A DNA stretch of 64,000 nucleotides from a virus (IMGVR_UViG_3300033146_001759:1-64000), one strand, 5' to 3'. Positions 1 to 64,000 are shown, counted from the stretch's first letter. Numbers and translations: made by a program. The notes: generated by a model not told the origin, from the sequence alone.

Positions 1-8
1 TTAAATGA

Positions 9-509
9 ATGGAAAATAAACACAAAAACAGAAAAAAGTATTTAAATATGGAAGATAAAGATCTAGTAGAATTATGTATAAATAAACCAAATATCGGTTA
101 TAATAAATTTTATAAAAAATATTATACTAACTTTTATAATTTTGCAAAAAAATATACAATAAATTCTCAAAATTTAGATGAAATCATATCTATTTCATTT
201 ATAAAAATATTTAAAAAAATACACACACTAAATGATCCAAAAAAATTAAAAAGTTGGTGCAAAATAATCATAAAAAATACATCATTAAATTTTATCCGTG
301 AAAATAAAAAACACGAACATTTAGAATTTTTAGATTATATGGATTTTAATGATGATGAAATTTATGTTGATGAATATAAAGGCATTTCAAACGAAAAATT
401 ACATAAATTAATAAATGAATTAGCCCCAAGATATAGAGAAGTTATGATAATGTATTATTTTAATGGATATTCACACCAAGAAATATCAGATATTTGTCAA
501 TTATCATAA
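9..509 (+). CDS. ECF-type sigma-70 factor, C-terminally truncated
   Basis: Region 2 (FIKIFKKI...SWCKIIIKNTSLNFIR) and region 4 start (LINELAPRYREV..MYYFNGYSHQEISD); stops before the recognition helix. Confidence 0.75.
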   Translation: MENKHKNRKKYLNMEDKDLVELCINKPNIGYNKFYKKYYTNFYNFAKKYTINSQNLDEIISISFIKIFKKIHTLNDPKKLKSWCKIIIKNTSLNFIRENKKHEHLEFLDYMDFNDDEIYVDEYKGISNEKLHKLINELAPRYREVMIMYYFNGYSHQEISDICQLS

Positions 510-1136
510 TACCTCTTTATTTAATATCATTCTAACTGTGGATTCAACACTACCCCCATGATAACTATCTAGTACACCCACAACATCTATAATATCTACA
601 CTAAACATATTACCTAGTGCAGCAATCATATCAGTTTTAATTTTGGTTTTATCTGATAAATAAAAATTCATTTTTTTTAAATTCATATCAAACACATCTT
701 CATCAACACCATACTCAATAAACCCCTTTTTTACAACACTTGTATCTATAAATCTAAATCGTTTACCTTTTGCATATATAATTAATACATCATTAGTATT
801 CATATCAAAATCATATACTTTTTCTTTCGAATTTTGATAATCAAATGCTCTATTTGAATCAGCATATGTATTTGCTACATTATATTTATCTGTTAAAAAT
901 AATGGTTTAGGATAAACATATGTAGTTTTAAAATTAGATACATCATTTAATAATTTGAAATATTCATCACTCAATCTTTCACTTTTTGATAATTCATCCA
1001 TATGATTATAATAACCATCAACATCTTTTAATATTTCAACAGATGTTTTTTCACCCCCATAATTAAATGAGTTTGCTTCTGGTGTTCCATGATACCATTT
1101 TTTTTCACTAATATAATATTTAAAATTCTTTATCAT
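504..1136 (-). CDS. ADP-ribosyltransferase-like putative internal head protein
   Basis: N-terminal MIKNFKYYISE; WYHGT and LFLT..VA..YA motifs; TAATATATA upstream. Confidence 0.45.
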   Translation of the reverse strand: MIKNFKYYISEKKWYHGTPEANSFNYGGEKTSVEILKDVDGYYNHMDELSKSERLSDEYFKLLNDVSNFKTTYVYPKPLFLTDKYNVANTYADSNRAFDYQNSKEKVYDFDMNTNDVLIIYAKGKRFRFIDTSVVKKGFIEYGVDEDVFDMNLKKMNFYLSDKTKIKTDMIAALGNMFSVDIIDVVGVLDSYHGGSVESTVRMILNKEVL

Positions 1137-1157
1137 ATACTATATATTAAAAATTAA

Positions 1158-2336
1158 TTATAATAAATCTTTTAAATATTGATTAAATACAATATTAACT
1201 TCTTCTTTATATTTCATGGGGAAACATATAGAATCATGTATTGTAAATAATTTGATTTTTGGAAATTCTTTTTTTATTGTTGTTACAACTTTATTATAAA
1301 TAAAATCAGATTCTATTTTTTGTAATTTATGGGATAATGATTTATAATCATCGTGTAAATATTTATATTCTTTTATATATGAATATACTGTTGGATATAC
1401 TTTTTTAAACAATATATTTTCTAATTTTTTATCAATATTTTTTCCGAATAATACCTTATACATCATCACCTTCGCATCATTCCTAGTAGATAATATTTTA
1501 GGATATTTTTCTAATAATTGTTCATATATTAACCCATTTTTCACAACATCAAGAAATTCAATAATATCATCAGTATAATCTTCTTCATTAATTTCATTTT
1601 TTAAATATACAGCAAAAAAATATGGTTGAGAATTAGGTAAATCTATTTCTCCAATTTCATCACCATTAATCGACAAAAAATTATTTCTAATATGCTTTTT
1701 TAATACCGTATAATTTGTATGTAATCTACCATATGAATCAAACTTAAAAAATATATGACCAGTATTAATACCATCTATTGATGCTAAATTTTTAAAATAT
1801 TTTTTTAGTTCTATGGTTTTATTTTTTTTCTCACCTTTTAACCACACTAATGATAAATCATAATCTATATTAACATAATATAAATCATCGATCAAAATTT
1901 TTCTTAATTTCATACTTATTGGTGAATCTTGCATTGCTGTAAATGACCTAATAAGATATTCTTTTTTATGCTTTTTTAATAATATTTTATCTGTTATTTT
2001 GGTTCTCATTACATCCAATCCAGTAATATTCATTTTATATGTTTTTGCTTTCTTACCAACATAATAAGACGATACTAAATACATAAAATCATAATCCAAT
2101 AAATACGAAATATAATAATTATAATATTTACCATATTTTTTTTTCAATATCACCGACCACAAATTATGTTCCACATCATCCAATAAAAAATATTTTAATA
2201 TTAATTCATGCATTATATTAATCAAATATGCTGTTTTTATAGTTATTCCCTTATATTGAATTTTTTCTATATTCGTTAAATATTCGTATTCTTTTGGTAT
2301 AAATTGATATAAATACCCCTTGTCTGTTCTACACAA
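1158..2336 (-). CDS. PolA/T7-RNAP-superfamily-like palm protein, function unknown (start uncertain)
   Basis: GRLHT, EIDLPNSQP (motif A), AKVMMYKVLFG (motif B), LQKIES, TIHDS (motif C). Confidence 0.55.
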   Translation of the reverse strand: MCRTDKGYLYQFIPKEYEYLTNIEKIQYKGITIKTAYLINIMHELILKYFLLDDVEHNLWSVILKKKYGKYYNYYISYLLDYDFMYLVSSYYVGKKAKTYKMNITGLDVMRTKITDKILLKKHKKEYLIRSFTAMQDSPISMKLRKILIDDLYYVNIDYDLSLVWLKGEKKNKTIELKKYFKNLASIDGINTGHIFFKFDSYGRLHTNYTVLKKHIRNNFLSINGDEIGEIDLPNSQPYFFAVYLKNEINEEDYTDDIIEFLDVVKNGLIYEQLLEKYPKILSTRNDAKVMMYKVLFGKNIDKKLENILFKKVYPTVYSYIKEYKYLHDDYKSLSHKLQKIESDFIYNKVVTTIKKEFPKIKLFTIHDSICFPMKYKEEVNIVFNQYLKDLL

Positions 2337-2388
2337 ATTTTATTGATTATTTTTTCTTTTATATTTTTATAATATTTTAAGAAAAAGT

Positions 2389-2748
2389 TTACAAAAAATC
2401 TTTATAAATCTCAATTATTTTTGAAATTATCACTTTTTTATTATCAACCCAATATTTAAAGAGTATTTTCCTATTAGATATATCCATAACCATATAATTA
2501 ATTGCATTTTCTTTACTCATTTTAAATACATCAAACAAAACACCATTTAATATATCTTTATATATTTCATCATCTATTATATCAAACGGAAAAATATATT
2601 TTATATTTTCACTATATGTTTCATTAAAATATCTATCATAATTAAATATTTTATTATTTAATGTAGATTTATATACAACAATAGATAACTGTTGTATTAC
2701 ATCAAATAATTTTGTTTCAATATAAAATATTATTTTTTGTTTACTCAT
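2389..2748 (-). CDS. hypothetical protein
   Basis: 119-aa ORF directly downstream of gp15-like gene. Confidence 0.6.
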   Translation of the reverse strand: MSKQKIIFYIETKLFDVIQQLSIVVYKSTLNNKIFNYDRYFNETYSENIKYIFPFDIIDDEIYKDILNGVLFDVFKMSKENAINYMVMDISNRKILFKYWVDNKKVIISKIIEIYKDFL

Positions 2749-2750
2749 TA

Positions 2751-3722
2751 TTATTTCTTTTTGCTTTTACCTGGCTCAATTCCATCAAAATCTTCTTTAT
2801 CCCAATGCTCTGGTTTCCAATCTGGATTATTATCCTTATATTTATATTTATCCATTTCTCTATATAAATTATACCAATATACTTTTCTTATTTCAGTTTT
2901 CCCCTCTATTGTTTTATTATTTTCATCCTTTACATCACCACCAACATAAGCAGTTTGACCAAATCCCTCATTATACCTCTTTAAACTATCCTTAAAATCT
3001 AATGTTGGTCTTGGAACACCAATCTTATCCCAATCAAAATCTCCATCATTATCACACACAATCAAATCATCTGAATCAATCATAAATATTGGGAAATTTG
3101 TTTTTATTTCTAATGTAAATGTCATCTTTCTTTTTCTATCAGATTGCATATCAACATCTCTTATAAACTCAAACCCTTTATCATCTGGTAAAATAAACTG
3201 TGCATCTATTTTTATACCATAATAATCAAAATTAAAAAATTGATAATTAAAAAATGTATTCATTAATTTTTGAGTTACTTTATCTATTTCATTAGCAGTA
3301 GCTAATTGTATAGTAACGTCATATGTCAATGTAATAGGAACAGCTTTTACTTTACTAATTATTTTCTTAATAACTCCATTTATCGTCTCTTTCTGTGCTA
3401 AATATTGATTAGGGTTTGAAAATTCTTCTGAATTTGAACTAATAGAATTTAGTGTTATATGACCACGTTGATATTGATCAGTATTCATAGATACCCTTTT
3501 ATCTACAATATCATCAATAAACGCATCAAAAACAAATCTTTCATCTCCGGTTAATGATGTATAAAATGGTAAGAAAACTCTTTTATATCCAGTCTCATTA
3601 TCATTTTCTGGGGTATATTTATTAATCCATCTTACTCGTTTACTTAATGTGTTTGCCAATGATACTGTAACCATTCTAAAAAATTGATCATCAAAATCAT
3701 AAACGTGTCCTATTTCTTTCAT
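2751..3722 (-). CDS. tail terminator / sheath stabilizer (T4 gp15-like)
   Basis: FFRMVTV, GDERF, AVPITLTYDV..QL, TFTLEIKT pattern; late promoter upstream. Confidence 0.55.
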   Translation of the reverse strand: MKEIGHVYDFDDQFFRMVTVSLANTLSKRVRWINKYTPENDNETGYKRVFLPFYTSLTGDERFVFDAFIDDIVDKRVSMNTDQYQRGHITLNSISSNSEEFSNPNQYLAQKETINGVIKKIISKVKAVPITLTYDVTIQLATANEIDKVTQKLMNTFFNYQFFNFDYYGIKIDAQFILPDDKGFEFIRDVDMQSDRKRKMTFTLEIKTNFPIFMIDSDDLIVCDNDGDFDWDKIGVPRPTLDFKDSLKRYNEGFGQTAYVGGDVKDENNKTIEGKTEIRKVYWYNLYREMDKYKYKDNNPDWKPEHWDKEDFDGIEPGKSKKK

Positions 3723-3767
3723 TATATAATATTATTTTTATTATATATAAAAATCAACATAACTCAA

Positions 3768-4598
3768 TTAAATTTTTTTCTTCTTTATTGTATTATTAGA
3801 TGTATCATATAAATAAAAGTTAATATCATATAGATCTATTATTTCATTGAAATATTTTTCTATACTATTAATATTACCAATATCATCATCACTAAAACCT
3901 AATTTAACTTTCATATTAACTCTTTGTCCAAATTTATTTATTTTTTTAGAAAATTCATTAATTGCATATTTTTTACCAAGTTCTGGATTCTTAATATTTA
4001 TATCCATATCATATTTTTTCATAAACTCAGGCGAAGTTACACCAAAAAAATCACAACTATCTAAATATTTATCTATCAACAAATCATCATTATTTATGTT
4101 TTCATTAAATAATTTTTTAAACCACATTAAATTTTCCAACATTAAATAGTGTTGTTCTGGTGTTAAATATTCATAAATTATTGTTTCTACCCCTCTTCTT
4201 AATATATCCACAGAGGATGCTCTAGCAGTAATAATAGCAAATAATTCACCTTTAACTAGTGTATCAATAAACATATCAAATGATGGACCAAACAATTCTT
4301 CTTTTAAAGAATCTCTAATATTTTTTATAAAATATTCATCATCTCTAAATTCAATAAATGATTCTTCTGGATCACCATTAACATATTTATATTCACCTAT
4401 TTGTGGTGTATCTTTTATATCATTTCTAATTTCAGCAAACTTAGAAGTTGAAATAGCAATTCTATCATAACCACCTATTGTTTTTTTATCTAAATGTATT
4501 TTTGTTGGCATAAATAATATATTATCATCCCAATCATACGCATAAAAATGTAACTCATTTTTTATACCAATATCATTAAATGTTTTATATTTTTTCAT
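3768..4598 (-). CDS. HAD-superfamily phosphatase-like protein with CTS-like N-terminus
   Basis: YAYDWDDNIL (DxD), IITAR, GK, GFSDDD motifs I-IV; starts MKKYKTFND. Confidence 0.6.
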   Translation of the reverse strand: MKKYKTFNDIGIKNELHFYAYDWDDNILFMPTKIHLDKKTIGGYDRIAISTSKFAEIRNDIKDTPQIGEYKYVNGDPEESFIEFRDDEYFIKNIRDSLKEELFGPSFDMFIDTLVKGELFAIITARASSVDILRRGVETIIYEYLTPEQHYLMLENLMWFKKLFNENINNDDLLIDKYLDSCDFFGVTSPEFMKKYDMDINIKNPELGKKYAINEFSKKINKFGQRVNMKVKLGFSDDDIGNINSIEKYFNEIIDLYDINFYLYDTSNNTIKKKKI

Positions 4599-4690
4599 AT
4601 TACTTATATAATAATAATTACCAATTGTTGTTATTTTTTTATTATATACACATTATTATAAATTTTTCTTTTTTATATTAATATTTTATT

Positions 4691-4698
4691 TATCTTTG
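4691..4698 (+). promoter_or_regulatory. Bacteroidota primary-sigma -7 element (TATCTTTG), representative of ~14 copies
   Basis: TAnnTTTG on + at 4691, 9519, 12634, 17605, 25467, 40702 and on - at 9463, 39454, 42122, 44342, 46874, 52421, 53126, 59471, all intergenic. Confidence 0.8.
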
Positions 4699-4736
4699 CA
4701 AATGAATAATATAAAAATAATATAAAAATATACGTT

Positions 4737-5165
4737 ATGAAATATCTTGAAAAAACTATAACCTATCTGGTTAAAACAAAATTAATTAAAACAGATGCAA
4801 TAGAAAAAAGTGAAGACATTGAACATAATATCAATTCTGGATATTATAATCAAAAAAAATATGTTTATCTTAATTCTAAATCACTACTTGAAGAAATAGA
4901 AGAAATAGTAAACAATATCTCTATACCAAGAGAATACACAACTAACTTAACATCAGCAAAAAAAATATTAACAAGAAAATTAAATAAATATAATTATATT
5001 ACTCAAAATGATGATACTTGGTACACGGATTGGCAACACCTAAACAATGTTCCAGATGATGTTATGTCTAAAATTTCCAATATTATATATGATATGAGTA
5101 TTGATGAATACAACAAACCAAGTACTGCTGATGAACTACTAAGTCTATATCAATTAAATAGATAA
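4737..5165 (+). CDS. hypothetical early protein
   Basis: ORF 38 nt after TATCTTTG promoter. Confidence 0.6.
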   Translation: MKYLEKTITYLVKTKLIKTDAIEKSEDIEHNINSGYYNQKKYVYLNSKSLLEEIEEIVNNISIPREYTTNLTSAKKILTRKLNKYNYITQNDDTWYTDWQHLNNVPDDVMSKISNIIYDMSIDEYNKPSTADELLSLYQLNR

Positions 5166-5213
5166 TTATATAAACTATTTATAATATAATAACTAAAATA
5201 ATTTTTTAAAAAC

Positions 5214-6116
5214 ATGAAGAAATTAAACTACACAAAAACAGTAGAAAATATACAAAATATAATGAAAGATTACATCATCAAAGCAAATCTAAAATCTTTA
5301 GTTATAGGGATTTCTGGTGGGATAGATTCTGCATTAGTTGCTGTTTTAGTAAAACCAGTTTGTGATGAATTGGGAATCCCACTCATTGGTCGTTCAATCA
5401 CCATTGGTACAAATTCACCAGAAGAAATAGCAAGAGCAAAAGCTATTGGAGATTTATTTTGTACCAATTTTGCAGAAATTGAGTTAACAAAATATTATAA
5501 ACATATTGAGGATTTTGATGTGATGGAGAATGGTGATAGAGAGGACGAAAAATCACACAAGATTCGATTAGGAAATTTCAAAGCAAGAATGAGAATGATG
5601 TATCTATATAATATTGCATCTAATACAAAAGGTCTTGTATTATCAACTGATAATATGACTGAATTACTTCTTGGTTTTTGGACATTACATGGTGATGTTG
5701 GTGATTTTGGTTTAATTCAAGAATTATGGAAAACTGAAGTCTATGATTTATCTGAATGGTTATCAAAACAATTCAATGATACCGAAAAAGAAACAGCAAT
5801 AATGGACTGTGTTAATGGTGATGCAACAGATGGATTAGGTATAACATCAACAGACTTAGACCAAATATTACCAGATTGGAAAAATCGACACACAACTACT
5901 CGATCAGGGTATTCCGAAGTTGATGAGATTTTAATTAATTATTTTAATTTAGCAGAAACCTTAATCAACACTAACATGAGTGTAAATGAACACATTAAAG
6001 TGTCAAACGAAATATTAAATATTAGAGAACACGATGTTATTAAAAGACATTTCAACTCACAATTTAAACGAGAAAACCCATACAACATCAATAGAGATGA
6101 TTATGTTGTATATTAA
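5214..6116 (+). CDS. nadE: NH3-dependent NAD+ synthetase
   Basis: VIGISGGIDSA, GNFKARMRM..LY, TDN.TE..LGF.TLHGD, LWKTEVY. Confidence 0.92.
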   Translation: MKKLNYTKTVENIQNIMKDYIIKANLKSLVIGISGGIDSALVAVLVKPVCDELGIPLIGRSITIGTNSPEEIARAKAIGDLFCTNFAEIELTKYYKHIEDFDVMENGDREDEKSHKIRLGNFKARMRMMYLYNIASNTKGLVLSTDNMTELLLGFWTLHGDVGDFGLIQELWKTEVYDLSEWLSKQFNDTEKETAIMDCVNGDATDGLGITSTDLDQILPDWKNRHTTTRSGYSEVDEILINYFNLAETLINTNMSVNEHIKVSNEILNIREHDVIKRHFNSQFKRENPYNINRDDYVVY

Positions 6117-6135
6117 ATCATAAAAAATTAGAAAC

Positions 6136-6777
6136 ATGGTAAATATAGATTTCAATAAAACTATTAGTTTTGATGTAGATTCTCAAAATGGATTTACTCC
6201 AAATTGTCCAGGTGAACTACCAGTAAACGATGGTCACAATATCGTTGATGAATTAAACAACCAGGCAAAATTTGCTAAATATAGATTTATGAGCAAAGAT
6301 GCACACCCACAAAATGGATTATGGACATCAAATTCAAAAAATAAACAATTTTCTCCTGTCATTGATATTAAAGATGTAGATATACATTGGAATCAACATT
6401 GTGTTGTTGGTACATATGGTTTTGAATTAATCAATGGATTACCACACCCAAGTGAATATGATTATTTAGTATATAAGGGAGTTGAAAGAGATATGCACCC
6501 ATATAGTCCAATTTATCACAACTTGAAAAAAACCATATCCACTGGTGTTATTGAAATGGCAAAAGCATTAAAAGTAGAAACTTTTATTGTTGGTGGTTTA
6601 GCAACAGATTATTGTGTATCTGAAGCAGTATTAGATTTAAAAAAAGCTGGATTTAATGTTATATTAAATCTAGCAGCATCAAGAGGAATAAATAATGACT
6701 TATCTCATAATATCCAATTATTCCAAAATAATGATATAATAATAATAACCAACACAAATTCATTAAAATTAATTTAA
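6136..6777 (+). CDS. pncA: nicotinamidase (isochorismatase family)
   Basis: DVDSQNGF, DAHP, WNQHCV..T.G, KG, GLATDYCV. Confidence 0.9.
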   Translation: MVNIDFNKTISFDVDSQNGFTPNCPGELPVNDGHNIVDELNNQAKFAKYRFMSKDAHPQNGLWTSNSKNKQFSPVIDIKDVDIHWNQHCVVGTYGFELINGLPHPSEYDYLVYKGVERDMHPYSPIYHNLKKTISTGVIEMAKALKVETFIVGGLATDYCVSEAVLDLKKAGFNVILNLAASRGINNDLSHNIQLFQNNDIIIITNTNSLKLI

Positions 6778-6798
6778 AATAATACCCACCATAAAATT

Positions 6799-6830
6799 CA
6801 AAAAAGTATCAATTTATTGATACTTTTTTT
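6799..6830 (+). terminator. intrinsic terminator
   Basis: aaaaaagtatcaa-ttta-ttgatactttttt hairpin after pncA. Confidence 0.7.
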
Positions 6831-6888
6831 TTTATTTAAACATTTTTTATTTTTTCGCATATATTAATCAAATATAAAGAAGAAAAAT

Positions 6889-7347
6889 ATGATAACACTA
6901 AAATATTTTGCATATGGCAGTAATATGTCTAAAAGTAGAATGATTAAAAGAGGATTACCAATAAGCAATAGACAAACAGGAATATTAGAAGACTACAAAT
7001 TTATTATAAATAAAAAATCATATAAAAACCCAAACATTGGGTTTGCTAATATCATACCATCGAATAAAGATGTTGTGGAGGGAATATTATATGATGTAAC
7101 CGAAGAAGATATTAAAAAATTAGATAAATTTGAAGGATACCCAAAACATTACGATAAAAAAATATTAACAATAAAACTATCCACTGGCGATTTAACCCAT
7201 GCAATAGTTTATGTTGCAAAAGACGATTGGGTATCAGAAACTACACTAAATTCAACCATAGACTATAAAAATTTCATATTAGAAGGTGTAAATTTTTTAT
7301 CAGCAAAATACTTTTATTTTCTTAAAGAAAATATAAAAACTAATTAA
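6889..7347 (+). CDS. gamma-glutamylcyclotransferase family protein
   Basis: YFAYGSNM, VEGILY, LDKFEGYP..Y. Confidence 0.85.
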   Translation: MITLKYFAYGSNMSKSRMIKRGLPISNRQTGILEDYKFIINKKSYKNPNIGFANIIPSNKDVVEGILYDVTEEDIKKLDKFEGYPKHYDKKILTIKLSTGDLTHAIVYVAKDDWVSETTLNSTIDYKNFILEGVNFLSAKYFYFLKENIKTN

Positions 7348-7354
7348 AAAACAT

Positions 7355-8467
7355 ATGAAATTATATAGATTTAGCATAAATGTTAAAAACAAAACTAATT
7401 CACGACAAAAATTAAATGCAACAGTAACATATATTGTAGTAATAGATAATGAAAAATATTATTTGATACACGAAGATATGTACTTTAATTTTAGTTTAAA
7501 TATAATAAAAGATAAAAAAAGATACGGTAAAGCATATAAAAAATTATCATATTTCAAATTTAGGGAAAAAATCATCAAACTATTAAAAGACAATAAAACA
7601 CCATATACATACGACAATAGGAAAAATAAATTATATAAAATCCCAAAACACATTCAAAACATAATCAATCAAGAATTAAACTCAAACGTACACACTATAT
7701 CAGCACTCGAAGGATTTCTTAGAGGATCAAATATAACTGGTGCAGATTATGATATAAAACGAACAGCTATATTTATAACGAATAGTAATTATGAAAATTA
7801 TAGATTTACAAATTTATTTAAACATAAAATAAAAAAAATAAAAATAAACTATAAAGTTGATGACGTAATAGATATATCATTTGAAGAATTTTTAGAATTA
7901 ACAAACACCAAAGAATCATTTTTATTAATAAATAGAGATGTCGAAGACATTAAACAAAATAAACCAGCATCTAGTGAATGGTTAGAATTAGTAAACAATA
8001 GTAAATTAAAGAAAAAAATAGAAATAAAAAACAATTTATATTCTAACCGGAAATATAATAAAAGCGAAAGAACACAACTTAGACCAAATATTTTAAAATA
8101 TTCTAATCAATTAAATTATTGGGATATTCAAGAAAAACGATTAGAAGCAGCACATATAGTCGATGTTAGACACTTATCCATAGACAAAGATGGTAAATAC
8201 ACTTGTGAACTAATATCACACAACAATGGACTTTTATTACCACACGATGTTCATATAGATTTTGATAATTATATATTTGTAATAAATGAAAATGGAGATA
8301 TAATATATGACACAAATTCATCATACATAACACAAATAATTAAACAATTAGATGAAAATTACAATTTATTGAATATTGATTTTAAATCAATGATTAAAAA
8401 TCACAGTGGTATGAAAAAATATTTAAAAGAAAGAGTTAATATATATTATGATAAAAACAAAATATAA
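7355..8467 (+). CDS. HNH endonuclease domain protein
   Basis: C-terminal LEAAHIV...NNGLLL..DVH..FD. Confidence 0.75.
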   Translation: MKLYRFSINVKNKTNSRQKLNATVTYIVVIDNEKYYLIHEDMYFNFSLNIIKDKKRYGKAYKKLSYFKFREKIIKLLKDNKTPYTYDNRKNKLYKIPKHIQNIINQELNSNVHTISALEGFLRGSNITGADYDIKRTAIFITNSNYENYRFTNLFKHKIKKIKINYKVDDVIDISFEEFLELTNTKESFLLINRDVEDIKQNKPASSEWLELVNNSKLKKKIEIKNNLYSNRKYNKSERTQLRPNILKYSNQLNYWDIQEKRLEAAHIVDVRHLSIDKDGKYTCELISHNNGLLLPHDVHIDFDNYIFVINENGDIIYDTNSSYITQIIKQLDENYNLLNIDFKSMIKNHSGMKKYLKERVNIYYDKNKI

Positions 8468-8484
8468 TTTTTATATATACATTT

Positions 8485-8820
8485 ATGAAATATATTAAAA
8501 AAATATCAGAAGATAAAGTTTTTAAGTTCAATGATTATAATCCAACAAAATATAATGGGAATATAATAGTAACAAATATAATGGAGTGGTTAAGAGCACA
8601 CCTATTAGATAATGATAAAAACAAAGAAACAATTAATGTTCCACTTAATCAATTTTTAGCGGAAACACAAATTGATATTAATAAACTTAAAACATTTATT
8701 AATGAACAAAACAAAACAGATAAACTTGAATCATTTAAAATAAAAATAGAAAATAATTATATTATATTCTATGATTTCAAGAAAAACACACACGCATTAG
8801 AAGACATCAATACTATATAA
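8485..8820 (+). CDS. hypothetical protein with CTS-like N-terminus
   Basis: MKYIKKISE...VFKFNDY; TTTTATATATA upstream. Confidence 0.55.
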   Translation: MKYIKKISEDKVFKFNDYNPTKYNGNIIVTNIMEWLRAHLLDNDKNKETINVPLNQFLAETQIDINKLKTFINEQNKTDKLESFKIKIENNYIIFYDFKKNTHALEDINTI

Positions 8821-8832
8821 AAAACACACAAC

Positions 8833-9268
8833 ATGGATAAAATTTTTTATGATAATAAAACATACGATGCCAACATCACAAACTTAACCATACACGATAT
8901 TCAACATATAAGTGTAGTCCAATCAATAAATATTGAAATATATATGGATATTTTTAATTTATCCACCACATTAAATAACCCAAGTGAAATAAAGCTAAAC
9001 ACCATCAATAATATATTTGATCAAGAAACTCATATAAAAAACTTCAGTATATTAAAAGATGATGTTTTTTTTTTATATAGCAGAAGCATCAATACAACAC
9101 CACAATTGGATTTATGAAGATATAGGGGTAAAAATAATATGTTTTATTAAAGCATTTAAAATATTAAATTATAATAATTTAAAATATGAAATACCACAAA
9201 AAGAAATAGATATTTACAAACAATATATTAGAACTGAAAAACTGAAAACAATTTTAGAAATTCGCTAA
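8833..9268 (+). pseudogene. single gene apparently frameshifted at a T10 run; ends RTEKLKTIL
   Basis: ORFs 8833-9117 and 9059-9268 join if T10 (9065-9074) is T9. Confidence 0.5.
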
Positions 9269-9269
9269 A

Positions 9270-9455
9270 AAATAGAACTCTGCTTATCCATTTAAACTAT
9301 TTTTCAACTTTGCACATACTTAATTAGGCTACACCAACACTATTATTGATTGTTATGTATTTTAATCTAGTGTCTTTCCCATTATTATATATCTACTGCA
9401 TCTTCAACGATCAGAGTAATAAGTCAATAATCATCTACTCAGTATAGTTTTTAAT
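9270..9455 (-). ncRNA. candidate structured ncRNA, family unknown
   Basis: No ORF; own TACCTTTG promoter at 9463-9470 (-); stems GAGTA/TACTC, GACACTA/TAGTGTT, TATACT/AGTATG. Confidence 0.45.
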
Positions 9456-9555
9456 TATGTTACAAAGGTAATACTTTTTTTTATACAAAATATATTTATT
9501 TTATGTTTAATTTTTATTTATCTTTGTGGAATATTAATCAATAAAATATTTTGTT

Positions 9556-10227
<672 letters not shown>

Positions 10228-10262
10228 TTTAACATATACAATAACCATCTAAATAAAATAAA

Positions 10263-10616
10263 CTACACTAATTCCAGTTGATTAATGTAGTTTATTTTTT
10301 GTTGTATAAACTGTTTTCCTATCGTTCCATTCATTCTAATTGTATCTTGGTTATTAGAACACAATATTAATGTTGGTAAATTTTTAATAGAAAATAATTC
10401 TGCTAATTCATATTCTTCTTCAATATCAACCATATAAAAAATAATATCTTTATTTATTTTTTCTAACTCTATCAAATCTTGTTTTATTTTATCACATGGT
10501 TTACACCATGTTGCATAAAAATCAATTATACATGGTATATTTGATTTATATACACATTGATTATTTTCTGAGATTATAAAATTATTTAATAGCTCCTTTG
10601 TTGTTATTTTTACCAT
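10263..10616 (-). CDS. thioredoxin
   Basis: DFYATWCKPC, cis-Pro LPTL. Confidence 0.88.
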   Translation of the reverse strand: MVKITTKELLNNFIISENNQCVYKSNIPCIIDFYATWCKPCDKIKQDLIELEKINKDIIFYMVDIEEEYELAELFSIKNLPTLILCSNNQDTIRMNGTIGKQFIQQKINYINQLELV

Positions 10617-10921
10617 TGTTTATGAATTATTTTTTTGTTTTTTTATATATTTAATGAAAAAAATCAAAAAATAAATCTATTTTTTATACCCTGATTTATG
10701 GCTTATAATTGACGTATTATTTTAAGATATTTATTTTTTTTTCATAAAAATAATTAACTTGAATGTAATATTCCCAAGATATTATAAAAAAAAAAATATA
10801 AATTATAAAAACTTTTATAAAAAAATAAAATATAACCTATATTCATGAGATATATACCATTTATAGATTATAGTTTTAATATATAAATTATATTTAAGAA
10901 AAAAAAAACAATGTCAAAAAT

Positions 10922-12055
10922 ATGTCAGTAATAAATTTAAAAAGTCAAACAGATTTATCAGGTTTTTATATCATATATAAAGGTTCAGTACAAAATGAAA
11001 AATCAGGGAATTTTGGAATTTCACATTTAATGGAACACCTAGTATATAAAAGTATTGATTATTTAATGGATGATTTTGATCGATATGGTATAGCAAACAA
11101 CGCATATACATCAGACACAGAAATCGTTTTTTATATAACAGGGTTAGATGAATATATAAACAAATATAAATCTGAAATTTTAGAAAAACTATTAAAATTC
11201 CAAATAACAGAAGAACAGTTTATAAACGAAAGACAAATCGTATTACAAGAATATGATATGTATTTTGGACAACGAACTGAAAACCATTCTTTAAATTTAA
11301 ATAGAAAATTATTTAATACATATGATGCTATTGGTTATAAACAAGATTTAGAATCATTATCATATAAAGACATTAAAGATTATTTTGAATTACAATTCAC
11401 TAAACCACACACCATAATCAATGTTTCCAAACATAATGATTTTAAAACAGATATTGAATTTTCAAATGCAACATATTCCAATATCATATCATATCAAGAA
11501 ACTCCAAAACAAGAAACTATATATGAACCAATTAACTTAACACCAGGTAAAGTTAGCTTAATTAATGTCAACAAAAATGTTATAATACAAGATTTCCCAT
11601 ATATATCATTCATAACTAGAATGTTAGGACATGGACTTCAAAGTCCACTATACCAAGAAATAAGAGAGAAAAAGGGGTTAGTATATTACGTTAGATGTAG
11701 TTTAGATAGAATGAGCGACAATTCTGGAATATTACATTTTTCTAGTGAAACATCCGAAGATTTAGTTGAAGAATTTCAAAACACATTAAAAGAAATATTA
11801 GACAACCCCAAAAAATATATGACACAAGAAAGGTTTGATATTATATATGATGCCATAAAAATATCTTTAAAAACATCTAAAATAAATAGATATAGTAATG
11901 TAAATAAATACATAACACCAAAAGAATGGCAATCAGAATATATATTACCTAATTTAACATTAAATAAAATAATGGATTATTACGTTAAATATTTTAATTT
12001 TGATGATTTATATTTAAGTATTGATTCTAACGAAACATTTAATAATAAAGCATAA
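10922..12055 (+). CDS. M16 family zinc peptidase
   Basis: GISHLMEHL (HxxEH), NAYTS, ERQIVLQE, SPLYQEIREKKGLVY. Confidence 0.9.
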   Translation: MSVINLKSQTDLSGFYIIYKGSVQNEKSGNFGISHLMEHLVYKSIDYLMDDFDRYGIANNAYTSDTEIVFYITGLDEYINKYKSEILEKLLKFQITEEQFINERQIVLQEYDMYFGQRTENHSLNLNRKLFNTYDAIGYKQDLESLSYKDIKDYFELQFTKPHTIINVSKHNDFKTDIEFSNATYSNIISYQETPKQETIYEPINLTPGKVSLINVNKNVIIQDFPYISFITRMLGHGLQSPLYQEIREKKGLVYYVRCSLDRMSDNSGILHFSSETSEDLVEEFQNTLKEILDNPKKYMTQERFDIIYDAIKISLKTSKINRYSNVNKYITPKEWQSEYILPNLTLNKIMDYYVKYFNFDDLYLSIDSNETFNNKA

Positions 12056-12609
12056 TGATTACGAAACTAAAAATATTTGAAATGAACCACATATCGGAAT
12101 TTGATTTCAATTCATTAGATGATATTAAATATTTTGTGGAAAAAGAAAATGGTGATATTAATAATTTTAATACTCCACTAATTATATATTTTATAAATAA
12201 ATTTAGTTTGAAAGATGATGAAGAGGAAATTTATAAAATAACCAAATACCTATTAAAAAATGGTGCTAACATAAACGCTCAAACCAATTTACACACACCA
12301 TTAATATGTACACTAATTAATGGATTTCATAAAGTTTCAAATTTTTTAATTGATAATGGTGCAGATCCAAACACAAAACCATTAGGAAATGGCACTGATA
12401 CCCCACTACTAAAAGCATTAGTTATTAATAAATTACACAAAACTAAAATAGATCACACCATAATCAAACTAATAAGAAAAGGATCAAAATTACATCATAA
12501 TGAGGTAAAACTTTTAACACCAACACTATTAAAATACATTAAACACATTTTCAGAAAACAATGGAATAAATACGAAAAAGAAAATACTTTAGATAATTTT
12601 AATATTTAA
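12055..12609 (+). CDS. ankyrin-repeat protein with CTS-like start and FNI end
   Basis: LLKNGANIN, TPLI, LIDNGADPN, TPLL; MITKLKIFE...DNFNI*. Confidence 0.8.
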   Translation: MITKLKIFEMNHISEFDFNSLDDIKYFVEKENGDINNFNTPLIIYFINKFSLKDDEEEIYKITKYLLKNGANINAQTNLHTPLICTLINGFHKVSNFLIDNGADPNTKPLGNGTDTPLLKALVINKLHKTKIDHTIIKLIRKGSKLHHNEVKLLTPTLLKYIKHIFRKQWNKYEKENTLDNFNI

Positions 12610-12649
12610 TTTGTATATTGAAATAATTAATTGTATCTTTGCAAAGGAA

Positions 12650-12810
12650 ATCGAAACCACATTAGTTCAGGTAAGGTCCTGATATAAGTGATGAAAAAAA
12701 CATCATCATCTCAGGTCTATGGGAAGTAAATTTATTGATAACCCTAACCCGGTGGTTTAATCAGAATATAACTGAAAAAAACATGTAGGTTCGAGTCCTT
12801 CTATGACAAC
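12650..12810 (+). ncRNA. candidate structured ncRNA with T-loop-like 3' module
   Basis: TTTG-N20-TATCTTTG promoter (12610-12641); AAACCAC/GTGGTTT closing stem, TCAGG/CCTGA, TGATG/CATCA; AGG-TTCGAGT-CCT. Confidence 0.5.
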
Positions 12811-12825
12811 AAAATATTATATCAT

Positions 12826-12978
12826 ATGACAAATAATTTATACCAATACTTAAAAAAAGAATGGATATATTGCAACCACAAAAAATATCATCACTATTTT
12901 GATGGTTGGGTAAATAATTTAACAGAAAACCAAATATATTACTTTAAAATTTATATGAATAAAAATATAATCACATGA
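12826..12978 (+). CDS. small hypothetical protein (50 aa, not in ORF track)
   Basis: MTNNLYQYLKKEWIYCNHKKYHHYFDGWVNNLTENQ... Confidence 0.55.
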   Translation: MTNNLYQYLKKEWIYCNHKKYHHYFDGWVNNLTENQIYYFKIYMNKNIIT

Positions 12979-12988
12979 AAAAAAAAAC

Positions 12989-13405
12989 ATGAAAATAACC
13001 GATGCTATTGATTACTTAAATGGAACAATTTTAGTGAATGAAAAAACATTAGACGAAATAAATCTAATTAAACCAAAAAATTTCGAATTTAAAAAATATA
13101 TTGGTACTTTTTCTACAATATTAATTATTGGGATTATACCTACCGTAACTATATCATTATTTATGACTGATATGTTTATAAAAATTATGATATTATCATT
13201 ATCATTTACATTTTTTACATCATTCTTATCAACAATAGATAATTCGAATGGGTTCATGTTTAATTATATCAGCAATAGCTTAAATATTAATAAATATATC
13301 AACCTATTAGATTATAAGAGGAAAATAGAAAAAGAACTACTTTCAGAAAAAGCACAAATTGATGTATTAAATCATATGTTAAATCACCACCAAACGACAA
13401 TATAA
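12989..13405 (+). CDS. hypothetical membrane protein
   Basis: Two hydrophobic segments. Confidence 0.55.
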   Translation: MKITDAIDYLNGTILVNEKTLDEINLIKPKNFEFKKYIGTFSTILIIGIIPTVTISLFMTDMFIKIMILSLSFTFFTSFLSTIDNSNGFMFNYISNSLNINKYINLLDYKRKIEKELLSEKAQIDVLNHMLNHHQTTI

Positions 13406-13407
13406 AT

Positions 13408-13590
13408 ATGGAAAACAATATACCAGATAAATTAATATTAAACAAATTCACTATCAACAAACCATTTGATTGGGAGTTAGACACAGTACAATTAGAGATA
13501 AATAGTTATGTTTATGATTCAACTAATATTAGCTTAGATGATTTAAAACTATTACACGATTATATAGGAAAAATACTCAAAATTTATTAA
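13408..13590 (+). CDS. hypothetical protein
   Basis: Tightly packed ORF in operon. Confidence 0.5.
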   Translation: MENNIPDKLILNKFTINKPFDWELDTVQLEINSYVYDSTNISLDDLKLLHDYIGKILKIY

Positions 13591-13591
13591 T

Positions 13592-14173
13592 ATGGGAAAA
13601 ATAGGATTATTTATGGGTTCATTTAATCCAATCCATATAGGTCATATGATTATTGCTAATTATATGTTAGAGTTTACTGATTTAGATGAAATATTATTCA
13701 TAGTCAGCCCACAAAACCCATTTAAAGAAAATTCAGAACTTTCTCCTGAACAACACAGATTAGAAATGGTAAAAATAGCAATATCCAACTCAAAAAATAT
13801 GAGTGTGTCAGATATTGAGTTTAAAATGAAAAAACCATCTTATACAATAGATACATTAAAAAAATTAATAGGAGATTCATTAGATGAATATTTTTTAATT
13901 ATAGGATCTGATAATTTAATAATTTTTGAAAATTGGCATAAATATAAAGAAATTTTAAAATTAGTTGACTTATATGTTTATAATAGAAAAGGATATAATT
14001 ATATTAACATTGATTTTATCAATAAATATAATATTAAAATCTTCAATAATTGCCCTGAAATAGAAATGTCGTCAACTTTCATAAGAAAAAACACTATAAC
14101 TAAAAATCTTAAATATTTCCTTCCTGGAAATGTTTATGAATATATGAATAAACACAACTTATATAAAAAATAA
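13592..14173 (+). CDS. nadD: nicotinate-nucleotide adenylyltransferase
   Basis: GSFNPIHIGH, SYTIDTL, IIGSDN, MSSTFIR. Confidence 0.92.
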   Translation: MGKIGLFMGSFNPIHIGHMIIANYMLEFTDLDEILFIVSPQNPFKENSELSPEQHRLEMVKIAISNSKNMSVSDIEFKMKKPSYTIDTLKKLIGDSLDEYFLIIGSDNLIIFENWHKYKEILKLVDLYVYNRKGYNYINIDFINKYNIKIFNNCPEIEMSSTFIRKNTITKNLKYFLPGNVYEYMNKHNLYKK

Positions 14174-14182
14174 TTAAAAAAC

Positions 14183-15010
14183 ATGAATATATTTAAAAAA
14201 TATTTAGCGAACAACTTAGCAATAGCATATAAAAATAAAAATTATATTGATTTTATTAAACTATATAAAAGAATAACTAAATTAGATAATAATTTCTATT
14301 ATAGATTATTTGATATGAAAGAAGATGAAATATCAATATTATTAAATATTGATGTGAAATTTGTAATAAATAATATAGATAATTTTATGTGTAAATATAA
14401 CAGACTTATCATCACCTCTGCATTAAAATACAATAAGATAAAATATAATTATTTATTATCTAATACATCATTAACAATAAATGATTTTTATCAAATATTA
14501 CTCGAATTAGACGACAAAGAATATTTTGATGAAAATATTAGTTTAATCCAAATTAAAGACGTAACCGAAGATAGTTCATATATTTCACTAAAATACTATT
14601 TTGATAATATAGTATATTTTGATAGTTGGGAAAATAAAACATTATTTATATACAATAAACTTCTACATAATAGACAATTTTTAGAATGGTTTATATTACC
14701 AGAAGATATTATAAAAATTGAAAATTTTGAAAATTTAAATAAATGTTCATTATATTGTGATGCATATAATGAAAAACATATTATACAATTTTTAAAATCT
14801 TTAACACACCAATCACTATACAATAAATATCTTTTAAAAAAAATAAAAAAAATAGACATGGATAATATTCAAATTTATGGCATTGTTATGGATATTTTGA
14901 ATTGTACACCAACAGAATGTTTAGCAACTATTTTAGTTAAAACAGATTTAACAATAAAAGAAAAACAAGAAATATTATTATTAAAAACAAGAAAATCATG
15001 TTCAATATAA
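14183..15010 (+). CDS. hypothetical protein
   Basis: 275-aa ORF in operon. Confidence 0.6.
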   Translation: MNIFKKYLANNLAIAYKNKNYIDFIKLYKRITKLDNNFYYRLFDMKEDEISILLNIDVKFVINNIDNFMCKYNRLIITSALKYNKIKYNYLLSNTSLTINDFYQILLELDDKEYFDENISLIQIKDVTEDSSYISLKYYFDNIVYFDSWENKTLFIYNKLLHNRQFLEWFILPEDIIKIENFENLNKCSLYCDAYNEKHIIQFLKSLTHQSLYNKYLLKKIKKIDMDNIQIYGIVMDILNCTPTECLATILVKTDLTIKEKQEILLLKTRKSCSI

Positions 15011-15339
15011 AACCTATATTTTATTTATATTTAAGTATATTTTCGTTAATATTATTTATTGGATTTCTCACATATGATCAAAAATATACATATATAATAT
15101 TTATTAGTTTTTTAACTACAATTTTATTTGGTAATTTACATGGTTATTCAACAGAAAAATTAAAATGGAACAATGGTATTTGTAAAAAAACCAATAAACC
15201 ATGGGAATTTATAGATTATGATGAACTACAAGATGAATCATATATTTTTACATTTAAATCAGAAACTCATACATATTCTTCACAATATTTACATTATGAT
15301 TTATTAAAAAAACAATACAAAGGAAAAAACAAATTATAA
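14998..15339 (+). CDS. hypothetical membrane protein
   Basis: Two TM segments then EKLKWNNGIC...PW. Confidence 0.55.
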   Translation: MFNIKPIFYLYLSIFSLILFIGFLTYDQKYTYIIFISFLTTILFGNLHGYSTEKLKWNNGICKKTNKPWEFIDYDELQDESYIFTFKSETHTYSSQYLHYDLLKKQYKGKNKL

Positions 15340-15340
15340 T

Positions 15341-15805
15341 ATGGGAAAATTAAAAATAAAAAACGAAATTTCATTAAAAAATAAAAAAGCATTTTTTAAT
15401 TATGAAATATTAGAGGTATTTGAAGCAGGAATAGTATTAGTTGGTTCTGAAGTAAAATCCATTAGAAATAGTAATGTTAGTTTTACAGATTCATATTGTA
15501 TTTTTAATAATGATACAGAATTATTTTTAAAAAATCTACATATAGACACATATAAAAATACATCATATAATGAACATGATCCAAAAAGAGAAAGAAAGTT
15601 ATTACTAACCAAAAAAGAGTTACTTAAACTTAATGAAAAGGTCAAAAAACAAGGAATAACAATACTACCACTAAAAATATATTTTAAAAATGGAAAAGTA
15701 AAAATAAATATAGGTCTAGCCAGAGGTAAAAAACAACACGACAAAAGAGAATCAATTAAAGAAAAAGACATTAAACGAGAATTAGATAGAAATATTAAAC
15801 GATGA
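15341..15805 (+). CDS. smpB: SsrA-binding protein
   Basis: NKKAFFNY, EAGIVLVGSEVKSIR, HDPKRERKLLL, ARGKKQHDKRE. Confidence 0.95.
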   Translation: MGKLKIKNEISLKNKKAFFNYEILEVFEAGIVLVGSEVKSIRNSNVSFTDSYCIFNNDTELFLKNLHIDTYKNTSYNEHDPKRERKLLLTKKELLKLNEKVKKQGITILPLKIYFKNGKVKINIGLARGKKQHDKRESIKEKDIKRELDRNIKR

Positions 15806-16128
15806 TACCAACAACATTCACATTAAATATTTTCCATGAAGATAAGCAACAAATAATAAACCACATATCTGATCATTATGATTTATCTATATTCAAAAAT
15901 ATTAATAAATAAGAAAAAATTATAAACCAAGTAACAATTTTTTTGATTTTTTTCAATAATAATAATATTTTTAATGATAAATTAACAATATACATAAAAA
16001 ACAATAAATATAATGGGTTTGATAAAGACTTCTTAAACACAGAACAATTAGAAACCATTATCAACAGTAAAACATTTATCAATAAATTAAGAGTACTAAA
16101 ATTAAAATCTATTTTAAAATATGATTAA
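15802..16128 (+). pseudogene. small protein with in-frame TAA (15910-15912), ends RVLKLKSIL
   Basis: ATG overlapping the smpB stop is in frame with ORF 15943-16128. Confidence 0.5.
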
Positions 16129-16402
16129 TAATACAACATTAAATACATTACAATCAAAAATGAATATTTTTGATAAAAACATTAAACTATTATTAATAGA
16201 TGAAGATACATCTTTAATAGCATTATATAGAAATAAAATATATCAAACAAATATTAGAACATTAAATAGTTCAGACAATAATTATATATTAAATAGTAAT
16301 ATAAATATAATAGAAAAATTAATCAACATAATTAAAAATGATCAATTTTATTTAAGAAGTAATAAATTAAGAACAATTTTAAAAAAAAACAAAAACATTT
16401 AA
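16121..16402 (+). CDS. small protein with C-terminal RSNKLRTIL motif
   Basis: ORF with shared C-terminal motif. Confidence 0.55.
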   Translation: MINNTTLNTLQSKMNIFDKNIKLLLIDEDTSLIALYRNKIYQTNIRTLNSSDNNYILNSNINIIEKLINIIKNDQFYLRSNKLRTILKKNKNI

Positions 16403-16707
16403 TATCATGAATATAAAAAATACTAAAAACAATATAGAAAAGTATATATCATTATCAGATAAACCACTTGACTATAAAACAATAAATTCTACTGATTTCT
16501 TTATAAGACAATATAAAAAAACAAACAACTAACAAAAACATTCCATAATAATGATGGTGATGTACTTGATATTATTATTAGTTTAGATAATTTAATAACA
16601 ACAATAGCAAATTATAGATATGATATTGTTAGAAACATTAAATTATGAAGAAGATGATAAATACCACATTGCACACAAATTTTTAAAATAAAATAAAACA
16701 TATAATT

Positions 16708-17568
16708 ATGAACGTATTAAGCTTATTTGATGGTATGAGTGGTGGCCAAATAGCACTCAATCAATTAAACATTAAAGTAGATAAATATTTCTCTTCTGAA
16801 ATAGATAAATTTACTATCAAAGTCACACAAGAAAATTACCCTAACACAATACAAATTGGTGATATTAAAGATGTTGATACCAACAAATTACCGAAAATTG
16901 ATTTATTGATTGGTGGTTCACCATGTCAAGGTTTTTCATTTGCTGGAAAACAATTAAATTTTGAAGACCCAAGAAGTAAATTATTTTTTGAATATGCTAG
17001 AATACTTAAAGAAATAAAACCAAAATATTTTTTACTCGAAAATGTTAAAATGAAAAAAGAATATCAAGACATTATCACTGAATACTTAGGAGTTGAACCA
17101 ATTTCAATAAATAGTGAATTTTTTTCTGCACAACGAAGAGAACGATTATTTTGGACAAATATTAAAATAAATGAATTACCAAATGAAAATAAAACCACAA
17201 TTTCCGATATATTAGAACCAAAATTCAGTAATAATCTTTTAATAGATAAATGTAGAATAAAAAACTATTGGATAACTAAAAATTATTTTCAATATGATAT
17301 TAGTGGAAAAAAACACAAATCACAAGATCAACGAGCATACTTTGAATATAGTAAACATGGTACTCTTCAAGCACATGGTGCAAGTAGTAAAGTGAAAGTT
17401 TATTATAATAATGGATTTATTCGAAAATTAACACCAATAGAATGTGAGAGACTACAAACAGTACCAGATAATTATACTAACTTTGTATCAAACTCACAAA
17501 GATATAAAATGTTAGGTAATGGTTGGACTATTGAAGTCATTAAACATATTTTAAAAAATATTAAATAA
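16708..17568 (+). CDS. DNA cytosine-5 methyltransferase
   Basis: SLFDG, GGSPCQGFS, LLENV, QRRER, LTPIECERLQ, GNG. Confidence 0.93.
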   Translation: MNVLSLFDGMSGGQIALNQLNIKVDKYFSSEIDKFTIKVTQENYPNTIQIGDIKDVDTNKLPKIDLLIGGSPCQGFSFAGKQLNFEDPRSKLFFEYARILKEIKPKYFLLENVKMKKEYQDIITEYLGVEPISINSEFFSAQRRERLFWTNIKINELPNENKTTISDILEPKFSNNLLIDKCRIKNYWITKNYFQYDISGKKHKSQDQRAYFEYSKHGTLQAHGASSKVKVYYNNGFIRKLTPIECERLQTVPDNYTNFVSNSQRYKMLGNGWTIEVIKHILKNIK

Positions 17569-17636
17569 ATAATAAATAAATATATATCGTAATGATTTTT
17601 TATTTACCTTTGTATCACATTAAACAAGTATAAAAT

Positions 17637-18878
17637 ATGAATATAAAACAACAGTGTGAACAATATTTAAAATACAAATATGAATATTACATTATTGGTG
17701 AATCTAGTATTAGTGATTATGAATTTGATGTATTTGAACAAGACTTAATTAAAACCAATGATAGTTTAGCACTACAAGTAACAAATCTTGTTGATTTCCC
17801 ATCATTAAAAACAATAAAAAGTATTGGTTTAAATATTGAAAATATAGCACCCACATATAAAGTAAAACGTGATGATGCTGATTATAAACACTCAACATTG
17901 ATGCTTTCAACACAAAAAATTCAAGTTAACGATGAAGACAATTTACCATTACACGAAGTTAATCTATTTTTAAATAGAACACAATCACCTTATTATGAAT
18001 GTGGACCAAAATATGATGGAAATGGATTAGATGTTTTATATATAAATGGTAAATTAGAAAAAATATTAACTCGTGGGGATAAATTATATGGTAAAGATAA
18101 AACTAAAAAACTTAGCTTATTAGTACCATCAACAATCCCAATGAAAGGTAATATTGAAGTTAGAGGGGAAGTTGTAGTAAATGAAAAATATTGGAAAGAA
18201 TTTTTCTCAAGAAATGACCCAAATAATCCTGATAATGCAAGAAATTGGGTTGCTGGAATAATATCCAAAGAAAATTATTATATTGAGGAATTAAATGAAT
18301 TAGTTTTTGTTGCGTTTTCTATGGTTGAAGTTAAAAACGAAAAACCAAACTATATAGAAAATGAAATAATAAAATTAAAGGAAAATGGATTCAACAAAAA
18401 CCATGATCCATTCATGATTAAAATCAAAGGAATTAATGATTTTAAAGATATGTATTTTAAATATAAAAAATATAGAGATGATTGTGAATTTATGTTAGAT
18501 GGTATTGTTATTAAATACCCAGAACATATAAGAAATAGTCTTGGTGTAAACAATAAGTATCCTAAATGGTCTGTTGCTATAAAATTCATCCCAGATGTAG
18601 TTAAGACAATGATTAAAGAGATTATTTGGTCATTGGGTAAAGATGGTCATTTAACCCCAATCGCTATCTTAGAGCCAGTAGAATTACTTGGTACAATGGT
18701 TAGAAAAGCAAGTTTAGCAAACTTAGGTAATATTCAAAGACGTGGTGCTTATCCTGGTGCAATAGTTTCCCTTAAAAAAAGTGGAGAAATCATACCAATG
18801 ATTATAGATGTTTTAGTTAAAAGTCCAAAACACGATATATACGAAAAAGAATTAAATGATTATTTATTAACACATTAA
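17637..18878 (+). CDS. ligA: NAD+-dependent DNA ligase, short form
   Basis: YY...ISDYEFD, KYDG, TRGD, EVRGE, DGIVIK, VAIKF, TPIA.LEPV, SGEIIP. Confidence 0.9.
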   Translation: MNIKQQCEQYLKYKYEYYIIGESSISDYEFDVFEQDLIKTNDSLALQVTNLVDFPSLKTIKSIGLNIENIAPTYKVKRDDADYKHSTLMLSTQKIQVNDEDNLPLHEVNLFLNRTQSPYYECGPKYDGNGLDVLYINGKLEKILTRGDKLYGKDKTKKLSLLVPSTIPMKGNIEVRGEVVVNEKYWKEFFSRNDPNNPDNARNWVAGIISKENYYIEELNELVFVAFSMVEVKNEKPNYIENEIIKLKENGFNKNHDPFMIKIKGINDFKDMYFKYKKYRDDCEFMLDGIVIKYPEHIRNSLGVNNKYPKWSVAIKFIPDVVKTMIKEIIWSLGKDGHLTPIAILEPVELLGTMVRKASLANLGNIQRRGAYPGAIVSLKKSGEIIPMIIDVLVKSPKHDIYEKELNDYLLTH

Positions 18879-18888
18879 AATCATCAAT

Positions 18889-19200
18889 ATGCCATATCTT
18901 AGTGAAAAAATAAAAATCTCTGGTACGAAACACGACAGAAGAATAAAATTAACACAAGAAGAAAGAATTGAGATATTTAATAGTAATTTATCTCAACGCA
19001 AACTTGCTGCAATTTATAATGTCAGCAGAAGCCTTATTCGGTTTATAAAAGACCCAGAAAAAGCTAAAAGAAATTATCAACTCAGATTACAACGAGGTGG
19101 ATCCAAACAATATTATAATAAAGAATATTCTACATTAAAAACAAGAGAACATAGACAATATAAACAACAATTATTTATAAACAACGAAATATCTAATTAA
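18889..19200 (+). CDS. helix-turn-helix protein
   Basis: LSQRKLAAIYNVSRSLIRFI. Confidence 0.7.
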   Translation: MPYLSEKIKISGTKHDRRIKLTQEERIEIFNSNLSQRKLAAIYNVSRSLIRFIKDPEKAKRNYQLRLQRGGSKQYYNKEYSTLKTREHRQYKQQLFINNEISN

Positions 19201-19202
19201 AT

Positions 19203-19454
19203 ATGAAAAATAAAATAGACCGTGCTGTTGACACTTATTTCAAAAATAATGAAATAAACTCAAATGATTTATCTCACGTAAAAGATATAGCAAAATCTAT
19301 ACTATATGATAAATTTAATGTAATGCACGGTGGTGGATTCGTAAAAGCTTTTAATTTAAATAATTTATTGATGACTTTTCAAAAAGCTGATTTAACAATA
19401 TTAGATGCTATACCATACTTAGTAAAAATGACACAAAATATAGAAATCAAATAA
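19203..19454 (+). CDS. hypothetical protein
   Basis: GGGFVKAF...FQKAD. Confidence 0.55.
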   Translation: MKNKIDRAVDTYFKNNEINSNDLSHVKDIAKSILYDKFNVMHGGGFVKAFNLNNLLMTFQKADLTILDAIPYLVKMTQNIEIK

Positions 19455-19476
19455 TAAACTTTAAATAATATAAATT

Positions 19477-19734
19477 ATGGGAAAATACATTAACACAAAC
19501 AGTAAAGGTGAAGTACTACCAACAATCAACAAAGCAAAAGAGTTAATTAAAGATGGTGCAAAAATGGTTAGTGATGAAAAATTTTTAGAAAATATGGTAT
19601 GTGTTGTTGAAAATGCATGGTTTGATGCAGCAGCATATGCTTATAGTGAAAAAGAATTTTTATTATTTAAAGAACCAGATGGAAGGAAAAAAACGTGGTT
19701 AATATATCCACTCGCACCTAAATTAGCACAGTAA
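19477..19734 (+). CDS. hypothetical protein
   Basis: VCVVENAWFDAAAY...DGRKKTWL. Confidence 0.6.
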   Translation: MGKYINTNSKGEVLPTINKAKELIKDGAKMVSDEKFLENMVCVVENAWFDAAAYAYSEKEFLLFKEPDGRKKTWLIYPLAPKLAQ

Positions 19735-19754
19735 TTTTTATAGTAGTAAAAGAT

Positions 19755-19976
19755 TTATTTCAATGTAATTATAGCAGAAATTATTTTTTTACTACTATAT
19801 TTTTTTATTTCCAAAATATTATCATATTTGGTTTTTTTAATATCTTCTATTATGAAATCTATTGCTAAATATGATTCAAAAAATATTTCAACATAATTTT
19901 CATCTTTACTATCCATTTTATATGCTTTTATATCAAACCCAGCATCCTTTAAATATTTTTTGACTATCTCCTTCAT
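19755..19976 (-). CDS. hypothetical protein
   Basis: 73-aa ORF. Confidence 0.45.
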   Translation of the reverse strand: MKEIVKKYLKDAGFDIKAYKMDSKDENYVEIFFESYLAIDFIIEDIKKTKYDNILEIKKYSSKKIISAIITLK

Positions 19977-20185
19977 CTTTTTTATTCTTTTTTATGGCTA
20001 TGTTTATCATAACCAATTAACTCGTAGCATAATTAACAATATTTTTCAATAAATTCACTTCATCAAATAATAAGACATATAATACATTAATAGATTTATG
20101 TTCAACGTTTTTAAATAACTGTTTATTTGCTGCTTGTTTCATAGTAATATATATTAAATAAATAAATCATTTATTTATATACATA

Positions 20186-21535
20186 TCAATTATTATACCA
20201 TTCATTTTCATATTTCTTAATAACTAAATACATTTCATCTTGTAAAAATTCTCCTAAATCATAAAGAAAAAACTTTATAGTATCAGATATATCATCTTTC
20301 CATATCTCTGTTCCATCTATAAGATCAAATATTTTATCAAAATCTATTATTTTTAAAAAATTATCATTACTTTTTAAATTATAAATATAATTATATTTAA
20401 AGAACTCATTATCTGATATTATCATTTCACTGAGCTTAGTTTTTATAGCTGAAAATGTTGATTTTAAATATTTTTTTATTTCTGGTATATTATAATAATT
20501 ATTAATAAAATCACCATTTTTATCATATGAATTATATTTACTACTACTTAATATTTTATTAAGATAATCATCAACATACTTTTTCATTTTTTTATTAATA
20601 TCATCATTAAATTGTTTTTGTGTTGTTTTACCAATATATAATTTATATTCTAAATATTCTTTAATTGTTTTCGTATTATGCTTAACCATATCATCAGATA
20701 ACATCTTTAAAATATTTCGAGAGATTATGTTTGTAGTAGATCTCATATTATGTATATCAGCACCAATACTATTTTCTAAATCTCTTGCAAAAACCCTATT
20801 TTGATATTTAATATGTTTTTCATAATCAATTATCCTATTTTTTATAGAATATAACTCTTTATCAGAATATTCACCTGTTAAATAATCATATAATTTTTTT
20901 TCATTTTCTATATCTTTTACTATATATAATGCCCCAATTTTATATATATAATCTAATGATTTATAGTCATCATCATCAATAATTTCTTTTGGTGAAATTT
21001 TTCTATTTTTATTACCACTATTAAAATATTTTTCATCATCATAAAAATTTATTTCAATGTTTAACTTTTTTGCATTTTCAATAATATCTTTATATAATTC
21101 TTTCTTTGAATTTAATATATCAATAGATATTATATATTCATTAATATTTTTTATTTCATCTTTATTAGATATTAATCTTTCTTCCATTTCATCAAGACTA
21201 GTATTATTTATCATTGATTTAACATCTCTTGGAGCATTCCAATAATCTATATTTATTATTTTATTATTATAATTTAATTTTTTTCCATCAAATTTAATTC
21301 TAACAGCACCATCAAATGAAAACCTATTTCCATATCCATGTTTTATAGATTTAGTTCTAGTCAAAGAAAAAAAGTACATCTTATTATTATTTTTATTATT
21401 ATCTGCAACAGATCCTATTGAACTTGTTAAATATAATTTATTTGTTTCAAGAATATTCTTCAATCTTCTAATATTTGTAAAATGATATAATATATCAGTC
21501 GCTTTTTCTAATATAAAATTATTAAATTTTTTCAT
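20186..21535 (-). CDS. putative internal head protein, possible ART-like N-terminal domain
   Basis: MKKFNNFILE; LYHFT..L.NIL, FFSLTR, EMEER; late promoter upstream. Confidence 0.45.
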   Translation of the reverse strand: MKKFNNFILEKATDILYHFTNIRRLKNILETNKLYLTSSIGSVADNNKNNNKMYFFSLTRTKSIKHGYGNRFSFDGAVRIKFDGKKLNYNNKIINIDYWNAPRDVKSMINNTSLDEMEERLISNKDEIKNINEYIISIDILNSKKELYKDIIENAKKLNIEINFYDDEKYFNSGNKNRKISPKEIIDDDDYKSLDYIYKIGALYIVKDIENEKKLYDYLTGEYSDKELYSIKNRIIDYEKHIKYQNRVFARDLENSIGADIHNMRSTTNIISRNILKMLSDDMVKHNTKTIKEYLEYKLYIGKTTQKQFNDDINKKMKKYVDDYLNKILSSSKYNSYDKNGDFINNYYNIPEIKKYLKSTFSAIKTKLSEMIISDNEFFKYNYIYNLKSNDNFLKIIDFDKIFDLIDGTEIWKDDISDTIKFFLYDLGEFLQDEMYLVIKKYENEWYNN

Positions 21536-21643
21536 ATCCTATATATAATTTTTTCATATCATTTTTTAAGAAAAAACAGATTTTTATTTTAATATATATA
21601 ATAAATAAACTTAAAAAAGTAAAAAAAAAATAATTTTAAAATT

Positions 21644-24600
21644 ATGCCAATACAAAATAAAGATTTAGGTAAATATGATAGACCAGATATATTTATCAAT
21701 GAAATCAACGATTCTTTTATTGATTTACCACAACAAGATACATTAATAAACTTAGTTCCTGGATTTTCAAAAAATGGACCGGTTATGACACCAGAAAAAG
21801 TATCTACACCAGATGAATTTAAAAAAATATTTGGAGATATAGATAAAGGACTTGAAAGAAAAGGTTCATTTTTTCACAGAACATGTTTAAAAATGTTAGA
21901 ATCTGGACCAATATACGCATTAAATTTATTATTAACAAATGATGATAGAGATAAAGCAAATTGGAAATCAATATCTTGTGCATCAAATTATAAAAATGAC
22001 ATAACTAAAAATATGCCATATTCAAGATTATTTAATAGACAAGATTTTTGGAAAAAAGATTCTGAAACATTCTTAGATTATGTTAATGATCCACAAGTAG
22101 ATTATGATAGAGTTTTACATTTATCTAACTTAGGTAATAAAGTAACTACTACATTTATTTTCAAATCAAAAATAAAGGGGTTTGATATAACTGCTGAAGA
22201 TTGGTATAATGGTAAAACTAATGTACCACAATATATTAACAATAAAGATTGGGTATCTGATTATATCGTATCTGTATTAGTATTAGATGGTGATTGGACA
22301 CAATATGATAATTTATCTTCTGATCAACGTTGGGGGAATTATTTTACAAAAGATGGTTTAGATAAAAATAAAGTACAAAATTTTGTTGATGAACCAACTG
22401 TTAATACATTAGCTTATTATGATGCATCATTAATACCTTACTTTAAAGATTTTAGTGATAGAGATATGTATATTAAAAATTTAATTAATAATGACACAAA
22501 TAAAACTGGTCTTTTTTGTGCATATTTTGAAGATGAAATTTTAGATGCTGATTTTCCAATTGGTAAAATAGATTTAATTGGACAAAACTTAGTAGGAGAG
22601 AATATATCAACTGATATTAATTTCTTATCATATAAAGAATCAATAGCCGAAAATATCACATATAATGAAACAGATTTAGATGATATAGGAAACGTTTTCG
22701 GTAATTATGCTATTTTAAAAGATGAATTTGTTGCTGGTTCAAATAGAACTGCAAGATATACAAACCATTATGTAAATGGTATGACAATCGGAAATACTGG
22801 TAGTATGATATTTAAAGAAGTTATTAGTTTTTCAGCACCATCTACAATAAGTTTAGCTAGTGCTGGTGCTAATATAAATGATAAAATATTCTTTAATAAA
22901 GATTATGATTCAATAATTGGATTCAATGAAACAAAAGCATATTATATCAAATCTATATCTGGTAGTGAGATAACAATATCTGAATCTATTGGTGGACCAA
23001 CATTAACATTTGTTAGTGGAACTAAAAGTGATATGTATGTAACAAGCATTAAACACGATTACACTGCAACCGGAACACCATCGGATCCAGCATATTTTAA
23101 TATTTCTAATACATCATATAGTATTTTAAGTGGAGCATCATTAAATATACAATTAGATCCTATATATTTTGATGATAATATACAATCATTTGAAAGATAC
23201 GATATATTATATTTATCAAGAGAAAATGATGCTAAAATACACATATTAAAAGGTGACCAATCAGAAGAAAATTCAACTGCACAAAAACCATATTTCACTT
23301 TAGATTATAATGAACATATAATACTAGGTGTTATAAAAATCAGTTTAGTTAGTGGTGTATTAAATACTTCATATAATGGCATAACAATAAGTAATACTGG
23401 ATATATACCATTTAATCTAAATATATCTAGTGGGACAACAACATCAAATTATATATCAATCGAATTTAATGGTACTAATGGGGTAACTGATTATACTAAT
23501 TATATGCAAATAAGAAATAGAAATAAATATGATGAAATAGAAAAAAACCTATTAAATGGTAAAGGAGTATTAATATCAAATAATGATGCAAGTAAATATT
23601 ATATAACAAATACAAATTTAACTACAATTGATTATAATAATACATCAAATGCTACAATAAAAATTTATGGTATGGATAATGCATCTGATTATTATTCAAC
23701 TAGTGATCTATTATTATATTATATTGATAATGAATTTAATACACCAAATTCATTTAAATACATCAAATCATTAACAGTTAATACATCAGCAGATACTGCT
23801 ATTATTGGTAAATATTCTAATTTATATCAAGATTATTACAATGGACAAATAAACAATGGTGATATTATTTATTTAAATAATAATACTGGGACTACTATTT
23901 CTAATAATAATATTCCAATAAATGGTTATTTTATAGATGATTTATTATCAATTGATTTAGATTCATTTATAATTGATTTTGATACTACTTATGATAAAAA
24001 AATAATCATAAAATCAAATAATTCATCATATAAACAAACTGTTGAAATTGAAAAAACTATACCGGCTGATATATTAAACCCAATGGAAACAACATATTCT
24101 ATTAAAGTTGATAAAAATAGATATAATGAATTAATTAGGGGTGAATTTTTAGAAGCATATTACAATGTTAATGATTTAGTATATGGTGAATCACCAAAAA
24201 CATTAACTAGAATTATTAAAGTACAAAATGATTTAGATGATGAATCACTAAAAATATTAACTTGTGATGCACCAATAAATTTAACAGAATATCCTATTGG
24301 TAGTAGAAAATTTAATACTATGACATATCCAACAATTGATAAATATGTTAAAACATATAAAGGTATTAAATTAACACCATTTATAATTAGTCCAGAATCT
24401 ATACCTAACGGTACAGAAGAAAGACAATCTAATATTTTAAATTTATTACACCCTAACACTAATTTAGGTAAAGGATTAATAAATAAAAATAAAATACAAT
24501 GGAGATATTTAATTGATAGTTTTGGACTTGGTTTAACATCAAACTCAAAACAACAATATGCTGATTTATTAGGTAAAAAATTAAATTCATTTGGATTTAT

Positions 24601-25399
24601 TTCTGCACCATCTGTAAAAACATTTAAAAAATCAACAAACCCAAGTTTTATAAATGATGATAAAACATTAAACACAAATTATTTGAAAACTGGTGGAGAT
24701 GAATTAAAAAACCCATCATTTTTATATAGTTTTGCAACCGGTGTAGGTAAATCAACAATAGGTTACTTCTTCCCATATATTAATGTTAATAATGATGGTA
24801 TTCCTAGTGATGTACCACCTGCAGCATATGTTGCAACAACATATATGCAAAAGTTCTTAACATCATCATCAGCAATCCAACCTTGGACAATAGCTGCTGG
24901 TATTAGTAATGGTAGATTAAATGGTGTTGGGGATGTTGAAATGGACTTCACTGATGAAGATTTATCAAATTTATATGGTATGGGATTAAATCCAATCGTT
25001 AAAAAAGCAAAAGCTGGATATTGCATAAATTCTGAATCAACAGCAGCAGTATTCCCATATTCTTCATTATCTGTTATACATTCAAGAGAAGTCTTAATAG
25101 AATTAGAAAATGCATTATATGATATGCTATTAAGATACCAATGGAGATTTAATACTGGAGCAATTAGAGCAGAAATAAAATATAAAGCTGATAAGATTTG
25201 TCAAGATATTGAAAATAGAGATGGTTTATATTATTATAATAATGTTATTGATGAAACTAACAATACTAATTATATTATTGATTTACAAATGGGTGTATTA
25301 TATACATACATAGAAATAATTAAAGGTATGGGTATCATCGTAAATAACATTACTATTTTAAAGAAAGGTGATATTCAATCTGGTGGATTTTCATCTTAA
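21644..25399 (+). CDS. tail sheath protein (T4 gp18-like), 1251 aa
   Basis: RPDIFINE, GFSKNGP, FKKIFG; C-terminal PW..AAG..NG, NPI, SREVLI.LE, FN..AIR, IDETNNT..IID. Confidence 0.88.
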   Translation: MPIQNKDLGKYDRPDIFINEINDSFIDLPQQDTLINLVPGFSKNGPVMTPEKVSTPDEFKKIFGDIDKGLERKGSFFHRTCLKMLESGPIYALNLLLTNDDRDKANWKSISCASNYKNDITKNMPYSRLFNRQDFWKKDSETFLDYVNDPQVDYDRVLHLSNLGNKVTTTFIFKSKIKGFDITAEDWYNGKTNVPQYINNKDWVSDYIVSVLVLDGDWTQYDNLSSDQRWGNYFTKDGLDKNKVQNFVDEPTVNTLAYYDASLIPYFKDFSDRDMYIKNLINNDTNKTGLFCAYFEDEILDADFPIGKIDLIGQNLVGENISTDINFLSYKESIAENITYNETDLDDIGNVFGNYAILKDEFVAGSNRTARYTNHYVNGMTIGNTGSMIFKEVISFSAPSTISLASAGANINDKIFFNKDYDSIIGFNETKAYYIKSISGSEITISESIGGPTLTFVSGTKSDMYVTSIKHDYTATGTPSDPAYFNISNTSYSILSGASLNIQLDPIYFDDNIQSFERYDILYLSRENDAKIHILKGDQSEENSTAQKPYFTLDYNEHIILGVIKISLVSGVLNTSYNGITISNTGYIPFNLNISSGTTTSNYISIEFNGTNGVTDYTNYMQIRNRNKYDEIEKNLLNGKGVLISNNDASKYYITNTNLTTIDYNNTSNATIKIYGMDNASDYYSTSDLLLYYIDNEFNTPNSFKYIKSLTVNTSADTAIIGKYSNLYQDYYNGQINNGDIIYLNNNTGTTISNNNIPINGYFIDDLLSIDLDSFIIDFDTTYDKKIIIKSNNSSYKQTVEIEKTIPADILNPMETTYSIKVDKNRYNELIRGEFLEAYYNVNDLVYGESPKTLTRIIKVQNDLDDESLKILTCDAPINLTEYPIGSRKFNTMTYPTIDKYVKTYKGIKLTPFIISPESIPNGTEERQSNILNLLHPNTNLGKGLINKNKIQWRYLIDSFGLGLTSNSKQQYADLLGKKLNSFGFISAPSVKTFKKSTNPSFINDDKTLNTNYLKTGGDELKNPSFLYSFATGVGKSTIGYFFPYINVNNDGIPSDVPPAAYVATTYMQKFLTSSSAIQPWTIAAGISNGRLNGVGDVEMDFTDEDLSNLYGMGLNPIVKKAKAGYCINSESTAAVFPYSSLSVIHSREVLIELENALYDMLLRYQWRFNTGAIRAEIKYKADKICQDIENRDGLYYYNNVIDETNNTNYIIDLQMGVLYTYIEIIKGMGIIVNNITILKKGDIQSGGFSS

Positions 25400-25415
25400 A
25401 ATTTAAGTTTATATA

Positions 25416-25451
25416 AAAAAAAAAGAGTGATTTTTTAATTACTCTTTTTTT
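25416..25451 (+). terminator. intrinsic terminator
   Basis: A-run-GAGTGATT...AATTACTC-T-run after the sheath gene. Confidence 0.7.
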
Positions 25452-25503
25452 ATTGGTTTTTTTTTGTACCTTTGCATTAAATATAAATATAAATATAAAT
25501 ATT

Positions 25504-25755
25504 ATGAAATTATCAGATTGGATTATAATTGATGGTTACTGTGCAACAAAAGTATTAGAAGGTACAGATCACAATAATGTAGAAAATAGAGTTGCTTTTA
25601 TAGAAAAAAGCCCACGTATTAGAGTAGCACCATTTAACGGTGATGAAGATTGGAAAAACTGGAAATATGGAGACAAAGGAAGTGAATACGGTAAAGATAT
25701 AGAAAGTAGAGAATGGTGTGACAATGAACTCATAAAACTTGGATATACACTTTAA
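25504..25755 (+). CDS. hypothetical early protein (start revised to 25504)
   Basis: TACCTTTG at 25467 lies inside the called 5' extension. Confidence 0.6.
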   Translation: MKLSDWIIIDGYCATKVLEGTDHNNVENRVAFIEKSPRIRVAPFNGDEDWKNWKYGDKGSEYGKDIESREWCDNELIKLGYTL

Positions 25756-25789
25756 AAAAATTAACAACAACAAACTAAATAATATAAAT

Positions 25790-26005
25790 ATGAATATTGA
25801 ATTAAGTGATAAATTAATTGCAATTTTTTCAACACCTAATACTATAAAAATTGAAAAAGTGAAAAGAACCCATGGTGAAAAAAAGTTTTTTAAATATATA
25901 TGGGAAATCAATGGAGTAAAAACAACAAATTGGGGTGGATTTGATACATTGGAAAGCTGTATTGATAATTGTTTAGAATGGATAGTTATTAAATCATTAC
26001 AATAA
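25790..26005 (+). CDS. hypothetical protein (start likely MNIELSDK)
   Basis: ORF following the previous gene. Confidence 0.5.
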   Translation: MNIELSDKLIAIFSTPNTIKIEKVKRTHGEKKFFKYIWEINGVKTTNWGGFDTLESCIDNCLEWIVIKSLQ

Positions 26006-26023
26006 TGATAAGAACATATACAC

Positions 26024-26570
26024 AAAAAAAGAGAGTTATTAAAAACAACTCTCTTTTTATTTATATATATAGAAAATATTATATATACTTTAAAAATGAG
26101 AAAACAAATTAATAATTTTACACAATGGACAAAGAAACAATTAAATGAAATTAATAACTCACATTTAATAGAAGTAATACCCAATAAATACATATATCAT
26201 ACATCAAATCCTATATTTAGAGATAAAATTAGAGAGATGGGATTAATACCAAAAAATAAGAGTGAAACTTGGTTATCAGACACAAAGATAAACGGTAAAG
26301 TTATATTTGCAGTTAATAGTGATAATAAAGTTGAGTGGTGGGATTCAACATATGATGATGATATTTATCAAATAGATACCGACTTACTCAATAATAAATG
26401 GTATAATGACCCTAATTTCGGTTTAGATAATAAGCGTATTATCACATTTAATTCTATACCAATTAATGCAATTAAACTAATATATAGGGGGTCATATTCA
26501 AATAACATATAACCTTTTTATAAAGTTATAATAAAAAAAAGAGAGTTATTAAAAATAACTCTCTTTTTAT
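26024..26570. repeat. 37-bp direct repeat of a hairpin terminator flanking one gene
   Basis: aaaaaaagagagttattaaaaa(c/t)aactctctttttat at 26024-26060 and 26534-26570. Confidence 0.85.
26096..26512 (+). CDS. ART/KptA-like NAD-binding domain protein, CTS-like start
   Basis: YIYHTS...DKI..MGLIP, VIF, IYQID, IP.NAI. Confidence 0.45.
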   Translation: MRKQINNFTQWTKKQLNEINNSHLIEVIPNKYIYHTSNPIFRDKIREMGLIPKNKSETWLSDTKINGKVIFAVNSDNKVEWWDSTYDDDIYQIDTDLLNNKWYNDPNFGLDNKRIITFNSIPINAIKLIYRGSYSNNI

Positions 26571-26588
26571 ATTATTAGTGATTAACTA

Positions 26589-28283
26589 TTAAATTAATAC
26601 ACCACCATTATCAGTAACTTTGATACTCATATATTGCTTCCAAGGGAAGAATCCTATATCAGATATAGCATATCTACTTCTGATTAACATTCTTGGAGCC
26701 CAAGTTGCTTCAGAAATTAAGCTAATTGATTGTGCCATTAAATAAGGAATAAATACTAAACCTGGTTGATCAACACTATTCTTTCTTCCTAAGAAGATTC
26801 TGTTATCATCCCATCTCATATATGGATCAACATATATTGCAATTTGACCAATTGAACCCATTGGGTATAATTGTCCGTTTGTATTCATTTTACTCATTGT
26901 TGGAGGGTTTAAAGTATAACCAGCAACATCTTGTAATACAGATGCCATGTTACCATTAGTAACTAAATATTGTGCTGGACCTACTCTACCATCAGTAGCA
27001 ATAAAGTTAGATGCATTATTAATCTTAGCGATTAATTTTCTTTGAATTGAGTGATAAGTTTCACCACCTGGTGCATTTCCACCTAATGATGTATAAGCAT
27101 CAACATCAAAATCAAATTTTGAATTACCTGCAGCATCTTTTGGTGCAGTATGAGAATTTCTATTTTCCTCAGCTAAAACTTCAATTTTAGCAACGATTTG
27201 TTTAGAAATTGTTTGTGTTAGTTCGTTAATTAAAACTGATTCTAATTTTTGAACAATATCCATACCAGTTGAAGCTTTAATATCTTCAATCTGAGTTCTT
27301 TTAAGTGTTGAAGAAATTTCAATATCACCTACTTTTACAGATTTAGTGAATACGTCTGGTCCTATAACTCCTGGATATGTATTTTCGTCTTGCTCTCTTG
27401 ACATTGGATCATTGTTGTTCCAACCAGCAGAGAAACCTGGTAATTGGTCTTCCATTGTTGATACTAATTCAATATCAGTCATTGTTAATGCAACAGTATC
27501 ACCTGATAATAACATTGAACTACCACTTAATTGTGCTAATGCAGATGAACCAGGTAAGAATGTATTTCTTGCTTGATTATAATCATATGCAGCAACATTT
27601 GAATGTGCAGCCATTTGTCTAAATGTTCTAAACATTGGTTTACCATCTACTCTTGAGAATCCTAAGAACTCTAACCAACCTTTTTTAGAATCTTTAATTG
27701 GATTTAAAGTAACATCTACCATTGCAGCAGTACCACCAGAGAAATCTAAGAATAATCTCTTATCAATTCCACCAATTAATTCGTGAATTTTTTGCTCTTC
27801 TAATTCTTGCATAATAGCATCAACTAAAACTTTTTGTTCTGCTGGTGTATTAAATTTGAATTTGAATACTAATGGTTTTTCATCAGCTTCTTCTGGGTGT
27901 CCGTGACCTTCTGGATTATTATCATATTTAAAATCTACGAATAATAATTCAATTCTTGGAGATGAAGATGGCTTAACAGCTACTAAATCTAAACCGATTG
28001 TTTGTGCAGCAATTTTCATTGATACTGGTAAAAGGTTTTGAGCTACATCACCTGAACCTTGTACAGAACCTCTCATATCACCTGGTGTAGTTGACATAAC
28101 TGGTGCTTGAACAGCTCCCATTCCATAAGTGTTACCTAATGTAGAATAAGCTACGTTCTCATTCATTTGGTGCATTTCTGCATACTCTGATAACCATGCT
28201 TGTTTCTCAGTATCCATCACATTTAATGATTCTAATACTAATTTCCATTTTTTTTGTGCTTTCGCATTATCTACTATAAACAT
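26589..28283 (-). CDS. major capsid protein (T4 gp23-like)
   Basis: IAAQTIGLDLVAVKP, LINELTQTI, YVDPY, FIPY, PRMLIRSRYA. Confidence 0.92.
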   Translation of the reverse strand: MFIVDNAKAQKKWKLVLESLNVMDTEKQAWLSEYAEMHQMNENVAYSTLGNTYGMGAVQAPVMSTTPGDMRGSVQGSGDVAQNLLPVSMKIAAQTIGLDLVAVKPSSSPRIELLFVDFKYDNNPEGHGHPEEADEKPLVFKFKFNTPAEQKVLVDAIMQELEEQKIHELIGGIDKRLFLDFSGGTAAMVDVTLNPIKDSKKGWLEFLGFSRVDGKPMFRTFRQMAAHSNVAAYDYNQARNTFLPGSSALAQLSGSSMLLSGDTVALTMTDIELVSTMEDQLPGFSAGWNNNDPMSREQDENTYPGVIGPDVFTKSVKVGDIEISSTLKRTQIEDIKASTGMDIVQKLESVLINELTQTISKQIVAKIEVLAEENRNSHTAPKDAAGNSKFDFDVDAYTSLGGNAPGGETYHSIQRKLIAKINNASNFIATDGRVGPAQYLVTNGNMASVLQDVAGYTLNPPTMSKMNTNGQLYPMGSIGQIAIYVDPYMRWDDNRIFLGRKNSVDQPGLVFIPYLMAQSISLISEATWAPRMLIRSRYAISDIGFFPWKQYMSIKVTDNGGVLI

Positions 28284-28356
28284 ATTATTTATTTTTTTTT
28301 ATTATATATAAACTCAAAAAATCAACTTTTTTCCATTTTTTGACTATATATAAGAT

Positions 28357-30951
28357 TTATCTCTCCAAATTTTTAAATTTAGCGATAAATGAATCAATTT
28401 CCTCGTCAGTTAAACTTGAATTATCAATTACATTATCATTTAAAATAGTTTTGGTTTCGTTAATCATTGTATAATTTACAAGATTTCTACTTTCCCAAAA
28501 TTTTTCCATTTTTAATGAATTATTCATTGATGGATAAAGTTTTGCTTGACTAAGAATACTTACTTTCATCTTTTCATCTATTTTTTCCCATGCAGGAATT
28601 AATGAAGATGGAATATTTGATATTAATTCTTCTTCAAATGATATAGATGGTGTAAGTGTTTCGTTGATTGCAACTAATAATTGTGCTTCAGAATAGATTG
28701 GTGTTTTGCTTTCGTTTATTGCAAAGATAACTTTCTCTTTATCTTCTTCTGCTAAATCATGCCATGCTTTCTTTTTGTTCTCTGTTAAAAATTGAACAAA
28801 ATGTGGATCTTTAACCTCAGACGCTTTTCGTTTCTTAGTTTCTAAAATTAATTTCTCTATTTGTGTTGTTAATTGTTTTGTATTTTCTAATGAATCATCT
28901 CCTGTAAAATTAATTTTACTTTCATGAACTTCTTCCATATCACCAGTATTTACTTTTATTGTATAAAAACCAGTTTCTGGATTTGATGCTACTATTTCAC
29001 CCATTGTTCCATCATCTCCAAAGGATACAACAGAATTATTAGCATATTTTGTTGGATTTAAATCATCACCTTCAACAGAATTTGGCATTTCTGCGTTTGG
29101 TAATTGTGCTTGAATATTATTATCTATTGGTGCATCTTCTAAACCAACTAGCTGCACATCATCAACTGACTGCACACCATCAACTGGTTCACCTACTACA
29201 CCATCAACTGGCGCATCTTGAACACCATCAACTGGAGCTTGTACTTGTGTATCTTGAACATCATCAACTGGTGCATCTTGAACACCATCAACCGGAGCTT
29301 GTACTTGTGTTTGTACTTCACCAGCTACTTGAACAGGTGCATCTACACCATCAACTAATGCTTGTACATCACTACCATTAACTTGTGCTTGTGCTTGAAC
29401 ATTTGGTTTAACAAAATCATCATCTTCATCATAATATTTTGTATAATCATCTATTTGTGTCATATTAGGAACACTTACTGGTCCACCAGCACCCTCAGTT
29501 AACATATTATTATTAATAGCATCCACAGTATTATCTAATGATTCAGCTATATAGTTCATATATGCTTTACTATCTGATACATTTTCTGCGATATACTCAG
29601 AATATGCGATATTATTATCAACGTGTTCTGCGATATATTCAGAATATGCGATATTATTATCAACGTGTTCTGCGATATACTCAGAATAATCAATTGTTTT
29701 ATCTAAATTTTCTGCTAAGTATTCAGAATATGCAATATTATTATCTAAATTTTCTGCTAAGTATTCAGAATATGCAATATTATTATCTAAATTTTCTGCG
29801 ATATATTCAGAATATGCGATATTTTTATCTAAATTTTCTGCGATATACTCAGAATAATCATTTGATTTTTCAATAGATTCTGCTAAATAATCTGAATATT
29901 TAATATTACTATCAACGTGTTCAGCTATATATTCAGAAAAATCAATATTTTTATCTAGTGTTTCAGCTATATATTCAGAATAATTAATATTCTTATCTAA
30001 TTCTTCAGCTAAATATTCAGAATAATTAATATTCTTATTTAAATTTTCAGTTAAATGATCACTATGCGTAATTAATTTTTCTGTTGTTTCTTTCAAAGTA
30101 ATATTTTCATTAACTACAAACTGAATTTGTTCAGTAAGATAATTTAAATATTGTGTTACTTTTTGTTGTTGTTCTTGTAATAATTCTTGAGTTTCTGCTA
30201 AAGTTCTTATTTGCTCTGGTGAAACTTTTCCATTTTTTACACTTTCGTTGATTTGAATACTAATTTTATTCATTTCTCCATTTAAATACTCTGAGTATTC
30301 GTCTAATTGTTTTCCGGTAACATACTCATTGTTGTTATTCTCCATGATTAATTCATTAAATTTTGACTCGTTTGTTAACTCATATATTCTATAATTAGAA
30401 TTATTTGTTGACAAACCAAGTGATTCATTTATAGATGTCATTTTTGCAGTTCCAAAACCTGGATCGGCAACAGCATCATAAGTGAAAAGTTTCTTTACAG
30501 AAACATGTCCATTACTTTCAGTTACCCCAGCAGCTCTTGAAGAAACAAAAATAGGCAAACCATCATTGATAATTGCCTGTGCTTCTTTACCCCAGCGAGT
30601 ATTAAGTAATCTAATTTGACCATCAATTCTATTTGCTTCTTTATTATACCATACATTCTCAATAATGTGAGAAGCTCTTGATAATGAAGTATCAAATACA
30701 TCAGGATGATCAAACTCACCAAATATAACCCCAAGAGTATTTTTTCTCTCGATAAGCTCATTTAAATGAGGTACAAATTTATCAGCAGTATAAATTCTAT
30801 CATTACGGTTCATAACATCAAATTCAGTGAAGATACCACCAAGTAAATATTGTGGTTGTCCCTGTGCGTTTAATTTAGTTGCACTTTCATTTAATTTTAA
30901 ACCGGATAAAGAATTTTCTATGATAAGAACGTGTTTATTAACCTGATTCAT
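28357..30951 (-). CDS. prohead protease (gp21-like) fused to core scaffold (gp22-like)
   Basis: GIF..FD..NRNDRIY, GEFDHP, SH, VSSRAAG, YDAVADPGF, then long acidic repeat/coiled-coil region. Confidence 0.88.
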   Translation of the reverse strand: MNQVNKHVLIIENSLSGLKLNESATKLNAQGQPQYLLGGIFTEFDVMNRNDRIYTADKFVPHLNELIERKNTLGVIFGEFDHPDVFDTSLSRASHIIENVWYNKEANRIDGQIRLLNTRWGKEAQAIINDGLPIFVSSRAAGVTESNGHVSVKKLFTYDAVADPGFGTAKMTSINESLGLSTNNSNYRIYELTNESKFNELIMENNNNEYVTGKQLDEYSEYLNGEMNKISIQINESVKNGKVSPEQIRTLAETQELLQEQQQKVTQYLNYLTEQIQFVVNENITLKETTEKLITHSDHLTENLNKNINYSEYLAEELDKNINYSEYIAETLDKNIDFSEYIAEHVDSNIKYSDYLAESIEKSNDYSEYIAENLDKNIAYSEYIAENLDNNIAYSEYLAENLDNNIAYSEYLAENLDKTIDYSEYIAEHVDNNIAYSEYIAEHVDNNIAYSEYIAENVSDSKAYMNYIAESLDNTVDAINNNMLTEGAGGPVSVPNMTQIDDYTKYYDEDDDFVKPNVQAQAQVNGSDVQALVDGVDAPVQVAGEVQTQVQAPVDGVQDAPVDDVQDTQVQAPVDGVQDAPVDGVVGEPVDGVQSVDDVQLVGLEDAPIDNNIQAQLPNAEMPNSVEGDDLNPTKYANNSVVSFGDDGTMGEIVASNPETGFYTIKVNTGDMEEVHESKINFTGDDSLENTKQLTTQIEKLILETKKRKASEVKDPHFVQFLTENKKKAWHDLAEEDKEKVIFAINESKTPIYSEAQLLVAINETLTPSISFEEELISNIPSSLIPAWEKIDEKMKVSILSQAKLYPSMNNSLKMEKFWESRNLVNYTMINETKTILNDNVIDNSSLTDEEIDSFIAKFKNLER
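29150..29400 (-). repeat. low-complexity coding repeat (APVDGVQD / QVQ)
   Basis: Repeated acaccatcaactgg units. Confidence 0.75.
29535..30045 (-). repeat. 12 tandem 42-bp coding repeats (NIAYSEYIAENLDK)
   Basis: Visible in DNA and protein. Confidence 0.9.
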
Positions 30952-31037
30952 ATTTTTTTTTTTCTTTTATATATTAAGATAAAAAACACTTTTTTTTCTA
31001 TTTTATAATATGATTCAAAAGCTTTATAAAACGAACA

Positions 31038-31979
31038 CTATATCCAATCACTAGGAATAGAAGACCAATTTGTTATATTACTAATACCACCTGGCTCACA
31101 TTCGGTAAAACATTCTTCATGATTACTCACATTTGGCCAAAATATTGAATTCCAAAATTCTGGAACATCACCATTTAAATTATCACAAAACCTAAATATT
31201 TGATGAAAATTATTTATATTCGTATTATTTGAAAATAATGTACTTGATATTGTTGTTAAATTACGACAATTATTAAACATACTATCTACATTTTCTAAAT
31301 TATTATAGTATTTAAATAAATCTTGTGGTATTGTTAATATACCACTTGAACTAAATATCGCAAACATATTCGTTATATTTGATAACCCTTTAAATGCTGT
31401 TGAATCAACACTAATTAATTCTGAACAATCTTGAAAACATTGTTTAATATCTGTCAATAAAGTACAACCTTTAAATAAATCTGCTGGAATACTTGTTATT
31501 TTTGTACTAGCAAATCCCTTATCATAATAACCAAATGATTCAGATGCATCATCAATATATTTAAAACTACTATTTGGATTATTTGGTGGTAACTCATTTA
31601 ATGCCGATTCAGTAAAATTTATATATTTTAATTTTGATACATTTGGGTATCCAAAAGATATAACTTTTCTTATTTTATTATCATTATATCCAAATTTTAG
31701 TGCTTCCCATTTACCTCTAATACTTACTCTTTTTATTCCAAAAATTATATATGTATGACCAATACTATTATTTGAACCTATTTGATTAATATATTCACTT
31801 GAACCATCACCCCAATCAATTATCGCATCAAACTCATATCCATTTAATAATAACATAGATAACTCTAAATCATTTGATGGGATTTCAAATTCCAACTCAA
31901 TTTTAAAATCATCTTTTGTTAGAAAAGCACCACCAAGACCAACGAACCCACTACCTATTTTTAATCTACTAAAAATCAT
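31038..31979 (-). CDS. PKD-like domain plus BspA/DUF285-like leucine-rich repeats
   Basis: IDWGDGS, HTY; SIPADLFKGCT.L, MFNNCRNL.TI...LF. Confidence 0.7.
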   Translation of the reverse strand: MIFSRLKIGSGFVGLGGAFLTKDDFKIELEFEIPSNDLELSMLLLNGYEFDAIIDWGDGSSEYINQIGSNNSIGHTYIIFGIKRVSIRGKWEALKFGYNDNKIRKVISFGYPNVSKLKYINFTESALNELPPNNPNSSFKYIDDASESFGYYDKGFASTKITSIPADLFKGCTLLTDIKQCFQDCSELISVDSTAFKGLSNITNMFAIFSSSGILTIPQDLFKYYNNLENVDSMFNNCRNLTTISSTLFSNNTNINNFHQIFRFCDNLNGDVPEFWNSIFWPNVSNHEECFTECEPGGISNITNWSSIPSDWI

Positions 31980-32066
31980 ATTCTCTGTTTTTTATGTATA
32001 TAAAAAAAAGTAAAAAAAAAAAGTAACACAATAAGTATTACTTTTTTTTTATTTTTTTTTAATTTA

Positions 32067-33809
32067 CTAAAAATCCAAACCAGCATCATCTCCACCAGCA
32101 TCATCTCCACCAGAACCATCTCCACCAGCATCATCTCCACCAGCATCATCTCCACCGAAATCATCTCCACCGAAATCATCTCCACCGAAATCATCTCCAC
32201 CGAAATCATCTCCACCAGAACCATCTCCACCAGAACCATCTCCACCAGAACCATCTCCACCAGAACCATCTCCACTAGAACTATCACCAAGCTTATATTT
32301 ATTATTTTCAGCAATATCATCATCACTCAATTTCATAATATTTCTAACTAACCATTCTACATGAAACCAAGAATTTCCTTCTGAATCAACCAAATTAGAT
32401 GATAATGTAGAAACAATCTCTGCACGTTTTGCTAAATTATTTAAATATTTCCACTCTTCAAATAAAGCATTACTATTAAAGACTAATCTATATTTTGAAT
32501 GAAATAAATTATCATCTTTTAATTCTGGAAAATCTAAAATCATTTGAATTTTATGTGGTTTAACTAATATTTCTTTATATATTGTTTGTAATCTTTTAAT
32601 ATAATTACCAAATTTTATTTCATCTCTTGTAATTTCTGTTGAGTCATTATATATATTACCACCACCACTATCTTCATCAAATCTTGAAAATGGTAATTTA
32701 CTTGCTCTTTTTAATATTTTATAGAACCATTGTAACATAGTATCTTCATTTAAATCTGTTCCTTGTGCTGCCATTATTTCAATATCTGGTGTTCCTAAAT
32801 CAGAATTAGGAAACCAAAAATCTTTTGAATGTGGAATATCAGTTGCACCATTAATAGATACTGTACCCATAGTATCATCCCATTGAACATCTTCATGATA
32901 TTCAGACATCAACTCATAAATTTGTTGTTCTGCTTGTTGTCTTGTTAAACCATTTGTTGGTATTATGAATTTCTTATATATTGCAGCTTGATTAATATTA
33001 TATAATAACCTAGTTTGTTCTAACATCTTTAATTGATTATATGGTCTAATTAAATTTTCAACATAACTCGTTTCAGCATAGTCATTATTATTAGAATATG
33101 ATATGTACACAATCTGTGAATCTAATAAAACTCTTCTTTGTTGTGGGTTATCTGGATATTGAACCCATACAATAGTAGATGTACCAGGGTCATTTGCAAC
33201 AACAATAGTCATTGGGTCAATTGGACTCAATTCAATAATATTTTTTTGCTTATTATCATAAACTATTTCATATGCAATAAATCCATCAATCAAAAAGTTT
33301 TTAAAATAATTCCATGCAGTTAATCCATCAGCAAATCCAAAATTTCTATATAATGTTTTAAATGATTCTTGGTATCTTTGTTTAATAGTATTATCAAACT
33401 CGTCTGGTAAATCAACTAAACTACAAAAATAATTATTATCATCATATATTATTGTTTCATCTGCAATTTGCGTTAAAAAATCTTTAATTTCGTCTTTAAT
33501 AGCATATTGTCTAAGTATTTTTCTTTTATCTTCATATGCTCTATCTAAATATGCTATGGATTTTCTATTTAATACTTTTGATAGTATTTTTTTAGTAAAT
33601 ATATCATAGGTTGATGTACCCCCAATTTCTCCATCTGGATCTTCATGTATTCCTTGTGAATATGTATTTTTAATAATTAAATTATCATAATCCATTCCCC
33701 AATTTGATAAATTTCTAAGTTGTTTATTAAAAAACCCTCTATTCTCAACACTTGATTGTAATGATGATTGATTTTCTTTATTATTATTATATCTATTATA
33801 TGATGCCAT
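32067..33809 (-). CDS. portal vertex protein (T4 gp20-like)
   Basis: IADE, FLIDG, RPYNQLKMLE, DFWFP, LPFSRF, EITRDEIKF..YIKRLQ. Confidence 0.92.
   Translation of the reverse strand: MASYNRYNNNKENQSSLQSSVENRGFFNKQLRNLSNWGMDYDNLIIKNTYSQGIHEDPDGEIGGTSTYDIFTKKILSKVLNRKSIAYLDRAYEDKRKILRQYAIKDEIKDFLTQIADETIIYDDNNYFCSLVDLPDEFDNTIKQRYQESFKTLYRNFGFADGLTAWNYFKNFLIDGFIAYEIVYDNKQKNIIELSPIDPMTIVVANDPGTSTIVWVQYPDNPQQRRVLLDSQIVYISYSNNNDYAETSYVENLIRPYNQLKMLEQTRLLYNINQAAIYKKFIIPTNGLTRQQAEQQIYELMSEYHEDVQWDDTMGTVSINGATDIPHSKDFWFPNSDLGTPDIEIMAAQGTDLNEDTMLQWFYKILKRASKLPFSRFDEDSGGGNIYNDSTEITRDEIKFGNYIKRLQTIYKEILVKPHKIQMILDFPELKDDNLFHSKYRLVFNSNALFEEWKYLNNLAKRAEIVSTLSSNLVDSEGNSWFHVEWLVRNIMKLSDDDIAENNKYKLGDSSSGDGSGGDGSGGDGSGGDGSGGDDFGGDDFGGDDFGGDDFGGDDAGGDDAGGDGSGGDDAGGDDAGLDF
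32080..32280 (-). repeat. 15-bp tandem coding repeats (GGDGS/GGDDF/GGDDA)
   Basis: Tandem (t/c)catctccacc units. Confidence 0.9.
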
Positions 33810-33865
33810 AATTTAAATTAATTTATTTCAATATATATTAATTACTAATAGTCTAAAAAAATAAA

Positions 33866-34582
33866 TTAAAATTTAATCAATTTTAATGATTTTTCAAAAT
33901 TCGCAACTTGTTTATGATAACCAATAGAATCTTCTTGATATTTATCCACCAATTCATCAAATTCTTCTATTATTTCTTTTAAATGAGATTTTTCATCTGA
34001 ACTAGGTAAATTAATAAATAATTCTTTCATTGATTTAGAATTATACCTCTTTGGATCACACATTATAATTTCTGGAGCTATTTTAATAGATATTAAATAT
34101 GAATCAACGATTTTTTCATAATCATATGCAGTTAATGCATAATTCATATTACCATTTGATTTTAATGTTTTATAAATATATTCGAATGATAATGGTAATG
34201 TTCTTTCTTCAACCAATTTATTTGCTTCTGATATTTTTTCTAATTGTGTACTAATTTTTGAAAATAATAAATTAAAATATTTTATTTTATATCTTGGAGG
34301 TAAATATTCTAAGTTTATTGCATATAATATATTTTTATTATTATGTACCTTATAATCCAACGCAAGAATAGGACACCATATTTTATTCCCATTATAATTA
34401 TATCTTATCAAATAAAAATGATTTGGTATAACCCTATTTAAAGACACATTTTCTATTTCTGTAAAATTTGGTGATCTCTTTAATTCAAATAATTTATTTG
34501 TTTTATCATATATAAATTTTTGCATTGAACCACTTTCTAACCCCAAAGAACCATACAAATAATTCTCAAAATCATTATACAT
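33866..34582 (-). CDS. DNA end protector-like protein (T4 gp2-like)
   Basis: FY..RY, PIL, AINLEYLPP; adjacent to gp4-like gene. Confidence 0.55.
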   Translation of the reverse strand: MYNDFENYLYGSLGLESGSMQKFIYDKTNKLFELKRSPNFTEIENVSLNRVIPNHFYLIRYNYNGNKIWCPILALDYKVHNNKNILYAINLEYLPPRYKIKYFNLLFSKISTQLEKISEANKLVEERTLPLSFEYIYKTLKSNGNMNYALTAYDYEKIVDSYLISIKIAPEIIMCDPKRYNSKSMKELFINLPSSDEKSHLKEIIEEFDELVDKYQEDSIGYHKQVANFEKSLKLIKF

Positions 34583-35106
34583 TATAAAATTTTATTTTCT
34601 TTTAAGTGCCCCTCGTGTATTATTCTAAATTTCATTTGGTGGGCAATACACCATTTTTTTGCTGCATCCCATTTCAATAAGTTTTTTTGAAAAGTCTTTA
34701 ATTGATATTCATAAGTTTCTACTGATTTAACTGTAAATTTTTTTGGTGCTGTTGGATATTGTGTTTCTTTATATGGCTTTATTTCAGCAACTATTCTTTC
34801 AAAATTATTAGGATCATTATTTACCATAATCTCATAATATAAATCTGGATAATATCTATGTGATTTACTTATACCATTTTTATCTGCTTCATAATATATT
34901 ATACTTAATGTTTCTGACCCCCATCTTAATATTTTATTGTTTCTATCTAAAAACATAAATGTTTTTAATTCCCATCCACTACGATATATACATTTTTGTG
35001 GATCTCCCATATATTTTTGTGGATTTATTAATGTATAAAATCCTTGATGATAACGTTTTTTACCATTTCTTTTCCTATTACTACTCGGTTTTCTTGTATT
35101 TCCCAT
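34582..35106 (-). CDS. head completion nuclease (T4 gp4 / TnsA-like)
   Basis: NPQKY.GD, YRSGWE, WGSE, HRYYPD, EIKP, KW.AA. Confidence 0.85.
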   Translation of the reverse strand: MGNTRKPSSNRKRNGKKRYHQGFYTLINPQKYMGDPQKCIYRSGWELKTFMFLDRNNKILRWGSETLSIIYYEADKNGISKSHRYYPDLYYEIMVNNDPNNFERIVAEIKPYKETQYPTAPKKFTVKSVETYEYQLKTFQKNLLKWDAAKKWCIAHQMKFRIIHEGHLKENKIL

Positions 35107-35120
35107 AACTTATATATATA

Positions 35121-35153
35121 AAAAAAAAGAGTAAAATAATTTACTCTTTTTTT
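35121..35153 (-). terminator. intrinsic terminator
   Basis: aaaaaaaagagtaaa-ataa-tttactcttttttt. Confidence 0.7.
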
Positions 35154-35530
35154 TAAAAATTATGCAACCCATTACCATCATTACTTGAATCCAATGAAAC
35201 AAACTTAATATAATTTTTTTGGTGTGATCTTCGTCCTCTTAATTCATTAAATTGATATGTCATTCCTCGTTTAGCTATTTCAGTATAATATGGTAATGCT
35301 GTTTTATATTTTTTTTCATCAAAACCATACCAATGTTCAAACATAACTAATAAACCATATTGTTCACAATCTTTTTCTTCATCAATGTTTTTAAATCTAT
35401 ATGAAAATCTCCTAATTAATTTAGATGCTATTAAAGTTAAATATTTTTCTGCTTTTCTAGTCAGTTTCCCCTTACCCTTTGAAACAACCATTTCATAAAA
35501 TAATTCAGAATCTGTTAAATAATTCGCCAT
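35153..35530 (-). CDS. late sigma factor (T4 gp55-like)
   Basis: NYL...EL, LIA, FSY, FDEKK..ALPYYTEI; 125 aa, next to head genes. Confidence 0.65.
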   Translation of the reverse strand: MANYLTDSELFYEMVVSKGKGKLTRKAEKYLTLIASKLIRRFSYRFKNIDEEKDCEQYGLLVMFEHWYGFDEKKYKTALPYYTEIAKRGMTYQFNELRGRRSHQKNYIKFVSLDSSNDGNGLHNF

Positions 35531-35671
35531 AAATTGGTTAAATACATTATTTTTTGTAGTATTAAATACTAGTTATTAATGCCTTTAATCTATTTTCTTT
35601 AATTCAATTGCCTTTAATTATTATAAATGTAAAATTAATTACAAGATATATACCCATTTAAAAAATAAAGT

Positions 35672-35929
35672 TTATTTTTTATGTATTTCTAATATTTCTT
35701 CAACAAAATTTAACATTTCGTTAATAGTATATATAATTTCTTGTTCATATTTAATATGTATCAACACTATTGGTAAAAATAAAAAACTCAACAAATATAT
35801 TATAAAATTATGAACATAATATGCTGGTGTAATTAAAAATCTTCCAATTGGTGTTAAATCTTGTAATGAATCATCACTAATATAATTATTTAGTATAAAT
35901 AACATAAATATTGCTATTTGTTTTTTCAT
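35672..35929 (-). CDS. hypothetical membrane protein
   Basis: Hydrophobic segments. Confidence 0.5.
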   Translation of the reverse strand: MKKQIAIFMLFILNNYISDDSLQDLTPIGRFLITPAYYVHNFIIYLLSFLFLPIVLIHIKYEQEIIYTINEMLNFVEEILEIHKK

Positions 35930-35969
35930 AAATCTTTTTATTTTTTATATACTATTTTTATATGAAAGT

Positions 35970-36479
35970 TTATTTTTTATTATTCCAAATATAATAAGTA
36001 TTATATTTATTATCATATTTAAATCCAGTAACTCCACTTATTATATCTATTATTGATTTTTCAGGAAGTTGACCATTAAAAACATCTCTTAATTCATCTT
36101 TATTTATAAATGATGATGGATTCATCACATTACCAAACACATCAATAGTATTTGGTAATGAATTATAAAATTCACCAATAGAATAATCTACTGTATTTTT
36201 TATTATTGTCTGTAAATCAGCTTCATCAAAAATCATAACATCATAACTAATTCTATTATTATTTAACACATCTCCAGTCATATCATTAACTCTAAATATA
36301 TGTTTTGTTTTATCTGTTAAATCTATATATTCCATATATGTTTTATAATATGCAACCAACACAGACTTTAATGTATTATTTGATATTTTTGACACTTCAT
36401 CTAACAATTCATCTAATTTCATTATTGGTAATTTCATTTCATTGATTACATCAAACTCTGAGAACTTTATTATTTTCAT
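35970..36479 (-). CDS. hypothetical protein with CTS-like N-terminus
   Basis: MKIIKFSEFDVINE. Confidence 0.6.
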   Translation of the reverse strand: MKIIKFSEFDVINEMKLPIMKLDELLDEVSKISNNTLKSVLVAYYKTYMEYIDLTDKTKHIFRVNDMTGDVLNNNRISYDVMIFDEADLQTIIKNTVDYSIGEFYNSLPNTIDVFGNVMNPSSFINKDELRDVFNGQLPEKSIIDIISGVTGFKYDNKYNTYYIWNNKK

Positions 36480-36598
36480 TTTATTTCATTGTTTTTTTTT
36501 ATTCATTCATAAACATATCAAATATTTTATTAATAAATTGTTTTGGTTCTAATACCTCTTCTTCATCAAAGACAAACCCATCTATTTCTAACATATTC

Positions 36599-37120
36599 TT
36601 ATGTTCCATATTTATATTTAATTTCAACAACCCCTATTGTTACTACCGTTGTTACATCTTTTCCAATAAACTCAATATCACCAAGTATATTATTCTCATT
36701 TATTTTATTATACTTTTCAAATGTTATTATTTCTCTTTCCATTATTTTATTATTTTTTTTATCCTTTTCTAATGCAATTCTATCTTTAATTATTTTATTA
36801 AAGATATTTTTTATTAAAGAATGATATTTTTCTTCTATTTCATTATCATCAATATCTTTATATTCTTTTTTAAATAATTGAAATCCAGGAAATCTCATAT
36901 CTTTAATCAATAACTTAATATTTTTCTTTTTATTATATAACTTTTTAGCATCTTTCAATGTTGGTTTTTTATCATCAAAATATTGTTCAAAATCAGCTTT
37001 CGTTAATACTTCCCTAGCGTGTCGTGTACCAAATGTTTTTCCATCCAAAAATTGATCTAATATATCATTTATTGATTTATAAATCTGTTTCTCAATTTCA
37101 TTTTTTATATTATAATTCAT
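36599..37120 (-). CDS. hypothetical late protein
   Basis: TTTATATATA upstream; internal IITFEKYNKINE. Confidence 0.55.
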   Translation of the reverse strand: MNYNIKNEIEKQIYKSINDILDQFLDGKTFGTRHAREVLTKADFEQYFDDKKPTLKDAKKLYNKKKNIKLLIKDMRFPGFQLFKKEYKDIDDNEIEEKYHSLIKNIFNKIIKDRIALEKDKKNNKIMEREIITFEKYNKINENNILGDIEFIGKDVTTVVTIGVVEIKYKYGT

Positions 37121-37159
37121 TTTTTATTTCATTACATTATTTTTATTATATATAAATTA

Positions 37160-37924
37160 TTAATTATATATATTTGTAATATAATTAGTGACATCACCAA
37201 ACATTATTATTTCCTTTTCAGTACCACCAATAACCATTTTTATATCTGAATACTTTACTTCTATTTCAACAACTTCAGAATATTTAGCATAAATTGGACT
37301 CTGATACCCACCAGTAAATACATATTTAGAAAATCGTTTAGCTTCTTTTAACTCTGTTGTCCAACAACTAAATCCATTTTTTGGTTTATATTTATCTTTT
37401 AATCCTCTATATAATATTATTTTATCTGGTATATCACCACCATAAATATCCATTATATTTTTATAATTCCATTTACCAAGATTCCTCATTTTTAATATTC
37501 TATTTAATATTCTTGGACTACACGTTTGTGAGTTAAAATGATCAACAGACATATCATCTAATAAATCAAATGATTTTTCAACGTTGTTATTAGTAATTAA
37601 ATATAAATCATAAGGTATTTTTTTTAATGGATATTTAACATTATCATTATCATCCTTATATTTATATTTAATAACATCTTCAAAATTTTTATATGGAAAA
37701 TATATAGAAAAATATTTTTCATACCCATCATCTATTTGATATGTATTATGTTTTTTATTATACTTAACACAATCAAATTTTTCTAGTGATTCAACATATC
37801 CAACACCCATTCTAGTATCATTTTCCCACATAGATATTATCATTTCTCTATGTATATATAACATATATAACCAAGCAACATTATATATTGTAATATTATC
37901 ATAATCTTCAAATTTTTTAATCAT
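37160..37924 (-). CDS. ADP-ribosyltransferase-like (R-S-E clade) putative internal head protein
   Basis: MIKKFEDY; LYRG, FSCWTT, EKEII. Confidence 0.55.
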   Translation of the reverse strand: MIKKFEDYDNITIYNVAWLYMLYIHREMIISMWENDTRMGVGYVESLEKFDCVKYNKKHNTYQIDDGYEKYFSIYFPYKNFEDVIKYKYKDDNDNVKYPLKKIPYDLYLITNNNVEKSFDLLDDMSVDHFNSQTCSPRILNRILKMRNLGKWNYKNIMDIYGGDIPDKIILYRGLKDKYKPKNGFSCWTTELKEAKRFSKYVFTGGYQSPIYAKYSEVVEIEVKYSDIKMVIGGTEKEIIMFGDVTNYITNIYN

Positions 37925-37942
37925 ATTTATATATATATAAAT

Positions 37943-37977
37943 AAAAACCTCAAATATTTAAAATTGAGGTTTTTTTT
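37943..37977 (-). terminator. intrinsic terminator
   Basis: aaaaacctcaa...ttgaggttttt. Confidence 0.65.
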
Positions 37978-38745
37978 CTATAATGATACTATCTTTTGTT
38001 TGAAATGAATATCATCAAAAACATCAGACCAAACATACCCAAACTGATTTGTTATAATTTTAGTACCATTAATTTCACCATCAATATTTTCGTGTGTATG
38101 ACCATATAACCAATAATCAATATCATTATCAAATATAAATGGATGCAACTCTACACAAAATGCATCATTAATAGCACTATGTTTATTAAACTCAGAAATA
38201 ACCAATTTTGTTGGTGCATGATGTGTAACAACAAATATTTTTTCTTCTATATTTTCTAATACTGTTTTCTTTATATATTTATATGATTCTAAATGTATAT
38301 TATTTAAATCATTTGGAGTAATATTATACTTACCATTTTTTATAAATGTATAATCTTTTACATTAGAACGAATACCGTATTCTTTATCTGGTGATATATG
38401 TGTCCACATAGTCGAAAAAATAAAATTAATACCCCCATAAATAATATTTTGATTATTTAATAATGTTATATTATCTCTTATTTTTTCATTAATATATGGT
38501 TTCATTATCAAATCTAATTTTTGAATACCATAATATTCGTGATTACCAGGGACCATAAATACTTGGTCAAATTTTTTGGATATATCATCAAAAAATTCAT
38601 CTGCATAAAATAAATTAGAATATTTAGTCACATCCCCAGCTAAAATTAAAATATCTCCAATTTTCTCTATTGGGTTATTATGAAAATATTCTGAATTTAA
38701 TGTTTTCTCCAAATGTAAATCTGATAAATATTGTATTTTCAACAT
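37978..38745 (-). CDS. calcineurin-like metallophosphoesterase
   Basis: SDLHLE, LAGD, GNHEYY, THHAP, GHTH. Confidence 0.92.
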   Translation of the reverse strand: MLKIQYLSDLHLEKTLNSEYFHNNPIEKIGDILILAGDVTKYSNLFYADEFFDDISKKFDQVFMVPGNHEYYGIQKLDLIMKPYINEKIRDNITLLNNQNIIYGGINFIFSTMWTHISPDKEYGIRSNVKDYTFIKNGKYNITPNDLNNIHLESYKYIKKTVLENIEEKIFVVTHHAPTKLVISEFNKHSAINDAFCVELHPFIFDNDIDYWLYGHTHENIDGEINGTKIITNQFGYVWSDVFDDIHFKQKIVSL

Positions 38746-38747
38746 AA

Positions 38748-39437
38748 TTATATATTTTTTATTAATAAATTATCCCCATTAACTTCTGCTAATAATTTTT
38801 CTTCACCAAATATTCCTTTGATTTTTTGTAACCACTCATTTGTTTTTATTTTTACCATCCAAACATTCTCGATATTCTTTCTTTTAGTTAACATGATACC
38901 CTTCACAACAACACCTTCTTTAAGTCCATATACATTATTCTTAACATCTTCCACCAAAGACTTATTATATTGACCCTCAAATACTATTTCTGGAATACCT
39001 AAATGTTGAAATAAATTAATAAATTCTCTTGGTTTAATATACCCTTTTTGATAAACATCAATATCAAATAAAGTCAATTGCATATTTCCTTTTTCTTCTG
39101 GATCATGCCAACCAGCAAATGAATTTTCACCATAAAACTCTGCAAACGATGTTATTTTTTTTGAATTTCTAAATTGCTTATTAGACCTAAAAATTTTATC
39201 TAACTCCATTGCATATTTATTCATAAATATATTCACACCCTCACCCCACTGTTCATCACCAGGACCAATTATTTGATTTCGTGTTCCAAATTTAGTGAAA
39301 CCATAATTATTATTTTTTTTAGAATCTTTTTGTGTCCAAGAAAAACGAAGATTGCTTCCATCAAGTTTATCAAATGCGAAAACATTTGTACCCATTACCC
39401 CTTTATTCCAATATGGTATTGTATGATATTGCTTCAT
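38748..39437 (-). CDS. ATP-dependent RNA ligase-like (Rnl2-type) protein
   Basis: DKLDGSN, AEFYG, LFDI, EGVVVK, VKIK. Confidence 0.7.
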   Translation of the reverse strand: MKQYHTIPYWNKGVMGTNVFAFDKLDGSNLRFSWTQKDSKKNNNYGFTKFGTRNQIIGPGDEQWGEGVNIFMNKYAMELDKIFRSNKQFRNSKKITSFAEFYGENSFAGWHDPEEKGNMQLTLFDIDVYQKGYIKPREFINLFQHLGIPEIVFEGQYNKSLVEDVKNNVYGLKEGVVVKGIMLTKRKNIENVWMVKIKTNEWLQKIKGIFGEEKLLAEVNGDNLLIKNI

Positions 39438-39480
39438 TATTTCTTATTTTTTGCAAAGATAACTAAAATTATCATATAAA

Positions 39481-39642
39481 TTACTCTTTAATATTATTAT
39501 TAATCAGTTTTTCAATAAATACTGATTGATTATCTATATCATTTTCTTCACAATATTTTATCCATAGTTCATACACTTTTGGATCAATTGTAAATGATAT
39601 TTTTTTCTTTTTGTTTTCTTCTTTTTTTCTTGGTCTTGCCAT
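39481..39642 (-). CDS. ribbon-helix-helix-like small protein (53 aa, not in ORF track)
   Basis: MARPRKKEENKKKKISFTIDPKVYELW...NQSVFIEKLI. Confidence 0.6.
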   Translation of the reverse strand: MARPRKKEENKKKKISFTIDPKVYELWIKYCEENDIDNQSVFIEKLINNNIKE

Positions 39643-39736
39643 GATTTTATTTCTTTATATACAAAAAATATGATTTTGTTTTTAGAAAAAAATGAGTTTT
39701 TATATTTAATATATAGTATAAAAATAAGATTATAAT

Positions 39737-39907
39737 ATGAGAAAAAATAAAAAATCAATATCCATTACACTAACAAAAAAGTTATGTGACATAATGAATA
39801 AAACTGTAGAAAATAAATCAAAATATATTGAGTATTGTATAATTGAAGAATTATGTAAAAATACAGAATATAAAATAATACTAAAAAAAGAAAAAATAAT
39901 ATGGTAA
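39737..39907 (+). CDS. ribbon-helix-helix-like small protein (56 aa, not in ORF track)
   Basis: MRKNKKSISITL...NKSKYIEYCI. Confidence 0.6.
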   Translation: MRKNKKSISITLTKKLCDIMNKTVENKSKYIEYCIIEELCKNTEYKIILKKEKIIW

Positions 39908-39908
39908 T

Positions 39909-40670
39909 ATGATTAAAGAAAAAATAATAAAAATTAAGATAAATAGCAGAACATTAAAACATTATTTAGAAAAAGGGTATAATGGGAAAATAAATGATAA
40001 TATATTTGTTGATGTGTTGGATTTACCAAATGGTTCTCACACCATAATAACTGGGATTTGTGATATTTGTGGCATGGAGAAAGAAATACAATATAAGACA
40101 TATCTACGTAATTATAATAAATATAACATATATACTTGTCATAAATGTTGTATAATAAAGAAAGAAAAAACTAGTCTAGAAAATTATGGAGTTACACATG
40201 CATCAAAAAATAAGAATTTTCAAAAAAAGATGCAAGATTATAATTTAGAAAAATATGGGAAGAAATCATTTTTCCAAACAGATATATTTTTAAATAATAG
40301 TGGAATCACATTAAAACGGAAAGAAACAAGAATAAAGAATGGGTTTTCAATAGATGATAAATATAAAACTGAATGGGAACTTTATAAAAATAAAATTAGA
40401 AATAAAACAAATAAAAATAAAAAAATATTAATAGAAAAATGGGATGGTTATGATTATTATGATGGTGAATATATTAAAGATAATTTTAAAAAATATAAAC
40501 CTCGTTCATCAAAATATCCATCATTTGATCATAAAATATCACTATATTATGGGTTTATTAATAATATAGATGCTGATATAATTTCAGATATTTCTAATTT
40601 ATGTATAACAAAAACAATAATTAATAATATTAAAAAGACAAGAACTGAGGATGAATATTATAAAAAATAA
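39909..40670 (+). CDS. HNH-type homing endonuclease-like protein
   Basis: CDICG/CHKC, ENYGV and EKYG repeats, DHKIS...SNL...N..K. Confidence 0.7.
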   Translation: MIKEKIIKIKINSRTLKHYLEKGYNGKINDNIFVDVLDLPNGSHTIITGICDICGMEKEIQYKTYLRNYNKYNIYTCHKCCIIKKEKTSLENYGVTHASKNKNFQKKMQDYNLEKYGKKSFFQTDIFLNNSGITLKRKETRIKNGFSIDDKYKTEWELYKNKIRNKTNKNKKILIEKWDGYDYYDGEYIKDNFKKYKPRSSKYPSFDHKISLYYGFINNIDADIISDISNLCITKTIINNIKKTRTEDEYYKK

Positions 40671-40736
40671 TATATAATATTGTACTTATAAAAAAAAGTA
40701 TTATCTTTGTATCACAATAATTTAAAAATTTGTTAT

Positions 40737-41843
40737 ATGGAAAAAAGAATTTGTCAAAACACAGACTGCAAAATACATTTTATACACAAAGTACATAATC
40801 AAATATATTGTTGTGTTGAGTGTAAAGATGCAACATATAAAAAAGACAAAAAAAGTAGTTATATAAAAAAAGAACCAAAAAATCTATTACCATATGACAA
40901 ATTAAAAAAAGTAGTAAATGAATATCCATTTGAAAAAATAGACCAAAGAAAAAAATATGAAAGAATACAAAAAAAATATAGGAATTGGGTTTCAATCCCA
41001 CATGATTATTATGATGAATGGGTATCTTGGGATGTTTTTTTAGGTAATGATACTATTATCTTTTTAACTTTAAAAGAATTAAAAGAAGAAGTAAATCAAA
41101 TCAAGTCAATTAATAGTGGAGAAAGTTACAGAAAAGAACAAAAGAAACATAAAAATTGGATTTATAACCCGGCTCAATTAAATGACTGGGTTTCATGGTT
41201 TCATTTTCTTGAAAATGAAAAACCAACATTTCTATTATATGAAGAACATATAAAAGAAATAAAAGAAATAAAATATGTTGTATCTAGAAGGACATATGAA
41301 ATAGAACGGGGAAAACATGATGATTGGGTTTCATCCCCATGTAGAAAATTTAAAAATGAATGGATATCGTGGAAGGTTTTTTTAAGTAAACCTGAAAGAT
41401 ATTGTGAATCATGTGGTGTGAAATTATTAAAAAATCAGAAAAAAACATGTGGTGATGATAGATGCAAAAAAGATTATCGTAATAAAAAAATACATGAAAG
41501 AAAAGATAATGACCCATTGTTTAAATTAAGTATGGATATACGTAGATTGATATTAAATAGTCTAAAAAGTGGTGGATGGGAGAAAAAATCAAGAACACAT
41601 GAAATACTTGGTTGTTCTTATGAAGAATTTTTATCTTATATTGAATCTCAATTTAAACCCTGGATGAATTGGGATAATCATGGTAAATATACAGGTTGTT
41701 ATAATGAAACATGGCAATATGATCATATTATTCCTATTGCATCTTGTATGACAGAAGAAGAAGTATTAACTCGAAATCATTATACTAATTTTCAACCATT
41801 ATGTTCAAAGGAAAATAATATCAAAAGTGATAAATTAATGTAG
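40737..41843 (+). CDS. HNH/EndoVII-like homing endonuclease with WxSW repeats (start revised)
   Basis: WMNWDNHG, DHIIP, HYTNFQPL..ENNIKS; three WxSW..FL repeats; Cys clusters; promoter at 40702. Confidence 0.75.
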   Translation: MEKRICQNTDCKIHFIHKVHNQIYCCVECKDATYKKDKKSSYIKKEPKNLLPYDKLKKVVNEYPFEKIDQRKKYERIQKKYRNWVSIPHDYYDEWVSWDVFLGNDTIIFLTLKELKEEVNQIKSINSGESYRKEQKKHKNWIYNPAQLNDWVSWFHFLENEKPTFLLYEEHIKEIKEIKYVVSRRTYEIERGKHDDWVSSPCRKFKNEWISWKVFLSKPERYCESCGVKLLKNQKKTCGDDRCKKDYRNKKIHERKDNDPLFKLSMDIRRLILNSLKSGGWEKKSRTHEILGCSYEEFLSYIESQFKPWMNWDNHGKYTGCYNETWQYDHIIPIASCMTEEEVLTRNHYTNFQPLCSKENNIKSDKLM

Positions 41844-42595
41844 AAAAATTATTTTTTCTTTTGATCTTTTTTTTTTTCTTGATTTTTTTTCTCTTTTTTA
41901 ATTCTATTAGTATTTTTAGATCTTGATTCACTTGGATTTTGTGTTGAACATGCACTTAAATCTATTTTTATGTTTTTTGTCATAATAATTTATATGTTTT
42001 TATATTGTAGTGCAAAAACATAAAAAAGTTTTATATGTTCTGTTTTTTGTTCCCATCACACCTTTATTCCAATATTCTATACTATGATATTGTTTCATAA
42101 ATATTCTTTTTATATAATATACAAAGATAACATAAAATACTATACAAATAAAAAAAAATTATATATTAATTTATTTTTTATTAAACAACAACCTAATAAG
42201 TAAATATATTTCACCAAAAAACACCTATATAAATATAAAAATGATAATAATTAATGATAATGGAATCTTCCATAATAAATTTAAAAATATCATATTTTAA
42301 TTTATTCCTTTGTTATTTTTTAATTATATATTAATTCACGAAACCAATTTATTTCAGCATCTATATCTTTAACTATTATATTATACTTCTTTATCCTAAT
42401 ATAATTATTAATTATTTTATTATTTATTTCATCTGCTTCTGTATTAGTTATCTTATTAGAATTTATAATTAGATAAAACATCTCTCTATTATTATCAAAA
42501 ATATCTAATACATCCTCTATTTGGTTTTTTTTTTATCTTCTGTTCTATAACAACAAATATTTTTTCAAAATTTCTTAAAAAAGTATCAACAATTT

Positions 42596-42817
42596 TTATT
42601 TTTTTTTATTATTTGTTTCCAACCATCGTGCAAATTTTTTATTACTTAATTTAAATAAAACTAATATACTTATTAACATAGTCCAAATAATATTAGATAT
42701 ACCTATACCATAATCATGATCTACATAATATCCAATAATACTTGTTAATATCCATAAAAATATTATCAACATAAATATATAATCTTTTCTATTTTTTCCA
42801 ATCATACTAATTTTCAT
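42596..42817 (-). CDS. small membrane protein
   Basis: Two TM segments. Confidence 0.55.
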   Translation of the reverse strand: MKISMIGKNRKDYIFMLIIFLWILTSIIGYYVDHDYGIGISNIIWTMLISILVLFKLSNKKFARWLETNNKKK

Positions 42818-43064
42818 TACTATTATTTTGTTTAATATTTACTAAAGGTGGAATTAAGGTTTTAATTAATTTTCCAACAAATCCAACAAATAAGAAAAAA
42901 CCAATTGCTGTACCCCAAGAAACATGCGTCACTGGTAATGGTACTCCCCAACTAACAAAATCTACTGCCATAACATTAAAAACTATCATAGCAACCAATG
43001 CATCAACAATGGTATAACCAATCCAAAAAAAGTTCTTAATAAATCCTAAAAGTGCTCCTAACAT
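42807..43064 (-). CDS. small membrane protein
   Basis: Hydrophobic throughout. Confidence 0.6.
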   Translation of the reverse strand: MLGALLGFIKNFFWIGYTIVDALVAMIVFNVMAVDFVSWGVPLPVTHVSWGTAIGFFLFVGFVGKLIKTLIPPLVNIKQNNSNEN

Positions 43065-43103
43065 AATTTTTATTTTTAAAGTTTATATTAATTATTTAAT
43101 TAT

Positions 43104-44300
43104 TTAATTATCAATTCCATTTTTAACGATATATATACCTAAACCTACACACACCATCAAAGTAAAAACATATGCCATAACAACTGCCCATAATGGGGGT
43201 TCAACTGTTAAATAATCGAATTGTTCAAACGATAACCTCTCCCAACGGTTATTAACTTCACCCTTTACATATGATGCTATATCTAGCATATCTTTTTCAT
43301 TTAATTTTTTACCTTGAATATATTTATGAATATTACTTACCATTCCAGCAGAATTAGACCAAGTAAAAACCCTATTCCAAACAATATTATTTTCACCATC
43401 AACACCAATATTAATAACCAATTCATTTTTATTTCCACCTACCCAATAATTTTCTTGCATATCTCCAATAGTTTCATCTGTGGTTTTATGAATAAGTACC
43501 CAAATTCTTACTTGTTTATCATAACCCAATGCACCATTTATTTTTTGATATTCTTTTTGTACTTTTTTATTATTCCAACCTAAAACACTAGGGTATGTGA
43601 AATAATCTCGATCAAATATTGGATATTTAAATAGTTTTAATGAATCTGCTTTTTCATCAGTAACTTCAATAAAATTAAAAACAGTATAATCTGATGATTT
43701 AATTCTATTTTCATATGTATGAATAGTTACAATTGGCTCTTGTGTATCATACATTTTATCCCAATTCACCCTCCAAACATAAGACATATTACCAACACGT
43801 TGTCCTTGGAATTTAGTCCCACTTGAACTAACACATCTATCATTTTTTGAATAATTTCTTCTTGTTTTTGTTTTTACTCTATTCCCACCAAATTGTTTTT
43901 TTAATTTTTCATATTTATTTTCACTAATACCAATATATATTCCTAATTTAGTCATAACATACCATTTTGGTCCTACATCATCTTGATATGAACAATCATA
44001 CGTTCTTGTACAATATGTTGTATTTCCTTTTGAATCTGTACCACAAGGATACGATTCACTACAAGTCTGAGAAACCCACTCATTCCATGGTTCTTCCTCA
44101 ACAACATAAGCAACTTCATCACCCCAATATTCAGTAAATGACACACTAGCTATATCAACTAATGCTTTTTCACCAAATGATAAAATCGTTGGCACTAAGA
44201 TAATAAGTAATATTTCCCACCAAACAACATATTTCTTAAAAAACATTAATAATATAATAGCTGTTATTATTGCGATACCAATTGTTCCAAATATTATCAT
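43104..44300 (-). CDS. membrane protein with Cys-rich extracytoplasmic domain
   Basis: Two N-terminal TMs, 4-Cys hairpin, YENR, YWVGGNKNE, C-terminal TM; early promoter. Confidence 0.65.
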   Translation of the reverse strand: MIIFGTIGIAIITAIILLMFFKKYVVWWEILLIILVPTILSFGEKALVDIASVSFTEYWGDEVAYVVEEEPWNEWVSQTCSESYPCGTDSKGNTTYCTRTYDCSYQDDVGPKWYVMTKLGIYIGISENKYEKLKKQFGGNRVKTKTRRNYSKNDRCVSSSGTKFQGQRVGNMSYVWRVNWDKMYDTQEPIVTIHTYENRIKSSDYTVFNFIEVTDEKADSLKLFKYPIFDRDYFTYPSVLGWNNKKVQKEYQKINGALGYDKQVRIWVLIHKTTDETIGDMQENYWVGGNKNELVINIGVDGENNIVWNRVFTWSNSAGMVSNIHKYIQGKKLNEKDMLDIASYVKGEVNNRWERLSFEQFDYLTVEPPLWAVVMAYVFTLMVCVGLGIYIVKNGIDN

Positions 44301-44391
44301 TTCTTTTTTATTTTTAAGATTATTAATTTATTAAATATATACAAAGATAATAAATATATATATATTAAACACATATATTTTTAATATTTTT

Positions 44392-44598
44392 TTATTTTAT
44401 CTCTTGTTCTTCTAAATACCATTCAGCAAACATTTTAAATCGATCCATTGGAATATTTATTGTTGTGTGACCCATTGTTAAAATAACAATATTAGGTTTA
44501 ACCATTATACTTTGGTCATTAAAGCCTATTCCTTGTTCATTTAATCGTTTTGCTGTATCTATATCATTACAGTCACATGGTTTAATTTTTGTTTTCAT
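44392..44598 (-). CDS. hypothetical protein
   Basis: Operonic ORF. Confidence 0.5.
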   Translation of the reverse strand: MKTKIKPCDCNDIDTAKRLNEQGIGFNDQSIMVKPNIVILTMGHTTINIPMDRFKMFAEWYLEEQEIK

Positions 44599-44786
44599 AA
44601 TCCTTCTATCATTCCATTTTGAATATCTTCATCTGCTAATAATAGTAATATAGCTGAAATTTCATATGCACCTTCTGGACCAAACTTACTTAAAATTTTC
44701 TTCCCTTCAGAAATATACATATCTTTTAATTTTTCTAATTCTTCCACATCAAATGATTTTTTATTCATATTCTCGTTATAATCCAT
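44595..44786 (-). CDS. hypothetical protein
   Basis: Operonic ORF. Confidence 0.5.
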   Translation of the reverse strand: MDYNENMNKKSFDVEELEKLKDMYISEGKKILSKFGPEGAYEISAILLLLADEDIQNGMIEGL

Positions 44787-45099
44787 AATATTCCTCTCTT
44801 TTAATTTCTTTATTTATTTTCATTTTTTGTGCTAATACCCACACTCCACCTTGAGATTTTGGTCTATTATAATATTCAATATCTTCTACTTCTACTTCTA
44901 CCCATACTCTATTTTTTTCACTTAAATGTGGTGCATTTGGTTCTAATGTACAATGCCAACCTTGTCTAACAACAAATCCCTTAGTTGGGTGATTTTCAGC
45001 ATCCATCCACACCCCAATATCCATCCGGGATTTCTTATTTATAAATAATGGACTCAATTTACCATCTTTCATTTTTCTTATTAATTTATATACTATCAT
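44776..45099 (-). CDS. hypothetical protein (start revised to MIVYKL)
   Basis: PLFIN, HPTKGF..RQGWHC..APHL, RVWVEVE. Confidence 0.6.
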   Translation of the reverse strand: MIVYKLIRKMKDGKLSPLFINKKSRMDIGVWMDAENHPTKGFVVRQGWHCTLEPNAPHLSEKNRVWVEVEVEDIEYYNRPKSQGGVWVLAQKMKINKEIKREEYYGL

Positions 45100-45400
45100 A
45101 TATATTTTTTTTATTTTTTTTTTAAAAAAACCAAACATCAGATATATCACCATCATATACTTTGCTTACATTTTCTTGTGCTTTTTTTAATGCATTACGA
45201 CTACAATATTCTGTAATAATATATGGTTTATCCAACCATTTAATAGTAGAAGTTATTTCAGCATTAACAACACAACCATTTATACCTAAATATATAAATG
45301 GCTCATATACATATGTTTTTTTTATTAAAAAAAAACCACATTCATATATTTTTGAAATTTTATCTATAATTTTTTTTTAAAATAACCATAATTTATATTT

Positions 45401-45592
45401 TTAATATGTTGAATTTAATCTAACTACACTTTCTGATTCTACATAAAAATCCAACGGATAACTTTCCTCAGATATAATTAAATTTTCATCAATCATAACT
45501 TCTTTTACAGTATGTACATCAACTGTTTTTTCGTGTGTTTGAATAACTATCAAATCACCTTTTTCTATTTCTTCTATACTAACAATTTCCAT
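45401..45592 (-). CDS. hypothetical protein
   Basis: Operonic ORF. Confidence 0.5.
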   Translation of the reverse strand: MEIVSIEEIEKGDLIVIQTHEKTVDVHTVKEVMIDENLIISEESYPLDFYVESESVVRLNSTY

Positions 45593-45596
45593 ATTT

Positions 45597-45971
45597 TTAT
45601 TTTATAAAATGTATATCTTTTATCCAAAAACCATCATATTTCGATAATATATTCGAGTGTTGTTGTTTTTTAAAACACTTTCGACAAACTCTATGTTGTT
45701 TTGTTGCTGATCCAAAACACCAATATACCCAGTTATGTACACAAAAAATTTTTTTTATTTCTACACGATTAAGAAATCCCATCAATACATCTTTATCAAC
45801 ATCTTTACTTATAGGAGTATAATCATTTTTTTTTAGACGACTATTTATCACCATATTATCTTTTTTATTATCAATATTACCTTCCATTAATATTTTTATT
45901 AAAGTATATGCTTGATGTTTTGTTAGTTTATGTTCATCTAAATCACTTAAAATACTTTTTAAATTTTCCAT
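45597..45971 (-). CDS. hypothetical protein with CxH...CxxC motif
   Basis: FCVHNW...CRKC. Confidence 0.5.
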   Translation of the reverse strand: MENLKSILSDLDEHKLTKHQAYTLIKILMEGNIDNKKDNMVINSRLKKNDYTPISKDVDKDVLMGFLNRVEIKKIFCVHNWVYWCFGSATKQHRVCRKCFKKQQHSNILSKYDGFWIKDIHFIK

Positions 45972-46059
45972 ATTATTTCTCCTAAATATTTTTTATATTA
46001 AATATTTAAACATAAATTAGGATGATACTAACAATTATTAATATCATCCTAATTCTAAT

Positions 46060-46836
46060 TTATTTAATTTGGTTTCCAGTCGCTAAAACAACCTCTGGAT
46101 GTTCTTTTAATACTTTAGACACTTTATCTTTTTTCATTTGGTCAGATGATACATTTTTATTATCTGATTTAGAGTCTGATTTAGATTCTGATTTAGATAC
46201 ATTTTTATTATCTGATTTAAATAAATCAATATCATCATCTACACCTTTTTCAAATACATCTTCTGTTGACGTTGATGTCACTGGTTTATATGATAAAATT
46301 TCCCAAACTTCTTCGGTTTCCATTGTTAATTTTAAATGTTTAATTTCTTCTTTTGAAAATCGTCTATCAAAATAATCTTTACCATCTAAAATTTCATCAT
46401 TAATAAACCAAGTCTGTGGTTTTGTCTTAATATATGTAGCGTATTCTCTTGATACATCAATACAAATATCTTGTGCTCTTTTAAATTTTGCCCTTTCTGT
46501 TTTAATTGATACCATTAATTCTTTATACATATCCGTAGATAATTGTGGATTAAACCCAGATACAAGCTGTAACATTGCATCATCACTCATTAAATCTCCA
46601 GCAATTTTACTAAATACATCCTCAAAATCATTTGAAAATTTATCTGTAACTTGTGCATTTTGTGATATAACTTTAAACATGTTATCACGAGCAGTTTTAC
46701 CTACTTTATATTGCCCTTTAAAACGCTCTCTTAAAGCCATTTCTTTGTTATCTATCCCCATATCATAGATAAACAACCCAACACCAACTGCTGCAATCAC
46801 AGCAATCACAGCAATCACTAATACTAATTTTTTCAT
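46060..46836 (-). CDS. membrane-anchored coiled-coil protein
   Basis: N-terminal signal anchor, NPQL..DMYKELM, ERAKF; early promoter at 46874. Confidence 0.6.
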   Translation of the reverse strand: MKKLVLVIAVIAVIAAVGVGLFIYDMGIDNKEMALRERFKGQYKVGKTARDNMFKVISQNAQVTDKFSNDFEDVFSKIAGDLMSDDAMLQLVSGFNPQLSTDMYKELMVSIKTERAKFKRAQDICIDVSREYATYIKTKPQTWFINDEILDGKDYFDRRFSKEEIKHLKLTMETEEVWEILSYKPVTSTSTEDVFEKGVDDDIDLFKSDNKNVSKSESKSDSKSDNKNVSSDQMKKDKVSKVLKEHPEVVLATGNQIK

Positions 46837-46921
46837 ACTTAATTTATTTTTTTAATTTATAATTATTGAATTGCAAAGATAATACTTTTTTTCCTTAAAA
46901 CCCAAACAATATATTAATATA

Positions 46922-47242
46922 TTATTCTTTTTTTATATATTCTCTAGCATATCCTCTTATCGTTGTTTCTTTTACAGGATTATTATCCTCTTTTTTATTT
47001 TTTTTAGATTCTATTTCGTCAATTAATTTATAATTCACTAATTGTATATAATTCTGTTCAATAAATTCATCAAAATATTTTTCTTTTATTTCATAATCAT
47101 AATATGGTTCTTCACTTTTTTGACCATTTTTAATCATACTATAATCACCACTCCCTATCAATTTTGCATCAATAGGTAAAATACACCCCACACACGTTCT
47201 AACTATAATAAAACTTTCTGTTTCTTTTCTCATTTTAATCAT
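46922..47242 (-). CDS. hypothetical protein
   Basis: Operonic ORF. Confidence 0.5.
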   Translation of the reverse strand: MIKMRKETESFIIVRTCVGCILPIDAKLIGSGDYSMIKNGQKSEEPYYDYEIKEKYFDEFIEQNYIQLVNYKLIDEIESKKNKKEDNNPVKETTIRGYAREYIKKE

Positions 47243-47257
47243 ATTAAAATAACAATA

Positions 47258-47590
47258 TTAATCTTTTTTTAATATTGTTTTTATTTTTTTTATCCTTATT
47301 CTATTGTTCAATATCATATCAACTAAATCAGACTTATTTACATTTTTATGAAAAATAACAGTAAAATAGATTTCTGTCAATATACCCATATCTGTTTCAA
47401 TATAATAAGAGCTAATATGTGATACGTGACTATAAATATTTTCACCATCATAATATATCACATTATAAATATTATTAAATTCATACTCACCACATAATAC
47501 TATTGATTCTATTATATTCTTTTTTTCATTAAATATAATTGAAGAAATTTTATAATAAATTTTATCTATCAATATTATATTATCTAACAT
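47258..47590 (-). CDS. small protein with C-terminal RIKKIKTIL motif
   Basis: Shared C-terminal motif. Confidence 0.55.
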   Translation of the reverse strand: MLDNIILIDKIYYKISSIIFNEKKNIIESIVLCGEYEFNNIYNVIYYDGENIYSHVSHISSYYIETDMGILTEIYFTVIFHKNVNKSDLVDMILNNRIRIKKIKTILKKD

Positions 47591-47592
47591 AA

Positions 47593-48390
47593 TTATATAC
47601 TAAATTCTACACTAATTAATAAATTTGATGTCTCACCCAAAACCAATAAATATGTTTCGGCAACATAAACAATCATATTTTTATCAACATCATAATTTAT
47701 ACAATTAAAATATTTTTTTGGAAAAGATACAGTCTCATCCGGCATATCAATATTACATACATTAAAATCCCACCTATTCTCTCCAATTGATAATTGTTCA
47801 TTTTTAATATTCATATACAATACATCATTATCCTTTTCTATACCTGCTTTACTTTTTATATATCTAAAATCATCTTCTTTTAATGAAAAATTAAACATCG
47901 TTAAATCTATATCCATTAAATTATCAATCTGATCAGTATCAATATCTTGTTCGTTTGAAGGTTTTGCACCTGGTGTTTCTTCTTTACTTTTACTATTTTT
48001 AATCAATAATTTTTCACATATATTTGATTCAGGATAATATGTTAACTGAAACACAACATCATCAAATATCTCTTGTGATCTCATATATTTTATAAACATT
48101 GATATTGAATTAGTAAATCGCTTACCATCATCTATTTTATATAATATTTCATCATCTAACTTATCTTTAATAATTGAAAATGTTTCACTAATTACTTGTG
48201 TATGTGATTTAAATGAATGAATATTCACACCCTTTCCAACTATCGAATATATTAATAAATCATTATTATTTAATTTCAAGTAAACAGATTTATCTAATTT
48301 TGTTAAATCTTTCATTTTCTTAATCAACTCTTCTAATTTATCCAAACTGATTTTATAATTTGCTTTTTTTGTATTAATTCTTTTTGCCAT
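47593..48390 (-). CDS. possible DNA sliding clamp (gp45/PCNA-like)
   Basis: 265 aa, acidic, apparent two-domain alpha/beta periodicity; no diagnostic motif. Confidence 0.35.
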   Translation of the reverse strand: MAKRINTKKANYKISLDKLEELIKKMKDLTKLDKSVYLKLNNNDLLIYSIVGKGVNIHSFKSHTQVISETFSIIKDKLDDEILYKIDDGKRFTNSISMFIKYMRSQEIFDDVVFQLTYYPESNICEKLLIKNSKSKEETPGAKPSNEQDIDTDQIDNLMDIDLTMFNFSLKEDDFRYIKSKAGIEKDNDVLYMNIKNEQLSIGENRWDFNVCNIDMPDETVSFPKKYFNCINYDVDKNMIVYVAETYLLVLGETSNLLISVEFSI

Positions 48391-48628
48391 TTAATATTGT
48401 TTTTATTTTTTCAACTCTAATACTATTTTTTATAATATTTAGTGATTCTAAACATTCTTTCATATTTTTACCTAAAACATATTTAGGTTCACCATCAACA
48501 TATAATATCAATGATGTATAATTAAGTACCTCATTTTCTTTTATTTCAGATTTTTTAAAAATATTTAGAAATAATCTAGTTAATTCATCAATTTCATCTT
48601 TCATCCAATTATTAGTAAATGTATTCAT
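48374..48628 (-). CDS. small protein with C-terminal RVEKIKTIL motif
   Basis: Shared C-terminal motif. Confidence 0.55.
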   Translation of the reverse strand: MNTFTNNWMKDEIDELTRLFLNIFKKSEIKENEVLNYTSLILYVDGEPKYVLGKNMKECLESLNIIKNSIRVEKIKTILNGKKN

Positions 48629-48709
48629 ATTTTATATAGTTGTAATTTTTAATTTTGTTTATTTATACAACCAAATATTTATTCGTTATTTGTAGCTCAC
48701 CCACAAATG

Positions 48710-48747
48710 AAATGTGGCTCATATATTTGAATATATGAGCCACATTT
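48710..48747. terminator. perfect 18-bp inverted repeat
   Basis: aaatgtggctcatatatt-tg-aatatatgagccacattt. Confidence 0.7.
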
Positions 48748-48762
48748 ATAATTTTAATTAGC

Positions 48763-49713
48763 TTATTTTTTAATTTCTTCTAAATATGGTGAAATTAATT
48801 CCGAAAATGTTTTCTTAACATCTTCAATATACTCTTTACCTATTGATGTTATCTTATTAGTTAATGGGTTAAAATCATCACCTATTTCTTTTGCTGGTGT
48901 TTTTGCTTCAGCATCATCATTAGAACTTATTCGTTTAGCTGTTACTTCACCACGATCATTCACATCTGATATAACTATTTTTTCTTTTTTACCATCTTTT
49001 GTTTCATAATTATAAACATCACCTTTTTTTAATTCTTTATTATGATCTTCATTTTTAGCTAATTCTTCATCTAATTTTTTCATTGATTCTTTTTGCTTAT
49101 TTTGAATTTTTTTCATTTTATCTGAATATTCATTATTTGCATCTTTTTCACTCATTTTTAAACCATTTACTAAAAAATCTATTTTTTTCTTAATTATATC
49201 TTCTTCCAACTCAACCATTTTTAATTGAGCATACATTTTAGCAGTAAATATTTCTTCACCTTTTTTATTTTTTATATATGGTTCTATTTTTTTGTGAGTT
49301 AATTTTATTTTTGTATTTATAGCTTTATCTAATTCATTTTCTGCTTCCTTTGAATCTTTTGTTGATGTATCCTTTGTTTTTGTGTGCTCTTCCATATTAT
49401 CAACAATACTTTCTTCTATAACATTATCTTCTTTATCTTTATCATCGGAATGATTCTCACTATCAATATTTTTTTTATCATTTATTGATTTTTTAAAATC
49501 TTCAACTAAATTTTTCTGTTTAAATAAGCTTTCTATATCTTCTTTTGCAGAAGCAATAATAGGATCTATTTTTTTAGCCACTTTTATTTTTTTTGCATAA
49601 TCTAACAATTTACCCCCCAAAAACTTAAACATTTTTCCTAATATACTTTCATTTATATTATTATTTTTCTCATTTAAAAAATCATCATATGTTTTTATAT
49701 TTTTTAATTTCAT
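48763..49713 (-). CDS. charged coiled-coil protein with CTS-like start
   Basis: MKLKNIKTYDDFLNE. Confidence 0.6.
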   Translation of the reverse strand: MKLKNIKTYDDFLNEKNNNINESILGKMFKFLGGKLLDYAKKIKVAKKIDPIIASAKEDIESLFKQKNLVEDFKKSINDKKNIDSENHSDDKDKEDNVIEESIVDNMEEHTKTKDTSTKDSKEAENELDKAINTKIKLTHKKIEPYIKNKKGEEIFTAKMYAQLKMVELEEDIIKKKIDFLVNGLKMSEKDANNEYSDKMKKIQNKQKESMKKLDEELAKNEDHNKELKKGDVYNYETKDGKKEKIVISDVNDRGEVTAKRISSNDDAEAKTPAKEIGDDFNPLTNKITSIGKEYIEDVKKTFSELISPYLEEIKK

Positions 49714-49731
49714 TTCATTTAATTATTTTAT

Positions 49732-50046
49732 TTATATATTAATAATATAATACGACATTGTTTCTTTATCACCAGCAATAGATGTTTTATTTGATTTTTC
49801 TATAAAATTTTCTTTTTCTAAAACTGTTATTATTTTTTCATCAACTCCAGGATTTATAAAAAATTCATGTTTTCCTAATAAATCTGTATCTGGAATAGTT
49901 ATAGATAATGCTTGATATATTTCTCCACCCATCATAATATATATTTCATCGGAATATAATAATGTAAATACAATTTTTTCTCCCAATAAATTAACCGAGA
50001 AAATACCACTTTCCTTTTTTTCAAAAACATTAAAACTTATTATCAT
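49732..50046 (-). CDS. hypothetical protein with CTS-like start
   Basis: MIISFNVFE. Confidence 0.55.
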   Translation of the reverse strand: MIISFNVFEKKESGIFSVNLLGEKIVFTLLYSDEIYIMMGGEIYQALSITIPDTDLLGKHEFFINPGVDEKIITVLEKENFIEKSNKTSIAGDKETMSYYIINI

Positions 50047-50062
50047 AATCTTTTATATATTT

Positions 50063-50557
50063 TTATTTCATAAATATATTTCTTATTAATTCTGCAATAT
50101 ATTTTAATATTGCATATATTTTATTTTTTGGACTTAATTTTGGAGATTCTTCTTCTACTCTTTTTTTAGCATATTCTAATATTTCATCATAATTCAAAAT
50201 CTCAGAATGTAAACTACCATCATAATCAACAAAATCACCATCTTCAAAAAATATTTTAATATAATCAAAATCTAATTTATACATTGCTTCATCTTCTGGT
50301 TCTAATTCATATGGGTTAATATCATCATCAATACCATCTAATTCAAACCCAACAATTGGTGAATTATTATTTATAAAACTAAAATCTGTACCAGTAAATT
50401 CTAATTCAATATTTGGTAATTCTTCAAATTTAGTATCTAACCTTAAAAATACTTTATTTTTTGTATATTCAGAGGATATTATATCCATATTCATATTCCC
50501 AGAAAAATCAAATTCATACCTTGATTCAAATTTTTTAAAATTATCTATATATCTCAT
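50063..50557 (-). CDS. acidic protein with CTS-like start (start revised)
   Basis: MRYIDNFKKFES follows TTTTATATATA. Confidence 0.55.
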   Translation of the reverse strand: MRYIDNFKKFESRYEFDFSGNMNMDIISSEYTKNKVFLRLDTKFEELPNIELEFTGTDFSFINNNSPIVGFELDGIDDDINPYELEPEDEAMYKLDFDYIKIFFEDGDFVDYDGSLHSEILNYDEILEYAKKRVEEESPKLSPKNKIYAILKYIAELIRNIFMK

Positions 50558-50651
50558 TTTTTTATTTTTTTTTTTATTATATATAAAATATCCTAAACAA
50601 AAAAAAAAGGTTAGCATAAACTAACCTTTTTTAACACTATTTTATTCAATA

Positions 50652-51416
50652 CTATTTCTGAGCTTCTAAAATATTATTATAATATGTATCAAACCCTTCT
50701 AATTGTTCAGTAATAGATTTAACATCACCCCCAATACCGATAACATTATCCATTATTCCAAATTTAACTGCTTCATCTGAATTTAACCAATTATCTCGTT
50801 TAGACACTTCTAATATTTCATGTACTGATTTATTTGTATATTTTCCTAACCTTTTAAATAAAAGATAATTCGCTTTTTCTGCTTCTTTTTGTGTAATTCT
50901 AACATCTTGAATATTACCCTGAGCACCATATGATACTTGGTGTGTCATAACCTTAGAATTAATCAAACCTCTACGTTTTCCTTTCTCACCAGCACCAAGT
51001 AATACTGATCCCATAGATGCACACATACCTAAATTGATTGTACTTATTGGTGGTTCAACAAATTCCATAGTATCAATTATACCTAATCCAGCATCAACAC
51101 TACCACCAGGAGTATTTAAATACATTTTTATTTCTAGTGATGTATCAACTGATTCCAAAAACAACAATTGTGCTTGAATTATATCAGACATTTGAGAATT
51201 AACTACACCAGATAACCACAAAATTCTATCTTTCATCAATCTATCAAAAACTGACATAGTAATCATATTCATCTCTCTTTCCTCAACAATATGTGGAGTA
51301 TAAAGACCACTCACAGAATTTTGTTGTTTAATTACTTGGTCAACCACAAGACCATTATAACCAAGATGTTTAACAGCATAATCTCTAAATTCTTTTTCAT
51401 TATTCATTTTATTCAT
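50652..51416 (-). CDS. clpP: Clp protease proteolytic subunit
   Basis: DRILWL, AQLLFLE, LNTPGG, CASMG, MTHQ, RDNWL. Confidence 0.93.
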   Translation of the reverse strand: MNKMNNEKEFRDYAVKHLGYNGLVVDQVIKQQNSVSGLYTPHIVEEREMNMITMSVFDRLMKDRILWLSGVVNSQMSDIIQAQLLFLESVDTSLEIKMYLNTPGGSVDAGLGIIDTMEFVEPPISTINLGMCASMGSVLLGAGEKGKRRGLINSKVMTHQVSYGAQGNIQDVRITQKEAEKANYLLFKRLGKYTNKSVHEILEVSKRDNWLNSDEAVKFGIMDNVIGIGGDVKSITEQLEGFDTYYNNILEAQK

Positions 51417-51697
51417 ATTTTAAAATATTTAATTTTTATTTATTTTATATCTAATTTTTAATTTAGTTTATATTTTTTATAAACATCTTCAGTTATTTCA
51501 TTATTTTTATATAACTCATCTATCATATCACTTTTACCACTATTATATTGATTATATAAAAAATATATAATAACTATTGTTAATATTAAAATACTTATAA
51601 GTATTGCATATGGATTCATATTTCTTTTTTTTTTAATTATTAATTTATCTTGTATTTATCTTGTATGTGAGATATTTAATTCAGTAAAAACCATATT

Positions 51698-52408
51698 TTA
51701 TTCTTTTAATTGTTTAATAATTCTATTTCTATATAAAAAATCAACTTTTAATATAAATTTTTCCTTATATAATTCTAACATATCCAAATTTTCCCCACTT
51801 CTATTTATCATACTTTTTAATTCTGGATAATATTCAGATATACTCTCTTTTGTATATAACTCAACACCATCAATCAATGATAATGTTTACCCTAATTGAA
51901 ATGACATAGTTTTCAAATAATCCTCCCATAATACATTTCTTGTTCCCAAATTTTTTACACCACTTAAATCAATATTACACAAAACATCTAATTTTTCTAT
52001 TAAATCTGATTTCAATGCATTTTTAACCTCTTTTCTATATATTGTTCTTGATAAAAAAGATAATAATACCCTAGCTGTTCTTAAAATTTTAATAGTTACA
52101 TCTCTTTCTATCACCCTTTTTATTTGAAGTGGGTGTTTTTGTTCGTGATATGAATAAGTTAAATATAATGCATTATTTACTTCATCAAAAGTACCCTTAA
52201 AAACATCTACTACAATTCCATTTTTAATAATACATAAATTAGAATTTATCGTTTTATCTACATATATATCTGAATACATCTTATCTAATTTTGAAATTAA
52301 TTCGTGTGATTCTTGTATCGTCCCCAACGAATCTACAAAAAACATAATATCATAATCTGTTGAAGATTTTGACCCAAATATTTGATATACTTCTTCTATC
52401 ATATTCAT
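51698..52408 (-). pseudogene. nucleotidyltransferase-like gene interrupted by in-frame TAA at 51887-51889
   Basis: FGS..S.DYD motif; the frame continues FQLG*TLSLIDGVELYTKE... to a stop at 51698. Confidence 0.6.
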
Positions 52409-52435
52409 TTTTTATTTATACAAAGGTAATAAAAA

Positions 52436-52774
52436 TTATTTTATTCCCATTTTTTTCTTTATTTTTTCTTTAAGCATAAAAATATCATCATCTTTTGAAA
52501 TATCTCTCCAAGGATCATCATCATTCAACTCACTCCATCCAAATGGATTTACACTCACCGTAGATTTAATCTCACGAAAATTATAGTTTTCTTTTAATAT
52601 TTTTATTATATCATTTAAGATAAATTCAAATGAACTACAAACACCAAATTCAATCATTAAAATAATATCCACAACCAAATCATCAAATTCTTCTTTTGTG
52701 TATATTTTTTCATTTGTTAATAATATTTTTGGTGCTTCATGATGTGACCAATAACCAATCTCATATATCTCCAT
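52436..52774 (-). CDS. hypothetical protein
   Basis: Operonic ORF. Confidence 0.55.
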   Translation of the reverse strand: MEIYEIGYWSHHEAPKILLTNEKIYTKEEFDDLVVDIILMIEFGVCSSFEFILNDIIKILKENYNFREIKSTVSVNPFGWSELNDDDPWRDISKDDDIFMLKEKIKKKMGIK

Positions 52775-53097
52775 TATAATTCTTTTTTTATTTTTTTCAA
52801 CCGTTTTAAATGATACTCCATTTCATTAATAAATGTATCTATTACCCAATCACTCTTAGCATCATATACATCAATAACAGTATTACCACCATGCAGATAT
52901 AACGTATTATCATCAGCGTGTCTGGGTTTTTGTAACGTTAGTAAATTTGCATTACTACCTAAACTATCATAGTTTCTACCATCCATAATCTGTGTACCAC
53001 AACACGCATTATATAATTTATCTGCTAAATCATTAGCATTTGATTTCAATGAATCTGCACCATCATTATAAATAGTCACTGTTGTTAAAAATCCCAT
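52774..53097 (-). CDS. hypothetical early protein
   Basis: MGFLTTVTIYND...RHAD..LY..GGN; promoter at 53126. Confidence 0.6.
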   Translation of the reverse strand: MGFLTTVTIYNDGADSLKSNANDLADKLYNACCGTQIMDGRNYDSLGSNANLLTLQKPRHADDNTLYLHGGNTVIDVYDAKSDWVIDTFINEMEYHLKRLKKIKKEL

Positions 53098-53155
53098 TAT
53101 TTTCTATTTTAAATTATTATTTTTGCAAAGATATAAAAAAAAATCAATATAAATA

Positions 53156-53431
53156 TTATAAATATATATATTCATCATCAATAAAAATTTTTTTTTTATT
53201 TTTTAAGAAATCAACTACTACCTTAGCTATCTCAAGTTCATCAGTCATAAAAATTTCATCATTATCATTATATGATAAACATACATCGTGAATATTTTTT
53301 GAATATACTACTTTATCTGAATAAATATATTTAATTAAGACACCAACCCAATTACTGTTTCCCCCTTTTTTAACTTCTGGAATATATATTTTTTTATTTT
53401 TATTAACTGATACAATTCTTATTCTATACAT
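53156..53431 (-). CDS. hypothetical protein
   Basis: YRI...YIPEVK..W. Confidence 0.5.
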   Translation of the reverse strand: MYRIRIVSVNKNKKIYIPEVKKGGNSNWVGVLIKYIYSDKVVYSKNIHDVCLSYNDNDEIFMTDELEIAKVVVDFLKNKKKIFIDDEYIYL

Positions 53432-53538
53432 CTTTCAAATATTTAAGTATTTCATTATTATATTATATATAAATTATATTTGAAAGTTTATTATTTATAT
53501 ATAATATAATAAATTTTTAATAAAATAATAATAATATA

Positions 53539-54009
53539 ATGAAAATTGGAGAGAAAATTCTAAAAAATGGTGGATTGAAATTATATATGGAAAATAACCA
53601 ATCTATATTTGGAAATATCAGATTAGAAGATAAATTATACGAGATAAGATTTTGGTATAAAAACATCTTTCAAAACACATATCATGAAAACACATTAATA
53701 GATGCTAAAACAAAATTAAAAGAATTAATTATTAACGCATATCAACATGAAAAAATAGATGAAAAAAAATTAAACAATATGGAAAATTTTAATATTTTCA
53801 ATGAATCAAAAAACGAGAAAAAAAACATAAATATAAAAAATATCATTAATACTGGGGAGATATATGAAAAAACATTTTTTGCTTTTTTAAAAGATCAAAA
53901 CATATGGTATATACAAAACGAAAAATCACCAGAATTAATAAGATTATATAATGATGATTTTTTATATTTAAAAGAAACAAATTGGGGTAGATTCATATCA
54001 TTAATCTGA
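53539..54009 (+). CDS. hypothetical late protein
   Basis: TTTATATATA upstream; internal MENFNIFNES. Confidence 0.5.
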   Translation: MKIGEKILKNGGLKLYMENNQSIFGNIRLEDKLYEIRFWYKNIFQNTYHENTLIDAKTKLKELIINAYQHEKIDEKKLNNMENFNIFNESKNEKKNINIKNIINTGEIYEKTFFAFLKDQNIWYIQNEKSPELIRLYNDDFLYLKETNWGRFISLI

Positions 54010-54894
54010 TAACCGATAATCATCATTACCAGGTTTATCTTTCTTTTTAAAATATTTAGATAAATTAATTTTCTTCTTTTTCTTTAATTTTATAACCTCT
54101 TGCTCCTTTTCACTTAAAATATCTTCCATATTCTTATGGGGGGTTTTTATATCATTTTCTCTCAAATTTGGATATTCTTCTTTTAATTGTATTCGAGATA
54201 ATTTTTCTAAAAATGATGATTTTGGAAAAAATGCATCAATTAATGCTATTTTCTCTTCAATCGTTTTTGTTTTTATTTCTATATCCATTAAATTATCTAA
54301 AAATTCATTATAATAACTCAAATTATTTTCATAATAATAATCTATTTTTTTAAAACTATCCTTTGTAAATAATAATTTACTATAATATGATGCATTATAT
54401 ATGAAATTATATATACTATGTTCAGTTGGAAATCCATTTGTTATTAAATGAAACGGTAAATCAAAAAAATCATAAACATCTTTCAAATTTTTAGTTATAA
54501 ATATTTTTTTATCATTATACTTATAATATAACCCAGTTCTTTCATATGATAAATTAAAATCTAATGTCAATATATTCATTAAAATATGTAAAATATCCCA
54601 AGAATAATAATATAATGTATATACCCATAAATCATCTCTGGTTTTTATAAATCTTATATCAAAACCATCTAAATCTACATATATTATACTTTCTTTTTCT
54701 TTAATATTCGATGGATTTAATATATTTGAAATATCATATGATGTTATAAAATCTGGGATAATTATATTTATATAATTCCATTCCATTTTATCAATATGAC
54801 AAAATGGTATTTCATGTTTAATTTCAGCTTTATCTAATAATAGTGAAATCCCTTGTAAATATTTAATAAAATCATTTTTAATATATTTTTTCAT
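54001..54894 (-). CDS. degenerate nucleotidyltransferase-like protein
   Basis: DGFDIRFI, YYSW, GLYY, ITKN..FFDL, GF pattern; catalytic DxD not evident. Confidence 0.35.
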   Translation of the reverse strand: MKKYIKNDFIKYLQGISLLLDKAEIKHEIPFCHIDKMEWNYINIIIPDFITSYDISNILNPSNIKEKESIIYVDLDGFDIRFIKTRDDLWVYTLYYYSWDILHILMNILTLDFNLSYERTGLYYKYNDKKIFITKNLKDVYDFFDLPFHLITNGFPTEHSIYNFIYNASYYSKLLFTKDSFKKIDYYYENNLSYYNEFLDNLMDIEIKTKTIEEKIALIDAFFPKSSFLEKLSRIQLKEEYPNLRENDIKTPHKNMEDILSEKEQEVIKLKKKKKINLSKYFKKKDKPGNDDYRLSD

Positions 54895-54899
54895 AGTTC

Positions 54900-55082
54900 T
54901 TATTTCGTTGGTTGAATTATATTTATTCCTTTATAATTTGGTATATTATAATTATTAATATATGTTTCTTGTTTTAAAATTGTTGATTGTAATGTTTTAA
55001 TATTTTCTTGTGTTAAATAAAAACCATCTTCGGTGCTCATCCATATTATATTATTGATTTTTATCATATTATACTTTACCAT
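54900..55082 (-). CDS. hypothetical protein
   Basis: 60-aa ORF. Confidence 0.45.
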   Translation of the reverse strand: MVKYNMIKINNIIWMSTEDGFYLTQENIKTLQSTILKQETYINNYNIPNYKGINIIQPTK

Positions 55083-55131
55083 AATATATTTTTTGTTTAT
55101 TTTTTATTTTATAGTAATATATTTTTTTTGT

Positions 55132-55464
55132 TTATTTTTTATAATCATCTTCAAAAAACCATAATTCATCAATATCAAATAAACTAATTTCTAAATTAGT
55201 AAACATACCAATATCTTCATTATACTTATCCGTTGAAACAAACATATAACACCATTCCTCAATCGTTGAAATATCCCAATTAGATATAATATATTCAAAT
55301 GTATTACCTTTTTTAAACATCCTCATTAAACTAGGTTTATGATTTATAAAGAAATATTTATTAAATTTTTTTATAAAAATTCTTTTACGATTATCAAAAG
55401 TATATGCTATTTTTGACATATATTTATAATTATATATATCCTTTATTTTTTCTTCCCTAGTCAT
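55132..55464 (-). CDS. hypothetical protein
   Basis: Starts MTREEKIKDI. Confidence 0.55.
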   Translation of the reverse strand: MTREEKIKDIYNYKYMSKIAYTFDNRKRIFIKKFNKYFFINHKPSLMRMFKKGNTFEYIISNWDISTIEEWCYMFVSTDKYNEDIGMFTNLEISLFDIDELWFFEDDYKK

Positions 55465-55583
55465 TTTTTAAATATTCTCAATATTGTTTTTATTTTTTTT
55501 ATCCGTTCCTTATTTAAATCAACCCATATTACATCTAATTTATATGGCTTTTTTTTTATATACATATATTCATTTTTCATCAT
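55461..55583 (-). CDS. 40-aa peptide ending RIKKIKTIL (not in ORF track)
   Basis: MMKNEYMYIKKKPYKLDVIWVDLNKERIKKIKTILRIFKK*, overlapping both neighbours by ATGA. Confidence 0.55.
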   Translation of the reverse strand: MMKNEYMYIKKKPYKLDVIWVDLNKERIKKIKTILRIFKK

Positions 55584-55936
55584 ATATTAAATTCAGTTAT
55601 TATTTTATTATCTAAAAAATCATCATATTCTATTTTATATTTCATTTTTAATTTTTCTATTATATCTTCTTCTAAATAATCTATAAAATAATCACCATGC
55701 TTATCTTTAATATACCAATTAGCACCATTATCTATTAAAAAAAATAAATCACCTTTATTTGCTAAATTATATTTAATCTTTCTCGCTAACCACGTTATTA
55801 CTGGCTCATTATTACTATTCATACTATTAATATCTGCACCATTTCTGATAGCCATTCTAACTTGCTGTATATTATTATTAAACATACCAACTTGTAAATC
55901 GTTATCTTTATTGAATTTTTTCTGTTCTTTAATCAT
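55580..55936 (-). CDS. ankyrin-like protein with FNI end
   Basis: AIRNGADIN, LIDNGANW; ...TEFNI*; late promoter upstream. Confidence 0.65.
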   Translation of the reverse strand: MIKEQKKFNKDNDLQVGMFNNNIQQVRMAIRNGADINSMNSNNEPVITWLARKIKYNLANKGDLFFLIDNGANWYIKDKHGDYFIDYLEEDIIEKLKMKYKIEYDDFLDNKIITEFNI

Positions 55937-55954
55937 ACATTATATATAAAAAAT

Positions 55955-56207
55955 AAATCACATGAACGTAATCAGGATTCTGTTTTATGTTATCATTTAA
56001 CTAAGATTTTTAAATCTTCTCATAATATTGATATTACTATCAACGAGTGCCACAACCCAACTATTATAAAATTGCTCACCTTCTAAGTTTGTTTGTGTTG
56101 CATCCTTGGAAGTACTAATGATATAATATCTCCTTCCGTAAGCAAAGATGTCCTGAATTTCCTCAACACCAATAAAATAGTGCAGCGATAACTCTTCTTT
56201 GTAATTT
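55955..56207 (-). ncRNA. rnpB: RNase P RNA, compact form
   Basis: GAGGAAAUUCAGGAC and ACAGAAUCCUGAUUAC (P4 pair), GUUAUCG/UGAUAAC (P2), GCACUA/UGGUGU (P3), UGCAACACAAA, GAGCAA, P1 pairing of the ends. Confidence 0.85.
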
Positions 56208-56523
56208 ACTTTTTAACTTTATTAACTATTTCAAATATTGGTAATTCCATTAAATTATCCTTTAATGTATCATTATGTATTGATATAATATGCTCATGAT
56301 ATAATTTATCTTTTGACATAAATTCATCAACATGTACTATTTTTGATCCTATAACCAATTTACCATCATCGGAATAAACTACTCTATAATCATCACCTTT
56401 TTTTATAGCATCCATTACAGTTTTATATGAAAAAATAAATTCTATTTCTTTATATTCTGGACTAAATATCAATTTAAAATTTTTATTGTCTTTTGTTTTT
56501 GCTATAATATAATATGTTACCAT
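56206..56523 (-). CDS. hypothetical protein
   Basis: 105-aa ORF directly upstream of rnpB. Confidence 0.55.
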   Translation of the reverse strand: MVTYYIIAKTKDNKNFKLIFSPEYKEIEFIFSYKTVMDAIKKGDDYRVVYSDDGKLVIGSKIVHVDEFMSKDKLYHEHIISIHNDTLKDNLMELPIFEIVNKVKK

Positions 56524-56566
56524 CTTTTTATTTTTTATTCTTTATAGTTATAAAAATTTCATTTGT

Positions 56567-56983
56567 TTATTTTTTATTCACTATAACTTTTGAGTATCTT
56601 ATAATCACACCATTCAACATATATCCTTTTTTAAGTATCCTCACAACGACATTTTCTGAATAATTATTATCCCAAATTGTTGATATTGCTTCATGATATT
56701 CTGGATCAAATATTTCACCAATTTCACCAAATTCTTCAACATTATGTTTTTTTAAAAATAATATAAATTTATTATAAATATATTTTAAACCACCATCATT
56801 AATAGATTGTTGTTTTAACGACAATTCAAAATCATCAACAATTTCTAAAATTTCTGTTATAAAAACTTCTTCAACCGTTTTCACAAAAAGTGTTTTTTCT
56901 TTATCTATTCTTTTTTTATAATTTTCAAAATCAGAATATAATCTCAGATATTGATCAGATAAATTTTTATATTTTTTTTCCAT
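56567..56983 (-). CDS. grpE: nucleotide exchange factor GrpE (start likely 56983)
   Basis: YLRLYSDFENYKKR, VDDFE, FDPEYHEAI, KGY.L...IIR..KV.V. Confidence 0.92.
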   Translation of the reverse strand: MEKKYKNLSDQYLRLYSDFENYKKRIDKEKTLFVKTVEEVFITEILEIVDDFELSLKQQSINDGGLKYIYNKFILFLKKHNVEEFGEIGEIFDPEYHEAISTIWDNNYSENVVVRILKKGYMLNGVIIRYSKVIVNKK

Positions 56984-57284
56984 TATTGTTATTATTTTTA
57001 AATCTTTTTGGGTGTGCATCTTTCATCACATTAAAGATAAACCCTTCTGCAACAATTTCACCATATTCACATATCGGTTCTGCCATACTTTCACAACCAA
57101 GAAACACATTTACACCATTTATTTTTATATCTATCCCTAATAATCCTATTTTTTTTTCATTAGTAGGAGATAATCTATACATATCATCTCCAATTATTTC
57201 TATTTTAGTACCACCAAAACAACGCTCCATTATATTTATTGCACCATATATAATTGGTGATATTTCTTTATTTTTTTCTTTCAT
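56967..57284 (-). CDS. hypothetical protein
   Basis: Operonic ORF between polymerase and grpE. Confidence 0.5.
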   Translation of the reverse strand: MKEKNKEISPIIYGAINIMERCFGGTKIEIIGDDMYRLSPTNEKKIGLLGIDIKINGVNVFLGCESMAEPICEYGEIVAEGFIFNVMKDAHPKRFKNNNNNGKKI

Positions 57285-57287
57285 ATT

Positions 57288-58745
57288 TTAATAATCTATT
57301 ATTGATGATTCTAATTCTTCTATTTCTTTTTCAGTATGAAAAATCTCTACGTTTTTTTCTTTCATTATACCTTTATAAACTTTTCTTTCAGCATATATAT
57401 CTGTTAATACTTGATTTACTACACCAATTTCATTTCTAAAAACAGCACCAGAAACCGTAACTATATCTGTTTCATTTATCTCTACTTGTTGACCATTAAA
57501 CAACGAATATTTTTTTCCTTTTATTTTTTGTCCTTTATATGAATCTGCACTAATATTAAATTGTCTCATTGTTGTAGGGTATAATGATGCAAAATCATAA
57601 CACGCAGTCCACGTAGCCATACCCCTAATTGGTTCTTTTACCCAACCACCCTTTACTGCAGATGCTTCTGATATATCGTTTTTTACTAATTTAATATTTT
57701 TTAAATCAATAAGTTTTTTTCTTAAAATACCCTCCGTAACATTTAATGTAGATAATGCTTTATTAACAGTAGTTCTACTTAAAGTAGCAATACCATACAT
57801 AATATCAGCTAACTTAGTTTTTTCATGTATTAACTGAACCAATATACTATCAATAGCATTATAGTATATAAATTTCTTAAAGTCTTGACTATATAATGTT
57901 TTCAAATTACCATCATAATCAACTTTCTTCAACTTCAATACTGTTTCTGCAACAAAATTTAATGCATTTGATTCTTTAATCTTTATAGATTGATCCCATT
58001 TTTCAAAAATTTCCATATAATCAAATAATAATCTATGTTTTGGTAATTCTGCAAAATTCCGTGGATCTCTTTCATTTAATGGTTCTAATTTATTTGTGAA
58101 AGATGATACATCTGGATTTATTCCAATTTTTCTTGCCCTTGCAACTAAATATACCCAATCAAAATGAATAAAATTCCAACCAGTTAATACTGGCATTTTT
58201 GGGACCATATTAATGAAAAAATTCTTCAACATTTCAAATTCAGACTTATATTGGATATATTTAAAATCCCATTGTGTATTAAACTTATCACCATAATCAT
58301 TATTAATATCATTACCTATTGCTTTTACTTCTTTTTTTGTTAATGGGTCAGTACCAATAACTAATACTTTATCTTTAACAACAATTGAAATAGATATTAC
58401 TCTTGTTCTTGCTAATTCTGGTTGTAATTTTTCTGTGGAAATCTCAGTTTCAATATCAATAAAAAATATATTTGGTTCATTATAATCAAATATTTCTCCT
58501 TGTATATCTTCTGGTAAACTTTCTAAATAATCATAAATAGAATATTTATTAGGATATTTCGTATAAATTTCTTTTGTTGGTTTGCCATCCCAAGTAACAT
58601 ATTTTTCGTGCCTTTCTGGGTCATCTAAACTTGTAGCTATAAACTTAGTTGGTGTCCAAGGAAAATATTTTAATTTTATATTTCCTCTCTTATCAAAATG
58701 TGATACTATTAAGTTATGATTTGAATATTCGTAATCTATTATCAT
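57288..58745 (-). CDS. family B DNA polymerase, N-terminal subunit (exonuclease plus motif A)
   Basis: DIET, TGWN..FD..Y, YNAID, GGWV.EP, DFASLYP; ends in the fingers, lacks K..N..YG and YGDTDS. Confidence 0.88.
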   Translation of the reverse strand: MIIDYEYSNHNLIVSHFDKRGNIKLKYFPWTPTKFIATSLDDPERHEKYVTWDGKPTKEIYTKYPNKYSIYDYLESLPEDIQGEIFDYNEPNIFFIDIETEISTEKLQPELARTRVISISIVVKDKVLVIGTDPLTKKEVKAIGNDINNDYGDKFNTQWDFKYIQYKSEFEMLKNFFINMVPKMPVLTGWNFIHFDWVYLVARARKIGINPDVSSFTNKLEPLNERDPRNFAELPKHRLLFDYMEIFEKWDQSIKIKESNALNFVAETVLKLKKVDYDGNLKTLYSQDFKKFIYYNAIDSILVQLIHEKTKLADIMYGIATLSRTTVNKALSTLNVTEGILRKKLIDLKNIKLVKNDISEASAVKGGWVKEPIRGMATWTACYDFASLYPTTMRQFNISADSYKGQKIKGKKYSLFNGQQVEINETDIVTVSGAVFRNEIGVVNQVLTDIYAERKVYKGIMKEKNVEIFHTEKEIEELESSIIDY

Positions 58746-58804
58746 TTTATATATTTTAATTATTTATTTTTATAGATAAAATGAAAAAAAAGTTATATAA
58801 AAAT

Positions 58805-58838
58805 AAAAAAACCACATTATTAATAATGTGGTTTTTTT
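58805..58838 (-). terminator. intrinsic terminator
   Basis: aaaaaaaccacattatt/aataatgtggttttttt. Confidence 0.7.
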
Positions 58839-58860
58839 AATTATTTCAAATATTTAATAT

Positions 58861-59442
58861 TTACAACACAATACCCAATTCTTCTAAATTTTTATTAAAG
58901 ATAACCTCACCATCTTTAAGTTTAGATTTAGTTTCATTATATAATTCTTGTAATGCTTTAACACCAAGCTTTGGATGTGCAACAATTACTGCTAATGTCA
59001 CCTTTTTCCAACCAATATAACTATAATTTGTTGGTGTACCATATACAATATTACTTAAACACAATTTATTTATTTTTTTCTCAGCTTTGGCAATTTCTTT
59101 AATATCTATTGCTATCTCTACAACAGCAATACCTTGAGAACTTAAATCAATTTTATCAACACTTTCATAAAAATCCCAACCAAACTTATTATACATAATT
59201 TCAGCAACACCAATAGATGTTAAATATGTTTCAAAATTTAACTTTACATCATCATTTTCATACGTTACATCAACTGGACCACCCCAACCATCATCATTAA
59301 CATATCCAACTTTTTTATTATCAAGATACACATCACAATAATATCCTCCCAAATCGTGACCAAAACCAGTTTTTAATTTTTTAATAGTTACTCTACTAAT
59401 TTTTTTTAATTCTTCTTTTGATAATTTCTTTAAATCTCTCAT
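58861..59442 (-). CDS. hypothetical early protein (start revised)
   Basis: YLDNKKVG.V.DDGWGG; promoter at 59471 lies within the called extension. Confidence 0.6.
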   Translation of the reverse strand: MRDLKKLSKEELKKISRVTIKKLKTGFGHDLGGYYCDVYLDNKKVGYVNDDGWGGPVDVTYENDDVKLNFETYLTSIGVAEIMYNKFGWDFYESVDKIDLSSQGIAVVEIAIDIKEIAKAEKKINKLCLSNIVYGTPTNYSYIGWKKVTLAVIVAHPKLGVKALQELYNETKSKLKDGEVIFNKNLEELGIVL

Positions 59443-59518
59443 AACAATATTTTTAAGTTTAACAACACTGCAAAGATAATTAAAAAAAAACAATATAACC
59501 TAATTTTTATAAAAAAAT

Positions 59519-59743
59519 CTAACATTCTTCTTTTGGTATAATAATATATTCATCAACTTCTGGTATTAAAGATAATGATGAACCATTATCCCACGCTACT
59601 GCGATATACCCTAAATCATCTATATGCTTTATAATACCTCTATCACCACGTATTAATTTAGTATATTTATCAACCATATTAATTAATTCAACACATTATC
59701 CACTATGTAAATATTGGGTATTATTTTTTTTGGAAATTCTCAT
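59519..59743 (-). pseudogene. DUF4314-like gene with in-frame TAA at 59696-59698
   Basis: G*CVELINMVD...GDRG...IDDLG.I.VAWDNGSSLSLIPEVD. Confidence 0.6.
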
Positions 59744-59984
59744 TCACAAAATCACCAAATTTTAACACTTTTCTTTCATTAGGAATATCTATCGTCATCA
59801 TATCTTCTATTGTTGCTATTCTTCTTTTACCTTTTCTATTAGCTTCAAATGGGTCGTGATCCCACAACCCATTAGCAGCAGTTTTTTCACTTGGTACACT
59901 TAAATCAATCGCACCACCTTCTTTTTTTATTTCTTTATTAATCCTATTCATTTGATCAATTGTACTCTGTCTCATTAATGCCAT
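59721..59984 (-). CDS. hypothetical protein with C-terminal CTS-like motif
   Basis: KVLKFGDFVNE. Confidence 0.55.
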   Translation of the reverse strand: MALMRQSTIDQMNRINKEIKKEGGAIDLSVPSEKTAANGLWDHDPFEANRKGKRRIATIEDMMTIDIPNERKVLKFGDFVNENFQKK

Positions 59985-60004
59985 ATTTAAAGTATTATTT
60001 TTAT

Positions 60005-61015
60005 TTATATATTAAAATCATACACCAATATTAATTCTTCAAATTCATTTTCAATATCACTATTCATGATTTTTATTTTTCTTAATATTTTATATCTTTC
60101 TATTTGTTTTTCTTCATTATTTTTTTTATATTCATTACTATATATATCCAAAGTATATAAAATATAATTTTTTTGCCACTCACTCGATTTAATCATCTTT
60201 TCAAAATCACCACCACATTTAAATATTTTTTTTAATTGCCAATCTTGTTCAGTAAGTATAGACATCAATATATTTTCTTTATTATCATTTATTTTATTTT
60301 TTAAGCTTATTAATATATCATTTATATCTTTATATAATTGCTCTTTTTTATTTTCGTTTACTTTATATAAATCATCAAAATTTTCAATCTTAACCACTTC
60401 GGATCCATATTGTTTTAAATATGATAATATATTTGAAATACCACCTTCATTTAATTTTTTTAAATCTATTATTATTTCAACATCATCACCATCAAATTCA
60501 AATTCAAATGGAATATTTACATTATTAGCATATAATACTTTTGCGCTTTGTAAAACATATCCTATATTATATCCTATATTCTCAACAAAAGTATGCAATT
60601 TTGTATATCCTAATAATTCAAATAATGTTTCAAATCTATCATCTTCATCATATTTTAAATTAAACAACGCATTTATTTCTTTGGAGGTTTTCATAGCATC
60701 ACCATTAAAATAATCTACATATTCTGTGTTTTCCACTGATTCATCTGGTGGATCCATAGACAAATAATCATTATACATCTTTATACTATAATCTTCTGCA
60801 TCAAAATCAAAAAAATCATTCAAATCCCCAATATCCATAAATAATGAAATTTTCTTTTCAGTTAAATCTATTACATATTCTTTTACATCATCTATACCAA
60901 TTAATTTTTTTATATGTTCTTTATCACCAAATTCAAATTCATATATTATATCATCTCCCAATGGGATAGTATCACCATTTTTTTCTTCTTTTATAAAATT
61001 ATTAAATTTTTTCAT
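60005..61015 (-). CDS. putative internal head protein, paralog 1
   Basis: MKKFNNFIKEE...GGDF...WQKNY...YDFNI*. Confidence 0.6.
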   Translation of the reverse strand: MKKFNNFIKEEKNGDTIPLGDDIIYEFEFGDKEHIKKLIGIDDVKEYVIDLTEKKISLFMDIGDLNDFFDFDAEDYSIKMYNDYLSMDPPDESVENTEYVDYFNGDAMKTSKEINALFNLKYDEDDRFETLFELLGYTKLHTFVENIGYNIGYVLQSAKVLYANNVNIPFEFEFDGDDVEIIIDLKKLNEGGISNILSYLKQYGSEVVKIENFDDLYKVNENKKEQLYKDINDILISLKNKINDNKENILMSILTEQDWQLKKIFKCGGDFEKMIKSSEWQKNYILYTLDIYSNEYKKNNEEKQIERYKILRKIKIMNSDIENEFEELILVYDFNI

Positions 61016-61023
61016 ATCAATTA

Positions 61024-62064
61024 TTATATATTAAATTCATCTGCTGCTACCAAATATTTAAATTCTAAAACAATATCATCATTAATTAAATTATTACTTT
61101 TTAATTCATTATATTTATCTAACATAGTTAATTTCTCACTATATTCATTTTTAGTTCTCCCATTCACAAGATATTCTTTTTGCCATTCATATGATATAAT
61201 ATTATCATAAAAATCACCACCAATTTCTTTTATATAAAAACTATGTTTTGGTAATAAATCGTTTGCTATTTTTTCTGTATTTTTTTTCATATATTCATAA
61301 ATAGTTTCCAATTGTTTTTTAATTTTACTATCAAATATATTTTTTTCTTTTTCATTTATATCAACATCTGTATCTATGTCATCTATTTTTGAAATATTTT
61401 TACTCATATTATCTAATGCACTCTTAATATCATTAAAATCATCAGCCATTATAGTTAAATTAAATGTCATTCTAACTTTATCCCCAACTATATTAAAATA
61501 TAAATATGTTAATGATTCATCTATTTTTTTAGCTACTATTTGCATTAATTGTGTATATATAGATTCAATATATGATATTATTTCATCTAGAGTATCTTCT
61601 ATTATTTTATGTTTACTATAAAATATAACTTGTTTTATCATATCAACAAAAGTATCTTCATCTGGTGATTTAATATTAAACAATTTATATATTTTTGTTA
61701 ATATTTCTTCATGTTCAGTATTCAAATATGCATTTAATCTAAATTCTGAAAATTTATATTCATTATCTAACAATTCAATATATTCTCTTAACATAGTATC
61801 ATCTATTTCTAAATAATTACTAATATCATCTTCATCAACATCAATATCAACATATGTTCTATTATGTAAATCACGATGAGTATAACTACAATCATAAACC
61901 ATATATGATTCTAATTTAACTAATTTATCTATTTCTTCTTCATACCTATTTTTTTCATCATCTGACAATTTTTTAAATTCTTCTTCAGTTAAATAAATAG
62001 AATAAAACTTGTCTGCTAGTATTAATTCCTTATTTTCAAACAAAAACGTATTATATCTTTTCAT
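61024..62064 (-). CDS. putative internal head protein, paralog 2
   Basis: MKRYNTFLFE...GGDF...WQKEY...DEFNI*. Confidence 0.6.
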   Translation of the reverse strand: MKRYNTFLFENKELILADKFYSIYLTEEEFKKLSDDEKNRYEEEIDKLVKLESYMVYDCSYTHRDLHNRTYVDIDVDEDDISNYLEIDDTMLREYIELLDNEYKFSEFRLNAYLNTEHEEILTKIYKLFNIKSPDEDTFVDMIKQVIFYSKHKIIEDTLDEIISYIESIYTQLMQIVAKKIDESLTYLYFNIVGDKVRMTFNLTIMADDFNDIKSALDNMSKNISKIDDIDTDVDINEKEKNIFDSKIKKQLETIYEYMKKNTEKIANDLLPKHSFYIKEIGGDFYDNIISYEWQKEYLVNGRTKNEYSEKLTMLDKYNELKSNNLINDDIVLEFKYLVAADEFNI

Positions 62065-62067
62065 AGC

Positions 62068-63114
62068 TTATATATTAAAATCTCCAATTACAATAAATTT
62101 TTCTCCATCTTCTTTTATTTGTGGGTGAATTATATCTTTATATTTAAACATAAACTCCTTATAATTTTTTTCAATATCATTATTCCTAAAGATATATGAT
62201 TTTTGTTCATCATATTTTTTTAATTCATCAAGGAACAATCCTCCCATATTATAAATATCACCATAAAATTTATATGTAATTCTATTAAGAATATCTTCTT
62301 TATTATTTAAAATATCAACATATAAATTATCTAATTCATTTGATACATAATCATTAAATTCTTTAGATTCATCATTTGATAGTTTAATATTTTTATATGT
62401 ATTTATTTTCTCAAAATTATCTTTATTATATTTTAAAACATCACTTATATTTTTTATATCATTTGGTAATATTTCAATATCTATTTTAATATTTATATTT
62501 AATTCATCCAATTCAATCGTCATATATTTAAAGTCATTATTTATATTTTCTACATTTTTTTTTACTAAATCTCTACTAATATTATTCATTCTATTGATTA
62601 TATTAGCATAATTTTTAAACCAAGTATAAATTAACATTTCATTTAATACTAAAAAATAAATTCCTATTTTTTGTTCATTTTTATCAATATTAAATATATC
62701 TAATATCTTTACTATTTTATTTTTATTATCATCAGTTAAAAACTCAAATAATGTTTGTTGAGTTATTAGTTTTTCACCTTCTAAAATATCAAAATAGTTA
62801 TATAAAAACCATTTTTTAATTTCCAATAAATCCGCAAATATACTAGAATCACTAATAATATTAATTATATTAGGTTTTTCATATTCTACTAAAAGTTTTT
62901 CTTGATACTTAATATTATTACTTTTTATAATATCTTTCATTTTTCTATAATTAAATCTATTTTCATTTGATATTTTTTTCACATAATCATAATCAATATC
63001 CATTAATATTGATGCTTTATTCTTCAATGATAAATTACTAAATTCGGTTAATGATAACAATTCCCAATTTTTTATTGATTCTAATATAAAATTATAATAT
63101 TTCTTCATCTTCAT
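62068..63114 (-). CDS. putative internal head protein, paralog 3
   Basis: MKMKKYYNFILES...GGLF...EQKSY...GDFNI*. Confidence 0.6.
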   Translation of the reverse strand: MKMKKYYNFILESIKNWELLSLTEFSNLSLKNKASILMDIDYDYVKKISNENRFNYRKMKDIIKSNNIKYQEKLLVEYEKPNIINIISDSSIFADLLEIKKWFLYNYFDILEGEKLITQQTLFEFLTDDNKNKIVKILDIFNIDKNEQKIGIYFLVLNEMLIYTWFKNYANIINRMNNISRDLVKKNVENINNDFKYMTIELDELNINIKIDIEILPNDIKNISDVLKYNKDNFEKINTYKNIKLSNDESKEFNDYVSNELDNLYVDILNNKEDILNRITYKFYGDIYNMGGLFLDELKKYDEQKSYIFRNNDIEKNYKEFMFKYKDIIHPQIKEDGEKFIVIGDFNI

Positions 63115-63155
63115 ATATATATAAAATCAATTTCTTCTTTTTAATATATACTTTT

Positions 63156-63503
63156 ATGAAATTATTAAAAACATATAATCAAATATTTGAAAACACTAAT
63201 ATAAATAATATTTCTGTTGGATATTTTGTAATATTAAAATCACCAAAACATATTCCCGGTTTTAGTAAAAAACAATATTCTATATCTGAATATTTCTTCA
63301 AAAATAATATTGGTGTAATAACAAAAATAAACGGTGGTGATATTTATGTTAAATATTACAATACTCCATCATTAATATCATCAAATTTATTTAATGATGA
63401 TAATGAAGTAATTGCTGATAATAATGATATTATGTATTATAACAAAGATTTAGATATTTTAAATAATAAACATATTAACATTATAAAAAATAAATTTATA
63501 TAA
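63156..63503 (+). CDS. hypothetical protein with CTS-like start
   Basis: MKLLKTYNQIFE; TTTTTAATATATA upstream. Confidence 0.6.
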   Translation: MKLLKTYNQIFENTNINNISVGYFVILKSPKHIPGFSKKQYSISEYFFKNNIGVITKINGGDIYVKYYNTPSLISSNLFNDDNEVIADNNDIMYYNKDLDILNNKHINIIKNKFI

Positions 63504-63655
63504 TGAAAATTTTAAAATATTATAATCACTTTTTTAACGAAGATACTTACATTGAAAATAGTATTGAAGATGAATTATGGTATATGATACACCACAATTC
63601 AAATATAAATACAATTAAAGAAGTAATTAAAAATGATGTTGATTTTAATATATGA
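63503..63655 (+). CDS. 50-aa protein with CTS-like start and DFNI end (not in ORF track)
   Basis: MKILKYYNHFFNE...NDVDFNI*. Confidence 0.55.
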   Translation: MKILKYYNHFFNEDTYIENSIEDELWYMIHHNSNINTIKEVIKNDVDFNI

Positions 63656-64000
63656 AAATAATAAAAACATATAATGAATTATTTGAAAATGATTCAAATA
63701 ATAGTCGATTCTTAAATTTAAAACATTATTTAACTAATGATAACTTATACGAAGTCAAAAAAATTATTGATGGATATGATTTCAATAAAATATTCATTGG
63801 GATATTAAAACAAACTATTTTATGTTATGCTACAAAATATAGTTTTGAAATAATGAATTATTTATTAGAAAATGGTGCAGACCCAAATCTAACACACAAA
63901 GAATATATAGATTATCCCATAATCCAAGCAACAAAATCAAGAAACAGTAAAAAAGTAAAATTATTATTAAAATATAATGCTGATGTTAATGTTATTCATA
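63652..64000 (+). CDS. ankyrin-repeat protein with CTS-like start (runs off window)
   Basis: MKIIKTYNELFE...YLLENGADPN...LLLKYNADVN. Confidence 0.75.
   Translation, partial: MKIIKTYNELFENDSNNSRFLNLKHYLTNDNLYEVKKIIDGYDFNKIFIGILKQTILCYATKYSFEIMNYLLENGADPNLTHKEYIDYPIIQATKSRNSKKVKLLLKYNADVNVIH

Follow-up and report, generated by a model that had tools for sequence, protein, structure and literature searches.

RNase P RNA is regarded as a universal cellular housekeeping ribozyme, and typical bacterial examples are roughly 350-400 nt long. Can a phage encode an RNase P RNA of its own, and could such an RNA, shortened to about 250 nt, still act as an enzyme? These questions are raised by a 253-nt segment on the minus strand of a viral contig (55955..56207, from the 5' end to the 3' end of helix P1). 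Here, the window denotes the whole 64,000-nt stretch of DNA that was analysed, which belongs to a 72,957-base virus record. The original prediction had described the segment as a phage-encoded, reduced RNase P RNA of about 250 nt at these coordinates, and had named Rfam covariance models and covariation in relatives as ways to check it.

Identification of an RNase P RNA homologue

When matches are reported by E-value, the Rfam model of bacterial type A RNase P RNA (RNaseP_bact_a, RF00010) aligns to 55954-56204 (-) over model positions 1-367 with 35.1 bits (E 3.4e-9 searching 1 kb and 6e-11 searching the 72,957-base record), and this is the sole RF00010 match in the record. The alignment agrees at the conserved 5' and 3' strands, at J5/15 GCAA, at L15 GGGU and at the uAG..AAUG linker. 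The gathering score of RF00010 is 100 bits, a threshold that the phage RNA does not reach, and at gathering thresholds Rfam has no match anywhere in the 64-kb window. Because its score is so far under the gathering score, the RNA escapes standard annotation. Within the RNase P clan, bacterial type A is the family that fits 55955-56207 best, and the archaeal-type C-domain that distinguishes type T was not found. The P15-P16-P17 arm and the P6 pseudoknot, which discriminate type A from type B, are both present in the phage RNA.

A second line of evidence comes from a leave-one-out profile HMM, constructed from 22 viral relatives with the window's sequence excluded. At a cut-off of E 10, nhmmer found with it a single site in the 64 kb, at 55960-56195 (-), with 122.7 bits and an E-value of 1.7e-37. 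Together with the covariation described below, these matches confirm, at the level of sequence and predicted structure, that 55955-56207 (-) is a genuine homologue of bacterial type-A RNase P RNA. The strand, the coordinates and the length given in the original prediction thus stand, as does the identity.

The RNase P RNA gene occupies exactly the intergenic gap between the minus-strand ORFs 56206-56523 and 55580-55936. Beyond the 3' strand of P1 comes a U-rich tract, and 18 nt further on ORF 55580-55936 opens with its start codon. The gene has 31% GC in a contig of ~22% GC; structured RNAs are usually higher in GC than their surroundings. The single-sequence MFE z-score of -1.22 is unremarkable, which is expected because the RNA is AU-rich and pseudoknotted. 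A promoter scan near the gene gave nothing above shuffles, and a consensus terminator was looked for at the gene and not found. No RNA sequencing run was listed as containing the stretch; the one DNA run with a small overlap contributed only short matches of low complexity and a pair of identical 151-nt contigs outside the RNA, which are uninformative about the gene.

Carrier phage and protein partner

The contig encodes a T4-type major capsid protein (Gp23), a portal (Gp20) and a prohead protease, which bears out the claim that the RNA is phage-encoded. Also present are genes for an NAD-dependent ligase, GrpE, ClpP and the N-terminal half of a family B polymerase. The standard genetic code applies; an alternative code was considered and rejected, as table 11 already gives dense coding. 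IMG/VR and CheckV rate the 72,957-base record as 17% complete, so that an estimated ~83% of the genome is missing and a phage genome of roughly 400 kb is implied. These features support the view that the carrier of the RNase P RNA is a T4-like giant phage with very AT-rich DNA.

The RnpA domain (PF00825) had no match in the 73-kb record, which is a partial genome, and none in five large relatives (0/5), one of which is a complete genome of 329 kb. We infer that the protein partner would be the RnpA of the host, because the phage DNA examined carries no RnpA gene; the absence of RnpA from partial genomes is in itself little proof. The complete 329-kb relative has terminal repeats, and its RNase P RNA is 210 nt long with an RF00010 score of 69.5 bits. 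Four large relatives are matched by RF00010 at 55-70 bits, all under the gathering score. The Bacteroidota host assumed in the original prediction received no support in this analysis.

A conserved catalytic-domain fold

The structure was examined in an alignment, A1, of 23 sequences (the window's RNA and 22 viral relatives), which comprises 81 pairs and 1462 cells, and in three additional metagenome contigs, L189-L191, that carry close relatives. Standard pairing occurs in 83.2% of the 1462 cells, compared with 65.0% after shuffling (0/500 shuffles reach the observed value) and 34-42% when the strands are slid by 1-3 columns; since the structure was derived from the window and the relatives themselves, it is favoured over the slid controls. 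Changes on both sides are found in 55/81 pairs, and the covariation score is 0.393, against 0.137 for shuffled and 0.07-0.12 for slid alignments. RNAalifold applied to A1 independently gives P1, P3, P4, P5, P7, P15, P16 and P17, with 31/42 pairs compensated. Comparison of the window with L189/L190 reveals 12 or more double compensatory changes, some of them in P1, P3, P5, P7, P16, P18a and P18b. The compensatory changes that the original prediction had reported are thus borne out by relatives both distant and close.

We number the RNA on the minus strand from nt 1 at window position 56207. The 5' strand of P1 (56195..56207, nt 1-13) pairs with nt 242-253 (55955..55966) as 8 bp, an internal loop and 3 bp (nt 1-8/246-253 and 11-13/242-244). 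RNAalifold recovers this helix and its inner pairs (columns 12-14/379-381) covary strongly; its proportion of paired cells in A1 is only 59.9% because the ragged outer ends align poorly. P2, formed by nt 16-21 (56187..56192) with nt 214-219 (55989-55994), has double changes in 6/6 pairs and 90.5% paired cells. The P3 hairpin (56166..56183, nt 25-42, pairs 25-30/37-42; 87.1% paired) is kept with an altered sequence in L189-L191. P1, P2 and P3 had all been predicted.

The putative catalytic core follows at 56151..56164 (nt 44-57), where GAGGAAA is joined to the P4 5' strand AAU(U)CAGGA with its bulged U52, a stretch known as conserved region CR-I. Its partner is ACAGAA with the P4 3' strand UCCUGAUU (55970..55983, nt 225-238). 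The eight P4 pairs (nt 49-51,53-57/231-238), the same as those originally proposed, are paired in 98.4% of cells, and 3/8 covary. This pairing lends independent support to the identification, because the Rfam model treats the P4 pseudoknot strands as single-stranded and leaves their pairs unscored. Three P4 pairs differ from the Rfam consensus, having switched to A-U or U-A; the U-A pair beside the bulge occurs in the window alone among the 23 A1 sequences, and also in L189-L191.

P5 consists of CAUC (nt 58-61, 56147..56150) and GAUG (nt 104-107, 56101-56104), and all four of its pairs covary (100% paired cells). The register CAUCUU/AAGGUG given for P5 in the original prediction fails, with 60/138 cells paired against 92/92 for CAUC/GAUG. 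The P6 pseudoknot joins J5/7 (nt 63-70, 56138..56145) to L17 (nt 129-136, 56072-56079; GUGAGCAA), with double changes in four pairs and 85.3% paired cells, and the GAGCAA motif singled out earlier proves to be its 3' strand in L17. P7 (nt 71-75/96-100) and a 4-bp stub hairpin (nt 78-88, pairs 78-81/85-88) together span 56108..56137; P7 covaries and is 96.5% paired.

The P15-P16-P17 arm covers 56051..56097 (nt 111-157), and all three helices covary: P15 is CACA/UGUG (nt 111-114/154-157, 74.7% paired cells), P16 is nt 119-122/146-149 (84.8%) and P17 is nt 123-127/137-141 (82.4%). A longer pairing, UUUAUAAUA with UAUUAUGAG, had been put forward as P15-like; it is complete in the window (9/9) and falls to 5/9 in each of L189-L191. 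Its region belongs to P17 and the GNRA-capped hairpin P18a. The GGU at nt 151-153 (56055-56057), which corresponds to the L15 motif that binds the tRNA 3'-CCA in type A RNAs, is invariant in 23/23 sequences.

Downstream, the P18 region (56003..56047) forms two hairpins. P18a (nt 161-189, pairs 161-163/187-189 and 165-170/175-180) is capped by a GUAA tetraloop that becomes GCAA, still GNRA, across close relatives, and it has three double changes relative to L189/L190. P18b (nt 190-205) has at least three. The P18-like AAGAUUU/AAAUCUU of the original prediction is among the pairings retained, as this hairpin covaries in close relatives. J18/2, a conserved linker of the AGUUAAAUGA type, and the P2 3' strand occupy 55989..56002; AG..AAUG is conserved and fits the Rfam consensus uAGAugAAUG.

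Invariant in all 23 sequences are GAGGAAA, U52-C53, G55-G56, the GCAA adenine, GGU, J18/2 AG..AU and ACAGAA-CC-G-UUA. Across the 77 columns conserved at 85% or more, the window departs from the consensus at two, within a family range of 0-11. The comparative data show structural selection on the full predicted C-domain fold, that is, P1-P5, the P4 and P6 pseudoknots, P15-P17 with GGU, J18/2 and the P18 region.

Reduction of the specificity domain

The specificity domain (S-domain) of RNase P RNA normally clamps the tRNA elbow. In the RF00010 alignment, ~140 specificity-domain model positions are replaced by 36 nt, and only 42 nt separate the two P5 strands in the window. The P7-P14 domain of type A, with its J11/12 and J12/13 modules (CR-II and CR-III), was not found; P8-P14 are all absent, in keeping with the earlier remark that there is no room for P12-P14, and P7 and the 4-bp stub are left. 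The stub differs in sequence in L189 and L190 and still forms a hairpin.

The extent of the reduction varies among the relatives. P5-to-P5 spacing is 39-44 nt in 8/23 A1 RNAs and 55-124 nt in the others. Two members, L061 and L045, are near-identical except at the stub, where one has ~80 nt inserted relative to the other, which suggests that this segment may have been lost or gained repeatedly. The P18 region is at most 6 nt long in 18/23 members and present in 5/23, and that of the window, at 48 nt, is the longest. The length between the inner P1 strands ranges from 182 to 275 nt (234 nt in the window), from which the smallest members are estimated at ~200 nt overall.

Relatives in viral and cellular genomes

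IMG/VR was scanned for the two P4 strands parted by a variable gap, which is 168 nt in the window. The scans yielded 158 viral loci in total: 21 with gaps of 121-151 nt, 24 with 152-182 nt, 24 with 183-213 nt, 18 with 214-244 nt, 42 with 245-275 nt and 29 with 276-306 nt. Among the 87 loci with gaps of 121-244 nt, nine look like chance matches (<10 bits with the family profile and no tRNAs). A subgroup of the viral loci aligns to the window's RNA over its whole length. The A1 profile gives at least 40 bits in 34 viral loci, made up of the 22 seeds, which score high by construction, and 12 non-seeds with 40-159 bits; among 99 cellular loci retrieved by this P4 pattern, the top score is 37.9 bits.

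We define a stub-type phage subfamily through alignment A1. The window belongs to it, having a J5/7 GCUUA-type strand with L17 UGAGC and a P7 that directly encloses GAG together with a variable hairpin and a J segment that is conserved, on a viral contig. The nearest cellular matches are from Elusimicrobia genomes. These RNAs are also short and retain conserved S-domain sequence blocks that are absent in the phage subfamily, and in every case the gene is found ~0.8-2 kb downstream from a pair of tRNA-Met and tRNA-Val genes. With the phage-family profile they reach 38 bits at most, compared with 44-159 bits for viral members.

A search pattern tailored to the window's P4 variant led to L189-L191, which have 24-27% GC and carry the RNA, with 90% mean column identity, between phage-like ORFs. 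In the closest relatives, the RNA immediately precedes a NusG gene. A blastn search of 50,697 GenBank phage records gave no match for the RNA of the window or for L016, L027, L006, L008 and L011, and distant homologues would be beyond the reach of blastn. A search for related viral loci based on PolB found none. The capsid protein of the window has one weak match only among the five large relatives, and from a match so sparse it appears that the RNA subfamily spans more than one phage lineage.

Association with tRNA genes

The shorter viral RNAs are closely associated with tRNA genes. Among the 87 viral loci with gaps of 121-244 nt, 71 have at least one tRNA and 65 have at least three; nearly all of these tRNAs (977/986) are on the strand of the ribozyme, and in 52/87 loci a co-oriented tRNA is directly adjacent. 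Of the 99 cellular loci that this P4 pattern retrieved, 12 have a tRNA and none has three, a contrast that is qualitative given the unequal locus lengths (2-15 kb for viral loci, up to 8 kb for cellular ones). A tRNA begins no more than 30 nt from the P4 3' strand, a few nt past P1, in 15 of the 34 loci of the subfamily, and four of the 34 have no tRNA in the fetched DNA.

Viral copies of near-full size also occur in arrays, with at least three tRNAs in 26/42 loci with gaps of 245-275 nt and in 13/29 with gaps of 276-306 nt. Other near-full-size copies, located at contig ends without tRNAs, may belong to the host flanks of proviruses. CCA is encoded in 94/366 array tRNAs, so that a contact between GGU and CCA would generally need prior CCA addition.

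The copy in the window is an exception, as it is not beside any tRNA. ARAGORN, run for tRNA and tmRNA, found no gene in the 64-kb window, and one tRNA-Met without an encoded CCA in 63001-72957 of the record. The suggestion that the ribozyme would also mature a phage tmRNA is therefore without support, as no tmRNA is listed.

Proposed function and alternative explanations

We consider it fairly probable (about 0.7) that the RNA is a working type-A catalytic subunit consisting of the C-domain only, which borrows host RnpA and matures pre-tRNA 5' ends during infection. The RNA would be transcribed together with the surrounding replication and chaperone genes, fold as a C-domain-only ribozyme and bind the host RnpA protein. 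It would then remove pre-tRNA 5' leaders by way of the acceptor stem and the 3' end, not the T-loop, and so could provide extra tRNA-processing capacity during infection. In related phages, where the RNA lies inside long co-oriented tRNA arrays and often a few nt upstream of a tRNA, it would probably be co-transcribed with its substrates, and cutting at the following tRNA's 5' end would free the ribozyme. A role in pre-tRNA maturation is plausible, as it fits the invariant L15 GGU, the intact P4 core and the location of relatives within tRNA arrays.

This proposal has a counterpart in the laboratory. As described in sections of a study of E. coli RNase P RNA, a C-domain-only RNA cleaves, ~100-fold slower, whether or not the C5 protein is present, and in the construct without the S-domain P18 is dispensable and a P6-like pairing matters (PMC5839562). 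The phage family mirrors these deletion data in that its members retain P6 and most of them have a reduced P18 region. The efficiency of the phage RNA is uncertain, because loss of the S-domain costs the E. coli RNA ~100-fold in rate. Counted against the enzyme reading were the lack of a nearby tRNA, the lack of a promoter or terminator that stands out, the sub-threshold Rfam score and the MFE z-score.

With slightly more confidence than doubt, we extend the proposal to a large unannotated class of phage RNase P ribozymes, ranging from near full size to ~200 nt, which typically lie in tRNA arrays, are co-transcribed with their substrates and are freed by cleavage at neighbouring tRNAs. Among natural RNase P RNAs of the bacterial type, the stub-type members, including the window's RNA, would be the smallest; they would work with no specificity domain and would need the small protein subunit of the host at most.

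The ribozyme might instead have an altered specificity and act mainly on targets other than tRNAs, for example polycistronic mRNAs of the phage, tRNA-like structures or host RNAs, in which case the window's copy would act on its own operon. The setting of that copy between protein genes with no tRNA nearby would suit this explanation, as would the position of close relatives' RNA just upstream of a NusG gene, the four subfamily loci without tRNAs in their fetched DNA, and the loss of the S-domain, which takes away the elbow ruler. We nevertheless regard it as unlikely: the invariant L15 GGU and the intact core for binding the acceptor stem and leader indicate tRNA-type substrates, and tRNA arrays house most relatives. 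Moreover, the fetched loci are short and the genome of the window is ~17% complete, so arrays may be elsewhere. A little less likely again is a non-catalytic decoy or regulator that sequesters host RnpA, or competes with the host RNase P RNA, and thereby redirects or stops host tRNA maturation. Retention of the protein-binding C-domain with loss of the substrate-binding S-domain would be expected of such an RNA, no phage RnpA was found, and a precedent exists in the orthopoxvirus RNase P-like RNA, which parts of the report on it describe as inactive in vitro (PMC3001073). Protein binding alone, however, would not need an invariant bulged U in P4, ACAGAA, J5/15 GCAA and L15 GGU, and embedding in tRNA arrays speaks for aiding the tRNA supply, not harming it.

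The large deletions relative to cellular RNAs and the sub-threshold Rfam score could also be read as signs of decay, the RNA being a remnant of a captured host rnpB with no present function. This is improbable, since compensatory changes keep every helix across 23 divergent phage sequences and in close relatives, the window is off at so few conserved columns (2/77), and the same reduced architecture recurs in 8/23 members. Chance resemblance in AT-rich intergenic DNA, cellular contamination or a chimeric assembly might be suspected from the weak MFE z-score and from an RNA of 31% GC in a contig of ~22%. We give these almost no weight in view of the E-value of 1.7e-37 with an independent profile, the T4-like structural genes on the contig and the recurrence of the RNA, flanked by phage-like ORFs, in three further metagenome contigs of low GC.

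Relation to known RNase P RNAs and phage ribozymes

The phage RNA shares with bacterial type A RNA (RF00010, rnpB or M1 RNA) P1-P5, the P4 pseudoknot with GAGGAAA, the bulged U and ACAGAA, the P6 pseudoknot (J5/7-L17), P15-P17 with L15 GGU, J18/2 AAUG and a GNRA-capped P18. It differs in its length of 253 nt, in being phage-encoded, in the absence of P8-P14 with J11/12 and J12/13, and in the three switched P4 pairs. Type T RNAs of Pyrobaculum and other Thermoproteaceae are likewise natural RNAs that have lost most of the S-domain and resemble a lone C-domain. They are cellular, with an archaeal C-domain and archaeal protein partners, and are not known to have the bacterial L15 GGU arm, whereas the phage RNA is clearly of bacterial type-A descent; the reduction in the two is therefore convergent. 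Lai et al. reportedly found in 2010 that type T RNA, of which ~200 nt are left, is catalytically active.

Reduced RNAs are also known from bacterial cells, and that of Mycoplasma fermentans has 276 nt. In M. fermentans and in Candidate Phyla Radiation (CPR) bacteria, the reduced RNA, which likewise loses P12-P14 or P18, is the sole RNase P RNA of the cell. According to passages of one survey, P12 loss is known only in M. fermentans, Thermoproteaceae and some CPR genomes, and diverged CPR forms without P12-P14 and P18 were detected with lowered Rfam thresholds; the same passages list only tRNAs and a tmRNA from Rfam scans of megaphage genomes (PMC8172020). Among engineered RNAs, the C-domain-only construct described in the sections cited above has the same architecture by design, and the loss of P8-P14 and usually P18 with retention of P6 in the phage RNAs parallels those deletion studies; the construct is a laboratory deletion (PMC5839562), and the phage RNAs occur in nature, where they have been conserved and have diversified. 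Possible compensating features of the phage RNAs are the conserved J segment that follows the stub and the P18a/b hairpins.

Other virus-encoded RNAs offer partial parallels. Theta (HDV-like) ribozymes, as presented in portions of the paper on them, are also phage-encoded, lie beside phage tRNAs and have been proposed to mature tRNAs without host enzymes (PMC10879173). They are small and cleave themselves in cis at tRNA 3' trailers, and the phage RNase P homologue would be trans-acting at 5' ends; the same portions assign 5' maturation to RNase P generally, with no mention there of a phage copy (PMC10879173). The orthopoxvirus RNase P-like RNA is virus-encoded as well, but comes from a eukaryotic virus, has a loose resemblance only and, in the excerpts of its description, shows no pre-tRNA cleavage in vitro (PMC3001073). 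The phage RNA differs from it in retaining the whole conserved catalytic core, with covariation. In searches of the full text of open-access papers and preprints, no account of an RNase P RNA encoded by a phage came up; tables of non-coding RNAs that accompany huge-phage papers may list such hits. The phage RNA is a genuine and conserved RNase P RNA whose specificity domain is vestigial; it belongs to a broad viral class that has escaped annotation, and it is likely to function as an enzyme.

The translation-related functions of giant phages include tRNAs, synthetases, ribosomal proteins and tmRNA. A virus-encoded RNase P RNA with a conserved core would lengthen this list and would give phages a trans-acting ribozyme beside the theta ribozymes at tRNA 3' ends. 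If the proposed function is correct, giant phages would own a tRNA-maturation enzyme that depends, at most, on the small protein subunit of the host. The stub-type RNAs would then be a natural experiment on the purpose of the specificity domain and on the minimum size of a working RNase P. With scores of 35-70 bits against a 100-bit threshold, such RNAs are missed in the annotation of viral metagenomes, and a dedicated covariance model would show how frequent they are. RNAs of 190-250 nt are also attractive for structure determination and for the engineering of a minimal RNase P.

Relatives and variation of the viral RNase P RNAs

The closest cellular relatives of the phage subfamily are RNase P RNAs, mostly from Elusimicrobia, that score 20–38 bits with the phage-family profile. 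These RNAs lie on nine cellular genome contigs (L072, L074, L095, L103, L113, L116, L122, L134 and L152), and have unusually short distances between the two P4 strands (158–178 nt). They keep sequence blocks of the specificity domain, and each has a tRNA-Met/tRNA-Val pair ~0.8–2 kb upstream.

Two viral RNase P RNAs (L061:5363-5644 and L045:1090-1291) are near-identical except in the specificity domain, where one carries an insertion of ~80 nt at the site of the stub and the other has the bare stub. This comparison suggests that the specificity-domain extension was gained or lost recently.

The hairpin P18a of the window RNA (RNA nt 165–180; window 56028-56043, minus strand) ends in a conserved GNRA tetraloop, which is GUAA in the window and GCAA in the closest metagenome relatives, L189–L191. 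A GNRA loop is also present in the viral loci L007, L013, L019 and L038. P8, the usual receptor of this loop, is missing from the window RNA.

tRNAs and near-full-size viral copies

A tRNA-Met (CAT) located outside the window but in the same virus record (L002 5833-5908, minus strand) is the sole tRNA detected across the 73 kb, and its gene lacks a CCA at the 3′ end. The GGU motif of the ribozyme corresponds to the one that binds the tRNA 3′-CCA in type A RNAs. This motif is invariant in the 23 aligned RNAs, whereas a 3′-CCA is encoded in only 94 of the 366 array tRNAs at the 34 subfamily loci (L004 to L065).

RNase P-like RNAs of near full size, with P4 gaps of 245–306, were found on 71 other viral contigs (L192–L262). 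At 39 of these loci there are at least three tRNAs, and long co-oriented tRNA arrays surround the RNA. Other copies, many of them situated at contig ends with a P4 gap of exactly 260 or 281 and lacking tRNAs, may be host rnpB genes at provirus borders.

Gene neighbourhood

The ribozyme's neighbours on the phage contig include chaperone and protease genes of cell-like type. Cell-like genes in the window encode GrpE (56567-57019, minus strand), ClpP (50652-51419, minus strand), a NAD-dependent DNA ligase (17634-18878, plus strand) and an M16-family peptidase (10898-12055, plus strand). The RNA's surroundings differ from those in its closest relatives L189 and L190, where a NusG-family gene lies directly downstream (L189 2393-2914 and L190 1666-2187, both minus strand).

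The ORF for a family B DNA polymerase (window 57288-58745, minus strand) is just 485 aa long and comprises the exonuclease domain and only the initial quarter of the domain for polymerisation. As neither the next upstream nor the next downstream ORF has a polymerase match, this gene seems to be split or truncated.
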